Source: Candidatus Multivorans sp.
GTDB lineage: Bacteria; Acidobacteriota; Thermoanaerobaculia; Multivoradales; Multivoraceae
Length of the DNA stretch: 64,000 nucleotides
Direction: 5' to 3'
Assembly (NCBI GenBank): GCA_965224025.1
Contig: OZ245033.1
Span: forward strand, 1,152,001-1,216,000
Below are positions 1-64,000 of the stretch, in pieces. Made by a program: the position numbers and the translations under genes. The notes beneath the pieces are model-generated. The model was not told the DNA's origin, did not search any database, and saw nothing but the letters and a program-made list of their open reading frames with translations. Numbering within the stretch: position 1 is the first letter of the stretch; each line of letters begins with the position of its first letter.

Positions 1-1
1 C

Positions 2-1795
2 TTCTACTTCGAGCCCTCGGAGGTGGTGGAAGGCAACGACGAGCTGGAGCGGCTCGCCGCCGACAAGGAGATCGAGCGGGCCCGCATCCTCGCCGAGCTG
101 GTTCGGCAGGTGCTGGAGTTGACTCCGGCGATCCTTGCCAGGATCGACTTCCTTGCCGCGGTCGACGCGCTGCAGGCCGTGGCGCGCTTCGCGGCCCACG
201 TCGACGCCGGGCTGGCGGGCGTTGCACCGCCGGCGCCGAACGGTTCGGCGGCGGCGGTGGAACTCCGCGGCGCCCGCCATCCGCTTCTCGATCCGCGGCT
301 GGCCGAGTACCGGGAGCAGACCCTTGGCGCCGCCGGCAACCGCGGCGAGGTGGTGCCGCTCGACCTGGCCCTGGAGGACCATCGGATTCTGGTTCTGACC
401 GGACCCAATGCCGGCGGCAAGACGGTGGCCCTCAAGACCGTCGGACTGCTCTGCCTGATGACCCAGGCGGGCCTGCCGGTGCCGGCCGCGCCCGGCAGCC
501 GGTTTCCGATCTTCGATCACCTCGTCGCGGTGGTCGGCGACGACCAGAGCGTTCTGGACGAACAGTCGACCTTCAGCGCCCGCCTGCTGCGTCTGCGGGA
601 GGTGTGGCGCCGCGCCGGACCGCGCACCCTCGTGCTGCTCGATGAAGTCGGCGCCGGAACCAATCCGGAAGAAGGCGCCGCGCTCGGGATCGCGTTGATC
701 GAGGGGCTCGTCGAGAGCGCCTCGATGGGCGTCCTCACCACTCACCTGACCCAGCTCGCCGCCGCCGCCCTCGAGTCCCAGGCGGCCTCCTGCGCCGCGA
801 TGAGCTTCGACCCGGAGAGCGGGCTGCCGACCTACCGGCTCGTGATCGGGCCGCCCGGAGGCAGCCGTGCCCTCGCGCTGGCGCGGCGCCTCGGCCTGCC
901 GGCGGCCTGGCTGGAGCGCGCGGAGCACTTTCTCGGCTCCGAGCACCAGCAGTTGAGACGCGTCCTGGAGCGCAACGAGCGGCACCGGGAACGGTTGCTC
1001 GAACGGGAAGCGGAACTTGCCCGGTTGACCGCCGAGACCGAGGTGGAGCGCAACCGCTTCGAGGCCCGCCAGACGTCGCTGCGGGCGGCTCAGAAGCGGC
1101 TGAGCCAAGCGGTCCGGCGCGAAGTGGATGCCTTGCGCAGGGCGAACCGCCGCCGGCTGGATCAGGCTCTGGCCGAGTTGGCCGCGCTGCCCCGGCCGGG
1201 CAAGAAGGCCTTCGCGCGGGCCGCCCGCGGCCTGCACCAGGAACTCGGCCGCGATGCGTCGGCCGCGGTCGATCGCGCGGCCGACGCGAACCCTGAACCC
1301 GGCATCCGCGAGGAGCAGGATCCTGGGTGCGCAGCGGCCGCGGAGCGGCCACGCCCGCTCGTGGCGGGCGCGCCGGTGCGCCACCGATCGCTCGGCTGGA
1401 TCGGCGAACTCCAGGAAGTGAGCGGCGACCGGGCCACGGTGCTGGTGCGGGGGAAACGGGTGCGGGCGGCGTCCGCGGCGCTGGAGGCCATCCGGGTGGT
1501 GGAGCGAGCCGCGCCATCCCGGGTACGGGTCCAGGCGTCTTCGGCGCCGGCGGTCGAGGCGGAGTTGATGCTGATCGGCCAGATGGTCGAACCGGCGCTC
1601 GATTCCCTGGACGCCTATCTCGACCGGGCCCTGGCCTCGGGCCGCGAACGGGTGCGGGTGGTCCACGGTCACGGCAGCGGACGGCTGCGCCGGGCCGTCC
1701 GTGAGCATCTGCGGGGACATCCGGCGGTAGCCGGGTTCGATCCCGCGCCACCCTCGGCGGGCGGTGACGGGGCCACTGAGGTCGTGTTGCGCTAG
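2..1795 (+). CDS. mutS2: MutS2 family endonuclease (5' end outside window)
   Basis: Walker A LTGPNAGGKT, STFS, LLDEVGAGTNP, coiled coil, KOW-like region and C-terminal Smr domain (VVHGHGSGRLR...GGDGAT). Frame is open from the window edge. Confidence 0.93.
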   Translation, partial: FYFEPSEVVEGNDELERLAADKEIERARILAELVRQVLELTPAILARIDFLAAVDALQAVARFAAHVDAGLAGVAPPAPNGSAAAVELRGARHPLLDPRLAEYREQTLGAAGNRGEVVPLDLALEDHRILVLTGPNAGGKTVALKTVGLLCLMTQAGLPVPAAPGSRFPIFDHLVAVVGDDQSVLDEQSTFSARLLRLREVWRRAGPRTLVLLDEVGAGTNPEEGAALGIALIEGLVESASMGVLTTHLTQLAAAALESQAASCAAMSFDPESGLPTYRLVIGPPGGSRALALARRLGLPAAWLERAEHFLGSEHQQLRRVLERNERHRERLLEREAELARLTAETEVERNRFEARQTSLRAAQKRLSQAVRREVDALRRANRRRLDQALAELAALPRPGKKAFARAARGLHQELGRDASAAVDRAADANPEPGIREEQDPGCAAAAERPRPLVAGAPVRHRSLGWIGELQEVSGDRATVLVRGKRVRAASAALEAIRVVERAAPSRVRVQASSAPAVEAELMLIGQMVEPALDSLDAYLDRALASGRERVRVVHGHGSGRLRRAVREHLRGHPAVAGFDPAPPSAGGDGATEVVLR

Positions 1796-1841
1796 CGTCA
1801 AACGCTGCGGGAGGCTCGGATCCGCAGTAGGATGAGCGGTC

Positions 1842-3638
1842 GTGCCACGGCGTTCGAGGCTTACCGACGAGGCGTTGGACGCCGTGCGCGAGGCGATCGA
1901 CATCGTCGACATCGCGAGCGAGCACACGAAGGTCGAGCGCCGAGGCCGGCGCTTCGTTGCGCTCTGCCCGTTCCACAAGGAGAAGACGCCGTCCCTGTCG
2001 CTGGACCCCGAGCGGAAGCTCTACTACTGCTTCGGCTGCGGCGCCGGCGGCGATGCCCTCGGTCTGCACATGGAACTGACGGGAGACGACTTCGCCACCG
2101 CGATCGAACACTTCGCCGACCGCTACGGTGTCCCGTTGCCGAGGGCGGCGCCGGCCCCGGGCGAGGACGCGCGGGCGGACCGGTCCGAGCGCATCCAGGC
2201 CGCGCTCGATGCCGCCTACGATTTCTTTCGCGGCAAACTGCGCACCGAGGCGATGCCGCAGGACTACCTGCGCCGGCGCAAGGTGCCGCCTGCGTTGATC
2301 GCGCGGTTCGGTGTCGGCTTTGCGCCGGATGGATGGCAGGCTCTGGTGCAGGGCCTGGGCCGCCGCATGGAGGTGCCCGACCTGGAGGCCGCGGGTCTGG
2401 TCGCGCGCAGTCCCAAGAACCCGGACCGCCCCTACGACCGGTTCCGTAACCGGCTGATGTTCCCCATCCGGTCGCCGTCAGGCCGTCTGCTGGCGTTCGG
2501 CGGCCGGACCCTGGACGACGACCAGGCGAAGTACGTCAACACGAACGAGACCGACCACTTCCGCAAGGGCACCCTGCTCTACGGTCTCGACGCGGCCCGC
2601 CGCGGCATCCGCGAGCAGGGCCGTGTCCTCCTGGTGGAGGGCTACTTCGACGTGATCGGCGCGGTCGCGTCCGGCATCGACTGGGCGGTGGCGAGCATGG
2701 GGACGTCGTTGACCGCGCAACAGGTGCGGCTGCTGTCCCGGTACACGGATGAGGTCGTACTGGGCTACGACGGCGACCGGGCCGGCATCGAGGCGGCGCA
2801 GAAGGCCGCCGCCCTGATGCTCGGCGCCGGACTCGTGGTCCGTCGCGCCCGTTTTCCCGCCGGCCAGGACCCGGACTCGCTGCGGCTCGACGAGGGGCCC
2901 GAGGCGGTCCGGAGCGTCATAGGCGGGGCCCGGGACGCGGTGGCGCTGGAGATCGACGATCTGCCGAGCCGGGGCGAGCTCGATCCCCGCCTGAGGGCCC
3001 GGGAAGCCGCGCGGGTGCGGGTGCTGATCGACCGGGTCCAGGATCCGATTGCGCGCAGAGGCTACTTCGAGCATGCGGCGGACCGCCTGGGAGTCAAGGT
3101 GGAGGTGCTGCTGCGCGAGTCGGGCGCCGTCGCGGAGCGGCCTGGGGGCGCCGTCGCGGCGGCGGCGCCGGCGGGCCGGAGGCCCCCGGCCACATCCTCG
3201 ATCGAAGAGCAAGTGTTGCGGCTGATCATCGCCGCCCCGTCGCTGGCCGGTATCGACTGGCCGGACTCGGACGCCTTTTTCGATCCGGCCTTGCGCGCCA
3301 TCTACCGAGCCATGGGAAAGCAGGTCAAGGCGGGTATTGACTCCATCGACTCGCCGGCGCTGGTCGCGGCCCTTGGGCGGCGCTCCGGCGCCGGTGACGA
3401 GGCCGGCATACCTGTTGACCGCATCGCCGGCCTTTTGTTACAACGGTCGTCTGCCTTCTCTGCACGGGAACTCCGAATCAGTCTCGCCGAGTTGGGCCGG
3501 CGCTTCGCCAGACAGCGACTCCACTTGCTCGCCCGGGAAATCAATCTCGCCCAGCGCGAGGGCGACATGGAGACCCTGCATCGCAAGATCGAAGAGAAGC
3601 AGAAGCTCAGCCATGACCTGTACCAACCCAGAGATTGA
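1842..3638 (+). CDS. dnaG: DNA primase
   Basis: CHC2 zinc finger CPFHKEKTPS...CFGC, DRFRNRLMFPI, TOPRIM VEGYFDV and YDGDRAG; directly upstream of rpoD. Confidence 0.97.
   Translation: MPRRSRLTDEALDAVREAIDIVDIASEHTKVERRGRRFVALCPFHKEKTPSLSLDPERKLYYCFGCGAGGDALGLHMELTGDDFATAIEHFADRYGVPLPRAAPAPGEDARADRSERIQAALDAAYDFFRGKLRTEAMPQDYLRRRKVPPALIARFGVGFAPDGWQALVQGLGRRMEVPDLEAAGLVARSPKNPDRPYDRFRNRLMFPIRSPSGRLLAFGGRTLDDDQAKYVNTNETDHFRKGTLLYGLDAARRGIREQGRVLLVEGYFDVIGAVASGIDWAVASMGTSLTAQQVRLLSRYTDEVVLGYDGDRAGIEAAQKAAALMLGAGLVVRRARFPAGQDPDSLRLDEGPEAVRSVIGGARDAVALEIDDLPSRGELDPRLRAREAARVRVLIDRVQDPIARRGYFEHAADRLGVKVEVLLRESGAVAERPGGAVAAAAPAGRRPPATSSIEEQVLRLIIAAPSLAGIDWPDSDAFFDPALRAIYRAMGKQVKAGIDSIDSPALVAALGRRSGAGDEAGIPVDRIAGLLLQRSSAFSARELRISLAELGRRFARQRLHLLAREINLAQREGDMETLHRKIEEKQKLSHDLYQPRD
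3415..3444 (+). promoter_or_regulatory. Possible sigma70 promoter for rpoD inside the dnaG 3' end
   Basis: TTGACC, 18 nt spacer, TGnTACAAC, in a locally AT-richer stretch. Confidence 0.3.
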
Positions 3639-3647
3639 GGGCGTGGC

Positions 3648-5372
<1,725 letters not shown>

Positions 5373-5394
5373 CGCTCTGGCGATCCGTGGTCGA

Positions 5395-5424
5395 TTGACA
5401 GTCGGCTCGGAGCCTCCCTAAGAT
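5395..5424 (+). promoter_or_regulatory. Sigma70-type promoter for tRNA-Asn
   Basis: TTGACA, 18 nt spacer, TAAGAT, about 45 nt upstream of the tRNA. Confidence 0.6.
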
Positions 5425-5469
5425 CACCCCCATGTCACCCGCCGCTGTTGCCTGGAGCCGGCGGATTCT

Positions 5470-5544
5470 TCCTCGGTAGCTCAACGGTAGAGCGTTCGGC
5501 TGTTAACCGAAATGTTGGGGGTTCGAATCCCTCCCGAGGAGCCA
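5470..5544 (+). tRNA. tRNA-Asn (GTT)
   Basis: Acceptor stem TCCTCGG/CCGAGGA, D arm TAGCTCAACGGTAGAGC, anticodon loop CTGTTAA, T arm GGTTCGAATCC, encoded CCA. Confidence 0.97.
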
Positions 5545-5608
5545 TGGCTCGCGGCTTTGACGGGGACGCGGGATAGCCTCTCGCGCCGGGTCGCGTGAGG
5601 TAGAAGAG

Positions 5609-7207
5609 ATGGCCGACGTTTCGCGGGAGTTCCTGACAGCCGGTTGGGGCACTGGCTATTCGCGCTATTCGCGCCTGAGCGTGGCTCGGCTCTACGAGGA
5701 GGCGGTGCGTCGCGACGAAGCGGCCATCGCCGCCGAGGGGCCCCTGGTGGCCTCGACCGGCGAGCACACGGGACGGTCGCCGAAAGACCGGTTCCTGGTG
5801 CACCGGTCGCCGTCGTCGGACGCCGTAGACTGGGGGCCGATCAACCAGGCGCTCGAGCCCGAGCACTTCGACCGCCTGTTCCGCAAGATGCTGGCCGCTG
5901 CCGCGGAGCGGGATCTGTTCGTGTTCGACGGTTTCGTCGGCGCCGATCCCGATTGCCGCTTGAGCGTGCGTGTGATCACGGAGAGGGCGTGGCACAGCCT
6001 GTTCGCGCGCAATATGTTCCTGCGCGCGGCCGACCCTTCGGCTCTCGAAGGTTTCGTACCCGACCACACCGTCGTCGACATCCCCAGTGTTCTGGCCGAT
6101 CCGGAGGCGGACGGCACGAACAGCACCACGTTCATCGCCCTCGACCTGGAGCGGCATCTGACCCTGATCGGCGGTAGCGAGTACGCCGGCGAGATCAAGA
6201 AATCGATGTTCAGCGTGATGAACTACCTGATGCCGCGCCGCGGCGTTCTGAGCATGCACTGCAGTGCGAACTACGGCGCGGACCGCTCGGACTCGGCCCT
6301 GTTCTTCGGTCTCTCCGGCACCGGCAAGACGACCCTCTCGGCCGATCCGGAGCGCACCCTGATCGGTGACGACGAGCACTGCTGGTGCGACGACGGCATC
6401 TTCAATATCGAGGGCGGCTGCTACGCCAAGGCGATCCGTCTCGATCCCGAGGGCGAACCGGAGATCCATGCCACGACCCGGCGCTTCGGGACGGTGCTCG
6501 AGAACGTCGTCTTCGACGAGGAATCGCGCGAACTCGACCTCGACGACGATTCCCGCACCGAGAACACCCGCGCCAGCTACCCGCTGAGCCACCTGGAGCA
6601 CGTCGACGTCGGCGGCGTCGCCGGGCATCCCCGCGCGGTCGTCTTCCTGACCTGCGACGCGTTCGGCGTCCTGCCGCCGATCAGCCGGCTCACCGAGGCG
6701 CAGGCGATGTACCACTTCCTGTCCGGCTACACCGCCAAGGTGGGCGGCACGGAACGCGGAGTCACCGAGCCGACGGCGACCTTCAGCGCCTGCTTCGGCG
6801 CCCCCTTCATGCCGCTGCCGCCGTCCGCCTACGCCCGGCTGCTGGGCGAGAAGGTGCGGCGCCACGGAGCCGCCGTCTGGCTCGTGAACACGGGCTGGAC
6901 CGGCGGGCCGTACGGCGAGGGCCGGCGCATCGAGTTGGCCTACACCCGGCGGATGATCCACGCCGCGCTCGACGGCAGCCTCGACAACGCGCCGATGTGC
7001 ACCCACCCCGTCTTCGGCCTCGCCTACCCCACCTTGCTCGACGGCGTGCCGGCGGAGGTGCTCGATGCGCGCAGGAGCTGGGCCGACCCGCGGGCCTACG
7101 ATCGGTACGCGCGCCGGCTGGCGCAGATGTTCACCGACAACTTCGCGAGTCTGTCGGGCGCCGCCGCGCAGGAAGTGGTGGCGGCCGCGCCGCGGGCTGC
7201 GGTCTAG
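5609..7207 (+). CDS. pckA: Phosphoenolpyruvate carboxykinase (ATP)
   Basis: [50 protein letters not shown]. Confidence 0.97.
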
Positions 7208-7236
7208 CTGTTGCGAGGACCGGTAAGGAGAACCGA

Positions 7237-9180
<1,944 letters not shown>

Positions 9181-9181
9181 G

Positions 9182-9211
9182 AGTCAGCGCTGCGTCCGCG
9201 CAGCGCTGACT
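9182..9211 (+). terminator. 13-bp perfect hairpin immediately after acs (terminator or REP-like)
   Basis: AGTCAGCGCTGCG-tccg-CGCAGCGCTGACT; only TT follows, so there is no clear U tract. Confidence 0.5.
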
Positions 9212-9239
9212 TGCAGGGAACTGGTCGCCGACTGGGTGC

Positions 9240-9257
9240 GCGGGTCTTCTGACCCGC
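9240..9257. repeat. REP-like palindrome, family A
   Basis: GCGGGTC-TTCT-GACCCGC, identical to 43456-43473. Confidence 0.6.
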
Positions 9258-9402
9258 TGCCGCCGGAGGCGGCCAGAGATACGTGCCGGCCGTCAGGCCG
9301 GCTCCGCTTTGGCGGCCAGTTCCCTGCAAGCCTGCGCGGCAGTCTCATTCGGCGCCCGCTGCGGCCCGTGAGCCCCCCGGCGGCTACACTCGGAGTCGGA
9401 CC

Positions 9403-10620
9403 ATGGCAGCGAAGTCAAACGAGCCGCTCCGTGATTTCGGGACGCCGATCCGGGTCCTGGTCGTCGCCGCGTGCGTGGTCGTGCTGGTGGCGGGTCTCCG
9501 GGCCGCGTCGTCGGTCATCGAGCCCTTCCTGATCGCGCTGTTCGTCGTCACGCTCAGCCTGCCGGTCCTGTTCTGGCTCAAGCAGCGCCTGCCAGCGATG
9601 CTGGCGGTGCTCGGCACGATCCTGCTGGATATCGCCGTTCTGGCGGCGGCCGGCTCACTGGTCGGGACGACCGCCAACCAGCTCGCGGGCGACATGGACA
9701 AGTACCAGGACAGCCTGATGGCCCTGGTCGACGACGGTGTCACCTGGCTGGAGGAACGCGGCCTGCAGCCCGATTGGCTCGCTTCATCGGATGCGGAGAG
9801 AGCCGGCGCCGGCGACACCGGCGCGGGCACGGAGTCCGGGAGCAACGGTGGTGCGGTTGCGGTTACGGACGGCCAGCCGGTTCCGGACGGCGTCGGCGAG
9901 GCATCGGAACGGCTGGGGCTGCTGTCACGCCTGGATTCCAGCCTCCTCTTCGACTTCGCGAACCAGGCGCTGCGCTACACGGCGACGGCGTTCTCGTCGC
10001 TGCTGATCATCTCCCTCATCGTGATCTTCATGCTGTTCGAGGCCGCCACCTTTCGCGGCAAGGTGCGGATGGCCTTCACCGGCGACGGCGCCGAAGAACG
10101 ATTCTCTCGCGTCATGCACGAGATTCAGCACTACATCGGCATCAAGACCGTGGTCAGCGCGGCTACCGGCTTGCTGATCGGAGTCTGGGCCTGGGTTCTC
10201 GGCGTCGACTTCGCGATCTTCTGGGGCCTGGTCGCCTTCGTCCTGAACTTCATCCCGAACCTGGGTTCGATCATCGCCGCCGTGCCGACCACCCTGCTGG
10301 CGATGGTTCAGATCGGCGTCGGCCGCGGACTCCTCGTAGCGCTCGGCTACCTGGTCGTGAACATGGTCATCGGCAACCTCATCGAGCCGCACCTGATGGG
10401 CCGCCGTCTGGGTCTCTCCACCCTGGTCGTCGTCCTGTCCCTGGTGTTCTGGGGCTGGGTCTGGGGCCCGATCGGGATGCTGCTATCCGTGCCGCTGACC
10501 ATGGTGCTCAAGATCATGCTCGAGAACACGGAGGAGTTCCGCTGGGTCGCGGTGCTTCTTGGCGACAGCCGGGCGGCTGAACGTCTGGCGCCCGTGTCCG
10601 GCGGGGAGAAGGAGGCGTGA
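9403..10620 (+). CDS. AI-2E (PerM/YhhT) family transporter
   Basis: Multiple TM helices, YIGIKT, FVLNFIPNLGS, EPHLMGRRLGLS, WGPIGMLLSVPLT. Confidence 0.9.
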   Translation: MAAKSNEPLRDFGTPIRVLVVAACVVVLVAGLRAASSVIEPFLIALFVVTLSLPVLFWLKQRLPAMLAVLGTILLDIAVLAAAGSLVGTTANQLAGDMDKYQDSLMALVDDGVTWLEERGLQPDWLASSDAERAGAGDTGAGTESGSNGGAVAVTDGQPVPDGVGEASERLGLLSRLDSSLLFDFANQALRYTATAFSSLLIISLIVIFMLFEAATFRGKVRMAFTGDGAEERFSRVMHEIQHYIGIKTVVSAATGLLIGVWAWVLGVDFAIFWGLVAFVLNFIPNLGSIIAAVPTTLLAMVQIGVGRGLLVALGYLVVNMVIGNLIEPHLMGRRLGLSTLVVVLSLVFWGWVWGPIGMLLSVPLTMVLKIMLENTEEFRWVAVLLGDSRAAERLAPVSGGEKEA

Positions 10621-11336
10621 GGGCGATCGTCCATGGCGTTGGAGTCGCTGCTTTCGTTGGGCTCCCGCTTGCGACGGCCGCCTTCGCGCAAGGTGAAGTC
10701 CTCGACAATGCGGACATCGTCAACCTCACCGAGGCGGGCCTGCCAGCCGAGGTCATCGTGGCCAAGATCGAATCGACCGCGACGGTCTTCGATACGAGCG
10801 CGGAGAAGCTGGTTGCGCTCGTCCAGGCCGGCGTCCACGCCGAAGTCCTGGCAGCGATGGCGAAGGCCTCGGCGGCTTCGACTTCCGCGGCAAGTGAACC
10901 GCCGGACGACGAGCCGGTCAGGGACCCGGAGCCGGCGGAGCAGCCGCGTGCTGAGCCGGAGCCGGTCCGCGACGTGTCCATGGCGCGACCGTTCGCGGTG
11001 TCGATCCACGAGGTGACGCTGGACGAGTACGACCGCTTCACCGCTGCTGCCGACCGCCCGCCGGTGGACGACGGGGGTTGGGGGGCCGCCGTCCTGCAGT
11101 GAACGTGTCCTGGTCGGACGCGCGGGAGTACGCGGCCTGGCTGTCGCGGGAGACGGGCGGCGCCTACCGGTTGCTGGGCGAGGCGGAGTGGGAGTACGTG
11201 ACGCGTGCCGGATCGACCACACAATTCCACTTCGGCGACCATCCCATGGACCTCTGCCGCGGGCCGGGACGGTATTGCCGTGGACGAGCGCGGCCTGAAC
11301 ATCGGCTTTCGCGTTGCGCGGACGCTGGCTCCCTGA
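10617..11336 (+). pseudogene. Secreted FGE-sulfatase (SUMF1/C-type lectin fold) protein, frameshifted and internally deleted
   Basis: Signal peptide; PFAVSIHEVT in the first frame; shift at the G6 run 11080-11085 to RPAVNVSWSDAREYAAWL...YRLLGEAEWEY; then an abrupt jump to the terminal motif NIGFRVARTL* (stop 11334-11336) back in the first frame. Confidence 0.8.
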
Positions 11337-11405
11337 CGGCTACACAGGACGGAAGTCGGTCTTCGCCCGAGTCACCTGTGCAGGAGGCAGGCGCCGGGTC
11401 CTGCG

Positions 11406-12152
11406 TTACAGCAGCCGTGGAATGACCGCGCGGCGCTTCGCGGCGTACTCGGGGAAGCTCTCTCGATACCAGCGGTGACGCCAGAGTGCTCGAGGAATCA
11501 GGTTAGCCGCGGTCCACAGAGCGAACGCGAGACCCGGCAGAGACCAGCTCATCAGGGCGAAGCCGGTCCACTCGACGATCTCTCCGGCCAGGTTGGGGCA
11601 GGAGACGAGGTTGAAGGGGCCGCCCCGCGGCAGCACGGCGCCGCCTGAAGCCCTGGCGCGTAGCCACGACAGGCGGTAGTCGGAGTATATGTTCAGGGCG
11701 GCCCCGGCGACGAACAGGGCGGCGCCGACGAGAAACCGCGGGTCCGTGAACCAACCACCCGGATAGTCGGCGATCCGGGCCGTGAACCAGCCCAGGAGCG
11801 CGCCGTTGACGAGGTTGAAACAGAAACCGGAGGCGGCCGTGATGGCGGGTAGCGGGCGCGCCTGACGCTGGACGAACCATGGCCACACGAGGGTGCGGTG
11901 GATGTAGTGGGCAAACCACAGGGCGACCAGGACGTCGCCGACCGCGTGACGCTCGCCGGCCGCGAGGTAGACGACGGGGAACACGGCCAGGGCCGACAGT
12001 TCCATGAGGACCCAGCCCCAGCGCGCGTCGAGAGTCGGCCCCCGGGCACGACCGCCCAGGCGTCCGGTCGGGTCCTTTCCCAGCAGAGCGTAGACCAGCA
12101 CGGGAACGGTCAGCCCGCACCAGATCAGGACGGCGGGCGTGAACCAGGACAT
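11406..12152 (-). CDS. 3-oxo-5-alpha-steroid 4-dehydrogenase (SRD5A-like) membrane protein
   Basis: Hydrophobic; WGWVLME, HYIHRTLVWP, NIYSDYRL, LPRGGPFNLVSCPNLAGEIVEW, NLIPRA..HRWY. Confidence 0.85.
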   Translation of the reverse strand: MSWFTPAVLIWCGLTVPVLVYALLGKDPTGRLGGRARGPTLDARWGWVLMELSALAVFPVVYLAAGERHAVGDVLVALWFAHYIHRTLVWPWFVQRQARPLPAITAASGFCFNLVNGALLGWFTARIADYPGGWFTDPRFLVGAALFVAGAALNIYSDYRLSWLRARASGGAVLPRGGPFNLVSCPNLAGEIVEWTGFALMSWSLPGLAFALWTAANLIPRALWRHRWYRESFPEYAAKRRAVIPRLL

Positions 12153-12170
12153 GTTGGAACGGTTGAACGC

Positions 12171-12560
12171 TCAGGCCGGAGACGCAACCGTGAGACCGGC
12201 GTCGGCGGCGGCGTCTGCGAGGCGCCGGTCGTAGGTCACGACGGCGTCGAGCCGGTCGATCGAAAGGGCTGTAGCCAGGTGGATGGCGTCCAGGCTTTGA
12301 AGAGCGGGCGGATCCAGCGCCGCCGCCCGGGCCAGGGTTGGCTCGTCCAGGGGTATCAGGGCGATGCGTTCAAGAGTCCGCTCCGCTCGCCGGAGTGTTG
12401 TCTCGGGTCGGTTGGCGCGACGCACGGCCCGAAGGACCTCGACCCGCGTCAGTTGGCTCGATACGCGACCTGCTTGCCCGGCCAGGTAGGCGCGGAGTGC
12501 GCTCGATTCCGGTTCTGCAACGACCAGCTTGACGAGTGCTGACGACTCCAGGTAGATCAC
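12171..12560 (-). CDS. vapC: PIN-domain toxin, VapC family
   Basis: IYLESSALVKL, E in the second helix, LQSLDAIHLATA, VVTYDRRL. Confidence 0.9.
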   Translation of the reverse strand: MIYLESSALVKLVVAEPESSALRAYLAGQAGRVSSQLTRVEVLRAVRRANRPETTLRRAERTLERIALIPLDEPTLARAAALDPPALQSLDAIHLATALSIDRLDAVVTYDRRLADAAADAGLTVASPA

Positions 12561-12570
12561 CGTCGCTTGC

Positions 12571-12864
12571 TTAGAGCCGGTCCTCCCGGTCGGCGATCAG
12601 CAGGTCGCTTACTTCGGTCGAGACTTCGCCCTCTGGCGGCGGCAGATCCAGGAGATCCCCCACCGGTCTCGTTGCCCGCCCCTCGGCGATGAGGCGCTCC
12701 AGCGGCGACATCTCCTTGGGGAACGGCAGGAGCAGGCCCACCGGCCGGTCCCGGTCCGTGACCTCGAAGCGCTCGCCCTGGCGGATCCGGCGGACATACA
12801 CGCTGAGGTTCTGCCGCAGTTCGCGGATGCCGATCCTGGTTGTCTTCGCGGCTGGCTCGGTCAT
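12571..12864 (-). CDS. Phd/YefM-family antitoxin
   Basis: IGIRELRQNLSVYVRRIRQGERFEVTDRDRPVGLL, directly upstream of vapC. Confidence 0.88.
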   Translation of the reverse strand: MTEPAAKTTRIGIRELRQNLSVYVRRIRQGERFEVTDRDRPVGLLLPFPKEMSPLERLIAEGRATRPVGDLLDLPPPEGEVSTEVSDLLIADREDRL

Positions 12865-12934
12865 GATGACGCACACGGTAGCACATTGGCGGGCGAAGGC
12901 TCGCTGGCCCTTTGAGAAACTCGTCTCTTCACGA

Positions 12935-12962
12935 TTGACACTTGGCCCTCCCGTGCTAGTCT
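12935..12962 (+). promoter_or_regulatory. Sigma70 promoter of the suf operon
   Basis: TTGACA, 16 nt spacer, extended -10 TGcTAGTCT. Confidence 0.6.
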
Positions 12963-12965
12963 CCA

Positions 12966-12990
12966 AATCGGGACTATGCAGGTCCCGGTT
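12966..12990. promoter_or_regulatory. Candidate Rrf2 (IscR/SufR-type) operator
   Basis: 25-bp dyad AATCGGGAC-N7-GTCCCGGTT over the predicted transcription start; GAC-N7-GTC spacing as in IscR type 1 sites. Confidence 0.6.
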
Positions 12991-13078
12991 CCACAGGCGT
13001 CGGGCGCCGGGACTCAAGCGGAGGCGACCAGGTCCCGCTTGCCGCGCCGTCCACACGACGCATCGACGACACACCGTC

Positions 13079-13540
13079 ATGATCCGACTGACCAAGCAAG
13101 CCGACTACGGCATCGTGCTGATGACCCAACTCGCACAGACCGGTCAGGCCCCCGCCGCCGAACTGGCGGTGCAGACGCACCTGCCGTCGCCCATGGTCAG
13201 CAAGATCCTCAAGTTGCTGGCGAAGTCCGGGCTGCTGACCTCGCACCGCGGCGTGCATGGCGGTTACGAACTGGCGCGCTCGGCGGCCGAGATCAGCATC
13301 GCCGACGTGATTCTCGCACTCGAAGGGCCGATCGCCCTGACCGAGTGCAGCGAGCACTCCGACCACGAGTGCTCCTACGAGGCGTTCTGCCGCGTCCGGG
13401 AGAACTGGCAGCGGATCAACCTGGCGGTGCGGGGAGCGCTCGAGGAGATCACGATCGCCGACATGGCGCGGCCGAACTTCATGGCCGGGACGGCCGTCCC
13501 GTCCGCGGAACCCCTGATTTCGCTGAGGAGCAATTCCTGA
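13079..13540 (+). CDS. Rrf2-family SUF Fe-S cluster assembly regulator
   Basis: [33 protein letters not shown], three Cys ligands; TGATG overlap with sufB. Confidence 0.92.
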
Positions 13541-14988
13541 TGGCCACCGCCACGGACACGATCGAAGCACTCGCGCAGCGCGACTACGAGTACGGCTTCG
13601 TCACCGACGTCGAGCAGGACACCGCCCCGCCGGGACTGAGCGAGGAGATCATCGCCTTCATCTCGGCCAAGAAGAACGAGCCCCAGTGGTTGCTCGACTG
13701 GCGGTTGGAGGCCTACCGGGGCTGGCTGAAGATGGTCGAGCCGCGGTGGGCGAACGTGCGCTACGCGCCGATCGACTACCAGTCGATCTGTTACTACGCC
13801 GCGCCGAAGAGCGACGACGACCGGCCGAAGAGCCTCGACGAGATCGATCCCGAGATCCTCGCCACCTACGAGAAGCTGGGCATTCCGCTCAAGGAGCAGG
13901 AAATGCTCGCTGGCGTGGCGGTGGACGCCGTGTTCGACAGCGTCTCCGTGGCGACGACCTTCCGCGAGAAACTGGCGGAACTGGGCGTCATCTTCTGCTC
14001 CTTCTCCGAGGCGGTGCAAGACCACCCCGACCTGGTGCGCAGGTACCTGGGCACCGTCGTGCCGCGGCGGGACAACTTCTTCGCCGCCCTGAACTCGGCC
14101 GTGTTCTCGGACGGCTCCTTCGTCTATATCCCGAAGGGCGTGCGATGCCCGATGGAGCTGTCCACCTACTTCCGCATCAACGCGATGAACACCGGCCAGT
14201 TCGAGCGCACGCTGATCATTGCCGACGAGGGCAGCCACGTCAGTTACCTCGAAGGTTGCACGGCGCCCATGCGGGACGAGAACCAGTTGCACGCGGCGGT
14301 CGTCGAACTGGTGGCGCACGAGGACGCGAGGATCAAGTATTCCACGGTCCAGAACTGGTATCCGGGCGACAAGGAAGGCGTGGGCGGCATCTACAACTTC
14401 GTCACCAAACGCGGCCTGTGCGAGGGCCGGCGGAGCAAGATCTCCTGGACCCAGGTCGAGACCGGCTCGGCCGTGACCTGGAAGTACCCGAGCTGCATCC
14501 TCAAGGGCGACGACTCGGTGGGCGAGTTCTACTCGGTGGCGGTGTCCAACAACCGCCAGCAGGCCGACACCGGGACCAAGATGATCCATGTCGGCAAGCG
14601 CACCACGAGCACGATCGTCTCCAAGGGGATCTCAGCGGGCGAGGGCCAGAACACGTACCGCGGATCGGTGCGGATCCTGCGCTCGGCCGAAGATGCCAGG
14701 AACTTCTCGCAGTGCGACTCGATGCTGATCGGGGATCGCTGCGGAGCACACACGTTCCCCTACATCGACGTCGCCAATCCGAGCGCCCAGATGGAGCACG
14801 AAGCGTCGACATCGAAGATCGGCGAGGACCAGATCTTCTACTGCAATCAACGGGGCATCGAGACCGAGGATGCCGTTTCCATGATCGTCAACGGGTTCTG
14901 CAAGGAAGTGTTTCGCGAACTGCCGATGGAGTTCGCGGTGGAGGCACAGAAGCTGCTCGAGGTCAGCCTCGAGGGCAGCGTCGGCTGA
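13540..14988 (+). CDS. sufB: Fe-S cluster assembly protein SufB
   Basis: [47 protein letters not shown]. Confidence 0.98.
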
Positions 14989-15049
14989 TCGACGCCGACG
15001 TTGCCGGAACCGGAAGCGGCCGCTTGGCGCCGCACGGAGAGTGACAGCA

Positions 15050-15805
15050 ATGCTGAGGGTGACGGACCTTCACGCGAGGGTCGAAGAACAGGAAATCCTG
15101 CGGGGAGTCAACCTGGAGGTCAAGGCAGGCGAAGTCCATGCCGTGATGGGGCCGAACGGCTCCGGCAAGAGCACGCTGGCGCTGGTGCTCGCGGGCCGGG
15201 AGGACTACGAGATCACCGCCGGCGCCCTCGAACTGGACGGCGAGGACCTGCGGGAGATGGCGCCCGAAGAGCGTGCCCATGCCGGACTCTTCCTGGCCTT
15301 CCAGTACCCGGTCGAGATCCCGGGCGTCGGCAACAGCTACTTCCTCAAGGCGGCGCTCAACGCGATCCGCAAGGCGAGGGGCGAACAGGAACTCGACGCG
15401 ATGGACTTCCTCCAACTGCTGCGCGAGCGGGCGAAGCTGGTGGACGTGGACGAGGCGCTGCTGCGGCGTCCGGTGAACGAGGGCTTTTCCGGCGGCGAGA
15501 AGAAACGGAACGAGATCCTCCAGATGGCCGTGCTAGAGCCCCGGCTCGGGGTGCTCGACGAGACGGACTCCGGGCTCGACATCGACGCTCTGAAGACCGT
15601 GGCGGCGGGCGTGAACGCGCTGCGGCGCGAGGACCGGGCGTTCGTCGTGATCACCCACTACCAGCGGCTCCTGAACTACATCATCCCGGACCACGTGCAC
15701 GTGCTGCTGGACGGGCGGATCGTGCGCTCGGGCGGCAGCGAGCTCGCGCACGAACTCGAAGCGAAAGGCTATGCCGGCTTGAACGGCGGCTCGGCGGGGG
15801 CTTGA
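15050..15805 (+). CDS. sufC: Fe-S cluster assembly ATPase SufC
   Basis: MGPNGSGKST, FLAFQYPVEIPGV, NEGFSGGEKKRNE, LDETDSGLD. Alternative GTG start at 15041. Confidence 0.98.
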   Translation: MLRVTDLHARVEEQEILRGVNLEVKAGEVHAVMGPNGSGKSTLALVLAGREDYEITAGALELDGEDLREMAPEERAHAGLFLAFQYPVEIPGVGNSYFLKAALNAIRKARGEQELDAMDFLQLLRERAKLVDVDEALLRRPVNEGFSGGEKKRNEILQMAVLEPRLGVLDETDSGLDIDALKTVAAGVNALRREDRAFVVITHYQRLLNYIIPDHVHVLLDGRIVRSGGSELAHELEAKGYAGLNGGSAGA

Positions 15806-15818
15806 ACGGGAGCCGTCC

Positions 15819-17204
15819 ATGACCGCCGCCGACACGCCCGCCGCGCCCTACCTGGACCTCTTCGCCCGCCGCGGTGAACGGTCCGGCGAGGCGGAGTCCG
15901 TCCGGACGAGACGCCGGGAGGCGATCGAGCGCTTCAAGGCGGCCGGTTTCCCGGGCCGGGGCGACGAAGAGTGGCGGCAGACGAACATCGGACCTCTGCT
16001 GCGCGCGGCAGTGAGCGAAGCCCCGTCGCGGGCGCTCGAAGGGGCGCGGGCGAAACCATTCCTCTACCCGGGATGCGACCGGCTGGTGTTCGTGAACGGC
16101 CGCTTCGCGCCGGAGTTCTCCTCGGCGCCGGAGAAGGTCGTCGCGGCCTCCCTGGCCGACCTCGATGCCGCGGACCGCGCTTCCGAGGCGGTGGCCGAGC
16201 ATCTCGGCGCAACCGTCGATGGTCGCGCTTCCTGCAGTGCGGACGCCGGCGTCCACCCGTTTGCCGCGTTGAACACAGCCCTGTTCGAGGACGGCGCGGT
16301 GATCGCAATCCCTGCCGGCGTGGTGCTGGAGAGGCCCGTGCAGGTGCTCTGGCTCAGTGCTCCCGCCGCGAACAACGGTGCGGAGGGCAGTGCCTCGCCC
16401 GAGACCGTCGAGGTCAGTTTTCCGCGCCTGCTGGTCGTCGCCGGCGAGAACAGTCAGGGGTCGATCATCGAGACCTTCGCCTCGACCGGCGCGGATGGAG
16501 GAGCCTACTTCGTCTGCCCGGCGGCGGAGTTCGTCTGCCAGTCGGGGGCCGTCCTGCACCACACGCGCCTGCAGGCCGATGCGACGGACGCCTTTCACCT
16601 CGGCTTCCAGCACGCCCGTCTCGAGCGTTCCGCGTTCTTCGACTCCTCGTCCCTGGCCTTCGGCGGCGGTCTGGTGCGGAACGATGCAGTCGCCCTGCTG
16701 GACGGCCAGGGCGCCCACTGCACCCTCGACGGCCTCTACGTCGTCGCCGGCGCCCAGTTCGTGGACAACCACATGCGGGTCGAGCACCGGCAACCGCACA
16801 CCACGAGCCATCAGCTCTACAAGGGCGTCCTGGACGACCGTGCGCGCTCAGTGTTCAACGGCCGCATCTACGTGCATCAGGCGGCGCAGAAAACGGACGC
16901 CAAGCAGACGAACCGCAACCTGCTGCTGTCCAAGTCGGCCCTAGCCAACAGCAATCCGCAGCTCGAGATCTTCGCCGACGACGTGCGCTGCACCCACGGT
17001 TCGACGATCGGCCGCCTGGACGAGGACGCGCTCTTCTACCTGCGCGCCCGCGGCATCCCTCGCGACGAGGCCCACGGCATGCTCGTCTACGCCTTCGCCC
17101 GGGAGCTGGTCGAGAAGGCGTCTTTCGAGCCGCTACGGCAGGACCTGGAGGGTCGGCTGCTCGCCAGTCTCAACGGCGGCGCGGGCAACGGCCGGGGCGG
17201 ATAG
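15819..17204 (+). CDS. sufD: Fe-S cluster assembly protein SufD
   Basis: EEWRQT, VFVNG, SVFNGRI, AQKTDAKQ, PQLEIFADDVRCTHG, FYLRARGI. Confidence 0.95.
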   Translation: MTAADTPAAPYLDLFARRGERSGEAESVRTRRREAIERFKAAGFPGRGDEEWRQTNIGPLLRAAVSEAPSRALEGARAKPFLYPGCDRLVFVNGRFAPEFSSAPEKVVAASLADLDAADRASEAVAEHLGATVDGRASCSADAGVHPFAALNTALFEDGAVIAIPAGVVLERPVQVLWLSAPAANNGAEGSASPETVEVSFPRLLVVAGENSQGSIIETFASTGADGGAYFVCPAAEFVCQSGAVLHHTRLQADATDAFHLGFQHARLERSAFFDSSSLAFGGGLVRNDAVALLDGQGAHCTLDGLYVVAGAQFVDNHMRVEHRQPHTTSHQLYKGVLDDRARSVFNGRIYVHQAAQKTDAKQTNRNLLLSKSALANSNPQLEIFADDVRCTHGSTIGRLDEDALFYLRARGIPRDEAHGMLVYAFARELVEKASFEPLRQDLEGRLLASLNGGAGNGRGG

Positions 17205-17208
17205 ACCG

Positions 17209-18492
17209 ATGACGGCGCCGGCGCCCTTGCCAGAGCGGGAGCGGCCGGCGGCGGCCGGGACCCTCGATGTCGACCGCCTGCGCGCCTCGTTCCCCATCCT
17301 CGATCAGGAAGTGCACGGCCACCCGCTGGTCTACCTCGACAACGCGGCCAGCTCCCAGCGTCCGGAGGCGGTGATCGACGCGGTGAGCGACTGCTACCGC
17401 ACCTACTACGCGAACGCTCACCGCGGCGTCCACGCGCTGTCCGAGCGGTCCACCGACGCCTACGAGGCGGCCCGCGGCAAGGTCGCTCGCTTCATCGGCG
17501 CCGCGAGCAGCGCCGAGCTGATCTTCACCCGGGGCACCACGGAGAGCCTGAACCTGGTCGCTCAAAGCTACGCCCGGCCGCGGCTCAGGCCCGGTGACGA
17601 GGTGCTGCTGACCGAGATGGAGCACCACTCGAACATCGTCCCCTGGCAGCTCGTCTGCGAGCAGACCGGCGCCCGGGTTCGGGCGACGCCGATCACGAAC
17701 GGCGGCGACGTCGACCTGGACGCGATGGCCGAGCTGATCGGCGAACGCACCAGGGTGGTCGCGCTGGCCCACGTCTCGAACGCCCTGGGCACGGTGAACG
17801 ATGTGTCGGCCGTGGGCAAGCTTGTTCGGGACCGCTCGGATGCTGCCGTCGTCGTCGACGGCGCCCAGGGCGTGCCGCACATGGAGGTCGACGTGTCCGC
17901 GCTTGGCTGCGACTTCTACGCCTTTTCCGGCCACAAGATGTACGGCCCCGGCGGAATCGGCGGGCTGTGGGGTCGTGGCGAACTCCTTGCGTCGATGCCG
18001 CCCTACCACGGCGGCGGCGCGATGATCACGCACGTGAGCTTCGAGCGCACGGAGTACACCGTGCCGCCCCACCGGTTCGAAGCCGGCACGCCGAGCATCG
18101 CGCCGGCCATCGGGCTCGGCGTCGCGGTCGACTTCCTCGAGTCGATCGGACTGGAGCGGATCGAGCAACACGAGCAGGAGCTTCTTTCCCACACTTTGGA
18201 AAGACTTGACGATCTTCCCTGGGTGTGGGTGTTGGGGCAGGCCCCCGGCGCCGTGCAGTCGCGGGCCGCCGTTGTGTCGCTGGTGATCGACGGCGCCCAC
18301 CCCCACGATGTGGCAACCATCCTCGACGAGCAGGGAATCGCCATCCGGGCGGGCCACCACTGCGCCCAGCCGCTGATGGAGCGGCTCGGCGTCCCGGCCA
18401 CCGTGCGCGCCTCGTTCGGGATGTACAACACCCACGAAGAAGTCGACCAGCTCGTCCTCGGCCTGCACGAAGTGCGGCGGATCTTCGGCTGA
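17209..18492 (+). CDS. sufS: Cysteine desulfurase, group II
   Basis: YLDNAASSQRP, FSGHKMYGP (PLP lysine), RAGHHCAQP. Confidence 0.97.
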   Translation: MTAPAPLPERERPAAAGTLDVDRLRASFPILDQEVHGHPLVYLDNAASSQRPEAVIDAVSDCYRTYYANAHRGVHALSERSTDAYEAARGKVARFIGAASSAELIFTRGTTESLNLVAQSYARPRLRPGDEVLLTEMEHHSNIVPWQLVCEQTGARVRATPITNGGDVDLDAMAELIGERTRVVALAHVSNALGTVNDVSAVGKLVRDRSDAAVVVDGAQGVPHMEVDVSALGCDFYAFSGHKMYGPGGIGGLWGRGELLASMPPYHGGGAMITHVSFERTEYTVPPHRFEAGTPSIAPAIGLGVAVDFLESIGLERIEQHEQELLSHTLERLDDLPWVWVLGQAPGAVQSRAAVVSLVIDGAHPHDVATILDEQGIAIRAGHHCAQPLMERLGVPATVRASFGMYNTHEEVDQLVLGLHEVRRIFG

Positions 18493-18516
18493 GGGACGTA
18501 GTCTCGGGCCAACGCA

Positions 18517-18969
18517 ATGTCGGACCTCCGCGATCTCTACCAGCAGGTCATCCTCGACCACTACCGCGCGCCGCGCAACTTCGGTGCGTTGGAGCCGGTG
18601 TCGAGTTGCGCCGAGGGCTACAACCCGCTGTGCGGCGACAGGGTCAAGGTCTACTTGCGGACTGACGGCGACCGCGTCGAGGGCTTGAGCTTCGAAGGCG
18701 TGGGGTGTGCGATCTCGACCGCCTCGGCGTCGTTGATGACGGAGGCGGTGCGCGGACTGGAACGCGGGCAGGCGGAGGCGCTGCTCTCAACCTTCCTGGC
18801 CCTGATGACCGGCGAGGGCGAACCGGGCGAGGGCGTCGAACTCGGCAAGCTGGAGGTTCTGAGCGGCGTCCGCGACTATCCGGTCCGGATCAAGTGCGCG
18901 ACCCTGGCGTGGCATGCTCTACACGCCGCGCTGGAAGGCGGCGACGCGGCGGCGGTATCCACCGAATGA
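18517..18969 (+). CDS. sufU: SUF system NifU-family sulfur acceptor
   Basis: LYQQVILDH, NPLCGD, GCAISTASAS, RIKCATLAWH. Confidence 0.95.
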   Translation: MSDLRDLYQQVILDHYRAPRNFGALEPVSSCAEGYNPLCGDRVKVYLRTDGDRVEGLSFEGVGCAISTASASLMTEAVRGLERGQAEALLSTFLALMTGEGEPGEGVELGKLEVLSGVRDYPVRIKCATLAWHALHAALEGGDAAAVSTE

Positions 18970-19004
18970 AGTGGCCGCGCCGGGGCAGAACGGAGGAACC
19001 TGCA

Positions 19005-19346
19005 ATGGACAAGGCGGCAGCAACCATGACGCCCTCGACGGCGGTTGATCTGGAGGCCAGGATCGTCGAGGCCCTCAAGACCGTCTACGACCCGGAAATC
19101 CCGGTCGACATCTATGAACTCGGCCTGATCTACGACGTGAGCATCGATGCGAGCGCCCATGTTCAAGTGCGGATGACCCTGACCTCGCCGCACTGTCCGG
19201 TCGCCGAGTCGCTCCCCGGCGATGTCGAACGCACGGTGCGCGGCGTCGAGGGCGTCGATGACGCCGAGGTCGAGGTGGTCTGGGACCCGACCTGGAATCC
19301 GGCCATGATGAGCGAGGCGGCCAAACTCGAATTGGGGTTCTTCTGA
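19005..19346 (+). CDS. sufT: DUF59/SufT-family Fe-S assembly protein
   Basis: ATG after GGAGGA; [36 protein letters not shown]. Confidence 0.88.
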
Positions 19347-19867
19347 TGAGACGACGATCCACAGTGACCGTGGTGGCTGTCGTAGGCCTGATTCTCGTGG
19401 CGTCGATGGCCGGCGCCGAGGAGAAGGACCACGGCCTGCGGGGCGCGAAGTTCCCGCAGCCGGGCGTCCTCTTCGGCGGCCAGCCGACGCAAGCGCAGCT
19501 CGAAGCGATGGCGGCGGACGGCCTGGGCTTGGTCCTAGACCTCCGTGCGAAGGGCGAAAACCGCGGCTTCGACGAGTCCGCGGCCCTGCAGAGCCTGGAC
19601 ATTGCGTACCTGAACCTGCCGGTGGACGCGGAACGGCTCACGCAGCCCGAGACCTTCGAGCGTTTCATCGACGCGATGAAGAAGCTCGATGGTCCGACCC
19701 TCGTTCACTGCGCCTCCGGCAACCGCGTCGGCGCCTTGTACTACGCCTACCTGGTCGCTGGAAAGGGCGTCGACCGGGAAGAGGCCCGCGCCCTCGCCAA
19801 GGAGAACGGTCTCCGGAGTTCGACGCTCGAGAAAGCCGTCGACCGCTACCTGGATTCGAAGCCCTGA
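19346..19867 (+). CDS. Exported DUF442/phosphatase-fold protein (possible sulfurtransferase)
   Basis: Signal peptide, GGQPT, VLDLR, Cx5R loop HCASGNR; TGATG overlap with sufT. Confidence 0.75.
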
Positions 19868-19908
19868 CTCGCGTCGGTGCACGAGGTTGGCGGCGTCCCG
19901 CCCTGGAC

Positions 19909-21885
19909 GTGGCGACGGACACACTGCGCTTCCTCGCCGTCGACATGGTGGAACGGGCGAACAGCGGCCATCCGGGCGCGCCGATGGGCCAGGCGGCGAT
20001 GGCGGCCCTGCTGTGGACCCGCTATCTGCGCTTCGCGCCCCAGGATCCGCGGTGGCCGAACCGGGACCGCTTCGTGCTCTCCTGCGGCCACGCCTCGGCG
20101 CTGATCTACGGCCTCCTGCACCTGGCCGGCTACGACCTGAGCATCGAGGAGATCCGCAACTTCCGGCAGTACGGTTCGCTGACGCCGGGACACCCGGAGC
20201 ACGGCCTGACACCCGGCGTCGAGGTGACGACCGGCCCGCTTGGCCAAGGCATCTCGGCCGCCGTCGGCATGGCGATGGCCGAGCAACTGCTCGCGGCGCG
20301 CTTCAACCGTCCCGGCTACACCCTGTTCGAACATCGCACCTGGGTGCTGGCCAGCGACGGCGACCTGATGGAGGGCGTCGTCTCCGAGTCCTGCTCCATG
20401 GCCGGCCACCTCGGGCTCGGCAAGTTGAACGTGCTCTACGACGCGAACCGGATCACCATCGACGGCCCGACCGATCTGAGCTTCAGCGAGGACGTGGTCG
20501 GCCGCTACCAGGCCTACGGTTGGCACACTCTCTCGGTCGACGACGGCAACGACGTCGAGATCCTGGCCGCCGCGTTCGACGCGGCTCTGACGGAGACCGG
20601 CCGCCCGACCCTGATCAAGGTCAGCACCCACATCGGCTACGGCAGTCCGAACAAGCAGGACACGGCGGCGTCCCACGGCGCGCCCCTGGGCGCCGGCGAA
20701 GTGGTCGCAACCAAGGAGGCCCTGGGCTGGCCGCTCGAGCCCGAGTTCCTGGTGCCCGACGCCGCCCGCGAGGCCTTCGCGCCGGCGGCCGACTTCGGCC
20801 GCGACGCCGCGGCGGAGTGGCGTAGGTTGCTCGACGCCTACCGCCGCGAGCACCCGGAAGCGGCCGCCGAACTCGACCGTCGACTGACCGTGGCGCTGCC
20901 CGACGGCTGGCGCGAGGCCCTGCCCCGCTTCGACCCGGCATCCGGCCCGATCGCCACCCGCTCCGCCTCCGGCGTCACGCTCAACGCGCTGAAGGACCTG
21001 GTGCCGGAACTCGCCGGCGGCTCGGCGGACCTGACCGGCTCGAACAACACGCTGCTCGAAGGCGAAGGCGACTACGCCGCCGGCGCGCCGACGCGTCACT
21101 TCCGTTTCGGCGTGCGCGAGCACGCGATGGCCGCGGCGATGAACGGTCTGGCGCTCTCGGATCTGTTCCGCCCCTACGGCGGCACCTTCCTCTGCTTCCT
21201 CGACTACCTCAAGCCCAGTCTCCGCCTCGCGGCGCTGATGGAACTCCGGGCCATCTACGTGTTCACCCACGACTCCGTGTTCCTGGGCGAGGACGGACCG
21301 ACGCACCAGCCGATCGAGCACCTCGCGCACCTGCGCGCGGTGCCGGGCCTCGTCGTTGTCCGTCCGGCCGACGCGAACGAGACCGCCGCCGCCTGGGCGC
21401 TGGCGCTCGAGACCCCGGGCCCGTGCGCTCTGATCCTCACGCGCCAGAAGCTGCCCGTGCTCGAAGCGGCAGCGGACCGCGCGCTCGAGGGCGTCGCCCG
21501 GGGCGCCTACGTACTGGAAGAGGGCGGCGCCGAGCCCGACCTGATCCTGATCGCCACCGGCTCCGAGGTCGCGCCTGCAGTTGCTGCGGCCGCCGAACTC
21601 ACGGCCGAAGGCCACGGGGTCCGCGTCGTCAGCATGCCCTCCTGGGAAGCCTTCGCGGCTCAGCCGCAGTCTTACCGCGATGAGGTGCTGCCCCCAAACG
21701 CCCGCCGCCGACTGGCCGTCGAGGCCGCGGCGACCCTCGGCTGGGAACGGTGGACCGGCACCGACGGCGACGTGCTCGGCCTCGACCGCTTCGGCGCCTC
21801 CGCGCCGTACGGGGCTCTGGTCGAGAACCTGGGGCTGAACGCGACCGCGATCGCGGCGCGTGCGCGGCGGCTCCTCGGAGGTTGA
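19909..21885 (+). CDS. tkt: Transketolase
   Basis: [54 protein letters not shown]. Confidence 0.97.
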
Positions 21886-21976
21886 GGATCAGCCGCTCTT
21901 CGTGGCGGTCGGCACGGCATGGCGCCATGAGCCGAGACGCGGTCGGGACGCGCGCTGAAGACTGGGTGGGTGCTGG

Positions 21977-22005
21977 TTGACGGACTATTCAGAGGTCCGT
22001 AGCAT
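21977..22005 (+). promoter_or_regulatory. Promoter with overlapping palindromic operator for the HicBA-like pair
   Basis: TTGACG, 17 nt spacer, TAGCAT; dyad ACGGAC-N9-GTCCGT at 21980-22000. Confidence 0.55.
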
Positions 22006-22071
22006 GTCCGGTTACCCTTAGGGTCGACAGCATCAAGAATGATGCTGTGGCTGAACAATGGAGCAGACTCC

Positions 22072-22575
22072 ATGAATGCACCGGAGAAGTCAGAGGATGT
22101 GGCCGCCGTCTACCCGATCGTCTTCAAGATTCAGGTGGTCGTCCAGGGAACCGACTACAGCGCCGGTGTCGAGTTCCGGGGCGGAGCCGTAGTTACGTCA
22201 GAAGAGGACGGCTACCTGGCTCACGGACTCAAGCCCGGAGGGGTTGCAGGCATCGGGACGACATTGGTCGAGGCGTACTTCGACTTGAAGGCGAACATGG
22301 AACTCGTACTCTACGAGCTTGCAGCAAAGGCCTCGAACTACAGCGAGTTCCGCAGTTCCGTATCCCACTTCTTCCGCGACACCGATGGCTGGGCGGAGGA
22401 AGCGTTCGCGGAGGCGAGGACGCAAGTCGCCGCTGGACAAGTGACCTCTGACCTTCCCGTGAGGACGAATCCTGCACTTCGTCATCGCGTCGTTCTATTC
22501 GAGGAGCTGTTGCCAGAGAACAATCCGGAGCCCCATGGCTTGGGTTTGGCGGGCCGTGCAGAAGAAGCCGCGTAG
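22072..22575 (+). CDS. Divergent HicB-like antitoxin
   Basis: EEDGYLAHGLKPGGVAGIGTTLVEAYFDLKANMELVL resembles the HicB partial RNase H motif; acidic protein. Confidence 0.5.
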   Translation: MNAPEKSEDVAAVYPIVFKIQVVVQGTDYSAGVEFRGGAVVTSEEDGYLAHGLKPGGVAGIGTTLVEAYFDLKANMELVLYELAAKASNYSEFRSSVSHFFRDTDGWAEEAFAEARTQVAAGQVTSDLPVRTNPALRHRVVLFEELLPENNPEPHGLGLAGRAEEAA

Positions 22576-22578
22576 TCC

Positions 22579-22827
22579 TTGGCGGAGATTCAGCTCAACA
22601 AGGTCTTCAAGATGCTGAACCGATGCGCCTTGGGCCACACCAAGGAACTCGGCCAGCACAGATGGATCATCGACTACCGCGGCCGCAGGTTCTATCTGCC
22701 GACAGGACAACACGGCAGGAGGCGTTCAGGACGAGGAGAGGTCCAGCGTCGTTTCGTCAAGGCCCTCTGCCGACGTTTCGACATCTTCGATTGTGCTCTT
22801 GAGGTGCTTCCTCAGCTCCGCCAGTAG
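22579..22827 (+). CDS. Divergent HicA-like toxin
   Basis: 82 aa, very basic; helix-GQH-strands-P..H-helix pattern as in HicA; 3 nt after the upstream stop. Confidence 0.5.
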   Translation: MAEIQLNKVFKMLNRCALGHTKELGQHRWIIDYRGRRFYLPTGQHGRRRSGRGEVQRRFVKALCRRFDIFDCALEVLPQLRQ

Positions 22828-22985
22828 ACCCGCGACCGCTCGATTCGTCTGATGACACGTCGTCGCCGCGTTGGGGGGCTTCGGGCCAGAGAATCGGGCG
22901 AACACCCGGGTAAAGTGGCCGCGTTTCTGCCCATGAGCAGTAGACTTCTTCCGGGATCAGACTGGACGGCCGATGCGGCGGAACC

Positions 22986-23013
22986 CCGGGAACGCGGGCA
23001 TCCTGCCCGCATC
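22986..23013. repeat. REP-like palindrome, family B
   Basis: CCGGGAACGCGGGCATCCTGCCCGCATC, near-identical to 45511-45538. Confidence 0.6.
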
Positions 23014-23030
23014 CGGCTGTTCCGGGGAAG

Positions 23031-25067
23031 CTACTCCGGCAGGCTGAACGCGACGTACTCGCCCCCCGAGGGCCCTCCCGTCCTACCGCCGCCCGCGGCG
23101 ATCACGACGTACTGCTTGCCGTCCACGCTGTAGACGGCCGGTGTCGCGTACGCCGCGGCCGACAGCTTGGTCTCCCACGGGATCTCGCCGTTCCGCGTGT
23201 CGTAGGCGCGGAACTTCTCGTCCGGCGTCGCGGCGATGAAGATGAGGCCGGAGGCCGTCACCACCGGGCCGCCGTAGTTCACGGCGCCGAAGCCGAGATC
23301 GGGGTGCGAGGGATAGTCGCCGAACGGCACCTTCCAGGCGATCTCGCCGGTCGAAAGATCGATCGAGTTCAGCGTGCCCCAGGGCGGGGAGTTGCCGGGC
23401 AGGTTCTCATGGTCGCGCAGGTAGACGTAGCCGCCGAGGACGTAGGCGACCTCGCCTCTGGGCTCGTCGACCTCGGGTTCGGGATCGAGGATGTACGCCT
23501 CGATGGCGCCGAGCTCGACCCGGTTGAGATGGTCGAAGCCCTCCATGCGGCCGCTGCCCTCGCGGACAATGCGGCGAATCTCGGCAAGCTCCATGCGATC
23601 GCCGACGCCGAGCAGGGGGGCCGCCATGTCGGTGCCCTCGAGTTTCAGCCCGTGACACCGGCCGCAGTGCCGCGCATAGGTGCCGTACCGGCTGAAGCCG
23701 ACGGGCACTTCGGTGAGATTCAGAATGCCGGCGACATCGTTCGCATTGACGATCAGATGGTTGGTGTTCGGGTCGAACGCCGAGCCGCCCCACTCGCCGC
23801 CGCCGTCGTACCACGGCATGAAGAGCACGGTGCCGACCTTGGGCGGCGCCCAGGGGCGCAGATCCCAGTCCTTGATCCGCTCCTCGACGAATTCGCGCGC
23901 CGCCGGGGTGCGGTTCGTGATCTCGACGTCCTGCCGACTGATGACCACGGCCGAAAGCGGCTGCGTCGGCGCCGTCACCTCGCCAGGGAGCGTGCTTGGA
24001 ATCGGCGTTTCGATCTCGTGGATGGGGTACATCGACTCGCCGGTCTCCCGGTCGAAGACGTAGAGCTGCCCCGTCTTCGTCGTGATGGCCACGGCATCGA
24101 TCGTCTGGCCGTCGCGTTCGAGCTGAACCAGGGTCGGCGGCGAGGGGTTGTCCTTGTCCCAGAGGTCGTGGCGGACGACCTGAAAGTGCCACGTCAGTTC
24201 GCCGGTGCGCGCGTCGACCGCCACCAGGGAGTCCGAGAACAGGTTGCCGCCCAGGCGGTTCGCGCCGTAGAAGTCGGGGGTCGCCGACCCGGTCGGCGCG
24301 AACAGGATGCCGCGCTCCTCGTCGAGCGCCATGCCGGACCAGACGTTGGCGCCGCCGGCCCGCTCGAGCGATCCTTCGGCCCAGGTCTCGGAACCGAAAT
24401 CGCCCGGCGCCGGAATGGTGTCGAACTGCCAGACCAGGCTGCCGTCCACCGCGCTGAAGGCCCGAATCGAACCTGGGTACGCGTTGGCGTCCTCGTTGGT
24501 TGAGAAGCCCAAGATCAGCTTGTCCTCGAAGACGACGCCGGGCACGGTGATGTAGATGCGACCGTCTCGGTCCACGTCGGGCGTGAGGTCGAGTCCGCCG
24601 CCGTCGCCGAAGCTCTCGACCGGCGTGCCGTCGTCTGCGTTGAGCGCGATCAGGTCCTTGCCGTGAGTGAAGAAGAGGCGCCTGTCGTCGCCCTTCTCCC
24701 ACCACATCAGTCCCCGCTGGGCGTTGCCCGGCAGGCCCAGGTCGGAGCGCCAGATCTCCTCGCCCGTGGCCGCGTTCAGGGCGAACGCCTCGAGCTGGGG
24801 CGACAGCGCGTAGAGCACCCCGTCGATGACCAGGGGGCTCGTGTACATCGTGGCGCCCGCTCCCCGGGGCTCGCCCGAGTCATAGACCCAGGCGACTTCG
24901 AGCTGGCTCACGTTGTCCCGGTTGATCTCGGTCAGCGGGCTGTAGTGCTGGCGGCCCGAGTCGCCGAGGTAGACGGGCCAGTCTTCATCGGTGGGACCGC
25001 AAGCAGTGATCAGAAACGCCACCACGAGGGGCGCGGCGCGGTTCGAGGCCGGTCGAGCGGATCGCAT
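23031..25067 (-). CDS. PQQ-dependent dehydrogenase (glucose/quinate-type) with inserted c-type heme domain; probable lipoprotein
   Basis: WPVYLGD..QHYSPL.EINRDNV, GGANVW, HDLWDKD, GGGEWGG, PPWGTL, YATPAVY; CGRCH heme motif; lipobox-like LITAC. Confidence 0.9.
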   Translation of the reverse strand: MRSARPASNRAAPLVVAFLITACGPTDEDWPVYLGDSGRQHYSPLTEINRDNVSQLEVAWVYDSGEPRGAGATMYTSPLVIDGVLYALSPQLEAFALNAATGEEIWRSDLGLPGNAQRGLMWWEKGDDRRLFFTHGKDLIALNADDGTPVESFGDGGGLDLTPDVDRDGRIYITVPGVVFEDKLILGFSTNEDANAYPGSIRAFSAVDGSLVWQFDTIPAPGDFGSETWAEGSLERAGGANVWSGMALDEERGILFAPTGSATPDFYGANRLGGNLFSDSLVAVDARTGELTWHFQVVRHDLWDKDNPSPPTLVQLERDGQTIDAVAITTKTGQLYVFDRETGESMYPIHEIETPIPSTLPGEVTAPTQPLSAVVISRQDVEITNRTPAAREFVEERIKDWDLRPWAPPKVGTVLFMPWYDGGGEWGGSAFDPNTNHLIVNANDVAGILNLTEVPVGFSRYGTYARHCGRCHGLKLEGTDMAAPLLGVGDRMELAEIRRIVREGSGRMEGFDHLNRVELGAIEAYILDPEPEVDEPRGEVAYVLGGYVYLRDHENLPGNSPPWGTLNSIDLSTGEIAWKVPFGDYPSHPDLGFGAVNYGGPVVTASGLIFIAATPDEKFRAYDTRNGEIPWETKLSAAAYATPAVYSVDGKQYVVIAAGGGRTGGPSGGEYVAFSLPE

Positions 25068-25169
25068 GGCGAGCAATCGTACTTGCTCGTCGGAGACTGC
25101 TTCTTCCTCGGAGTCGCGTGTATCCTGAGCGGTACAAGTCCAAACGCGGTTCGAAAGGGGAACGACCCG

Positions 25170-26639
25170 ATGAAGAGGCTCACCCTGTCATCCATGCGTC
25201 CGATGACGGACGCATGGACTGCTTCACGAGTGGCGCGGATCGCGCCACTCGGGTTCGTTTTCTCGAGCTTCCTGCTGGCGGCGACGGCTGCCGCGCAGGA
25301 GCCACCGAACATCGTCCTGCTGTTCGCCGACGACCTCGGCTACGGCGCCATCTCCGCTTACGGAGGCGCCGGGATCCCGACGCCGAACATCGACTCGCTC
25401 GGCGAGGACGGAGTGCGCTTCGTGTCCGGCTACATGACCGCGCCGGTCTGCAACCCGTCGCGCAACGGCCTGATCACCGGCCGCTACCAGCAGCGCTGGG
25501 GCAAGGAGCTGAACTCCCAGACCGTACCGCCGATCGGCGCTGCCAGGGGGACTCTCGGCATCCACCACCAAACGATCGGCGACGCGCTCCAGACCGCCGG
25601 CTACACGAACGCTGCGGTCGGCAAGTGGCAATTGGGGATGCGGCGGCTCCTCCACCCGCTCGACCGCGGCTTCGACTACTTCTACGGCATGCCGTCGGGC
25701 ATGAACTACGTCGACCCGAGCTGGCCCGGCGCTCACGCGCTGGAGATGAAGCCGGTCACCCGAGGAAGTCCGGACCGCATCGTCGCGATGTTCAAGGGCC
25801 GCGAGGAGGACGAGCTCAAGGAGTACCAGACCACCCAGCTCGCCCGCGAGGGAACCGACTTCATCGACCGCAACAAGGACAACCCCTTCTTCCTCTACCT
25901 CGCCTTCTACGCGGTGCATGCTCCGATGCAGGTGATGGACGAGCACTACCAGCGCTTCCCGGACTTCGACGACCAGTACCGGCGCGTGTACGCCGGCATG
26001 GTCAGCGCGCTGGACGACGCCGTCGGCATGGTCCTGGCCAAGCTCGAGGAACACGGTTTGGCCGACAACACGCTGGTCATCTTCACCGCCGACAACGGCG
26101 CCATGTCCACGCAGGACACCGAGCGGATTCACAACAGCCCGCTGATCGGCCACAAGCGGAACCTGTACGAGGGCGGCATCCGGGTGCCCTTCCTGATGCG
26201 CTTCCCCGGCCGCATTCCCGCGGGCACGGTCTACGAGCACCCGATCAGCTCGCTGGACATCTTCGCCACTTCGGTGAGCCTGGCGGCGGTGCCGGACGTG
26301 GAGCGCTACCAGCTCGACGGCGTCGATCTGTTGCCGTACCTCGCCGGCGAGCAGGAGGGCGCGCCGCACGAGTACCTGTTCTGGCGCTCGGGGCCGAACG
26401 CCGCGGTCCGCCACGGTTCCTGGAAGCTCCTGATGGCTGGAGGCCTGGAGCGGCTCTACGACGTCGACCGGGATTCGAGCGAATCAGAGGACCTGGCCGC
26501 CGCGAACCCGGATATCGTCGCGAAGCTGAAGGAGGCGTTCGCGCGCTGGAACGAGGAGATGGAGGACGGCCGGATGTCACCGCCCGCCCGGCGCGCGACG
26601 ACGACCTACAACGGCGACACCATCGAGTGGCACATCTAG
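25170..26639 (+). CDS. Arylsulfatase (Cys-type, FGly-dependent)
   Basis: PNIVLLFADDLG, CNPSR (CxPxR), GKWQLG, FTADNG, LYEGGIRVP; signal peptide. Confidence 0.93.
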   Translation: MKRLTLSSMRPMTDAWTASRVARIAPLGFVFSSFLLAATAAAQEPPNIVLLFADDLGYGAISAYGGAGIPTPNIDSLGEDGVRFVSGYMTAPVCNPSRNGLITGRYQQRWGKELNSQTVPPIGAARGTLGIHHQTIGDALQTAGYTNAAVGKWQLGMRRLLHPLDRGFDYFYGMPSGMNYVDPSWPGAHALEMKPVTRGSPDRIVAMFKGREEDELKEYQTTQLAREGTDFIDRNKDNPFFLYLAFYAVHAPMQVMDEHYQRFPDFDDQYRRVYAGMVSALDDAVGMVLAKLEEHGLADNTLVIFTADNGAMSTQDTERIHNSPLIGHKRNLYEGGIRVPFLMRFPGRIPAGTVYEHPISSLDIFATSVSLAAVPDVERYQLDGVDLLPYLAGEQEGAPHEYLFWRSGPNAAVRHGSWKLLMAGGLERLYDVDRDSSESEDLAAANPDIVAKLKEAFARWNEEMEDGRMSPPARRATTTYNGDTIEWHI

Positions 26640-26731
26640 GAGTGTCCGCAGCGTTGTCGCTGCGCTGTCGCGCAGGGAACAGGCAGCGAGTAGCCAACGT
26701 TACAGCGGCGTCGTGGGTTCATAGAGTTGGC

Positions 26732-26887
26732 CGCGCTGGGCAGCGAGGCCGCGCAGGCACTGGTGTGTTGGCGCCCGACTAGGAGTTTGGCCCGGACCGT
26801 GATCGGCGCTCTGACGCTGGCGGCGCGGCTTGTGTCGCGACCCCGTATGCAAGATTGAGCTTTTCGCCGCGGTCTCTGCCCAGCGCG
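26732..26887 (+). ncRNA. Candidate IS110 bridge RNA
   Basis: Closing stem 26732-26753/26868-26887 encloses two parallel loops containing CTAGGAGT (target junction) and ATGCAAG (donor junction). RNA ends are unknown. Confidence 0.7.
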
Positions 26888-26920
26888 ACGATTGGATTCC
26901 ACATCTACGGGAGGCAGGGG

Positions 26921-28240
26921 ATGGCAAAGCGGAAGGCGGAGCGTCTGGAAGTCGTTCACCCGGATTGCGCCGGTGTGGACGTAGGCAAGCGCAAGCACTA
27001 CGTGGCGGTGGCCCCGTCGCGTTTCGAGCGGCCGGTGCGCAATTTCTCGTCGTTCACGGAGGACCTCGAGGTGATGGCCTCGTGGCTTCAGGAGTGCGGC
27101 GTGCGTGAGGTGGCGCTGGAGTCGACGGGGGTGTACTGGATTCCGGTGTTCGAGGTGCTGGACCGGGCGGGGTTCGAGGTGCATCTGGTGAATCCTCGGG
27201 CGACCAAGCAGGTGAGTGGCCGCAAGAGTGACGTTCTGGACTGCCAGTGGATCCGGCAGTTGATGAGCTACGGGCTCCTGCGCGGTGCGTTTCGCGCGCC
27301 GGACGAGTTGTGTCCGCTGCGTTCGTACACGCGGCAGCGCGCCCAGTTGGTCCGCGACCGCAGCCGCGCGGTGCAGCACATCCAGAAGGCTCTGGTGCAG
27401 ATGAACGTGCAGTTGGACAACGTGCTGAGCGACATCATGGGCAAGACCGGCCAGTTGATCGTGCGCGCGATCGTCGCCGGCGAGCGCGACGGCGCGGCGC
27501 TGGCCCGTCACCGGGACGGTCGCTGCAAGGCTGGTCCGGCTGTGATCGCGGCGAGTTTGCAAGGCAACTGGCGAGACGAGCACCTGTTCGCTCTGGGCCA
27601 GGCGCTGGCCCGCTACGACATGCTGCAAGGCCAGATCGAGATGTGCGAGAAGCGCATCGACGCCGAGCTCGACGGCCTGGCCCAAGACGGCGTCGAGGAC
27701 GCGCCGCCGCCCGGTTCGAAGGCGCGCGAGCGCGCCCTGCGGAAGCGGCTGCATCGCATGCTCGGCGTGGACCTGGTCGCCATTCCGACGGTCGGCGTCG
27801 AAACCGCGCTGACCTTCGCCGCTGAGATCGGCCCGGACCTGTCCCGGTTTCCCTCGCAGGGCAACTTCTGCTCGTGGCTGTGTCTGGCTCCACCGACCAA
27901 CATCAGCGGCGACAAACGGCTGAACGGCCCTCCCGTGAAGCAGACCAACCGGGTCGGCCAGACGCTGCGCCAAGCCGCCACCACAGCCCGCAACAGCAAG
28001 ACCGCCATCGGAGCCTCTCACCGCCGGCGTCTCCAGCACATGGAGAAGGCGAAGGCCATCAAGGCCACCGCTCATCAACTCGGCCGACTGATCTACGCCA
28101 TGCTGACCCACGGCGAAGAGTACGTCGAGCGCGACCTCGCCGAAATGGAGGCCGTCCGACGCGAACGACAAATCAGAAACCTGCAGCGTCAGGCCCGCCG
28201 CCTGAATCTGGCTCTCGTGCCGACCGAACATGCCGCCTGA
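26921..28240 (+). CDS. IS110-family DEDD recombinase/transposase
   Basis: AGVDVGK, ALESTGVYW, GRKSDVLD (DEDD), C-terminal ISGDK serine loop; intact frame, RBS GGAGG. Confidence 0.96.
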   Translation: MAKRKAERLEVVHPDCAGVDVGKRKHYVAVAPSRFERPVRNFSSFTEDLEVMASWLQECGVREVALESTGVYWIPVFEVLDRAGFEVHLVNPRATKQVSGRKSDVLDCQWIRQLMSYGLLRGAFRAPDELCPLRSYTRQRAQLVRDRSRAVQHIQKALVQMNVQLDNVLSDIMGKTGQLIVRAIVAGERDGAALARHRDGRCKAGPAVIAASLQGNWRDEHLFALGQALARYDMLQGQIEMCEKRIDAELDGLAQDGVEDAPPPGSKARERALRKRLHRMLGVDLVAIPTVGVETALTFAAEIGPDLSRFPSQGNFCSWLCLAPPTNISGDKRLNGPPVKQTNRVGQTLRQAATTARNSKTAIGASHRRRLQHMEKAKAIKATAHQLGRLIYAMLTHGEEYVERDLAEMEAVRRERQIRNLQRQARRLNLALVPTEHAA

Positions 28241-28292
28241 ATCGCGCAACCTGCGCTGCCAACAAGGAACCCCTACCCGTTTGTTCCATGCA

Positions 28293-28344
28293 AGTCTGCG
28301 CGGCAGAAACGCAACATGGTGAGTTCTGGCGCGCAGACTCCTGG
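28293..28344. mobile_element. 49-bp MITE with 17-bp TIRs, interrupted by the IS110 (its first bases lie at 26636-26643)
   Basis: Reconstructed CTAG-GAGTCTGCGCGGCAGAA-N15-TTCTGGCGCGCAGACTC-CTGG. Confidence 0.7.
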
Positions 28345-28465
28345 CGAGGCTTCGCCTCAGACCGACGAGCATGTCCTTGCGGGCTACGCGAGCCGACGTA
28401 TCGATGCATGGCTCTGGCTGAAACTTGCCTCAACTGTAAAGACCACGCTCGTTCAAGGAGTCTAG
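28345..28465. repeat. 117-bp non-coding unit plus CTAG, copy 1
   Basis: Near-identical to 57093-57209; begins with hairpin GAGGC-TTC-GCCTC and ends GTTCAAGGAGT-CTAG. Confidence 0.9.
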
Positions 28466-28681
28466 TGAGGTGGGGGCTGGGGCCAAACACGGAGCTGCGA
28501 CGGGTTGGCGGCTCTAGCCCGCATGCCTCGCCGATCCTCTTGGTGTGGATCCTCGTTCGGCGGGGATAGACTTCAGTCCCTTGCCGGGGCTCTGCAGTGC
28601 CGTGAGATGGCCTGCCCTCGCTCCGTAAAGCGGACGCCTCCGACCGGAGACGTTCCCTGAAGCAGGGAGAACAAGATCGAG

Positions 28682-28804
28682 ATGACGACCCACGACACAA
28701 CCGCGGCGCTTGCCGGGCCCGGCGGCTTTGCCGACATCCGGGCGACCGGCAGCAGTGCCTGCATCGTCAACGCGCCGGACTTCAAGCCGCACGCCTTCTC
28801 CTGA
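28682..28804 (+). CDS. Possible 40-aa small protein or truncated gene start
   Basis: MTTHDTTAALAGPGGFADIRATGSSACIVNAPDFKPHAFS*, GC3-rich codons, AGGGAG upstream; below the ORF-track cut-off. Confidence 0.35.
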   Translation: MTTHDTTAALAGPGGFADIRATGSSACIVNAPDFKPHAFS

Positions 28805-28944
28805 TCGCGGGTGACTCCGGCGACACCGGCCGGAAGGCCGGCGTACCGGGAGCTGCGGCGCCGGCGTGCAGGGGGCGTATTGCTGCGGTTCGGAAGCCGC
28901 GGCGCCTAGCGCCTCCGGTAGAGTGAGCCGCTTAGGAGGCCACG

Positions 28945-30063
28945 TTGACCACAGAGAATTCCACACCGACGAACCGATCCGTTTGGGGCGTCCACGCGGC
29001 CGTCTACGCGGTCCTGCTTGCAGTCATCGCGTTCCTGGTCCTGCGCCCCGAGCCCGGGGCCTCGGCCCAGGAGGCGAGCGCTCAGGACCAGGCGGCCGCG
29101 CGGCTCGACGGCGTGGACATCGGCCACGGCGAGGCGCTTGATCGGGCGGCCGCGCAGTTGGACGAGTTGGAGCAGCAGCGCGTCCAGTGCGACCTGCAGG
29201 TCAACTCCGAGCGGCATGGCCTGATCGAGCGGACGCTCGAGGGGATCGTCCGCGACCGCCTGGTCATTGCTGCTGCCGGGGAGGCGGGTCTGGCGCCCGA
29301 GGTCTGGCGGGAGGCGGAGATGGAGCGTCTCCAGGCCGAGCTTTCGGACGAGGACATCGACGCCTTCTTCACCGAGAACGAGGGCCGCATCCGGGGTGAG
29401 CGGGAGGAACTCGAGCCTCAGGTCCGGGTGTACCTGGCCCAGCAGCGGTTCGTGGAGTTTCTCGAGGACGGGCACGAGATCGAGTATCTGGTCGAGCCGT
29501 ACCGTCTCTCGGTCGATCCCGCGACCGGGCCGGCACGAGGCGGGGCCGAGGCGCTGGTGACGATCGTGGAGTGGTCGGACTTCGAGTGCCCGTACTGCAA
29601 GCGGATCCTGCCGACCCTGGAACAGCTCTTCGAGGAGTACCCGACGGAGGTGCGCCTGGTGTTCCGTCACTTCCCGCTGCACGCGATCCATCCCAACGCC
29701 CAGGCCGCGGCCGAGGCCGCGGTGTGCGCCCAGGACCAGGGCGCCTTCTGGGCGCTGCACGACCTGATGTTCGAGGAGCAGGACACGCTTGGCGTGGACG
29801 ACCTGAAAGACAAGGCGGAGAGGGCCGGCCTCGACGCGGAGGCCTTCGCGGCTTGCATGGAGGCCGAGGACACGCCGGGTCGCGTGGAGGCCGACCGGCG
29901 GGCCGGGATCGAGGTCGGGGTCAACGGGACGCCGGCGCTGTTCGTGAACGGCCGGCCGCTCGCGGGGGCGGTCGCCTACGAAGAGTTGGCCGGGGTGGTC
30001 GAGGACGAGCTCGTTCGGACCGCGGCGGGAGGGCAGTCGTCGGACTCGGGGAAGGGGCTTTGA
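28945..30063 (+). CDS. Membrane-anchored DsbA-family thiol-disulfide oxidoreductase
   Basis: TTG after AGGAGG; N-terminal TM; EWSDFECPYC, FRHFPL, GVNGTPALFVNG. Confidence 0.9.
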   Translation: MTTENSTPTNRSVWGVHAAVYAVLLAVIAFLVLRPEPGASAQEASAQDQAAARLDGVDIGHGEALDRAAAQLDELEQQRVQCDLQVNSERHGLIERTLEGIVRDRLVIAAAGEAGLAPEVWREAEMERLQAELSDEDIDAFFTENEGRIRGEREELEPQVRVYLAQQRFVEFLEDGHEIEYLVEPYRLSVDPATGPARGGAEALVTIVEWSDFECPYCKRILPTLEQLFEEYPTEVRLVFRHFPLHAIHPNAQAAAEAAVCAQDQGAFWALHDLMFEEQDTLGVDDLKDKAERAGLDAEAFAACMEAEDTPGRVEADRRAGIEVGVNGTPALFVNGRPLAGAVAYEELAGVVEDELVRTAAGGQSSDSGKGL

Positions 30064-30172
30064 TGCTGGATGAGCGGGCGGGTGGCTGACGGCACAGCTT
30101 CGTGGTCGCGGGCGCCGTACCGGCCGCCGGCCGAGTTTCCGAGAGGCTGGTCGTCGAGATGCGAGCGGGAGC

Positions 30173-30889
30173 GTGACTGATACCGGCGCTCCCGTCTTCG
30201 TCCCGTACCGGCCCCCGCGCGTCGAACCGGCGGAGATGGAGCGACGGGCGGACCGGATCTTCAAGGAGTTCGACAGCCGGCGGAGCGTGCGTTTCTTCAC
30301 CGACGAGCCGGTGTCCCGCCGGCTGATCGAACGGGCGATCGAGGCCGCGTCGACCGCGCCGTCGGGAGCGCATCGCCAGCCGTGGCGGTTCGTGGCGGTC
30401 AGCGACCCCGGGATCAAGGCGCGGATCCGGGAGGCGGCGGAGGCCGAAGAGAAGCACGGCTATCTCGGTGGGCGCATGCCCGACGAGTGGCTGGAGGCGC
30501 TCAAGCCGCTGGGCACGGACTGGCGGAAGCCGTTCCTGACCACCGTGCCCTGGATCGTCGTCGTGTTCGCCGAGCTCTTCGGCTTTGACGAGCAGGGGGC
30601 GAAGCGGAAGAACTACTACGTCAAGGAGAGCGTCGGCATCGCCTGCGGGCTGTTCATCGCCGCCCTGCACGGGATGGGACTCGCCACCCTGACCCACACG
30701 CCGAGCCCGATGGCCTTCCTGAGCGAGATCCTCGAGCGGCCGCCGAACGAGAAGCCGTACATTTTGTTCCCGGTCGGCTACCCGGCGCCGGACTGCGAGG
30801 TGCCCGACCTGCGGCGCAAGACGCTGTCCGAGGTGACAGTGTGGCGCCCGGGGCGCACGGATGGCGCCCGCGGCGCGGCCGGCGACTGA
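30173..30889 (+). CDS. Nitroreductase-superfamily protein, iodotyrosine deiodinase type
   Basis: RRSVRFF, TAPSGAHRQPWRFV, REAAEAEE...GRM.DEWL..L.PLGTDWRKPFL, YYVKESVGIA, TLTHTP. Confidence 0.82.
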   Translation: MTDTGAPVFVPYRPPRVEPAEMERRADRIFKEFDSRRSVRFFTDEPVSRRLIERAIEAASTAPSGAHRQPWRFVAVSDPGIKARIREAAEAEEKHGYLGGRMPDEWLEALKPLGTDWRKPFLTTVPWIVVVFAELFGFDEQGAKRKNYYVKESVGIACGLFIAALHGMGLATLTHTPSPMAFLSEILERPPNEKPYILFPVGYPAPDCEVPDLRRKTLSEVTVWRPGRTDGARGAAGD

Positions 30890-30898
30890 GCCGCGACA

Positions 30899-31016
30899 GC
30901 ATGGTGGTCTTCAACCTGGCCGGCGGAGTCGGCCCGCGGTTCTGGCCGGTGAGCAGGGCATGATCGGCCTCATCCTGGCCGGCGGTGTCGGCTCGCGGTT
31001 CTGGCCGGTGAGCAGA
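30899..31016 (+). repeat. Diverged 59-bp tandem duplication of the manC 5' end
   Basis: MVVFNLAGGVGPRFWPVSR (30901) versus MIGLILAGGVGSRFWPVSR (30960). Confidence 0.9.
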
Positions 31017-32015
31017 AGGCGCCGCCCGAAGCAGTTGCTCGATCTGGTCGGGGGCGGCGCCCTGGTGGCCGCCACCGCACGCCGGATCGAACCGCTCTGC
31101 GGCGCGGACGGGACCTGGGTCTGCACGACCGAGGAACTGGCGCCCGCGGTCGCGGCCGAGCTGCCGGGGCTCGCGGCGTCGCGCATCCTGGGCGAGCCGA
31201 GCGGTCGCAACACGGCGCCGGCGATCGGTTGGGCGGTGCGTTCGATGCCGGAGGACATACGGGAGGACGTGATTGCAGTGTTTCCTTCCGACCACTGGGT
31301 CGCCGACGAGGAGGCGTTTCGCCTGGTGCTTCGCCGCGGCGCGGAGTCGATCGAGCGCGGCGATCACGAGGTGGTCACCGTCGGCGTGGCGCCCACCCGG
31401 CCCGAGACCGGCTACGGCTACCTGGAACTTTCGGCGCCCGCCGCCGCGGGCAGCGTGGAGCGTGTGGTGCGGTTCACCGAGAAGCCGGATCCGGAGACGG
31501 CGGCCCACTTCAAAGCCTCTGGTCGCCACTTCTGGAACGCCGGGATCTTCCTGTTCCGGGGTTCCGTTCTACTCGATCTCTACGGCCGGCACCTGCCCGA
31601 ACTGGCCGCTGGCCTCGAGCGTGTGGCGGAAGAAGGCGGCGACCCGGAGCGCCGGCATTCGATCTACGCCGGGTTGGAGTCGGTGTCGATCGACTACGGA
31701 CTGATGGAGCGGCTGTCCTCGATCGGCTCTGTTGTCGCCGACTGCGGTTGGAATGATCTCGGCTCCTGGGCGTCTCTGGCGGAGGCGTTGCCGGCGGACG
31801 GCGACGGCAACCGGACGGTGGGCTCTGCTTTCGCCGTCGATGCCCGCGACAACCTCCTGTTCGCCGACGCCGGCGCCGTGGCGGTGATCGGCGTCGACGG
31901 TCTGGCCATAGTCAGGACCGGCGACGCCGTGCTCGTCGTGCCGCGGGAGCGGGCGCAGGACGTGCGGAAGGTCGTGGAGCAGTTGCGGGCCATGGGCCGC
32001 CGGGATCTGCTCTGA
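30960..32015 (+). CDS. manC: Mannose-1-phosphate guanylyltransferase
   Basis: LAGGVGSRFWPVSR..PKQ, EPSGRNTAPA, PSDH, PETGYGY, FTEKPD, WNAGIF, SIDYGLME, WNDLGSW. Confidence 0.95.
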   Translation: MIGLILAGGVGSRFWPVSRRRRPKQLLDLVGGGALVAATARRIEPLCGADGTWVCTTEELAPAVAAELPGLAASRILGEPSGRNTAPAIGWAVRSMPEDIREDVIAVFPSDHWVADEEAFRLVLRRGAESIERGDHEVVTVGVAPTRPETGYGYLELSAPAAAGSVERVVRFTEKPDPETAAHFKASGRHFWNAGIFLFRGSVLLDLYGRHLPELAAGLERVAEEGGDPERRHSIYAGLESVSIDYGLMERLSSIGSVVADCGWNDLGSWASLAEALPADGDGNRTVGSAFAVDARDNLLFADAGAVAVIGVDGLAIVRTGDAVLVVPRERAQDVRKVVEQLRAMGRRDLL

Positions 32016-32029
32016 GCGCGCTAGCGCCT

Positions 32030-32722
32030 GTGGTCTGGGGCGGCGCCGGTTTCCGCGGCCTCGCGTCGTGCCGGTCCGAGTTGCTGGCGGCGCTTCGGGA
32101 ACGCTCGGACTGGGAGGTCGAACTCGGCTTCGGCAAGGGCCGGTTCCTGCTCGCGTCGGCCGCCGCCGCGCCCGGCCGCCCGTTCCTGGGCGTCGAGATG
32201 GTGTCGAAGTACTTCCGGCTGGCGGCGCGGCGGGCGACGGCGCGAGGTCTCGGGAACCTCACCCTGCTCCGCGGCGAGGCGCTCTACCTGGTCTCGACCC
32301 TGTTGGCCGAGGCGATGGCGCGCACCGTCCACATCTACTTCCCGGACCCGTGGCCCAAGAGCCGGCACCACCGTCGCCGGCTGCTCGACCCGCGCACCGT
32401 CGATCTCGTGCTGTCGCTGCTCGAGCCGTCTTCGGGACGGTTGTTCTTCGCCACGGACCACCTCGAGTACGGCGAGGCGGTGGTGGAGACGCTGGAGGTT
32501 CATCCGGCGGTCGACGTCGAGCGCCTCCCCGGCGGCTGGCCCGAGGGGCCGCGCACGAACTACGAGGCGAAGTTCGAGGCGGAGGGCCGGCCCATCGTGC
32601 GGCTGGCGGCGAGGCTTCGGCCCGGCGCCGCCAGCCTGCTCCATCCGGGCGGCCGGGCGGCCATCCTGGTCGCGCCGGCCGCCGCGGGTCAGCTCGAGAG
32701 CGCGAGCCGCACTTCGTCGTAG
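32030..32722 (+). CDS. trmB: tRNA (guanine-N7)-methyltransferase
   Basis: VELGFGKGRFL, FLGVE, YFPDPWPKSRHHRRRL, ATDH, TNYEAKF. Confidence 0.9.
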   Translation: MVWGGAGFRGLASCRSELLAALRERSDWEVELGFGKGRFLLASAAAAPGRPFLGVEMVSKYFRLAARRATARGLGNLTLLRGEALYLVSTLLAEAMARTVHIYFPDPWPKSRHHRRRLLDPRTVDLVLSLLEPSSGRLFFATDHLEYGEAVVETLEVHPAVDVERLPGGWPEGPRTNYEAKFEAEGRPIVRLAARLRPGAASLLHPGGRAAILVAPAAAGQLESASRTSS

Positions 32723-32861
32723 ACGGCGTCGCTGCAGTGGACCCGGTAACGATCGATCCGCCTGAGGCCGGAGGCGGATTGATCAGCTCGAGAGCGCGAG
32801 CCGCGCTTCATCGTAGACGGCGTCGCTGCAATAGACCCGGTAACGATCAATCCGCCTTAGG
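32689..32861 (-). repeat. Diverged 79-bp tandem duplication of the HD-gene 3' end
   Basis: 32689-32767 versus 32783-32861: 6 mismatches, 15-bp spacer, both copies include the stop codon. Confidence 0.9.
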
Positions 32862-33988
32862 TGGCGCATGAAGTGGCTGGCCTCCTCAAGCGGCAGAAGC
32901 CGGCCGCTCGCCTGACGGACGGGCACCCGGCCGCGGCCGAGGCGGTGCGGGTCCTTGGCGGAGTTCGAGACCAGAAGGCCGGCGCCGTAGCGCTGGCGCA
33001 GGGGTTCGAGGCGTCGTTCGAACGCGGTCTTCTGCTCCGGCGCCAGGTGCTCGTCGGTTTCGTGGGCGAGCCGGAAATGGGCGCGGTCGGTGATGGCGCG
33101 CGCGTGCAGGCTGTCCGAACGCCGCATCCGGGTCATCATTTCGCCGTCGTCGTCGGCCAGGAAGCGCTCGGGATCGCTGCTCCAGGTGATCCCCTGCTCG
33201 TGCAGCCACTCGTTCAGGTGGAGCTCCAGGGCCTTGCCGGTGACGTGGAAGTAGACCTGCGTGAACATGTAGTAGCGGGCCAGGATCAGGCTCTCGACCG
33301 CGTGCAGGCCCTCGGCGTCGATGCCCAGGCGGTGCTCGCCGGTCGCGTCGTCGTAGAGGGGCCGCACCGTCGAGACCACCTGGTCGAGGTCGAAGTTGCC
33401 GTAGCGGACGCCGCAGAACAGGGAGTCGCGCAGCAGGTAGTCCATCTTGTCGACGTCGAGTTCGCCACTGACGATGGGCGAGAGCAGCCGTTCCGGTCCG
33501 TCGAGCCGGTCGCCGAGCAGCCGGATCACGTCGGAGCTTGCAACGCCGTCGCCGAAGCGCTCGAAGACGCCGCCGATCTCGTCGCCGGCGAGCAGGCGCC
33601 GGCTCATCTCCTCGTGGTCGATTCCGTCCTCGAACAGATCCTCGGCCCAGTGGCTGAACGGGGCGTGGCCAAGGTCGTGGAGCAGAGCCGCGGCCCGGAC
33701 CAGGCGCCGGGCGCGCGCCCGCGGACCGGGATCGAGCGGCATCTCCTCGGCCCGCGCCAGAGCGTCGTAAACGCGCCCGGCGAGGTGCATCGTGCCGAGG
33801 GCGTGGCCGAAGCGGCTGTGCTCGGCGCCCGGGAATACCAGATGGGTCAGGCCGAGTTGGCGAATGGAGCGCAGGCGCTGCATCGGCTTCGTGCGGATCA
33901 GCGCCGCCTCCAGCTCGTCGGCTTCGATGAAGCCGTGGATGGGATCGCGGAAGGCGAGGTTGGGAGGCGCGTTCATCGGGGCAGCCAC
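32783..33988 (-). CDS. HD-domain phosphohydrolase (SAMHD1/dNTPase-like)
   Basis: FRDPIHG, QRLRSIRQLG, HSRFGHALG, LLHDLGHAPFSH, DVDKMDYLLRD, RYYMFTQVYFH. Confidence 0.92.
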   Translation of the reverse strand: MAAPMNAPPNLAFRDPIHGFIEADELEAALIRTKPMQRLRSIRQLGLTHLVFPGAEHSRFGHALGTMHLAGRVYDALARAEEMPLDPGPRARARRLVRAAALLHDLGHAPFSHWAEDLFEDGIDHEEMSRRLLAGDEIGGVFERFGDGVASSDVIRLLGDRLDGPERLLSPIVSGELDVDKMDYLLRDSLFCGVRYGNFDLDQVVSTVRPLYDDATGEHRLGIDAEGLHAVESLILARYYMFTQVYFHVTGKALELHLNEWLHEQGITWSSDPERFLADDDGEMMTRMRRSDSLHARAITDRAHFRLAHETDEHLAPEQKTAFERRLEPLRQRYGAGLLVSNSAKDPHRLGRGRVPVRQASGRLLPLEEASHFMRHLRRIDRYRVYCSDAVYDEARLALSS

Positions 33989-34023
33989 GGGTTGCTACTC
34001 TACGGCTGGCTCCGGCCAACGCG

Positions 34024-34770
34024 ATGAAGTACCGCATGTCCAGCAGTAGCGCGCCGTGGCTGGGCGCACTGTTCGTGGCTCTGATCGCGGCGCCGACGCT
34101 CGAGACCCAGTCGCCGGAGGCGCCCACGGCGCCGCCCGATCCGACGGCGGAGGGCCTCGGTCTGCGCGAGAGGCTGGACCGGCTGGTGGAGCGGGTGAAG
34201 TACGAGCAGAACCGGATCGAGACCATTCAGGCGCGCTTGGTGCAGCACCTGACGAGCGAGCTGTTGCTGGCGCCGCAGGTGAGTCGGGGCTGGTTTCGCT
34301 TCCGGCCGCCCGACGCACTGAGGTGGGAGTTCGTCGAACCGGAACCTCTGGTGATTGCCATGAACGGGGATGTGGCGACTACCTGGTACGTCGATCTCGG
34401 CACGGCGAAAGTGACCGATGTCGGCAACCTCTCGGAACAGGTCCTCACCTACCTTGGCCCCGCCGGCAACCTGGAAACGCTGATGAAGTACTTCACGGTC
34501 CAGGTGGAGTTTCCCGAGCAGGAGGGGGATCCCTACTACCTGCACCTGACGGCGGACTACCGCCGGGTGGAGAAGTACGCGACGACGATCGATATCTGGA
34601 TCGATCGCGAAAGCTACCTGCCCCGGCGTTTCAAGGTCGTGCATGCCAGCGGCGACGAGAGGCTGATCGAACTCGAGGACATGGTGCTGAACGAGCCGAT
34701 CGACGACGAGGTGTTCATACTCTCGCTGCCGGACGACGTCGAGGTGACGAAGGTCGACCTCAAGCGATAG
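34024..34770 (+). CDS. LolA-like outer-membrane lipoprotein carrier
   Basis: Signal peptide, G.F.F.PPDALRWEFVEPEP, IWID..SYLP, terminal F.L.LP..V.V pattern. Confidence 0.78.
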   Translation: MKYRMSSSSAPWLGALFVALIAAPTLETQSPEAPTAPPDPTAEGLGLRERLDRLVERVKYEQNRIETIQARLVQHLTSELLLAPQVSRGWFRFRPPDALRWEFVEPEPLVIAMNGDVATTWYVDLGTAKVTDVGNLSEQVLTYLGPAGNLETLMKYFTVQVEFPEQEGDPYYLHLTADYRRVEKYATTIDIWIDRESYLPRRFKVVHASGDERLIELEDMVLNEPIDDEVFILSLPDDVEVTKVDLKR

Positions 34771-34777
34771 GGACCGC

Positions 34778-35935
34778 GTGGGTGAGCAGCTCGCTGCGGA
34801 GACGTCCGGCGTCGCCAGCCGGCTGCGGTTCCGCGTCGACCGCCGCGACGGACTCGCGCGTCTGGGTCGTCTGACCACGCCGCACGGCGAGGTCGAGACG
34901 CCGGCGTTCATGCCCGTGGGCACCCTGGGCGCGGTGAAGGGGATGGGCCACGACCGCCTTCTGGCCTCCGGGGCCCAGATCCTGATGACGAACCTCTACC
35001 ACCTGCTGGAGCGGGTGGGCGCCGAGCGCATCGCCGGCCTCGGCGGTCTGCACGGCTTCATCGGCTGGGACGGTCCGCTGGCGATGGACAGCGGCGGCTA
35101 CCAGGTGTTCAGCCTCGCGGGGCTGCGGCGGGTCAGCGACGGCGGGGTGGTGTTCCAGAGTCCACACGACGGCAGCCGCGTGGAACTGACCGCGGAGCGG
35201 GTGGTCGAGGTCCAGGAGCTCATGGGCGTCGACCTGGCGATGGTGCTCGACGAGTGTCCGCCCTGGCCGGTGGAGCGCGAAGCGGCGGCCGAGTCGCTGC
35301 GGCGCACGACGCTGTGGGCGCGGCGCTCGCTGGACCGCTGGGGCGCCGGCGGCGAACGGGGCGCGGCCGGCCTGTTCGGGATCGTCCAGGGCAGTTTCTT
35401 CGAGGATCTGCGGCGCCGCAGCGTGGCGGACCTGGCCGCGCTGCCCTTCGACGGCTACGCCATCGGCGGCGTCAGCGTCGGCGAGGATCGCGACCTGGGT
35501 CGGCAGGCGGTGTCCTGGGTGGCGCCCGCCCTGCCCGAGGACCGGCCCCGCTACCTGATGGGCCTCGGCACGCCGGAGGACATCCTCCATGCCGTGGGTC
35601 TCGGCGTCGACCTGTTCGACTGCGTGCTGCCGTCCCGCAACGCCCGCCACGGCACGCTGTTTTCGTCCACCGGCACGGTGCGGATCAAGACCGCCCGCTA
35701 CCGGGACGATCCGCGTCCCGTGGACGCCGCCTGCGGCTGCTCGCTCTGCCGCCGCTATAGCCGCGCTTTCCTGCACCACCTGTTCCGGTGCGGAGAGATC
35801 ACGGGCAAGGTGCTGGCCACCGAGCACAACGTGCGTTTCTTTCTGGACTTCATGGCCTGGCTGCGGCGGGCGATTGGCGCCGGCAGGCTGGCCGATGTCG
35901 GCGGCGCCGGCGGACCCGGAGCGGAACGGCGATAG
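34778..35935 (+). CDS. tgt: Queuine tRNA-ribosyltransferase
   Basis: TPAFMPVGT, NLYHL, DSGGYQVFSL, GIVQG, RYLMGLG, DLFDCV, zinc motif CGCSLC...HN. Confidence 0.96.
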   Translation: MGEQLAAETSGVASRLRFRVDRRDGLARLGRLTTPHGEVETPAFMPVGTLGAVKGMGHDRLLASGAQILMTNLYHLLERVGAERIAGLGGLHGFIGWDGPLAMDSGGYQVFSLAGLRRVSDGGVVFQSPHDGSRVELTAERVVEVQELMGVDLAMVLDECPPWPVEREAAAESLRRTTLWARRSLDRWGAGGERGAAGLFGIVQGSFFEDLRRRSVADLAALPFDGYAIGGVSVGEDRDLGRQAVSWVAPALPEDRPRYLMGLGTPEDILHAVGLGVDLFDCVLPSRNARHGTLFSSTGTVRIKTARYRDDPRPVDAACGCSLCRRYSRAFLHHLFRCGEITGKVLATEHNVRFFLDFMAWLRRAIGAGRLADVGGAGGPGAERR

Positions 35936-35999
35936 GGTATGCCCTGCGGTGCGGGCTGCGCGAGGCCCGCCTGTCCGCGCCATCCCAGGAGCACCACAG

Positions 36000-36320
36000 A
36001 TGATTCTCGTGATTCTCGATTCCTTCCTGTTTGTGGCCACCGGGGGCATGCCCTCGGGGCTCGTCCAGTTCCTGCCGCTGATCCTCATCGGCGGCATCTT
36101 CTACTTCCTGCTCATCGCTCCTGAACGCCGCCGCCGGCAGCAACTGCGGAAGACCGTCGAAGCCCTCAAGCGGGGCGACCGCATCGTCACGCAGGGCGGT
36201 CTCCACGGCGAGGTCGTGTCGACCGAGCCGAACGCCGTGATCGTGAAGATCGCGGACGGCGTCAAGGTCAAGATGACCAAGGCCGCGGTGACCGGTCTGG
36301 CGGAGGAGCCGAAGTCATGA
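36000..36320 (+). CDS. yajC: Preprotein translocase subunit YajC
   Basis: FYFLLIAPE, LKRGDRIVTQGGLHG; lies between tgt and secD. Confidence 0.93.
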   Translation: MILVILDSFLFVATGGMPSGLVQFLPLILIGGIFYFLLIAPERRRRQQLRKTVEALKRGDRIVTQGGLHGEVVSTEPNAVIVKIADGVKVKMTKAAVTGLAEEPKS

Positions 36321-37891
36321 ACAGGAACCTGATCATGCGCGGCCTGCTCGTGGTCGTCGTGGTGGCCACGTGCGCCTTCTGGGCGTTTCCGCTCGGCGAC
36401 TCGATCTCGTTGGGACTCGACCTGCGCGGCGGAATCCACCTCCTGCTCGAGGTGCTGACCGACGACGCTCTGCGGGCGGAAGCGCAGAAGGACCTGGACA
36501 GCCTGGTCCAGGAACTCGACGAGAAGGGCGCCCCCGGCGTCGCCGGCGCGGTCGAATCGCCGGTCCGCTTCCGGCTCACCGGCCTGGCGGCCGATCAGGA
36601 CGAGCTGCTGCCCGACATCCTCGAGGAGACCATGCCGTACTGGACGTGGAGACGCGACGGCGAGGACGTGATCTTCGACCGCCGGGCCGACGAGGTGAAC
36701 AACATCCGCGAGCAGGCGATCAACCAGGCCCTGCAGACGATCCGAAACCGCGTCGACGAGTTCGGCGTCGCCGAGCCGGTGATCCAGCGTCAGGGCCTGG
36801 GCAGCAACCGCCTGGTCGTCCAGCTACCCGGCGTCGACGATCCGGAGCGCGTCAAGAACCTGATCAAGAACACCGCGTTCCTCGAGTTCCGCCTCGCCGA
36901 GTATCCGCCCAGCGGCGGCGCGGCCGTGGACACCCAGGAGATCCTGGGCCAGTACGGCGGCACGCTTCCCGATCACCTCGAGATCCTGGCCCAGGACCTG
37001 CGGGACGACGACGGCAACACGATCGGCCAGGGCTTCTACGCGCTGGAGAAGCGCCCCGTGATCACGGGGCGCGATCTCAAGACGGCGCGGGCCTCGCTCG
37101 GGCAGTTCCAGGAGCCGGTGGTCAACTTCTCGCTCACCCACGAGGGCGCCGGGATCTTCGGGGAGTGGACCGGCGCCAACATCGGCAGGCCCCTGGCGAT
37201 CGTGCTCGACGGCCGGGTACAGTCGGCGCCGAGCATTGAGGGCCGGATCTCGGACTCCGGGGTCATTCGCGGGTCGTTCACCCAGCAGGAGGTCGAGGAC
37301 TTGGCGATGGTGTTGCGTTCCGGCGCCCTGCCGGCGGGCATCGACTACCTGGAGCAGCGGTCGGTCGGTCCGTCCCTGGGACAGGACTCGATCGACCAGG
37401 GAACGCGCGCCTTCATGTACGGCATCGCACTCGTGGTGCTGACGATGCTGGTCGTGTACCGCGGTTCGGGCATCAACGCGATGGTGGCCCTGGCCCTCAA
37501 CTTCGTGCTCGTGTTCGGCGTTCTGGCCTACTTCGGCGCCGCCCTCACCCTGCCCGGGATCGCGGGCCTGATCCTGACCATCGGCATGGCGGTGGACGCG
37601 AACGTCCTGGTGTTCGAGCGGATTCGCGAAGAGCTTCACAACGGGCGCACGGTCAAGGCCTCCGTCGTTTCGGGCTTCGGCAAGGCGTGGTCGTCGATTT
37701 TCGACGCGAACCTGACGACCCTGATCGCGGCCATCTTCCTGATCAACTTCGGCACCGGGGCGATTCGCGGGTTCGCGGTGACGCTCACCGTCGGCATCCT
37801 GGCTTCCGTGTTCACGGCCGTCTTCAACAGCCGGCTCCTGTTCGACCTGCTCCTCTCGCGCTCAGGCCGCGTCGAGCGTTTGTCCATCTGA
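36317..37891 (+). CDS. secD: Protein translocase subunit SecD
   Basis: LGLDLRGG, RVDEFGVAEP, LRSGALPA, GMAVDANVLVFERIREE. Confidence 0.97.
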   Translation: MNRNLIMRGLLVVVVVATCAFWAFPLGDSISLGLDLRGGIHLLLEVLTDDALRAEAQKDLDSLVQELDEKGAPGVAGAVESPVRFRLTGLAADQDELLPDILEETMPYWTWRRDGEDVIFDRRADEVNNIREQAINQALQTIRNRVDEFGVAEPVIQRQGLGSNRLVVQLPGVDDPERVKNLIKNTAFLEFRLAEYPPSGGAAVDTQEILGQYGGTLPDHLEILAQDLRDDDGNTIGQGFYALEKRPVITGRDLKTARASLGQFQEPVVNFSLTHEGAGIFGEWTGANIGRPLAIVLDGRVQSAPSIEGRISDSGVIRGSFTQQEVEDLAMVLRSGALPAGIDYLEQRSVGPSLGQDSIDQGTRAFMYGIALVVLTMLVVYRGSGINAMVALALNFVLVFGVLAYFGAALTLPGIAGLILTIGMAVDANVLVFERIREELHNGRTVKASVVSGFGKAWSSIFDANLTTLIAAIFLINFGTGAIRGFAVTLTVGILASVFTAVFNSRLLFDLLLSRSGRVERLSI

Positions 37892-37901
37892 GGGTTCGTC
37901 G

Positions 37902-39077
37902 ATGGAGTTCTTTCGCAATACGAGTTTCGACTTCATGCGCCTGCGGCGCGTGTGTCTGGGCCTCTCCACTGTCGTGGTGGTCGCCTCGCTGGGCTTCATC
38001 TTCAGCCGGCCGTTGAACCTCGGGATCGACTTCGCCGGCGGCACGCAGATGATCGTGCAGTTCGCCGAGCCGCCGGATATTCAGGAACTGCGCGGGCTGC
38101 TGGAGGACGCCGGGATCGAGAACGCGTCGATCCAGTCGTTCGGCACCGAGGAGGACAACTCGGTCATTCTCAGGACCCCGACCGCCGAGGAAGCCGGGGA
38201 AGAGAGCACCGTCCGGGTCGAGGAGATGCTCCAGCAGCGATACAACGGCGGCGTTTCGGGGTTCGACCTGAACCGGCAGGGAACGGAGGCGTTGGCCTCT
38301 CTCCTGCTCGAAGCCGATCCGGACGACCAGCGCGCTTCCGGCGACGACATCGCGGCCCGGGAGCACTACCGCGCGGCTGCGGCCGAGGTGATGGCGCACC
38401 GGCGGGCCGAGGGCCTGATCACGGACTGGTCTGCTGTCCAGCAGAGCGATGCGCTGAGCGTCGCGGCGGTCGCGGCGATCCGGGAGCGCGCGACCTTCGG
38501 CAATTTCGCGGTGCTGTCGAGCGACAGCGTCCTGCCCCAGATCGGCGGCGAACTGCGGCGCAAGGGATTGCTGGCGATCGGTTTCTCACTGGCCGGCATC
38601 CTGGCCTACATCTGGTTCCGCTTCGAGTTGCGGTTCGGTATCGGCGCCCTGGTCGCGCTCGCGCACGATGTCGCCGTCTGCCTGGGCCTGTTCGCGTTTG
38701 CCGGCTACGAGTTCAACCTGACCACGGTGGCCGCGTTCCTGACCGTGATCGGCTACTCGGTGAACGACTCCGTCGTGGTCTTCGACCGCGTGCGCGAGAA
38801 CCTGCGCCGCAACCGGCGCGAGAGCCTCGTCCAGGTGCTGAACAGGAGCCTGAATCAGACCCTGTCGCGCACCGCCCTGACCTCGGGCACCACCCTGCTG
38901 GCGGTTGGCAGCCTGTTCATCCTGGGCGGCGACGTGATTCGCGGCTTCTCCTTCCTGCTCCTTGTCGGGGTGTTCGTCGGCACCTACTCGTCGATCTACG
39001 TCGCCAGCCCGATCGTGCTGGTCTGGGAGAGTTCGTTCGGCCGCGAGCGACGGCAGAAGAAGGCGGCAGCGGCGTAA
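37902..39077 (+). CDS. secF: Protein translocase subunit SecF
   Basis: LGIDFAGG, ALAHD, GYSVNDSVVVFDRVREN, GTYSSIYVA. Confidence 0.97.
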   Translation: MEFFRNTSFDFMRLRRVCLGLSTVVVVASLGFIFSRPLNLGIDFAGGTQMIVQFAEPPDIQELRGLLEDAGIENASIQSFGTEEDNSVILRTPTAEEAGEESTVRVEEMLQQRYNGGVSGFDLNRQGTEALASLLLEADPDDQRASGDDIAAREHYRAAAAEVMAHRRAEGLITDWSAVQQSDALSVAAVAAIRERATFGNFAVLSSDSVLPQIGGELRRKGLLAIGFSLAGILAYIWFRFELRFGIGALVALAHDVAVCLGLFAFAGYEFNLTTVAAFLTVIGYSVNDSVVVFDRVRENLRRNRRESLVQVLNRSLNQTLSRTALTSGTTLLAVGSLFILGGDVIRGFSFLLLVGVFVGTYSSIYVASPIVLVWESSFGRERRQKKAAAA

Positions 39078-39086
39078 GGGCAGGCG

Positions 39087-41315
39087 ATGGCGCTCGCGAC
39101 ACGACCCCGGGATCCGCTGCCGGTGCGGGCGCCGGGGGACGTGGGGATCGCGGAGGTCATCCGTCGCCTCGAAGAGAACGATCGCGCCTGCGACGAAGCC
39201 TGGCTGCGTCGGGCCTACGAGTATGCCGAGCGGTCCCACCGCGGGCAGGTCAGGCGTTCGGGAGACCCGTACATCAGCCATCCTCTCGGCGTCGCCCACA
39301 TGCTGGCGGAGTTCAAGTTCGACCAGACCAGCGTCGCCGTCGGCCTGCTGCACGACGTCCTGGAGGACACGGGCGCAACGAAGAAGGATCTCGCGTCCGA
39401 GTTCGGAGACGAGATCGCCGACCTGGTGGACGGCGTGTCGAAGATCGGCCGCCACGAGTACGTCCGCAGCGACGAGGTGCAGGCGGAGAGCTTCCGCAAG
39501 CTGATCCTCGCCTCGGCTCGCGACCTGCGGGTGATCGTGGTCAAGCTGATCGATCGCCTGCACAACATGCTCACCCTGGAGCATCTGGAGCCCGGGAAGC
39601 GGCGGCGCATCTCGCGCGAAACGCTGGAGATCTACGGGCCGCTTGCCCACCGGCTCGGGATGTCCCGGATTCAGCGGGTGCTGGAGGATCGGGCGTTCAG
39701 GCACCTGCATCCGCACCACTACGAGGACATCCGCAAACAGCTCGACGAGCGCATCAGGGGCGCTCGGAGCACGACCCGGCGCATTGCCGAGCGCCTGCGC
39801 GAGGCGCTTGCGAAAGCGGAGATCGACGCCGAGATCAGTCACCGGGTCAAGGGCTACTACTCGATCTACCAGAAGCTCCGCCGCCGGCAGATCGATCTGC
39901 CGGACCTGTTCGACTTCCTGGCCTTCCGTATCATCACCGTCGACGTGAAGGACACGTACGCCGCTCTCGGTGTCGTCCACCAGATCTGGCGTCCCATTCC
40001 GGGCCGCTTCAAGGACTACATCGCGATGCCGAAGCCGAACCTGTACCAGTCGCTGCACACGACGGTGCTGGGCCGCGGCGGGCAGCCGTTCGAGGTCCAG
40101 ATCCGGACCCAGGCGATGGACCTGCTCGCCGAAGAGGGCGTGGCGGCGCACTGGCGGTACAAGGGAGGCCGCCTCGACACCGACGAGAACGACGTCAGCA
40201 TCGTCTGGCTGCGCCAGCTCCTCGAGTGGCAGCAGGAGGTGCCGGACCCGCGCACCTTCCTGAGCGCGCTCAAGATCGACCTGTATCCCGACGAGGTCTA
40301 CGTGTTCACGCCCAAGGGCGACGTGCTCTCGTTTCCCCGCGGCGCGACACCGCTCGACTTCGCCTATCGCGTCCACACCGAACTCGGCCATCACACGAGC
40401 GGCGCGCGGGTGAACGGACGGCTGGCGCCGTTGAGGACTGAACTCAAGAACGGCGACATCGTCGAGATCACGACGAACCCGAACCGCGAACCCAGCCGCG
40501 ACTGGCTCAACATCGTCGCCACGACGCGGGCGCGGAGCAAGATCCGTCATTGGATCAACGCCGAGCAGAAGAAGCGGGCGATCGAAATCGGCCGCACGAT
40601 GCTGACCAGTGAACTGCGCCGCTACCGGGTGAGCCCGCGCCGCGTGTTCGACTCGAAGGAGATGGCGGACTTCGTGGCCGCCGAGGGCTATGCGAGCGTC
40701 GACGAATTGTTCAGCCGGCTGGGCTTCGGCCGCGGTTCGGCGAAGCCGGTGCTGCGCGCGGTGCTGCCGCCGGAGCGTCTGCGGCGCCGGGACCAGGAAC
40801 CGGGCCGCCTGCGCCAGGCGGTGAGCAAGGTGCTGCCCCGCGACCAGGCGAGGCTGGTGGTCAAGGGCGAGAACGACATGCTCGCGTTCTTCGCCGGCTG
40901 CTGCAGCCCGTTGCCGGGCGAGGACATCATCGGTTTCGTGACCCGCGGTCGGGGCGTCTCCGTCCACTCCGTGGACTGTCCCAACGTGCGCAACCTGCTG
41001 TACCACCCCGAACGGGAAATTCGGGTCGAGTGGGCGCGCCGCAACGACGCGATGTTCGCGGTCACTCTGGTCATCGAGACCCGCGACCGGCCCGGCGTGC
41101 TCGCGCGCGTCACCGAGGCGATCGCCAAGCAGGGCAGCAACATCCGCCATATCGAGAGCCGCAACCGCGGTCACGGCGAGGCCGCGATCGACGTCGTGGT
41201 CGACGTCCGCAACCGCAAGCACCTGAACCGGCTGCAGCAGTCGCTGGAAGACCTGTCCGCGGTCCGCACCGTGAAGCGCCGGCCGGGAGCGCCCCCGGCT
41301 TCGGCCGCGGGCTGA
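39087..41315 (+). CDS. rel: Bifunctional (p)ppGpp synthetase/hydrolase (Rel/SpoT)
   Basis: RRSGDPYISHP, LLHDVLED, DRLHNM, YQSLHT, EVQIRT, TGS, CC and ACT domains. Confidence 0.96.
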   Translation: MALATRPRDPLPVRAPGDVGIAEVIRRLEENDRACDEAWLRRAYEYAERSHRGQVRRSGDPYISHPLGVAHMLAEFKFDQTSVAVGLLHDVLEDTGATKKDLASEFGDEIADLVDGVSKIGRHEYVRSDEVQAESFRKLILASARDLRVIVVKLIDRLHNMLTLEHLEPGKRRRISRETLEIYGPLAHRLGMSRIQRVLEDRAFRHLHPHHYEDIRKQLDERIRGARSTTRRIAERLREALAKAEIDAEISHRVKGYYSIYQKLRRRQIDLPDLFDFLAFRIITVDVKDTYAALGVVHQIWRPIPGRFKDYIAMPKPNLYQSLHTTVLGRGGQPFEVQIRTQAMDLLAEEGVAAHWRYKGGRLDTDENDVSIVWLRQLLEWQQEVPDPRTFLSALKIDLYPDEVYVFTPKGDVLSFPRGATPLDFAYRVHTELGHHTSGARVNGRLAPLRTELKNGDIVEITTNPNREPSRDWLNIVATTRARSKIRHWINAEQKKRAIEIGRTMLTSELRRYRVSPRRVFDSKEMADFVAAEGYASVDELFSRLGFGRGSAKPVLRAVLPPERLRRRDQEPGRLRQAVSKVLPRDQARLVVKGENDMLAFFAGCCSPLPGEDIIGFVTRGRGVSVHSVDCPNVRNLLYHPEREIRVEWARRNDAMFAVTLVIETRDRPGVLARVTEAIAKQGSNIRHIESRNRGHGEAAIDVVVDVRNRKHLNRLQQSLEDLSAVRTVKRRPGAPPASAAG

Positions 41316-41582
41316 CGGGCTCACCCTCCGGCCTCCGGCGCGGACTGGACGGGATCGGCACGGCCACCGGGGCGGTCGTCTCCGCTGTTGGTCGCCGGCT
41401 GTCGGTCAAAAACTGCGAATGCAGTAAAGAAACTGGCTACTTCGACGGCCGATCTCTGGGTGCGCGGACCTTCTGGTCCGCATCCGGGCGCCGCCGCGAA
41501 GCGGCGAGCGCTAGACGAAGCGGACCGGGGGGCCGTAGACGATGGTGAAGAGCTTGCCCACGAATTCATGGAGGGAAAGAAC

Positions 41583-42266
41583 ATGATTGCGAACCGTCGG
41601 ATCCACCTTGTCGTTACCGTGGTGACCGCCGCGGCGATTCTCCTGGTGCCTGCCGCCCTGGCCCAAGACGCCAAGGAGCAGGCCACTCAGCACAGACGTC
41701 CGGCCGGGTCCGTGACCCTTCAGGCGATCCCGAGCAGCGTGCCCGAGACCGGCGGCGAGGTCGAACTGTTCGCTCTCGTGCGCGATGACCGTGGGCGGCC
41801 GCTTGAGAATGCGAAGGTGAATTTCCTCACCGAGACCGGCACGCTCGGCTCAGCGGGACGGTTGGTCACAACCGGAGCGGACGGCGGGGTCACCGACCGG
41901 CTAACGCTTGCCGCCTCCGAACTGGCCGCGGTGGGAGAGAACAGGTTTTTCCTGACGGTGGCGGTGGGCACCCCCGACGTGGCTCTGCGGACGGCGGACA
42001 GGGGCATCCGTATCCAGCGACTGCCGCAGGCTGCTTTCAAGTACAGTCCCGGCGGCCTGCTGGTCGCATTCCGCGATACTTCCGCGGGCCAGGTGACAAG
42101 CAGGCTGTGGGACTTCGGCGACGGAGCCACAAGCACGCGCCAGAGCCCGTCCCATCGGTTCGCGAAACCGGGTTACTACGCCGTGACCCTGCGCGCCGAG
42201 AACCCGGTGGGAGCGAACGAAGTGACCAGACTGATCTGGGTCCCCGGCCCGGACACGAGCGAGTAG
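41583..42266 (+). CDS. Exported Ig-like plus PKD-domain protein
   Basis: Signal peptide; WDFGDG...PSHRF..PG.Y.V.L; paralogous to the C-terminal half of the next gene. Confidence 0.78.
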   Translation: MIANRRIHLVVTVVTAAAILLVPAALAQDAKEQATQHRRPAGSVTLQAIPSSVPETGGEVELFALVRDDRGRPLENAKVNFLTETGTLGSAGRLVTTGADGGVTDRLTLAASELAAVGENRFFLTVAVGTPDVALRTADRGIRIQRLPQAAFKYSPGGLLVAFRDTSAGQVTSRLWDFGDGATSTRQSPSHRFAKPGYYAVTLRAENPVGANEVTRLIWVPGPDTSE

Positions 42267-42303
42267 ACGCTCTCTCCATAGCGTTCGTATACTGATTCGA
42301 GAG

Positions 42304-43236
42304 ATGGACACCCGGCGCCGATTCCTGCCTGCCGCGATCGCCGCCGCTTTGTATCTGGCGGTGTTCGCGGCGTGCGACAAGACGAACCCGGTGGCGCCGT
42401 CGGGCACGCTGATCACGATCAGCGCGAATCCGGACCGCATTCCGTCCGACGGCAGTTCCGAAATCCGGGTCGTGGCGCTGCGGCCGAACGGCACGCCGGT
42501 CAGTTCCGGCACCCTGGTGCGGCTCGCGACCACGCTGGGCTCGATTCCGCCCAGTGTTCCCGTCGACGATCGTGGCGAGGCGCTGGCGATGCTCGAAGCG
42601 AATGGCCAGTTCGGCGCTGCCACGATTTCGGCCAGCACGGGCGGCTCGGAGACGGCGACGGTGGTGGTCCAGGTCGGTCTTTCGCCGGCTTCAGTCACCG
42701 TGCAGGTGACGCCGAACAGCGTGCCCGAGACGGGCGGAGAGGCAGATCTGCTGACCATCGTTCGCGACGACCGGGGCCAGCCGCTCGAGAAGGCCGAGGT
42801 CAACTTCCGCACCCAGATCGGCACGCTCGAATCGGGCGGCGGATTGATCTCTACCGGCGCCGACGGCACCGCGTCGGACCGGCTGATCGTCACCTCGGGC
42901 GATCTCGACACCGTGACGGGCGACAGCTTCGAGGTCGGCGTAGATGTCGGCAGCGGCGGCGGCCAGTTGGTGACGACGAACGTGAGCGTCAGCATTCAGC
43001 GGCTGCCGCGGGCCGACTTCACCTTCAGCACCCGCAATCTGCTGGTCGCGTTCGAGGACACGACCGACGGACGCACGACGAGTTGGTTGTGGATCTTCGG
43101 CGACGACAACACGAGCACGCGGCAGAACCCGACCCATACCTACGCCGCGACGGGCACCTACGCGGTCACCTTCCGGGCCACCAACTCGCTCGGCTCCGAC
43201 GAGGTGACGAAGTTCGTCCAGGTCACGGGCCAGTAG
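42304..43236 (+). CDS. Lipoprotein with two Ig-like (Big-1-like) repeats and a PKD domain
   Basis: Lipobox FAAC; W.FGD..TST.QNPTHTY...GTY.V. Confidence 0.8.
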   Translation: MDTRRRFLPAAIAAALYLAVFAACDKTNPVAPSGTLITISANPDRIPSDGSSEIRVVALRPNGTPVSSGTLVRLATTLGSIPPSVPVDDRGEALAMLEANGQFGAATISASTGGSETATVVVQVGLSPASVTVQVTPNSVPETGGEADLLTIVRDDRGQPLEKAEVNFRTQIGTLESGGGLISTGADGTASDRLIVTSGDLDTVTGDSFEVGVDVGSGGGQLVTTNVSVSIQRLPRADFTFSTRNLLVAFEDTTDGRTTSWLWIFGDDNTSTRQNPTHTYAATGTYAVTFRATNSLGSDEVTKFVQVTGQ

Positions 43237-43248
43237 CCGCGGCCGGCG

Positions 43249-43509
43249 ATGGCAGCCGAAGGGAGCCCAGGGGCTGCTCACTCGCCGACGCCGACAGTCA
43301 CGCTGGGCAAGTTGTACCTGGCCCAGGGACACCGGCGCGAGGCCGCGGAGATCTTCGAACAGGTCCTCAGGGCCGACCCGGGCAACCGCCGGGCGCGCGA
43401 TGGGCTGGAAAGCCTGCGCGGGAAGGTGAAGCCCCGTAGCCGCGGGTCCGTAGCCGCGGGTCTTCTGACCCGCGGGAAACAAGCGCCGCCGCGAAGCGGC
43501 GACTGGTAA
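43249..43509 (+). CDS. Small single-TPR protein
   Basis: TVTLGKLYLAQGH..EA..IFEQVL..DPGN..A; its C-terminus runs through a REP copy. Confidence 0.6.
   Translation: MAAEGSPGAAHSPTPTVTLGKLYLAQGHRREAAEIFEQVLRADPGNRRARDGLESLRGKVKPRSRGSVAAGLLTRGKQAPPRSGDW
43434..43475. repeat. REP-like palindrome, family A, with a 14-bp tandem duplication
   Basis: GTAG-CCGCGGGTC-TTCT-GACCCGCGG preceded by a second CCGTAGCCGCGGGT. Confidence 0.65.
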
Positions 43510-43537
43510 CCGCCCGTAGCGGATACACTCCGCCGTT

Positions 43538-44011
<474 letters not shown>

Positions 44012-44082
44012 GCACAGGCCCGAGATAGCCCCGGGCCCCAGGATGCTCGTTGCGGTTCGGACTGTCAGCCGTCTGGCGGCGC

Positions 44083-45465
44083 ATGTTGGGAGTTGAGCGA
44101 CGCGTGCCGGCACCCATCGGTGGCTCCGCGCAGCCGTTCCGCAAGATCCTGGTCGCCAACCGGGGCGAGATCGCGGTGCGGATCATCCGGGCCTGCCGGG
44201 ACCTCGACATCGCGACCGTCGCGGTGTTCAGCACCGCGGACCGCGACACCCTGCACGTGCGGCTGGCCGACGAGGCGGTCTGCGTGGGGCCTCCGGCGCC
44301 GGCCGGGAGCTACCTGCACAAGCGCAATCTGCTTTCGGCAGCACTCATCACCAGCGCGGAGGCGGTCCATCCAGGCTACGGATTCCTGGCCGAGAACGCA
44401 GGCTTCGCCGCCGCCGTAGAGCAGTGCGGCCTGACCTGGATCGGGCCGTCGCCGTCGTCCATCCGCACGCTGGGCGACAAGAGCCGAGGTCGGGAAGCCG
44501 CGGTCGCGGCCGATGTGCCCGTGCTCGAGGGCGGTCCGCTGCCGGAGTCGTCCGCGGAGGCGGCGGCGTTTGCCGACGGGATCGGCTACCCGCTGATGCT
44601 GAAGGCCGCCGCGGGCGGTGGCGGCCGCGGCATGCGGGCCGTCCAAGACCGCGCCAGGCTTGAGAGCGCTATCGAGTCGGCGGCGAGCGAGGCCCGCGCC
44701 GCCTTCGGCAGCGGCGAACTCATCGTTGAGCGCCTGGTCGAACGCCCGCGCCACATCGAGGTCCAGGTGTTCGGCGACTCGTTCGGCCGCACGGTGCAGC
44801 TTGGCGAGCGCGACTGCTCAATTCAGCGCCGGCACCAGAAGCTGGTGGAGGAGGCGCCGGCGCCAAGGGTAGGGACCGACCTGCGGCGGTCGCTGGCCGC
44901 CGCCGCAGTGCGGCTGGCGAAGCGGGTCGGCTACGCGAACGCGGGTACGGTCGAGTTCCTGGTGGAGGGCGACCGCTTCTACTTCCTGGAGATGAACACG
45001 CGCATCCAGGTCGAACATCCGGTGACCGAGTCGGTGACCGGCGTCGACCTGGTCAAGCTGCAGATCCTGGCCGCCGCCGGCGAGCCGCTGGGGTTGGCCG
45101 ACGGCACGCCGACGAGCGGCCACGCGATCGAATGCCGGATCAACGCGGAGGATCCGGAGACCTTCGCGCCCTCGCCGGGCACGCTCCGCCGCTACCGCCC
45201 TCCGGCCGGCCCGGGGATCCGGGTCGACAGCCACGGATTCGAGGGCGCGTCGATGCCGCCGCACTACGATTCGCTGGTGGCCAAGGTGATCGCCCACGGC
45301 GCGAACCGGGAGGAGGCGATCTCGAGGATGACCCGCGCCCTGATGGAGTTCGACATCGACGGAGTCCGCACCACGCTGCCGCTGATGCGGCGGCTCGTCG
45401 GCTCGCGGGCATTCGCCGACGCCGCGCTCGATGCCGGGTTCCTGGCGCGGCTGGACGGAGAATGA
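44083..45465 (+). CDS. accC: Biotin carboxylase
   Basis: ANRGEIAVR, HPGYGFLAEN, GGGGRGM, ERDCSIQRRHQK, EMNTRIQVEH. Start uncertain (44083 or 44104). Confidence 0.95.
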   Translation: MLGVERRVPAPIGGSAQPFRKILVANRGEIAVRIIRACRDLDIATVAVFSTADRDTLHVRLADEAVCVGPPAPAGSYLHKRNLLSAALITSAEAVHPGYGFLAENAGFAAAVEQCGLTWIGPSPSSIRTLGDKSRGREAAVAADVPVLEGGPLPESSAEAAAFADGIGYPLMLKAAAGGGGRGMRAVQDRARLESAIESAASEARAAFGSGELIVERLVERPRHIEVQVFGDSFGRTVQLGERDCSIQRRHQKLVEEAPAPRVGTDLRRSLAAAAVRLAKRVGYANAGTVEFLVEGDRFYFLEMNTRIQVEHPVTESVTGVDLVKLQILAAAGEPLGLADGTPTSGHAIECRINAEDPETFAPSPGTLRRYRPPAGPGIRVDSHGFEGASMPPHYDSLVAKVIAHGANREEAISRMTRALMEFDIDGVRTTLPLMRRLVGSRAFADAALDAGFLARLDGE

Positions 45466-46235
45466 GCGCCGGTCGGGCTGGTGGGACCGCGGGGGGGCGC
45501 ACGCCGGTTCCTGGGAACGCGGGCGTCTCGCCCGCATCGGCCGCAGGCCGGTCTCCGGTTCCGCTCCGGCCACCCGCGAACCGCCTCTACGCGATCGTCG
45601 ACACGGGGCTCGTCGGCCCCGAGCCGGAGGCCGTGACCTCCACCGTGCGGACGCTGCTCGACTGCGGAGTGCTCTGGATTCAGCTTCGCGCCAAGAGTTT
45701 GCCCGACCTTCAGGCGTGGCGTTTGGCCGAGGCTGTGGCCCGGGTCGTCGAGGCGGCGACATCGGGCGGCGGCTCCGCTCCCGACGCCGCCCTGTTCTGG
45801 ATCAACGACCGGCCCGGCATCGCCGCCGCGCTGCCGGCGACCAAGGGCCCGCGTGTCGGCCTCCATCTCGGCCAGGACGACCTGCCGCCGTCCGTGGCGC
45901 GTTCTTCGCTGCCGGACGACCGGTACATCGGCCGCTCCACGCACAGCCGCGAACAGGCCGTCGAGGCCGACCGCGACCCGGCCGTCGACGCGGTGGCCAT
46001 CGGCCCCGCCTTCGGAACCACCACGAAGGACCGGCCGGACCCGGTCGTCGGCCTCGCCGGCGTAGCCGCCGCGCGCGCGGTCACCGCCAAACCCCTGATC
46101 GCGATCGGCGGCATCGACGCTGAGCGTGCCCCGCGCGTGATCGAAGCCGGCGCCGACGCGGTGGCCGTCGTCTCGGCCCTCGACTCTGGGGATCTGGGGG
46201 CCTCGTGTGGCCGCCTGCTGCGGGCGCTGGCCTGA
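45462..46235 (+). CDS. thiE: Thiamine-phosphate synthase
   Basis: LYAIVD, IQLRAK, INDR, HLGQDD, GRSTHS, GPAFGTTTK, AIGGID; ATGA overlap with accC. Confidence 0.9.
   Translation: MSAGRAGGTAGGRTPVPGNAGVSPASAAGRSPVPLRPPANRLYAIVDTGLVGPEPEAVTSTVRTLLDCGVLWIQLRAKSLPDLQAWRLAEAVARVVEAATSGGGSAPDAALFWINDRPGIAAALPATKGPRVGLHLGQDDLPPSVARSSLPDDRYIGRSTHSREQAVEADRDPAVDAVAIGPAFGTTTKDRPDPVVGLAGVAAARAVTAKPLIAIGGIDAERAPRVIEAGADAVAVVSALDSGDLGASCGRLLRALA
45511..45538. repeat. REP-like palindrome, family B, inside the thiE 5' coding region
   Basis: CTGGGAACGCGGGCGTCTCGCCCGCATC, read in frame as GNAGVSPA. Confidence 0.6.
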
Positions 46236-46423
46236 AGGCTCCGCTGGGCCGTCGTCAGCTGTCTTGATGGCGCGATCGCTCGCTTCTGAGCGCCCGCACG
46301 AGGAACACCGTGAAGCCACCCCATACGAAGCCGCAGATCAGAATCAGGACGAGGATGGCAAGTGGCGACATCGACTGAACTCGTCGGTCGACTATATGCC
46401 ACGGGTTCCAGGATCTCGTCGCA

Positions 46424-46449
46424 AAGTGTACACTTCAAAGGCGACACTT
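46424..46449. promoter_or_regulatory. Candidate antitoxin operator
   Basis: Perfect palindrome AAGTGTACACTT plus an imperfect second copy AAGGCGACACTT just upstream of the antitoxin RBS. Confidence 0.55.
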
Positions 46450-46465
46450 GGTATGGGAGAAGACG

Positions 46466-46720
46466 ATGGAGATCACTGCAAAGGGCTTGAGGAGTCGGGT
46501 AGGCGAGGTCCTCAGGTGCGTGGAGCGCGGAGAAACGGTGACCATCACCTATCGGGGCCGGCCCAGAGCAAGGCTCGTGGCCATCGAAGAGGACTCAGCC
46601 TCGGCGCCGGACGAGAAGACGTTGTCGCCTGCCTTCGGCATATGGAAGGACCGCACCGACATGGCCGATGTCGCAGCTCATGTCAGGCGGCTGCGGGAAG
46701 GCCGCTTCCGTGCTGGTTGA
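46466..46720 (+). CDS. Phd/YefM-family antitoxin
   Basis: MEITAKGLRSRVGEVLRCVERGETVTITYRGRPRARLV...AFGIWKDR. Confidence 0.88.
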   Translation: MEITAKGLRSRVGEVLRCVERGETVTITYRGRPRARLVAIEEDSASAPDEKTLSPAFGIWKDRTDMADVAAHVRRLREGRFRAG

Positions 46721-47099
46721 TACGGATGTCCTCATCTGGTTCCTTCGAGGGCGGGAGTCAGCGGTGAAAGCGATCGTGGCTGGTTCGTCGGTCGAGCTTT
46801 CGGCCGTTACCTACATGGAGCTCGTGCAGGGTGTTCGGAGCAAGGAGGAACTTCGCTCGCTGCGACTGACGATTCAGCGGAACGGGTGGCGAATCCTGCC
46901 CTTGACCGAGAACATCGGTCAGCGGGCCACGGTCTACGTCGAGAACTATGCGCTCTCCGACGGAATGCGGCTCGCAGACGCCCTGATCGCGGCTTCGGCC
47001 GTCGAGTCCGGAGCCGTGCTCCTGACCGGGAACGAGCGTCACTATCGTTGCGTGCCGGGCCTGACGCTCGACCGCTACCAGCCGGTCGAAACGGGCTGA
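46710..47099 (+). CDS. vapC: PIN-domain toxin, VapC family
   Basis: VLVDTDVLIW, TYMELVQG, LADALIAASA, LLTGNERHY; overlaps the antitoxin stop. Confidence 0.92.
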   Translation: MLVDTDVLIWFLRGRESAVKAIVAGSSVELSAVTYMELVQGVRSKEELRSLRLTIQRNGWRILPLTENIGQRATVYVENYALSDGMRLADALIAASAVESGAVLLTGNERHYRCVPGLTLDRYQPVETG

Positions 47100-47109
47100 G
47101 GGGTCTGCA

Positions 47110-47619
47110 ATGCGCGTCTTCCTCGTCGGCTTCATGGCGGCCGGCAAAAGCAGGATCGGCCGGCGGCTGGCACGTTCCCTCGGTTGGCCTTTCCGGGATC
47201 TCGACTCGGACATCGCTGCGCATGAGGGGCAGCCAGTGGCCGATCTGATCGTCGAGCGTGGTGAGGCCTACTTCCGGGAACGCGAGACGGCGGCGCTCGA
47301 ACGCTGCGCCGCACTCGACCGGGCGGTGATCGCCACCGGCGGCGGCGTCTTTACCCTGGAGCGGAACCGCCGGCTGATCGCGGACCTCGGCACCAGCGTT
47401 TGGCTCGACCCGCCCTGGGAGGCTCTGTGCCGCCGCGCGCAGCAGTCCCACAAGCGCCGCCCGTTGTTCGAAACCCCGGACCAGGCCCGGGCCCTGTACG
47501 AGAGTCGCCTCGACTCGTACCGCCAGGCGGACGTGAGGATCAGGACCCGGGGATCCGAACGCAAGCGGGACGTCGCGACCGAGGTGGTCCGGAGACTGGG
47601 CCTGCCGTCAGAGGGCTGA
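47110..47619 (+). CDS. aroK: Shikimate kinase
   Basis: LVGFMAAGKS, DLD, GEAYFRERE, IATGGG, RPL. Confidence 0.93.
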   Translation: MRVFLVGFMAAGKSRIGRRLARSLGWPFRDLDSDIAAHEGQPVADLIVERGEAYFRERETAALERCAALDRAVIATGGGVFTLERNRRLIADLGTSVWLDPPWEALCRRAQQSHKRRPLFETPDQARALYESRLDSYRQADVRIRTRGSERKRDVATEVVRRLGLPSEG

Positions 47620-49054
47620 TTGCCACTTAGCGAGACCGCGCTCGATCGCCTCGTCCAACCACTTGCGGAAGCGGGGTTCGATGTCTGAGACCTTTTCTTT
47701 GTAGTTGATCCGGAAGACATCGGCGCAGAGCGGTCTCTCTCCAGTCGATTCCAGTCTGTCGTCGTCGCCCTGCAGGTGCTCAAACCAGGTTGCGGAACAG
47801 GCCAGGACGCCTCGGAAGTCGTGGCCAATCGAGTGAAACGAGATCAGCACATTGGCTGGTGTTCCCTTCTTGGCGGCTTCGTTGATGCCCAGGCGTACCC
47901 AGGCCCGGTGCTGGTCCGTGTTCGCGAAGTAGTCGAGTTCCTTGGCTGTCGAGATGACTTGGCGCCTGAACCAGTGACTTCGGTCGCCTTGGTCGTCCTC
48001 ACTGTGTACGAAGAACTCGAACTCGGGGCTAGCTGACAACTCCTCTTCCAGTTCCGCGCGAACCTCCAGCATCCGCTCGCCCGCTAGTTCAAGGAGCTTC
48101 CGAGCGCTGGCGACAGCGTCATTCCATTCGCGGGCGAGTTCTTTGCGGTGATGGGCCAGTTTCCTGCCGATGCCCCGGATGCGGAGGTCGACTCTGGCTT
48201 CTCTCTCGATCTCTCGAGCAAGGCTGATCGCGTTGAGAAACTCTCTCTTCTGGAGAGCCGAAAAGAAACTGACGAGTGGTCGCAGGTCGCCGCTATCTGC
48301 GACCTCCAGAGCCTGAATGTAGTCACCGCGTTTGGCATCGCGGACGACCAGGGGCAGCCACCCGGCCTGGATGAACACGAGGGTAGCCAAGGCCCGCGCT
48401 ACTCGCCCGTTTCCGTCCTGGAAAGGGTGGATCTGCGCGAAGCGGTGGTGAAGCCAGACGGCTTCGACCTCGGGAGGGGTGTCCTTGTGGTTCCGGTGCA
48501 GTTCCAGAAGTCGGTCCATTTCTGCCGCGACATGCTCAGGCGGGCAGTACTCGTGGATCGTCCCGTCGTCTCTGGTCGGGTTGTTCGGTCGGTTCTTGTA
48601 GGCGCCTTTTTAGGGGCTATCTGCGTTCTTCGTCCGAACTGGTCACGCCCTTTCGCGAACTCCTGATTGCGGGTGAACAAGGCGTGGAGCTCCTTGACGT
48701 AGCTGCTGGATAGGAGTCGGTCTCCTTTGACGAACGCGAACAGGCTCTCTATGGTGTTCTTCTGGTCGCCGAGCATGGCGACCTTCTCCTCACCCAGGCC
48801 AGCGCGATGCGGAATCAGAGCCGCGTCGATGCCCCGCTCTATCAGGAGTTCCGTCACGCCGCGATCCAGGTCGTAAAGGCGTTCAATCAATCCGGTTTCG
48901 ATGGCCCACTCGCGCTTGAGCCGTTCCGTGAGCTGGTCGAGGCCTTCAAGGCCCGACTTCTGTTCTGACCATACGGCGGACAAAGCCCCCAACTCAGGAT
49001 CTGCAAGTTCCTTGGGGTCGACCTCGTAGTCGCTGATGGGGTCTGATGCGCCAT
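47608..49054 (-). pseudogene. Fic-domain protein with two frameshifts
   Basis: ATG at 49054 after GAGGAGA; shift near 49040 into PISDYEVD...AIETGLIE; second shift near 48610 into GAYKNRPNNP...HPFQDGNGRVAR. Confidence 0.82.
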
Positions 49055-49133
49055 GGTGTATCTCCTCGAAGACGAAGAAGCGATACTAGCCGTGTACTGG
49101 TCAGCCTGGCACTGGGCGGTCCGACGCCGTCCA

Positions 49134-49308
49134 GCCCGCAGGGGGTCCGGGGGGAGGGTCCCAGGTGGCTGTCGGCAAGCGACGGCCGACGCCCCTTCGC
49201 CAACCGGTGCCCAACCGGAGCGCAGCCGACCGCAGCGAGCGCCAACCCTTCTTTTCACCAAACAAGCGCGAGCGGCACCTGGGACCCTCCCCCGGGACCC
49301 CTGCGGGC
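49134..49308. repeat. 175-bp element with about 33-bp inverted repeats (MITE/REPIN-like)
   Basis: GCCCGCAGGGGGTCCGGGGGGAGGGTCCCAGGTG (49134-49167) is nearly complementary to 49276-49308. Confidence 0.7.
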
Positions 49309-49327
49309 GGGTGCGCGCCAACGACGC

Positions 49328-50254
49328 CTACATCGGCGTGTTGATGATTTCCTGGAAGGTCTTGCCTTCGCGGGCCATGGCGGTGACCTGCTGGAGGCGG
49401 GGGCTGGTGCGGGCTTCGTTGGCGTTTTGCCAGGTGGCGATCGCGCCGTCGCGGTCGCCGAGCTGGAGGAGGAGCAGGCCTCGCATCAGCGCTGCCTGTT
49501 CGTGGCCGGGGTCGCTCTTGAGCGACCGGCCCAGTGAATCCATGGCGACGTCGGGCTGGCCCATCGAGAGACGGACGACGCCGGAGACGTAGTGGCCGTC
49601 GGGATCGTCCGGGTCGATCTCCAGGATGCGCTGGGCCTGCTGGAAGGCGTCGAAGATGCGGCCGTTGGACAGCAGGAGTTGGGTCAGGGCGCGGTGCAGG
49701 TCGATGTTCGTGGGATAGGCCTCGATCTGCCGCCGCAGTTCCTCGGCCTGGCGGGCCATTTCGGGGCCGAGCGGGGCCTGGCCGCGGAAGTCGGCGCCGC
49801 CGCCGGCCTGTTGCTCGGCCATCTGCTGGGCTTCGGGATCGGGCCGGGCGTCGGACTGGGCCCAGATCACGAGGGCGGCGACCAGGCCGACCACGCCGCC
49901 GCCGAGCAGCACGCCGGAGAGCAGGGGGTGGGCCTGGACGAAGGCCCCGCCGGCCGGTTGCGTCGCCCTTGGTTTGGCGCCGCGCTGCGGGGCGATCCCG
50001 GCGATGGCCTCCTCGACCTCGTCGAGCTCCTTCAGCACCCGGGCCGCGGAAACCTGGAGCCGGCGGCGGTCCGCCGCTTCGAGACCGGCCTGCTTCAGCC
50101 GGGCGAGCAGATCGTCGCGCCGGCTCAGGAGGTCCGTGCGCTGGAGCTTGAGCGCGGCCGCGCGCGTCGCGGCTTCCCGGGGCAGGAACGCGAACCCGAC
50201 TCCCAGGCCGGCGAGGACGGCGGCTGCCAGTGCGACCGTCGCGACGAGAGTCAG
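49328..50254 (-). CDS. ccmI: CcmI/CycH-like TPR protein
   Basis: Two TM segments then TPR repeats; the frame extends upstream to a CTG overlapping the ccmH stop. Confidence 0.7.
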   Translation of the reverse strand: MTLVATVALAAAVLAGLGVGFAFLPREAATRAAALKLQRTDLLSRRDDLLARLKQAGLEAADRRRLQVSAARVLKELDEVEEAIAGIAPQRGAKPRATQPAGGAFVQAHPLLSGVLLGGGVVGLVAALVIWAQSDARPDPEAQQMAEQQAGGGADFRGQAPLGPEMARQAEELRRQIEAYPTNIDLHRALTQLLLSNGRIFDAFQQAQRILEIDPDDPDGHYVSGVVRLSMGQPDVAMDSLGRSLKSDPGHEQAALMRGLLLLQLGDRDGAIATWQNANEARTSPRLQQVTAMAREGKTFQEIINTPM

Positions 50255-50841
50255 GTCGCTGTCTCCTGCTCCACCCGTTGCAGGTAGGCGTCAAGAGCTT
50301 CGTCGCCGCTCCGTCGCCGTTGGCGGATTCGGTGGGCGACCAGGAGGGCGCCGAGCAGGACGATGGCGGCGGGCGCCCCCCAGACGAGCAGATTGAGCCC
50401 CCGGGCGCGCGGCTCGAGCAGGACGAACTCACCGTAGCGCTGCTCGAAGTAGCCGACGACCTGTTCCCGGGTGTAGCCGGCCGCGAGCAGCGACCGTGCT
50501 TCCTCGCGCATCGCCTGCGCCGACTGGGCGCCGGAATCGGCGATCGACAGAGCCTGGCACTTCGGGCAGCGGATCTCGGCCGCGACGCCGGCGACGGCCT
50601 GGTCCAGTTCGGCGCCGGAGAGCGGTCGGCCCAGGGGATCGCCCAACTCGTGGGACATCTCGACGCCCAACCCCGGTCGACGTTCTCCTTCCGCCGACGG
50701 CAGCCGGAGGTCCGGCTGCGTAGCCGGCGGCTGGGCCGAAGTCGGTGCGGTGGCCGGGAGCGCGGCCACGAGCGCCAGGAGGGCGGTCTCCCGGATCCAC
50801 CGACGGTTGTCCGTTCGGAGCCTCGATCCGGGGCGCCGCAT
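50251..50841 (-). CDS. ccmH: Cytochrome c maturation protein CcmH
   Basis: IRCPKCQALSIADS, YFEQRYGEFVLLEP, C-terminal TM. Confidence 0.92.
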   Translation of the reverse strand: MRRPGSRLRTDNRRWIRETALLALVAALPATAPTSAQPPATQPDLRLPSAEGERRPGLGVEMSHELGDPLGRPLSGAELDQAVAGVAAEIRCPKCQALSIADSGAQSAQAMREEARSLLAAGYTREQVVGYFEQRYGEFVLLEPRARGLNLLVWGAPAAIVLLGALLVAHRIRQRRRSGDEALDAYLQRVEQETAT

Positions 50842-50842
50842 A

Positions 50843-51375
50843 TCAACCGGTCGCTTCGGCCGGCTGCGCGAGCAGGCGGTTGGCGACGTCGAGGAGATGG
50901 TCAGGCGACACCGCGCCGCTGACCTTGTCCAGGATCACACCGTCGCGGTCGATGAAGAACGTCTCGGGCGCCGCGTAGACGCCGTAGGCGATAGCAACCC
51001 GTCCACCTTCGTCGATCAATGCCGGTCCCCAGCCACCGTAGTCCGCCACGAAACGTCGGATCGGCTGAGGTTCGTCTTGGTAGATGACACCGAGGAAGTG
51101 GATTTGGCCCTGCCAGCGCCGTGAGCCTTCCATGAACAGCGGGTGCTCGGCCCAGCAAGGCACGCAGTAGGAGGCCCAGAAGTTGACGATGACCGGTTCG
51201 CCGCGCAGCTCCTCCAGGGCGACGACGTTGCCGTCCAGGTCGACGAGCCGGAAGTTCGGCGCCGGCTTGCCGATGAGCGGCGACTCGACGATGCTCGGGT
51301 CGTGCCGGAAGGCGTAGCCCAGCAAGACGAGAAGCGGCAGGGCGATGCCGAGGCCGACGAGGAGGACCTTGCGGT

Positions 51376-51379
<4 letters not shown>
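50843..51379 (-). CDS. ccmG: CcmG/DsbE thiol-disulfide oxidoreductase
   Basis: SPLIGKPAPNF, VNFWASYCVPC..EHP, YGVYAAPETFFID. Confidence 0.9.
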
Positions 51380-53372
<1,993 letters not shown>

Positions 53373-53376
<4 letters not shown>

Positions 53377-53861
53377 GTGTCGAACTGCATGGACTCGATC
53401 AACTCCTCCATGCCGCGCTGGTCATCCACGTCGGGGGCCTGGTACTCGTTGTCGTGCTTCACCAGGAGGCGCGAGGTCTCGAACTCGCCGTCTTTCCCCA
53501 GCGTCCCCTCGAGCACGACGCCGATGCCCTCCCGGAACATGGCCGGCGGCACGGCGGTGGTGCGGACGTCTATCTGCGATGTGCCGTCGGTGACCGTGAA
53601 CTCGAGGGTCAGGCCGTCCTCGCTCCGGTTCACCGAGCCCTTCTCGACCAGGCCGCCGAGCCGGATGCTGGCGCCGACCGCCTCGGGGCCCGCTTCGTGG
53701 ACTTCCGAAGGACTCCAGTAGTAGACCAGGTTCTCGCCGACGTCGCCGAAGACCAGAACGGAGAGGGCGATGGCCACGGCGCCGCCCGCGGCCAGCAGCA
53801 GAAGACGCCGGTTGCCGCGGTCAGCCGTTCCGCTGGTGGGGGTCGTGGGTTCCGTGCTCAT
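53373..53861 (-). CDS. ccmE: Heme chaperone CcmE
   Basis: NLVYY.SPSE, IRLGGLVEKGS, MFREGIGVV.EG, KHDNEY (HxxxY). Confidence 0.94.
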
Positions 53862-54003
53862 CGCTCTGTTCCTGCGCCGGTGCGTTGCCAAGGGTCCGTC
53901 GCCGGCGGGCGAACAGACTGAAGGTGTAGAGGGCCAGGGCGGCGCCCGCCAAACCATAGGCGGCAGCGACCCATCCCCAACCGCCGACTATAGCGCCGTC
54001 CAC
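53821..54003 (-). CDS. ccmD: Heme exporter protein CcmD-like
   Basis: Short protein WGWVAAAYGL..AL.LYT followed by a basic tail; directly upstream of ccmE. Confidence 0.65.
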   Translation of the reverse strand: MDGAIVGGWGWVAAAYGLAGAALALYTFSLFARRRRTLGNAPAQEQSDEHGTHDPHQRNG

Positions 54004-54052
54004 CTTCGACTTGCTCCTTTGCGTGACGGGAACCCGGGCTGCGGGCGGGCCG

Positions 54053-54733
54053 TCACTCCTCCATCGCCACGGCGGCCAGCACTCCACCCAGCACCCAGTA
54101 GATCACATCGAAGGCGATCAGAATGGCGAACCAACTGTCCGTCTGGTCCATCGGATCCCCGTGCAGCACGAGGGCCGCGCTCTTGACCGAGGCGATCAGC
54201 ACCGGGATGACCAAGGGGAAGAGGAGGAGGGGCAGCAGCACGTCCTGACTCGAGCCACGGCTGGTCATCGCCGCGTACAGGGTGCCGGGCGCGGCGAGTC
54301 CGGCGGCGGCGAGCAGCCAGACGCCGAACAGCCAGAGCAGAGCGTTCGGTCCGGCGTGGACCCCGTAGATGATGATCGCCGAGGGCAGCAGCACGGGCGC
54401 CAGCAGGGCCAGGAAGACGAAGTTGCCGAGCGCCTTGGCGTAGAAGAGAACCGCCGGTTCGACCGGCAGCAGCAACAGCCCCTCCAGGGCGCGGTTCTCC
54501 CGTTCGACCCGGAAGGACTCGGAGAGCCCCAGGGTCGAGCTCAGGAGCAGGGCGAGGATCAGAAAACCGGGCGCCATGATCGCCGCCGCGCGTTCGTCGG
54601 CGTCGATGGTGAAGGAGAACAGCACCAGCGTGATGCCTCCGAAGAGCACGATGGAGAAGAAGCGGAACCGGCCCCGCCACTCGACCCGCAGGTCCTTCGT
54701 CAGCAGCACGAGTACTGGACGGAGCAACTTCAC
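54053..54733 (-). CDS. ccmB: Heme exporter permease CcmB
   Basis: KDLRVEWR, F..ERE...LEGLLL, KALGN, LLPLLLFPLVIPVLI. Confidence 0.92.
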   Translation of the reverse strand: MKLLRPVLVLLTKDLRVEWRGRFRFFSIVLFGGITLVLFSFTIDADERAAAIMAPGFLILALLLSSTLGLSESFRVERENRALEGLLLLPVEPAVLFYAKALGNFVFLALLAPVLLPSAIIIYGVHAGPNALLWLFGVWLLAAAGLAAPGTLYAAMTSRGSSQDVLLPLLLFPLVIPVLIASVKSAALVLHGDPMDQTDSWFAILIAFDVIYWVLGGVLAAVAMEE

Positions 54734-55416
54734 AGTTTCGCCAACCTCCGCCCCCAGGCGTCGTCGAGATCGGCGGCCGCGCCCTGCCACACCGCCTGGC
54801 CCTGCTCGAGCAGCACCGCCCGGCGGCACATGCGGGCAGCCCGCTCTATCGCGTGCGAGGCGACGATCAGGGTGCCGCCGCCGTCCACGAAACGTCCGAT
54901 CCAGCTCTCGATCAGGCTTTGCCCCTGCGGGTCGAGGGACGCGAAGGGCTCGTCGAGGAGCAGCAGCCGCGGGTTCTCGAGTCGGGAGCGCGCGAGGATC
55001 AGGCGCTTCCTCATGCCGGCCGAGAAACCGGCAACCTGGCGGTCGGCGGCGGCCGAGAGACCGAGTTCGCCGAGCAGGTCGTGGAGCTGGAACTGACTGG
55101 AGCGCCGTCCGCAGAGCGAACTCCAGAGCTGCAGCGTCTCCAGGGCGGTCAGCCGGTCGTAGAGATAGTCGTGGTGGGAGACCAGGGACAGTGTGCCGCG
55201 GACCCCGAAGCGATTCTCGGCCGCGCGCCGTCCGTCGACCTGGAGTTCGCCCGCCGTGGGACGCCGGAGTCCGGCGATCAGCCGCAGCAGGGTCGTCTTC
55301 CCGGAACCGTTGGCCCCGGCCAGCAGCAGGCGGTCGCCGGACGCGAGGTCGAGGTCGACGTGGGCGAGAGCCCACTGCGATCCGAACCGTATTCCGAGTC
55401 CGCGTGCGTGAATCAA
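54730..55416 (-). CDS. ccmA: Heme exporter ATP-binding protein CcmA
   Basis: GANGSGKTTLLR, FSAGMRKRL, LLLDEPF. Start estimated at TTG 55416. Confidence 0.9.
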   Translation of the reverse strand: MIHARGLGIRFGSQWALAHVDLDLASGDRLLLAGANGSGKTTLLRLIAGLRRPTAGELQVDGRRAAENRFGVRGTLSLVSHHDYLYDRLTALETLQLWSSLCGRRSSQFQLHDLLGELGLSAAADRQVAGFSAGMRKRLILARSRLENPRLLLLDEPFASLDPQGQSLIESWIGRFVDGGGTLIVASHAIERAARMCRRAVLLEQGQAVWQGAAADLDDAWGRRLAKL

Positions 55417-55600
55417 GGTATGGCGTTGTCTGCCGGTGTGGGAAAGCGCGTAGTGCCGATAGGATCGGGCTTGCTTGGCCGAGGCCAAGCCGAGATAATG
55501 CCACGAGAGTACCGTTGACGTTCGAAACGACCCCAGCGAAGATCTGGAGCAGCAACGGAGTTGGTGGGGTGCGACCCGCAGTTCATTCGTCACGCCTTCA

Positions 55601-56922
55601 TTGGTCTCGCGAAGGGGGACCGGTGGCGTGACCGTCTTCCGTGCCCTAGCCCTAGCGAGGCGCTTCCTAGCCGGCGCTCTCGACCGCGTCGTCTCTACTG
55701 GCTTGCGCATGCGCTTGCCTTTGGGCGAGGCGCACGGGCTCTCCACTCAGGAGTTACTTGAGCGGACAGATACATTCAACCTTGCCGCTGAGCGCTACTT
55801 CGCCGACTTTGCGGATACGCCTTGGCTGCTGCACAAACCGTTCAACTTGCCGGAGTATTCGCGGTACCTCTTCAACCTCGGCGTCCTGTTCCATTGGGGC
55901 AGAGTGGCCCCGGGCGACACCGTGGCGGACTTCGGCGCCGGGACTTGTTGGGTTTCGCACTTCCTGAATCTCTACGGTTGTCGCACAATCGCGATCGACG
56001 TCTCGGCCACGGCTTTGGGCCTTGGCCGCGAGCTGTTCCAATCGCACCGTTGGACGCGGTGGGATCTTGACCCTCGGTTTCTGACCTACGACGGCTACTC
56101 CATCCCACTGGAAGACGCTGCATGCGACCACGTCGTGGTTCATGACGCGCGTTTCATCACGTGCCCAACCAGGAGCAGATCCTCGGTGAGTTCTTTCGCG
56201 TCACGAAAGAGGGAGGAATCGTGGCGATGTGCGAGCCGGGACGTCACCATTCGTGTACCGAGACTAGCCGACACGAAATGGAGATGACGGGGGTGCTCGA
56301 GAACGACATTGTGGTGGAGGAACTCGGTCGGCTCGCTCGCTCGTGTGGTTTTCGCCGCGTCAGCGTCGTACCGCTCAGTCTCGGCGGTGTGCCGGAGGTC
56401 CCGGCTGAGGACTTTTCGTCGTTCCTCTGCGGGCGGGGCCTTTACCGCCGCTGGCCTCATCAAGCCCGTTCACTCTTGGGCGGACATTTCATTCTCCTCT
56501 ACAAGGGTCCCTTCCGAGCCACGAGTCGCCGTCGCGAAGGGCTGCACGCATTCGTCGATCTGCTCAGCGGAGACTGCGCCCGCGTGGTAGCGGGAGCACA
56601 ACTCGATCTGCCGGTGCGGGTGCGCAACGACGGGGAGGCCCGGTGGTTGGGGGAGAGCAACGGTGTGCCGGGGGTCACACGCGTCGGCGCGCACCTTAGG
56701 GACGCGAATGACACGATGGTCGACTACGACTGGTACCGTCTGTCCCTGCCGGGCGAGATGGAGCCGGGCGAGGAGGAGCAGTTGACTCTCGATTGCACGG
56801 CGCCCTCGGTTCCAGGCCGCTACATCGTGGAGGTCGACATGGTCGCCGAGGGGGTCGCCTGGTTTGCCCAATTGGGTTCGCCCACGGTGAAGCTGACCCT
56901 GGATGTAAGAGCCGCTGAGTGA
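55601..56922 (+). pseudogene. Class I SAM-dependent methyltransferase with C-terminal Ig-like domain, frameshifted
   Basis: VADFGAGTCW, AIDVS; an extra CG in GACGCGCGTTT (about 56146-56151) breaks HDAFHHVP; the second frame continues CEPG...V.VRN.G...W...PGRY.VEVDMV.EG..WF. Confidence 0.78.
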
Positions 56923-57088
56923 GATTGGTTTGGCGCCCGGGCTTCGTTGAGGCCGTGGGCGTGGCCGGACATCTGAGGTGGTCCCGGTTCACGGCGCTGG
57001 GCGGCAGGACGCCTGTTGAAGCCCACGGCGAGTCCATGTGACGTGGTGGCGGCGGGCGTCGTACGGCGCGGTGATCAGGCTTCTAAAG

Positions 57089-57275
57089 CTAGCGAGGCTT
57101 CGCCTCAGACCGACGAGCATGTCCTTGCGGGCTACGCGAGCCGACGTATCGATGCATGGCTCTGGCTGAAACTTGCCTCAACTGCAAGAACCACGCTCGT
57201 TCAAGGAGTCTAGCGAGGCTTCGCCTCAGACCGACGAGCTCAACTGTAAAGGTGACGCCCGTTCAAGGAATCTAG
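57089..57275. repeat. Tandem CTAG-[117 bp]-CTAG-[58 bp]-CTAG, copies 2 and 3 of the non-coding unit
   Basis: 57093-57209 matches 28345-28461; 57214-57271 keeps both ends with the middle deleted. Confidence 0.9.
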
Positions 57276-57710
57276 AGGAGCCGACCTATGCTGGCGCCTA
57301 TGCCTACGGTCGCAACAGCACCCGGACCGAGGTTGTCGACGGCTCGCTGCGACGCCGCATCGTGCGGAAGCCGTTGGAGGAATGGTCGGTGTTGATCCCC
57401 GCTCATCACGAGGGCTACACTTGCGTGGGATCAGTTCCAGAGGATCCAGCAGATGCTTGACGACAACGTTGCGGACTTTCGCCGCGGCGGGTGCCGGAGA
57501 GCGCCGAAGCGGGGGCCGGCCCTGCTGGCGGGGCTGCTGCGTTGCGGTCGCTGCGGTCGCTGCGGTCGCAAGCTGATGGTTGGCTACTCGGGCAAGAATC
57601 GGGCCGCACCGCGGTATCAGTGCCATCGAGCCCGGCTCGACCGGCTGGCATCCAAGTGCATCTCCTTCGGCGGTCTGTCGGTCGACCAGGCGGTGGCGAA
57701 GGAGCTCCTT
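57276..57710 (+). pseudogene. Internal fragment of a large serine recombinase (recombinase and zinc-ribbon domains)
   Basis: P.YAGAYAYGR, HHEGY, frameshift, then ALLAGLLRCGRCG..L...Y....RYQC; no catalytic domain. Confidence 0.8.
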
Positions 57711-58096
57711 GAGCACCGGCACCAGACACCGCTGGGAGATGGCCCGTACCGTCGCTACGTGCTCCCACTGCAACACCTCGTCCACGAGGTTGATGTGGTA
57801 CACGCCCTTCTCGCGGTTCCGCGGCGGTCACGAATGCGGCCGGTCTCCCGGTGCTGCCGAATCAGCCGCGTCACCTGCGACTCGGACTTCCCGGTCGTCT
57901 TCATCAGGTAGCTCCGAATCGCGCCCTTGTCGAGCCTCGCAAGCGCCCGGTACCGGAACCTGACCAACGTCTCACGGATGAACTCGTAGCTCGATCCTCG
58001 GTCGACCAGCACGAAGTCCACCTCCTCGTTGCCGGACAGGAAACTGCGGACCTCGTCAAGAGTCTGAACTCGGCGTGTCTGGAGCGTCACGATCAT
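57699..58096 (-). pseudogene. Integrase-core (rve) transposase fragment, internally deleted
   Basis: MIVTLQT..VQTLDEVRSFL...QVTRLIRQH joined to YHINLVDEV.QWE.V......S...LVPVL. Confidence 0.7.
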
Positions 58097-58136
58097 CCTC
58101 CGATGATCCCCGATCCCAACCTGGAGGCATCGCTCG

Positions 58137-58172
58137 GAAACTGATCCACTCATCGCGGGGAAAGTGATCCAC
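58137..58172 (+). mobile_element. IS21-like end remnant
   Basis: Direct repeats GAAACTGATCCAC and GAAAGTGATCCAC 23 bp apart, like the iterated transposase sites at IS21 ends. Confidence 0.45.
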
Positions 58173-58224
58173 CCTCGGCCCTTGGCCGGTAGCTTGGTCT
58201 TGTTCAGGAGACCAACGCGATCGG

Positions 58225-58634
58225 AGAAAATCCGGTCGACGGGGAACCCGTTCTACGAGGCGCTGAATGGTCTCTTCGAGGCGAACGGATTCGACGAGTT
58301 CGCGGAGGAGCTGTGCGGTGAGTTCTACGCGGAGACTCGCGGTCGTCCGGGCGTAGCTCCGGGGGTGTACTTCCGGATGTTGATGGTCGGCTACCTGGAG
58401 GGGATCGACTCGGACCGCGGGATCGCCTGGCGCTGCGCGGATTCGATTTCGCTGCGTGGTTTTCTGAGTTCCTGGCTCCTGACACGACCGCACTGTCATT
58501 CCCGCGCCATTCTCCACCGGACTCGCTTCTCATTCTCTGCGGAGTCCCGTGCCGCGAATCCACGCCGCTCGCGGAGAACGCTTATCTCCATGCCGACCGC
58601 CCGGCTCAGAGCCATTTCTGCCACGGGCAGCTAG
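58225..58634 (+). pseudogene. IS1182/IS5-like (DUF772) transposase N-terminal fragment joined to an element end
   Basis: PFY..LN......FD.F....C..FYA...GRPG..P.VYFRML.VGY.EGIDS.RGIAWRCADS.SLR.FL; ends TTCTGCCACGGGCAG-CTAG. Confidence 0.72.
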
Positions 58635-59550
58635 TGCCGTGTCACTCGTCAAGAGTCGGATAGAGGCGCTTGGGTTTGACGCGAGCGTCGTCGGTGGTGA
58701 AGTGCCAGTTGACCTTGGCTTGGATCCGGTCTCTGGCGTCCTGCCAGGCGCCGACTTCGGCGCGTATGGTGTCGATGGAATCGATGCGGCGGTTGAGGCA
58801 CTGTCGGATCATCACGCTGAGTTCGACCTCGGCGACGTTGAGCCAACTGCCGTGCTTGGGGGTGTAGACGAACTCGAAGCGGTCCCACAGCGCCTTGGCC
58901 CGGGCCGGGTCGAAGGTCTGGTAGAGCGGGCCGGGGCGGTGGGTGTTGAGGTTGTCCATCACCAGCGTGATTCGGGTGGCGTCGGGATACTGCCCGGCGA
59001 TGTCTTCCAGGAAACGCGCCCAGTCGGTCTTGGTCCTGCGCTCGGTGACCTTGGTCAGACGCCGCCCGGCCAGCGGTTCGGTCGCCATGAACACGTTGCA
59101 GGTGCCGCAGCGTCGGTACTCGTAGTCTTCGCGGACCTCCCGTCCAGGGGCCGGCGGGATGGGAGCGCGTGTTTCGGCGATAAACTGCCGCGGCGTCTCG
59201 TCCATGCACACCACCGGGAAGTGTGCGTCGTACGGACGCCGATAGACGTCGAGCACTCGCTCCATGCCTGCCGCGAAGTCGGCGTTGCATTGCGGCGGAA
59301 TCACCCAGCCGACGCGGCGCCACGGTTTGAGAGCGTTCTCTTTAGCACCCGTCGCACCGTTTCGTGCGAGACGCTGTCGATATAGCCGAGCTCCACCGCA
59401 CGGTCCGCCAACAGACGCAGCGACCACTGCGAACGTCCTTCGGGCGGGTCGCCGCAACTGAGCGCGACCAGCCGCGCCTCGAACTCGCCATCCGCCTTGC
59501 GCAGATACTTGGGACGACGCCCCTGCCGATTCCCGAGCGCTGCCTCCAGC
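58632..59550 (-). mobile_element. 5'-truncated IS630-family element (two-ORF transposase)
   Basis: ORF A end PP.GR.QWSLRLLA...SHETVRRVLK; ORF B VVCMDE, LVMDNLNTH, YTPKHGSWLN.AE.E; end TAGTGCCGTGTCA at a TA. The usual poly-A slip site reads AAAGAGAAC. Confidence 0.85.
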
Positions 59551-60073
59551 CGCCGCCGGGTACCCGCGCATAGCCGCGCGTGTCGCCAAGAACGCGCCAG
59601 TTCGAAGCCAGATAACACGTGCCCGCGTACCGGCTCGGATCGACGAACGTCTCCGCCAGCAAGACCGGATGACCGACCTGAGACTGCATGTCGGAAGACA
59701 GGCGCCGCAACGCCAAACCCAGCACCCGCGAAGCGAGATTCGGAACATCGACGCCCGGTAACACCAGAAAGCGAGTGTTGTTGGCGACCAGCCGCAAACG
59801 ACGAAACTGCTGCTCGCGGGTCCATCCGATCCAACGGTCGCGAGCGCCGACCTTGAACGAGCCCGCGTGCCACCCGAGAAGCGCCAACCAAGTCCCGTCC
59901 GCCGCCTCCGCAACCTGACGCACGCCACCGCCGACCAGACCGCGAAAGCCCAAGTAGTGGTGACGCTCCATCAACAGGTCCCAACGAGACGACTCCCCCC
60001 GATCCGTGACCCGCCGCACCACAACCTGACGCAGATCGACCCGCGCCGCTGCCCCCAACATCGACCCGCCCAT
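59551..60073 (-). pseudogene. DUF4338 (DruA-like) domain of an IS-associated protein, 3'-truncated
   Basis: HHYLG, RDRWIGW, LVANNTRFLVLP, NLASRVL, LAETFVD..Y.GTCY.ASNW..LG.TRG. Confidence 0.8.
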
Positions 60074-60345
60074 CGAGACCGATCATGCTGAAGACCGCAC
60101 GGAATGTCCAGAACCCCAACGAAGACCAGCCAACACGGCCCATCAAGAACGACTTTGGGACAGCCCTGGTTGGACAAGACTTCCCCTTGACACGGGCAAG
60201 GCACCCAACTAGCGTCCGACGTTCCATCCGCACTCCATGTGTCCGATCTGGTGGAAGCGCCCTATTCACCCGGGTCTACGGGTCGGCAGTTGGCGGCTGT
60301 GCCGCTGACGGCGGGCTGTAGCGTCCAGACACCTGGGAGGCCCGT

Positions 60346-60714
60346 ATGAGACACGACCTGCGCGGTGCCGCGCTGGCTGCCCCGTTCTTCGCGCTCATCC
60401 ACGGCGCTGGCCCTGCATCCATCGCTGAGGGCGTGTTCATTCCTGCCCTGCCCGACACGTGGACGACGTCGGTCGCGGATGTTGGCCCCAACTGCTGGGA
60501 TCCGAAATTCCAGCCGCCGCCGATCGAGAGCACGGTTTTGGGCGGCAGCGGGTACTGCGATACGAGTGCTCTCTACCATGGGCCGACCGCTGGTACAGGT
60601 GTGATCGTGATCGGCTCATGGGTCCGAGGAGTAACAAGTACCGTCACTACCATCGGAAGCAGCCTGAAAACTCTAGCAACCGCCACGTGCGACCCGGAGG
60701 AACCAGCCCTATGA
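60346..60714 (+). CDS. Hypothetical exported protein
   Basis: GGGAGG RBS, signal-peptide-like N-terminus, ATGA overlap with the next gene; no family recognised. Confidence 0.45.
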   Translation: MRHDLRGAALAAPFFALIHGAGPASIAEGVFIPALPDTWTTSVADVGPNCWDPKFQPPPIESTVLGGSGYCDTSALYHGPTAGTGVIVIGSWVRGVTSTVTTIGSSLKTLATATCDPEEPAL

Positions 60715-63465
60715 GTATGCCTCGAATAGCCCGACCAAGTGTGACCATTCTCTTCCTATTCCTGGCAAGCGGCTCCGTGGGGCTCGCAACCGAGACTCCT
60801 GAGACTTGTAGCTCAGGCACCTACAACACGTACGAGTACTGGCTCATGCTGCACGCGAAGTTCACGAGGAGTAAGAACATCCTGCGCGACGGCACGTATG
60901 GAGGCCATCCTGGGAACTACACGCTCACGGTCACGGCAGATGGTAGTGACGGCACGACCACGCAGCTCCTGCAGGTCAGTGCAACTGGTGTGACAAGCCG
61001 ACGGACTCACTCCTTCTCGCTTGCTTCCAGGACGACCGTCAGTGTGGCCTTGACGGGACTGAACGCCGATTTCGACTGTCAGGTTGGAAATGAGCTTTGC
61101 ACGAACCGCGGAGGCCGGCAAGATGACGGCTGGAGCGGGGAACTTGGCCCAGGGGCCCATAGTATTGCAGTGTACATATTGGGCGACGGACGACACGGCT
61201 GGTGGCGTGGCGAGCTATGGGGGAGGCAAGTGGTCCTGCAGACGCACCCGGCGGTCACGTCTTATGATCTCTATGTGGTGAAGCCGACGCTGCTGGAGTA
61301 TTGGGGCACGTTTCGCGGAAACAATTGGGAGCATCCGCTCAGTCACTCGTTCGACTCTCCTATCACTTGGATGAACAAGTGTATGGCGGTCGACGCATCC
61401 TTGCAAAATTCCTTCACGGTGCGGGCACTGGACAACCAAAAAAGAAAGAACTCAAGTACCTCGACCGGCCTGATCATGCGGGTCGAGATTCTGGAGCACT
61501 TGTCCTCATTCACAATCCCGGAACAGGGCGGTGCTACGCTCGAAGACGTGCTCAAGATTCGTTTCTGGCCAGACTACAGCGGCGCGCCCAACGCCCACGA
61601 GACCTATCATCTCGCAAGGGGCTTCGGAACCGTCTACTTCGTGACCGCTAACGAAGGAGAACCTAGCGGCGTCGAGCGCAGTTGGGCTTACTGTTTGCCA
61701 GACGACACTACTGATCCTGCGACTGAGGTTTGTTTGTGGGATGAGACTGAGACGGTGTCGCCTCCGACGATACCTTGGTTCGACCCTTTTCATAACATGA
61801 CGGCTGTGTGGAATGGGTTCTTCGATGACTACGACCACGATGTCGACGGCGCAGCTATCGGATCCGAGAATGTGCCGGGGTGGACCTCGACCTCCAACGA
61901 TGCCGTGATGACGCGGACCGGGCCGCAGCGGGACGGCGTCTGGCAAGCCGCCCTCCGGGGCAGTTCTGGGGGCGGCGACTCAATCGCCGACGCGGCGGTC
62001 ACGGACGCGATTCCCGTTAGCGGAGGCACCTACTAACTTTATGGTTGTATTTTTGGCGGGAGCGAGGACGACGACGCCTACCTTGACTTCAACGACGGCG
62101 TTACGGGCGGAACGGCGATGGAGGATGTACACGTTGTAGCCACCTCGAGTGGAACCTGGGAGTGTAAGAGCCAGACGAAACATATTCCTGCCTCGGCGGT
62201 GTCGGTCAGAATTCGTATTGTGCGGGACGGTGCGAATGAGGGTAATGCATACTTTGACCATATAGAGTTGAGAAAGCTGGCACCTGACTCCGCCCCGCCC
62301 CCGCCCCCGCCCCCGCCCCCGCCAGAGCCCACGCGGAGCCTGCCACTTACGGTGTCTGAGACGAACGTATCCGGCGATCAGACCTACAGGTTCACGCTGT
62401 CTTCCACTACGGAAGTCGACGTTGTGGTGTCAGACCAGAGCACGGACATCGATTGCCGGATAAACAGTACGTCCTGCCGAAACCACGGTGGCACCGGCGA
62501 CGAGACGTGGAGCGGCACTCTGAACGCCGGAACCCATACCGTGACGGTGTACCCGTTCCGCAGCTCGGGCAGCTATACGCTCACGGTGACCGGAACCAGT
62601 ACAGCGCGGTCGCCGCCGCTGTCTGTGCCGGAGATCCCCAACTTCCGGTTGCCGTCTGGGGGCACTGTCAACACGATGTTCCCCGCGGCAACTGGAGGTA
62701 CAGCGCCTTACGTGTACAGGGCTGCCGCCAGGGATGACGTTCGTTGCGTCAACGCGCCGCGCGAGCGGGACGCTCCCGACCGTCACGACCGACACGGATT
62801 ACACGATCAAGTACACCGCCACAGACAGCGCAAGTGCGTCGGCCTTCGTGACGTTCGTTACCACCGTCGTTGCGCCAGGACCGCCGTCGGCGCCGCAGTT
62901 GACGGGTGCGGTAACAGGGCGGACCCAGACATTGACCTGGACTACGCCTGCAACGGGTAGCGGGATCACGCGCTATCAGTTGCAGACCAGGGCATCGACG
63001 GCCCACGCATGGCGTTTCACGGACGCAGGAACGCCGTCGCCCTCGTCGAACATCGGTTCCAGCGTGAGGTCATGGAGCGTGTTCACGCCCTGGACCCTGG
63101 TTCGTCAGTATCAGGTGCGGGCGACGAATGCGGTCGGAGACGGCGCCTGGTCGAACGTCGTCGAGCTGACCACGCCGCCGGCGGCGGCGCCGCCGCCGCT
63201 GTCCGTGCCGGGGATCCCCGACTTCCGGTTGCCGTCAGGCGGCTCGGTGAACACGGTGTTTCCAGCCGCAACTGGAGGCTCGGCCCCCTACGCCTACAGC
63301 GTGTCGGGGCTGCCGCCGGGGATCACGTTCTACTCGTCAACGCGCGGCGCAAGCGGGACGCTTCCGACCGTCTCGACCGAGACGACCTACACGATCACCT
63401 ATTCCGTCACGGACAGCGCAGGCGCGTCTGACGCCGTCACGTTCACTGCTACCGTCCGCCCCTGA
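60711..63465 (+). pseudogene. Large secreted mosaic protein (PPC-like repeats, CBM-like domain, poly-Pro linker, putative Ig, FN3, putative Ig), disrupted
   Basis: Signal peptide; in-frame TAA at 62034-62036 with the frame resuming; 8-nt deletion near 62718 relative to the second Ig repeat; lower GC than the flanks. Confidence 0.7.
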
Positions 63466-63539
63466 TGCCGTCGCTCCTGGGTCATACCGGGGGCGACGGT
63501 TCTGCCTTCGAGGGAAAGGCGAGGCCAAGAAGCGGCCCC

Positions 63540-63648
63540 AGGCCGCCGGACTGGAAGATCGACACATCGAAGCCGGCGTCGAAGAAGTTTTCCGGACGAT
63601 CGGGGGCCCGGTTGGCCCGGTGCCGCCGACGAACATGATGCGTGTCAT
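63540..63648 (-). pseudogene. N-terminal fragment of an NAD-dependent epimerase/SDR
   Basis: MTRIMFVGGTGPTG..IVRK, frameshift, then LLDAGFDVSIF; nothing further. Confidence 0.5.
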
Positions 63649-64000
63649 GGCTGCAGGGCGCGCTCCTGTTCCAGGGTGCGGCTGGCGATCAGCGCGGACG
63701 AGGCCCTCAGCCGCGGCGCGTACACCCTTCAGGTCGGTCCCGACCTGTGGATGCCCTTCGATGCCGCCGACCATGATTGGGTCGTCGCGCGCTTTGATCG
63801 GAGGAGGCTCCGGATGCGGGAAGATCGAGAGAGCCGCTGGAAGCTCCAGGCTGCGGCAATCAGCAGGTACGAGGCGGGGCCCGTGGCTGCCACATGCGAG
63901 CCAACGCCGACAGCGCTATGCCTGCGGGGCGGTCGCTATCGCGCGACGCTTACCGACCTGGGGCTCGATCTGGTGGTGCGCGACATGCAGATCGGAACTG

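Follow-up and report, generated by a model that had tools for sequence, protein, structure and literature searches.

ISa, an IS110-family element in the analysed window (the whole stretch of 64,000 nucleotides of contig OZ245033.1), is very probably a recently active insertion sequence with a bridge RNA in its left end and a recombination site that is inverted relative to the RNA-and-transposase cassette. The 3′ strands of both loops of the predicted RNA are identical to the junctions of the element, which is the reverse of the order in IS621 and was recovered in 22 of 28 lineages. The features of the element and of its target are listed in Table 1.

Table 1. Features of ISa, its predicted bridge RNA and the interrupted target repeat (positions refer to the window).
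Feature	Position	Strand	Remarks
Left target half CTAGG and left AG core copy	26636..26642	+	identical in 14 of 14 copies
IS110-family element ISa	26643..28294	+	1,652 bp including one AG core copy (right end)
Left terminal extension	26643..26681	+	T26643, hairpin, left subterminal inverted repeat
Left subterminal inverted repeat GCAGGGAACA	26672-26681	+	pairs with 28282-28291
Bridge RNA gene (predicted)	26729..26890	+	outer stem 26729-26738 with 26881-26890
Target-loop closing stem GGCC/GGCC	26747-50 with 26789-92	+	comparative data
Target-loop 5′ strand guide GCGCAGGC	26751..26758	+	pairs with right flank
Distal hairpin, target-binding loop	26761..26777	+	two pairs with 9-10 compensatory cells each
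Target-loop 3′ strand	26779..26786	+	CUAGGAG equals left flank plus core; pairs with bottom strand
Donor-loop closing stem GGCG/CGCC	26805-08 with 26865-68	+	comparative data
Donor-loop 5′ strand CUCUGACGC	26809..26817	+	expected place of fourth guide; loop set by closing stem
Distal hairpin, donor-binding loop	26818..26845	+	compensatory change in 8 of 11 pairs; contains GGCGC
Donor-loop 3′ strand guide AUGCAAG	26847..26853	+	equals right end plus core, 28288-28294
DEDD-type IS110 recombinase gene, 439 aa, intact	26921..28240	+	profile matches
Right subterminal inverted repeat TGTTCCATGC	28282-28291	+	followed by A and right AG core copy, to 28294
Right target arm TCTGCGCGG	28295-28303	+	pairs with CGCGCAGACTCCTGG at 28330-28344
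Rest of interrupted palindromic repeat	28295..28344	+	arms pair

Copies, boundaries and ends of the element

In total, 14 copies of ISa with a pairwise identity of 99-100% were found in the genome. By copy comparison, all of them are preceded by CTAGGAG and terminate in ...GTTCCATGCAAG / ...CCATGCAAG. The sequence identity starts exactly at CTAGGAG and the DNA upstream of it is unrelated in all 14 cases, so that the junctions proposed in the first-pass annotation are real on both sides. In the window, CTAGGAGTGTCCGC is read directly at 26636-26649 and ATGCAAGTCTGCGCG at 28288-28302, and short-read contigs from four DNA runs break at 26636 and 28294. The left junction segment also forms the beginning (7 nt) of the palindromic repeat that ISa interrupts, and it shares bases with the TAG stop codon of an upstream sulfatase-like ORF (24663..26639). 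The insertion is site-specific, with the AG core repeated at both junctions, in line with the IS110 family, whose members lack terminal inverted repeats.

The non-coding ends of ISa span 278 nt on the left and 54 nt, following the stop codon, on the right. The left extension contains the hairpin GCAGCG-TTGT-CGCTGC (26648-26663). The subterminal inverted repeats are 7-12 bp long and their sequence covaries across 23 rows of the alignment. The left repeat keeps a distance of 29-35 nt to the left end (42 nt in a single row, in which the junction was mis-picked), and the right repeat one of 2-5 nt to the right end in the relatives and of 3 nt in ISa. Furthermore, about 22 mini-derivatives of 54-150 bp are located in the genome at the same kind of site; they have only the right end and the hairpin in common.

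Recombinase gene

The recombinase is full length in all 14 copies. Its DEDD_Tnp_IS110 domain (PF01548, 88.2 bits, E 6e-25) is followed by a Transposase_20 domain (PF02371, 44 bits, E 3e-11), the arrangement that defines the IS110 family, and the protein scores 267.8 bits against NF033542 (cut-off 140). In the alignment with the IS621 transposase 8wt6_A (E 1.4e-8), the GxD, E(S/A)TG and DxxD motifs are aligned; an SG is aligned in a weak second stretch, and the residue numbering was mapped non-rigorously. The catalytic residues of IS621 are named D11, E60, D102, D105 and S241 in the accessible part of the structural report (PMC11208158). The reading as an intact IS110 element with a readable bispecific bridge RNA, already made in the first-pass annotation, is supported by the intact gene together with the fold and the covariation described below.

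Structure of the predicted bridge RNA

The predicted bridge RNA consists of two internal loops within an outer stem (RNAalifold and pair counts, 27 lineages). In the alignment of these lineages, 93.5% of the cells are paired, versus 36-45% with the partners slid, and 22 of 37 pairs show a compensatory change. Invariant U-G pairs assign the RNA to the + strand. The stretch 26729-26890 is exact in 14 of 14 ISa copies, and no Rfam family matches it. A stem of about 20 bp, as described earlier, appears in the single-sequence fold, which is no better than that of shuffled sequences (z 0.52); the comparative data support instead a 9-pair outer stem and two 4-bp loop-closing stems. The two parallel modules noticed within this stem were confirmed; each is the 3′ strand of one of the two internal loops.

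Guides of the target-binding loop

CTAGGAGT is read directly at 26779-26786. Its first seven letters, CUAGGAG (26779-85), equal left flank plus core as the first-pass annotation had claimed, and this match was confirmed by covariation: 13 of 15 distinct target-loop 3′ 7-mers are found again at the left junction of the locus they come from. Since the junctions of the homologues were located by the guide match itself, only a position-restricted test with a cross-control is independent. In this test, the lineage's own target-loop 3′ 7-mer was found 100-150 nt upstream in 22 of 28 lineages versus 14 of 698 cross-pairings, and the own donor-loop 3′ 7-mer shortly after the end of the CDS, likewise in 22 of 28, versus 10 of 640; each of the two junction tests failed in 6 of the 28 lineages.

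On the 5′ strand, CGCGCAGGC is read at 26750-26758. Its reverse complement GCCTGCGCG confirms the claimed pairing with the right target arm GTCTGCGCG, including one G-T pair, and covariation supports positions 26751-58. Of the 14 copies, all lie behind CTAGGAG, and 11 have right flanks that match CCTGCGC at 5 or more of 7 positions (background 7-mers 3.3%). The expectation that other copies occupy similar sites holds to this extent; the right flanks of the remaining 3 copies match poorly, at 2-4 of 7. The 3′ strand matches its target perfectly in all 14 copies, and mismatches are tolerated on the 5′ strand. For 38 guide/flank pairs the mean match is 3.37 of 7 versus a null of 2.53 (sd 0.17), and none of 5000 shuffles was as high. 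The complementarity is weak in distant lineages; point covariations of the 5′ target guide with the flank were found in L026, L039 and L023.

The closest relative, L021 (86% aa identity), differs at 8 of 13 target-guide letters versus 13 of 153 positions elsewhere, and its insertion site is the one predicted by its altered 3′ guide. As far as the sequences can tell, this pattern is a signature of reprogramming.

Donor-binding loop, core and left end

ATGCAAG at 26847-26853 equals right end plus core, as claimed earlier and read directly in the window. Among the homologues, 8 of 10 distinct donor-loop 3′ 7-mers reappear at the right end of the same locus. Altogether, three of the four loop strands covary naturally with target or donor DNA, the comparison of guides with flanks and right ends that the first-pass annotation had proposed.

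For the fourth strand, no complementarity diagonal was found between the donor-loop 5′ strand and the start of the left end in 31 lineages. GGCGC (26822-26826), tentatively named as the fourth guide, was rejected: its partner in the distal donor-loop hairpin is 26837-26842, the pairing shows compensatory changes, and the motif is the same in relatives with differing left ends, which argues for a conserved hairpin stem and against a guide. The core, previously given as AGT, was corrected to AG because the base following AG varies at the right junction; of the 14 copies, 3 have T, 6 have C and 5 have A after AAG. AG is present in every parsed guide segment, the parsing pattern itself having demanded AG; of the 57 homologous loci in the left-end alignment, 7 could not be parsed. 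In 28 of 31 distinct homologues, the first base of the element is the same as the base at the position of U26786, which by analogy may be a handshake-like position with T26643 as its partner in ISa.

Target repeats

ISa aims at the terminal arm of another repeated element, as had been proposed from the window; the targets are CTAG-bounded palindromic repeats. The preferred target, CTAGGAG followed by nCTGCGCG, is the tip of these small repeats. They occur as palindromic units of 55-110 bp starting with C(T/C)AGGAG, and CTAG or CTGG (also CTAC) mostly bounds the units on both sides. In the window, the last bases of CGCGCAGACTCCTGG complement CTAGGAG. It is plausible, judging from their sequences, that the target repeats are mobile. 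In 7 related lineages, the target is the right end of a related IS110 element.

Alternative explanations

The strand order could in principle be that of IS621, with the 3′-strand matches being a coincidence or a by-product of insertions into the element's own guide DNA. Guide DNA is itself a target in some copies: other elements are inserted exactly between CTAGGAG and TTTGG of the guide DNA in L017, L032 and L074, and the identity of guide and junction could thus be secondary. However, the matching 13 of 15 different 7-mers lie at a fixed distance from their own junctions, with 2% in the cross-control, no segment of a 5′ strand has the sequence of the left flank or of the right end, and the same analysis yields the canonical order for a second IS110 family; this explanation is therefore regarded as highly improbable. 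The invariance of CTAGGAG(T) at all 14 left junctions would also fit a motif that is part of the element and repeats an internal sequence at its terminus, with only the right-hand sequence being recognised. [quoted passage not shown] Moreover, the far palindrome arm ...GACTCCTGG in the window (28336-28344) is the complement of CTAGGAG, and relatives with different 3′ guides are preceded by different 7-mers. CTAGGAG is accordingly treated as target, read by the 3′ strand of the target loop.

The nature of the target repeats is less clear-cut. They may be REP-type palindromes of the host that are not transposed, CTAG being part of the palindrome instead of a target-site duplication, and this is given a considerable chance, somewhat short of even. 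About 29 units are hairpins of roughly 55 bp, the inverted repeat extends through CCAGG/CCTGG in several units with a perfect palindrome at C1:2895767, no autonomous partner with the ends of the target repeats was found in the genome, no empty site of the repeat came to light, and REP targeting is a textbook habit of IS110 elements (PMC11208160). On the other hand, the repeats fall into size classes of 55, about 100 and 175 bp with 20-bp termini in common, most units have CTAG, CTAC or CTGG at both borders, and other CTAG-flanked elements exist in the genome, namely a 1.98-kb DDE IS and a 117-bp MITE. As to the activity of ISa, the copies might stem from a recent burst that is now silent, the RNA not being made or circle formation failing. 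A consensus scan found no sigma-70-like promoter, no RNA run was found to contain the stretch, and neither a circle junction nor an empty allele of the ISa locus was seen in the contigs of the four DNA runs; rare circles, however, cannot show up in contigs. Given also that the 14 nearly identical copies have intact ORFs and identical RNA genes and that the mini-derivatives occupy the same kind of site, silencing is considered improbable, and ISa is taken as recently active.

Strand order and proposed mechanism

The reversal of the guide order relative to IS621, suggested earlier from the single locus, holds by covariation. It was also found in a plasmid copy of B. vietnamiensis G4, a cultured relative (about 51% aa identity). 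IS621 has its CT core on the transposase strand; the core of ISa reads AG there. In the proposed mechanism, the left end of ISa would encode a bridge RNA with two internal loops on the transposase strand. At the RNA level the layout would be that of IS621, the 5′ strand ending in a core-identical C and the 3′ strand in AG, with the DNA sites probably read in reverse-complement form (core CT). The recombination site would consequently be inverted relative to the RNA-and-transposase cassette, which would result in the strand order of the IS1111 seekRNAs although the RNA lies upstream of tnp. Transcription of the bridge RNA, circle formation and a recombination chemistry like that of IS621 are presumed. 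The left end would be recognised by the subterminal inverted repeat and the hairpin in place of a fourth guide; the donor model is incomplete, as no fourth guide was found for the start of the left end.

ISa-type relatives were found in Gamma-, Beta- and Alphaproteobacteria and Terriglobia, and on plasmids of cultured Burkholderia and Enterobacterales. That they represent a third architecture of RNA-guided DEDD transposons, widespread and so far undescribed, and combining an upstream bridge RNA as in IS110 types with the inverted site polarity and subterminal inverted repeats of IS1111 types and with three guides only, is possible but rather doubtful. If it is true, a relaxed reading of the left end could allow one RNP to mobilise the 54-150-bp mini-elements, lineages could retarget onto each other's right ends and so form tandem arrays, and the clade would be a surviving intermediate stage of the shift of the bridge RNA from one element end to the other that has been proposed.

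Comparison with known systems

IS4321 and IS5075 are reported to target the inverted repeats of the Tn21 family. ISEc21 targets IS3-family transposase genes, i.e., codons (PMC11187229). As far as the partial descriptions of these systems allow, ISa is comparable to them: its specificity, too, is directed at a conserved stretch within some other repeated or mobile element. Elements that aim at other elements are a known kind, and what sets ISa apart is its target site, the tip of small palindromic repeats.

The 5′ strands of the IS621 RNA have the sequence of the left target and of the right end, with a core of CT as read on the tnp strand (PMC11208160), and ISEc21 has its top-strand match on the 3′ side of its bottom-strand match (PMC11187229). 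ISa shares with both a DEDD recombinase (PF01548, PF02371), a left-end RNA on the tnp strand with the target loop preceding the donor loop, loops in which a distal hairpin separates the 5′ strand from a 3′ strand with a terminal AG, and a 2-nt core at both junctions. The base following its target-loop 3′ guide also resembles the handshake position in the accessible part of PMC11208158. In contrast, its strand order is reversed, its core is AG, an outer stem surrounds both loops, and the search for a fourth guide gave none. Its protein, no more than a distant relative of the IS621 transposase, has 439 aa versus 328 residues in the solved chain.

In the IS1111 types ISEc11, ISPa11 and ISKpn4, the top-strand-pairing segment is located 5′ of the bottom-strand-pairing one. 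In this group, the RNA lies downstream of tnp, the inverted repeats have 11-13 bp and the extensions 7 nt on the left and 3 nt on the right (PMC11187229). ISa has the same strand order and possibly equivalent subterminal inverted repeats, with a 3-nt right extension, but its RNA lies upstream, its right non-coding end measures 54 nt and its left extension of 29 nt contains a hairpin. The IS1111 transposase has about 340 aa versus 439 aa in ISa, a comparison of lengths only.

According to the available part of its description, ISPpu10 was mapped by the authors with IS621 logic and a CT core and has a rigid RTG and a tolerant LTG (10.64898/2026.03.19.712850). To that extent, ISa is similar in its insertion into palindromic repeats beside a stem-loop and in having one rigid and one tolerant interface, and it appears mirrored relative to ISPpu10. 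The perfect 3′ and tolerant 5′ target matches of ISa would fit the rigid RTG and tolerant LTG.

The second IS110 family of the same genome, named ISb, comprises about 12-13 copies (e.g., C1:289035-290749, outside the window). Like ISa, it has a protein of this family, a left-end RNA and a palindromic-repeat target. Its strand order is the canonical one of IS621, with a CC overlap at the junctions: the junction-identical guides CCGGCGCAC and GGAGAGUC are located 5′ in the loops, and the complementary CUGGG and GUACAGG 3′. ISb was not detected by tblastn with the ISa transposase at E 1e-5.

Significance

Bridge recombinases are under development as tools for programmable genome writing, for which almost all design rules have been derived from IS621-like systems. 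In ISa, the same RNA scaffold would be wired to DNA sites in the opposite orientation, with 7-nt 3′ strands carrying the stringent specificity. The clade provides natural reprogramming data: 15 variants of the target guide and 10 of the donor guide, among them those of lineages that aim at each other's ends. The 22 mini-derivatives in one genome could serve as a natural system in which to study trans-mobilisation and the tolerance for half-sites. Should large bridge RNA surveys already have catalogued this polarity, ISa remains a well-documented example of it. For the family as a whole, the clade bears on the relation between the IS110 and IS1111 architectures.

Delimitation of the element and its recombinase

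Direct reading of positions 26636-28344 confirmed all sequence strings and coordinates of the first-pass annotation. By a whole-genome search, 14 copies of the element with 99-100% identity could be found. In the alignment of these copies, identity begins exactly at CTAGGAG and stops at ...GTTCCATGCAAG, and the sequence upstream of CTAGGAG is unrelated in all 14. The AAG at the right junction is followed by nCTGCGCGG-like DNA across the copies, the next base being T in three, C in six and A in five of them. Because this base varies, the shared core is AG and not AGT, as had been assumed before. The predicted circle junction would read ...GTTCCATGCAAG/TGTCCGCAG, with one AG only.

Features of the IS110-family element (window positions)
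Feature	Position	Size or sequence	Remarks
IS110-family element	26643-28294	1,652 bp	boundaries from 14 aligned copies
Subterminal inverted repeat, left	26672-26681	GCAGGGAACA	
Bridge RNA gene	26729-26890		upstream of the transposase gene
Recombinase ORF	26921-28240	439 aa	PF01548 and PF02371 present
Subterminal inverted repeat, right	28282-28291	TGTTCCATGC	

In four DNA runs 26636 and 28294 are contig breakpoints, and each junction is crossed by single contigs; neither the circle junction nor an empty allele nor a piece spanning the whole stretch was seen in the contigs of these runs. The depth within the element was about 10 times that of the flank in one run (X1), a figure that is not a copy number.

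The recombinase reaches 267.8 bits on the NCBIfam model NF033542 ("IS110 family RNA-guided transposase") and can be aligned distantly to the IS621 transposase, the acidic motifs of the two proteins being in register. A homologue search and two plasmid searches returned "IS110 family transposase" as the sole label, and the named elements ISBth13 and ISGsu4 are only 21-23% identical to the recombinase. The ORF is full length and the RNA region letter-identical in 14 of 14 copies. As judged from its sequence, the element is a real, intact IS110-family member with a decipherable bridge RNA, as described in the first-pass annotation.

Comparative folding of the bridge RNA

Folding the left end as a single sequence was uninformative (z 0.52), and for this reason comparative folding was used. 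The sole Rfam match, AS-traI (E 0.57), lies outside the element and was regarded as a chance match. From public genomes 59 related loci were taken, of which two with less than 200 nt upstream were dropped, so that the left-end alignment consisted of 57 loci, the window and one in-genome relative. The fold alignment contained the window and 26 of 36 distinct homologous RNA regions; the other ten were left out as near-duplicates or aberrant (L022, L041, L042, L051, L052, L053, L062, L066, L067, and L079).

For these 27 sequences RNAalifold revealed an outer stem followed by two internal loops in series, each with a 4-bp closing stem and a distal hairpin. On the consensus fold 93.5% of the cells pair, compared to 36-45% with the partners slid by 1-3 columns. 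Compensatory changes occur in 22 of 37 pairs, and none of 500 shuffles reached any of the measures. The donor guide contains a sixth short helix, which lacks compensatory support and was disregarded. Two of the U-G pairs do not vary among the 27 sequences and would be C-A mismatches on the opposite strand, which places the bridge RNA on the transposase strand. A consensus scan found no sigma-70-like promoter; TTACAG-N16-TAGAGT, picked by eye, was below the consensus threshold and was dropped. A look-up of RNA runs that contain the stretch gave none.

Guide segments and their covariation

Four segments of the RNA are variable between lineages, and the scaffold is conserved. In the window, the 3' strands of the two loops (target loop and donor loop) are identical to the left flank and to the right end, respectively, plus core, and the 5' strand of the target loop is complementary to the right flank. 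Of 58 sources, 51 (the window and 50 of 57 loci) yielded guide segments, in 28 distinct combinations; seven loci were off-pattern. The own copy of the target-loop 3' 7-mer was found 100-150 nt upstream in 22 of the 28, versus 14 of 698 cross-pairings with the guides of other lineages, and that of the donor-loop 3' 7-mer up to 120 nt past the CDS in 22 of 28 versus 10 of 640. With each distinct 7-mer counted once, these junction matches span 13 of 15 for the target and 8 of 10 for the donor. In 28 of 31 cases, the base past the target 3' guide (U26786) is the same as the one with which the element starts; according to passages of PMC11208158, the equivalent position of IS621 is occupied by the "handshake guide".

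All other copies in the genome likewise sit behind CTAGGAG. For the target-loop 5' strand, the right flanks of 11 of the 14 copies match CCTGCGC at five or more of seven positions, compared to 3.3% of random 7-mers, and the remaining three match at 2, 3, and 4 positions. Among 38 distinct guide/flank pairs the mean was 3.37 of 7 Watson-Crick pairs versus a null of 2.53 (sd 0.17), a value reached in 0 of 5000 permutations, with the test being inflated by relatedness. The complementarity is weak in distant lineages; between close relatives this guide covaries at single positions (CCTGC, CCCGC, CGTGC). Three of the four guides read in the first pass hold in the covariation analysis, the two 3' guides at their own junctions and the 5' target guide above the null.

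In the closest relative, L021 (86% amino acid identity), 8 of 13 target-guide letters differ, compared to 13 of 153 positions elsewhere, a divergence that is the mark of natural reprogramming.

Recognition of the left end

A fourth guide, GGCGC (26822-26826), had been proposed tentatively. It is part of the stem of the donor-loop distal hairpin, which has compensatory changes in 8 of 11 pairs, and was rejected since it is unchanged where the left end changes. By analogy, a guide would be expected in the donor-loop 5' strand at 26809-26817. Two scans, one sliding the 7-mer complementarity of the core and left-end start along the RNA (22 lineages) and one for column-by-position excess matches (31 lineages), gave no consistent register of complementarity to the left-end start. 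The window match of GACGCU (26813-18) to AGTGTC was considered a chance match, as the stretch is constant in relatives with different left ends, and partial matches in two related loci (L049, L046) are isolated and were judged likewise. Of the four guides proposed in the first pass, this leaves three that are confirmed.

The left end bears a hairpin (26648-26663) and a subterminal inverted repeat of 7-12 bp. The repeat keeps a conserved place, at 2-5 nt from the element end on the right and 29-35 nt on the left, and its sequence covaries in 23 of 23 rows (GTTTG/CAAAC, GTTAG/CTAAC, GTTTC/GAAAC). We infer that the left end is probably recognised through the hairpin and the subterminal inverted repeat.

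Target repeats

The window copy splits a palindrome, CTAGGAG/TCTGCGCGG...CGCGCAGACTCCTGG. The 136 CTAGGAG sites of the genome comprise 14 junctions, 14 guide DNAs and 108 others, and in 30 of these 108 the right side also matches at five or more of seven positions. Those sites open repeat units in sizes of about 55, about 100 and 175 bp, which all share 20-bp termini. The first-pass annotation had interpreted the target as the junction of target site duplication and terminal inverted repeat of a CTAG-inserting element. The common termini and the CTAG, CTAC or CTGG that bounds most units on both sides agree with this part of the reading. An autonomous partner could not be found in the genome: the distances between inverted termini cluster near 25-50 and 75-100 bp and nowhere else, PF13359 gave no match, and the PF01609 elements have ends unrelated to the target repeats. 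REP-type palindromes are a live alternative for these units.

Other CTAG-associated repeats were observed as well. An IS of 1.98 kb that encodes a DDE_Tnp_1 transposase (G000:C1:661733-663710, on the genome's contig, and six more full copies) has the terminal repeats CCGAAGTTCTGAGGC with CTAG or CTAA on both sides and is a true CTAG-inserting element of the same genome. A MITE-like 117-bp repeat (CGAGGCTTCGCCTCAGACC...GTTCAAGGAGT) with CTAG on both sides is present in at least ten copies. One at window 28345-28461, between CTGG (28341-44) and CTAG (28462-65), splits the repeat unit interrupted by the IS, whose tail TGAGGTGGGGGCTGGGGCC...GGCTCTAG lies at 28466-28517; a further copy is located at window 57089-57218.

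Non-autonomous derivatives and sister lineages

A mini-element of 54-59 bp, CGAGTCGCGGCGTCCGCGCCGCGCTGACGCA...GTTCCATGCAAG, has 22 matches in G000:C1 outside the window (e.g., at 527087, 690836, and 1070799). It has the right end and the left hairpin in common with the IS and not the first bases. The 22 minis sit behind CTAGGAG (8), CCAGGAG (5), ATGCAAG (2), and other 7-mers (7, of which five end in GAG), which suggests that they may be mobilised in trans and that the left-end start is little constrained. Larger minis exist as well. One of them is a non-autonomous IS110 derivative located in CTAGGAG/CCTGCGCGG at window 9177-9342; it measures about 148 bp (9184-9331), opens with the hairpin TCAGCGCTGCG-TCC-GCGCAGCGCTGA and contains GCAGGGAAC. 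Its end GTTCCCTGCAAG has one mismatch to the donor guide, and similar copies exist elsewhere in the genome.

In seven lineages (L021, L022, L040, L043, L045, L046, and L016 of this genome) the target-loop 3' guide equals the right end of a relative (ATGnnAG), and the same seven lie in tandem directly behind such a right end; these elements thus aim at one another. No match to the downstream sequence was seen for the 5' target guides of the seven.

L016 (G000:C1:909026-909270) and L017 (4134231-4134340), both orphan left ends, belong to a sister lineage with the target guide AAUGCAAG. One of them follows immediately on the right end of a mini-element; in the other, the RNA gene has lost its 5' half through recombination of an element precisely at the guide DNA. 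Insertions at guide DNA are also present in two further related loci, L032 and L074. L015 (G000:C1:2129243-2130584) is a copy with an 85% identical transposase, whose left end and RNA gene are replaced. Its junction lies within the conserved TTTGAATCGTACAGG, beside unrelated sequence ending in ...TATAATCCCCA, which also truncates L016.

Strand order of the guides

In IS621 (PMC11208160) the 5' strands of the loops are identical to the left target and right end and the 3' strands are complementary, whereas in the element the junction-identical strands are on the 3' side of both loops and the core is AG. Written as reverse complement, the sites of the element show the exact geometry of the IS621 RNA, with the 5' strand ending in the core-identical C and the 3' strand in AG; the recombination site is therefore inverted relative to the cassette of RNA and transposase gene. 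The published IS621 order is kept by ISEc21 (PMC11187229) and, according to parts of 10.64898/2026.03.19.712850, by ISPpu10. As a control, a second IS110 family of the genome (ISb) was analyzed by the same approach and showed the canonical order, and the reversal relative to IS621 read in the first pass was upheld. ISb has about 12-13 copies outside the window (e.g., G000:C1 289035-290749), looks unrelated and resides in GCCGGCC..GGCCGGCGCACC/CAGTG palindromes.

The strand order of the element has been reported by Siddiquee et al. for IS1111-type seekRNAs (PMC11187229), which are encoded downstream of the transposase gene, whereas the RNA of the element is upstream. The IS1111 strand order in a left-end-encoded bridge RNA is not stated in the literature texts consulted; the supplements of PMC11208160 and PMC11187229 may bear on it. 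Sections of 10.64898/2026.10.21.760802 describe 86 covariance models, many of which deviate from IS621, and the figures or supplements of that work may already show the mirrored polarity.

An IS110 relative with 46% identity (L080) was found on a Citrobacter freundii plasmid (NZ_CP098333.1, 70227-74498), a type that plasmids of Enterobacterales often carry (61 Citrobacter and 21 Enterobacter records). Its A-rich 3' loop strand resembles the left flank, an A-rich IS3-like frameshift region. The relative was set aside as evidence, since a single copy fixes neither core nor boundaries. A 51% identical copy on a plasmid of Burkholderia vietnamiensis G4 has the mirrored order and for this reason the order is assigned to the whole clade. 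The mirrored polarity of the bridge RNA is thus real and clade-wide.
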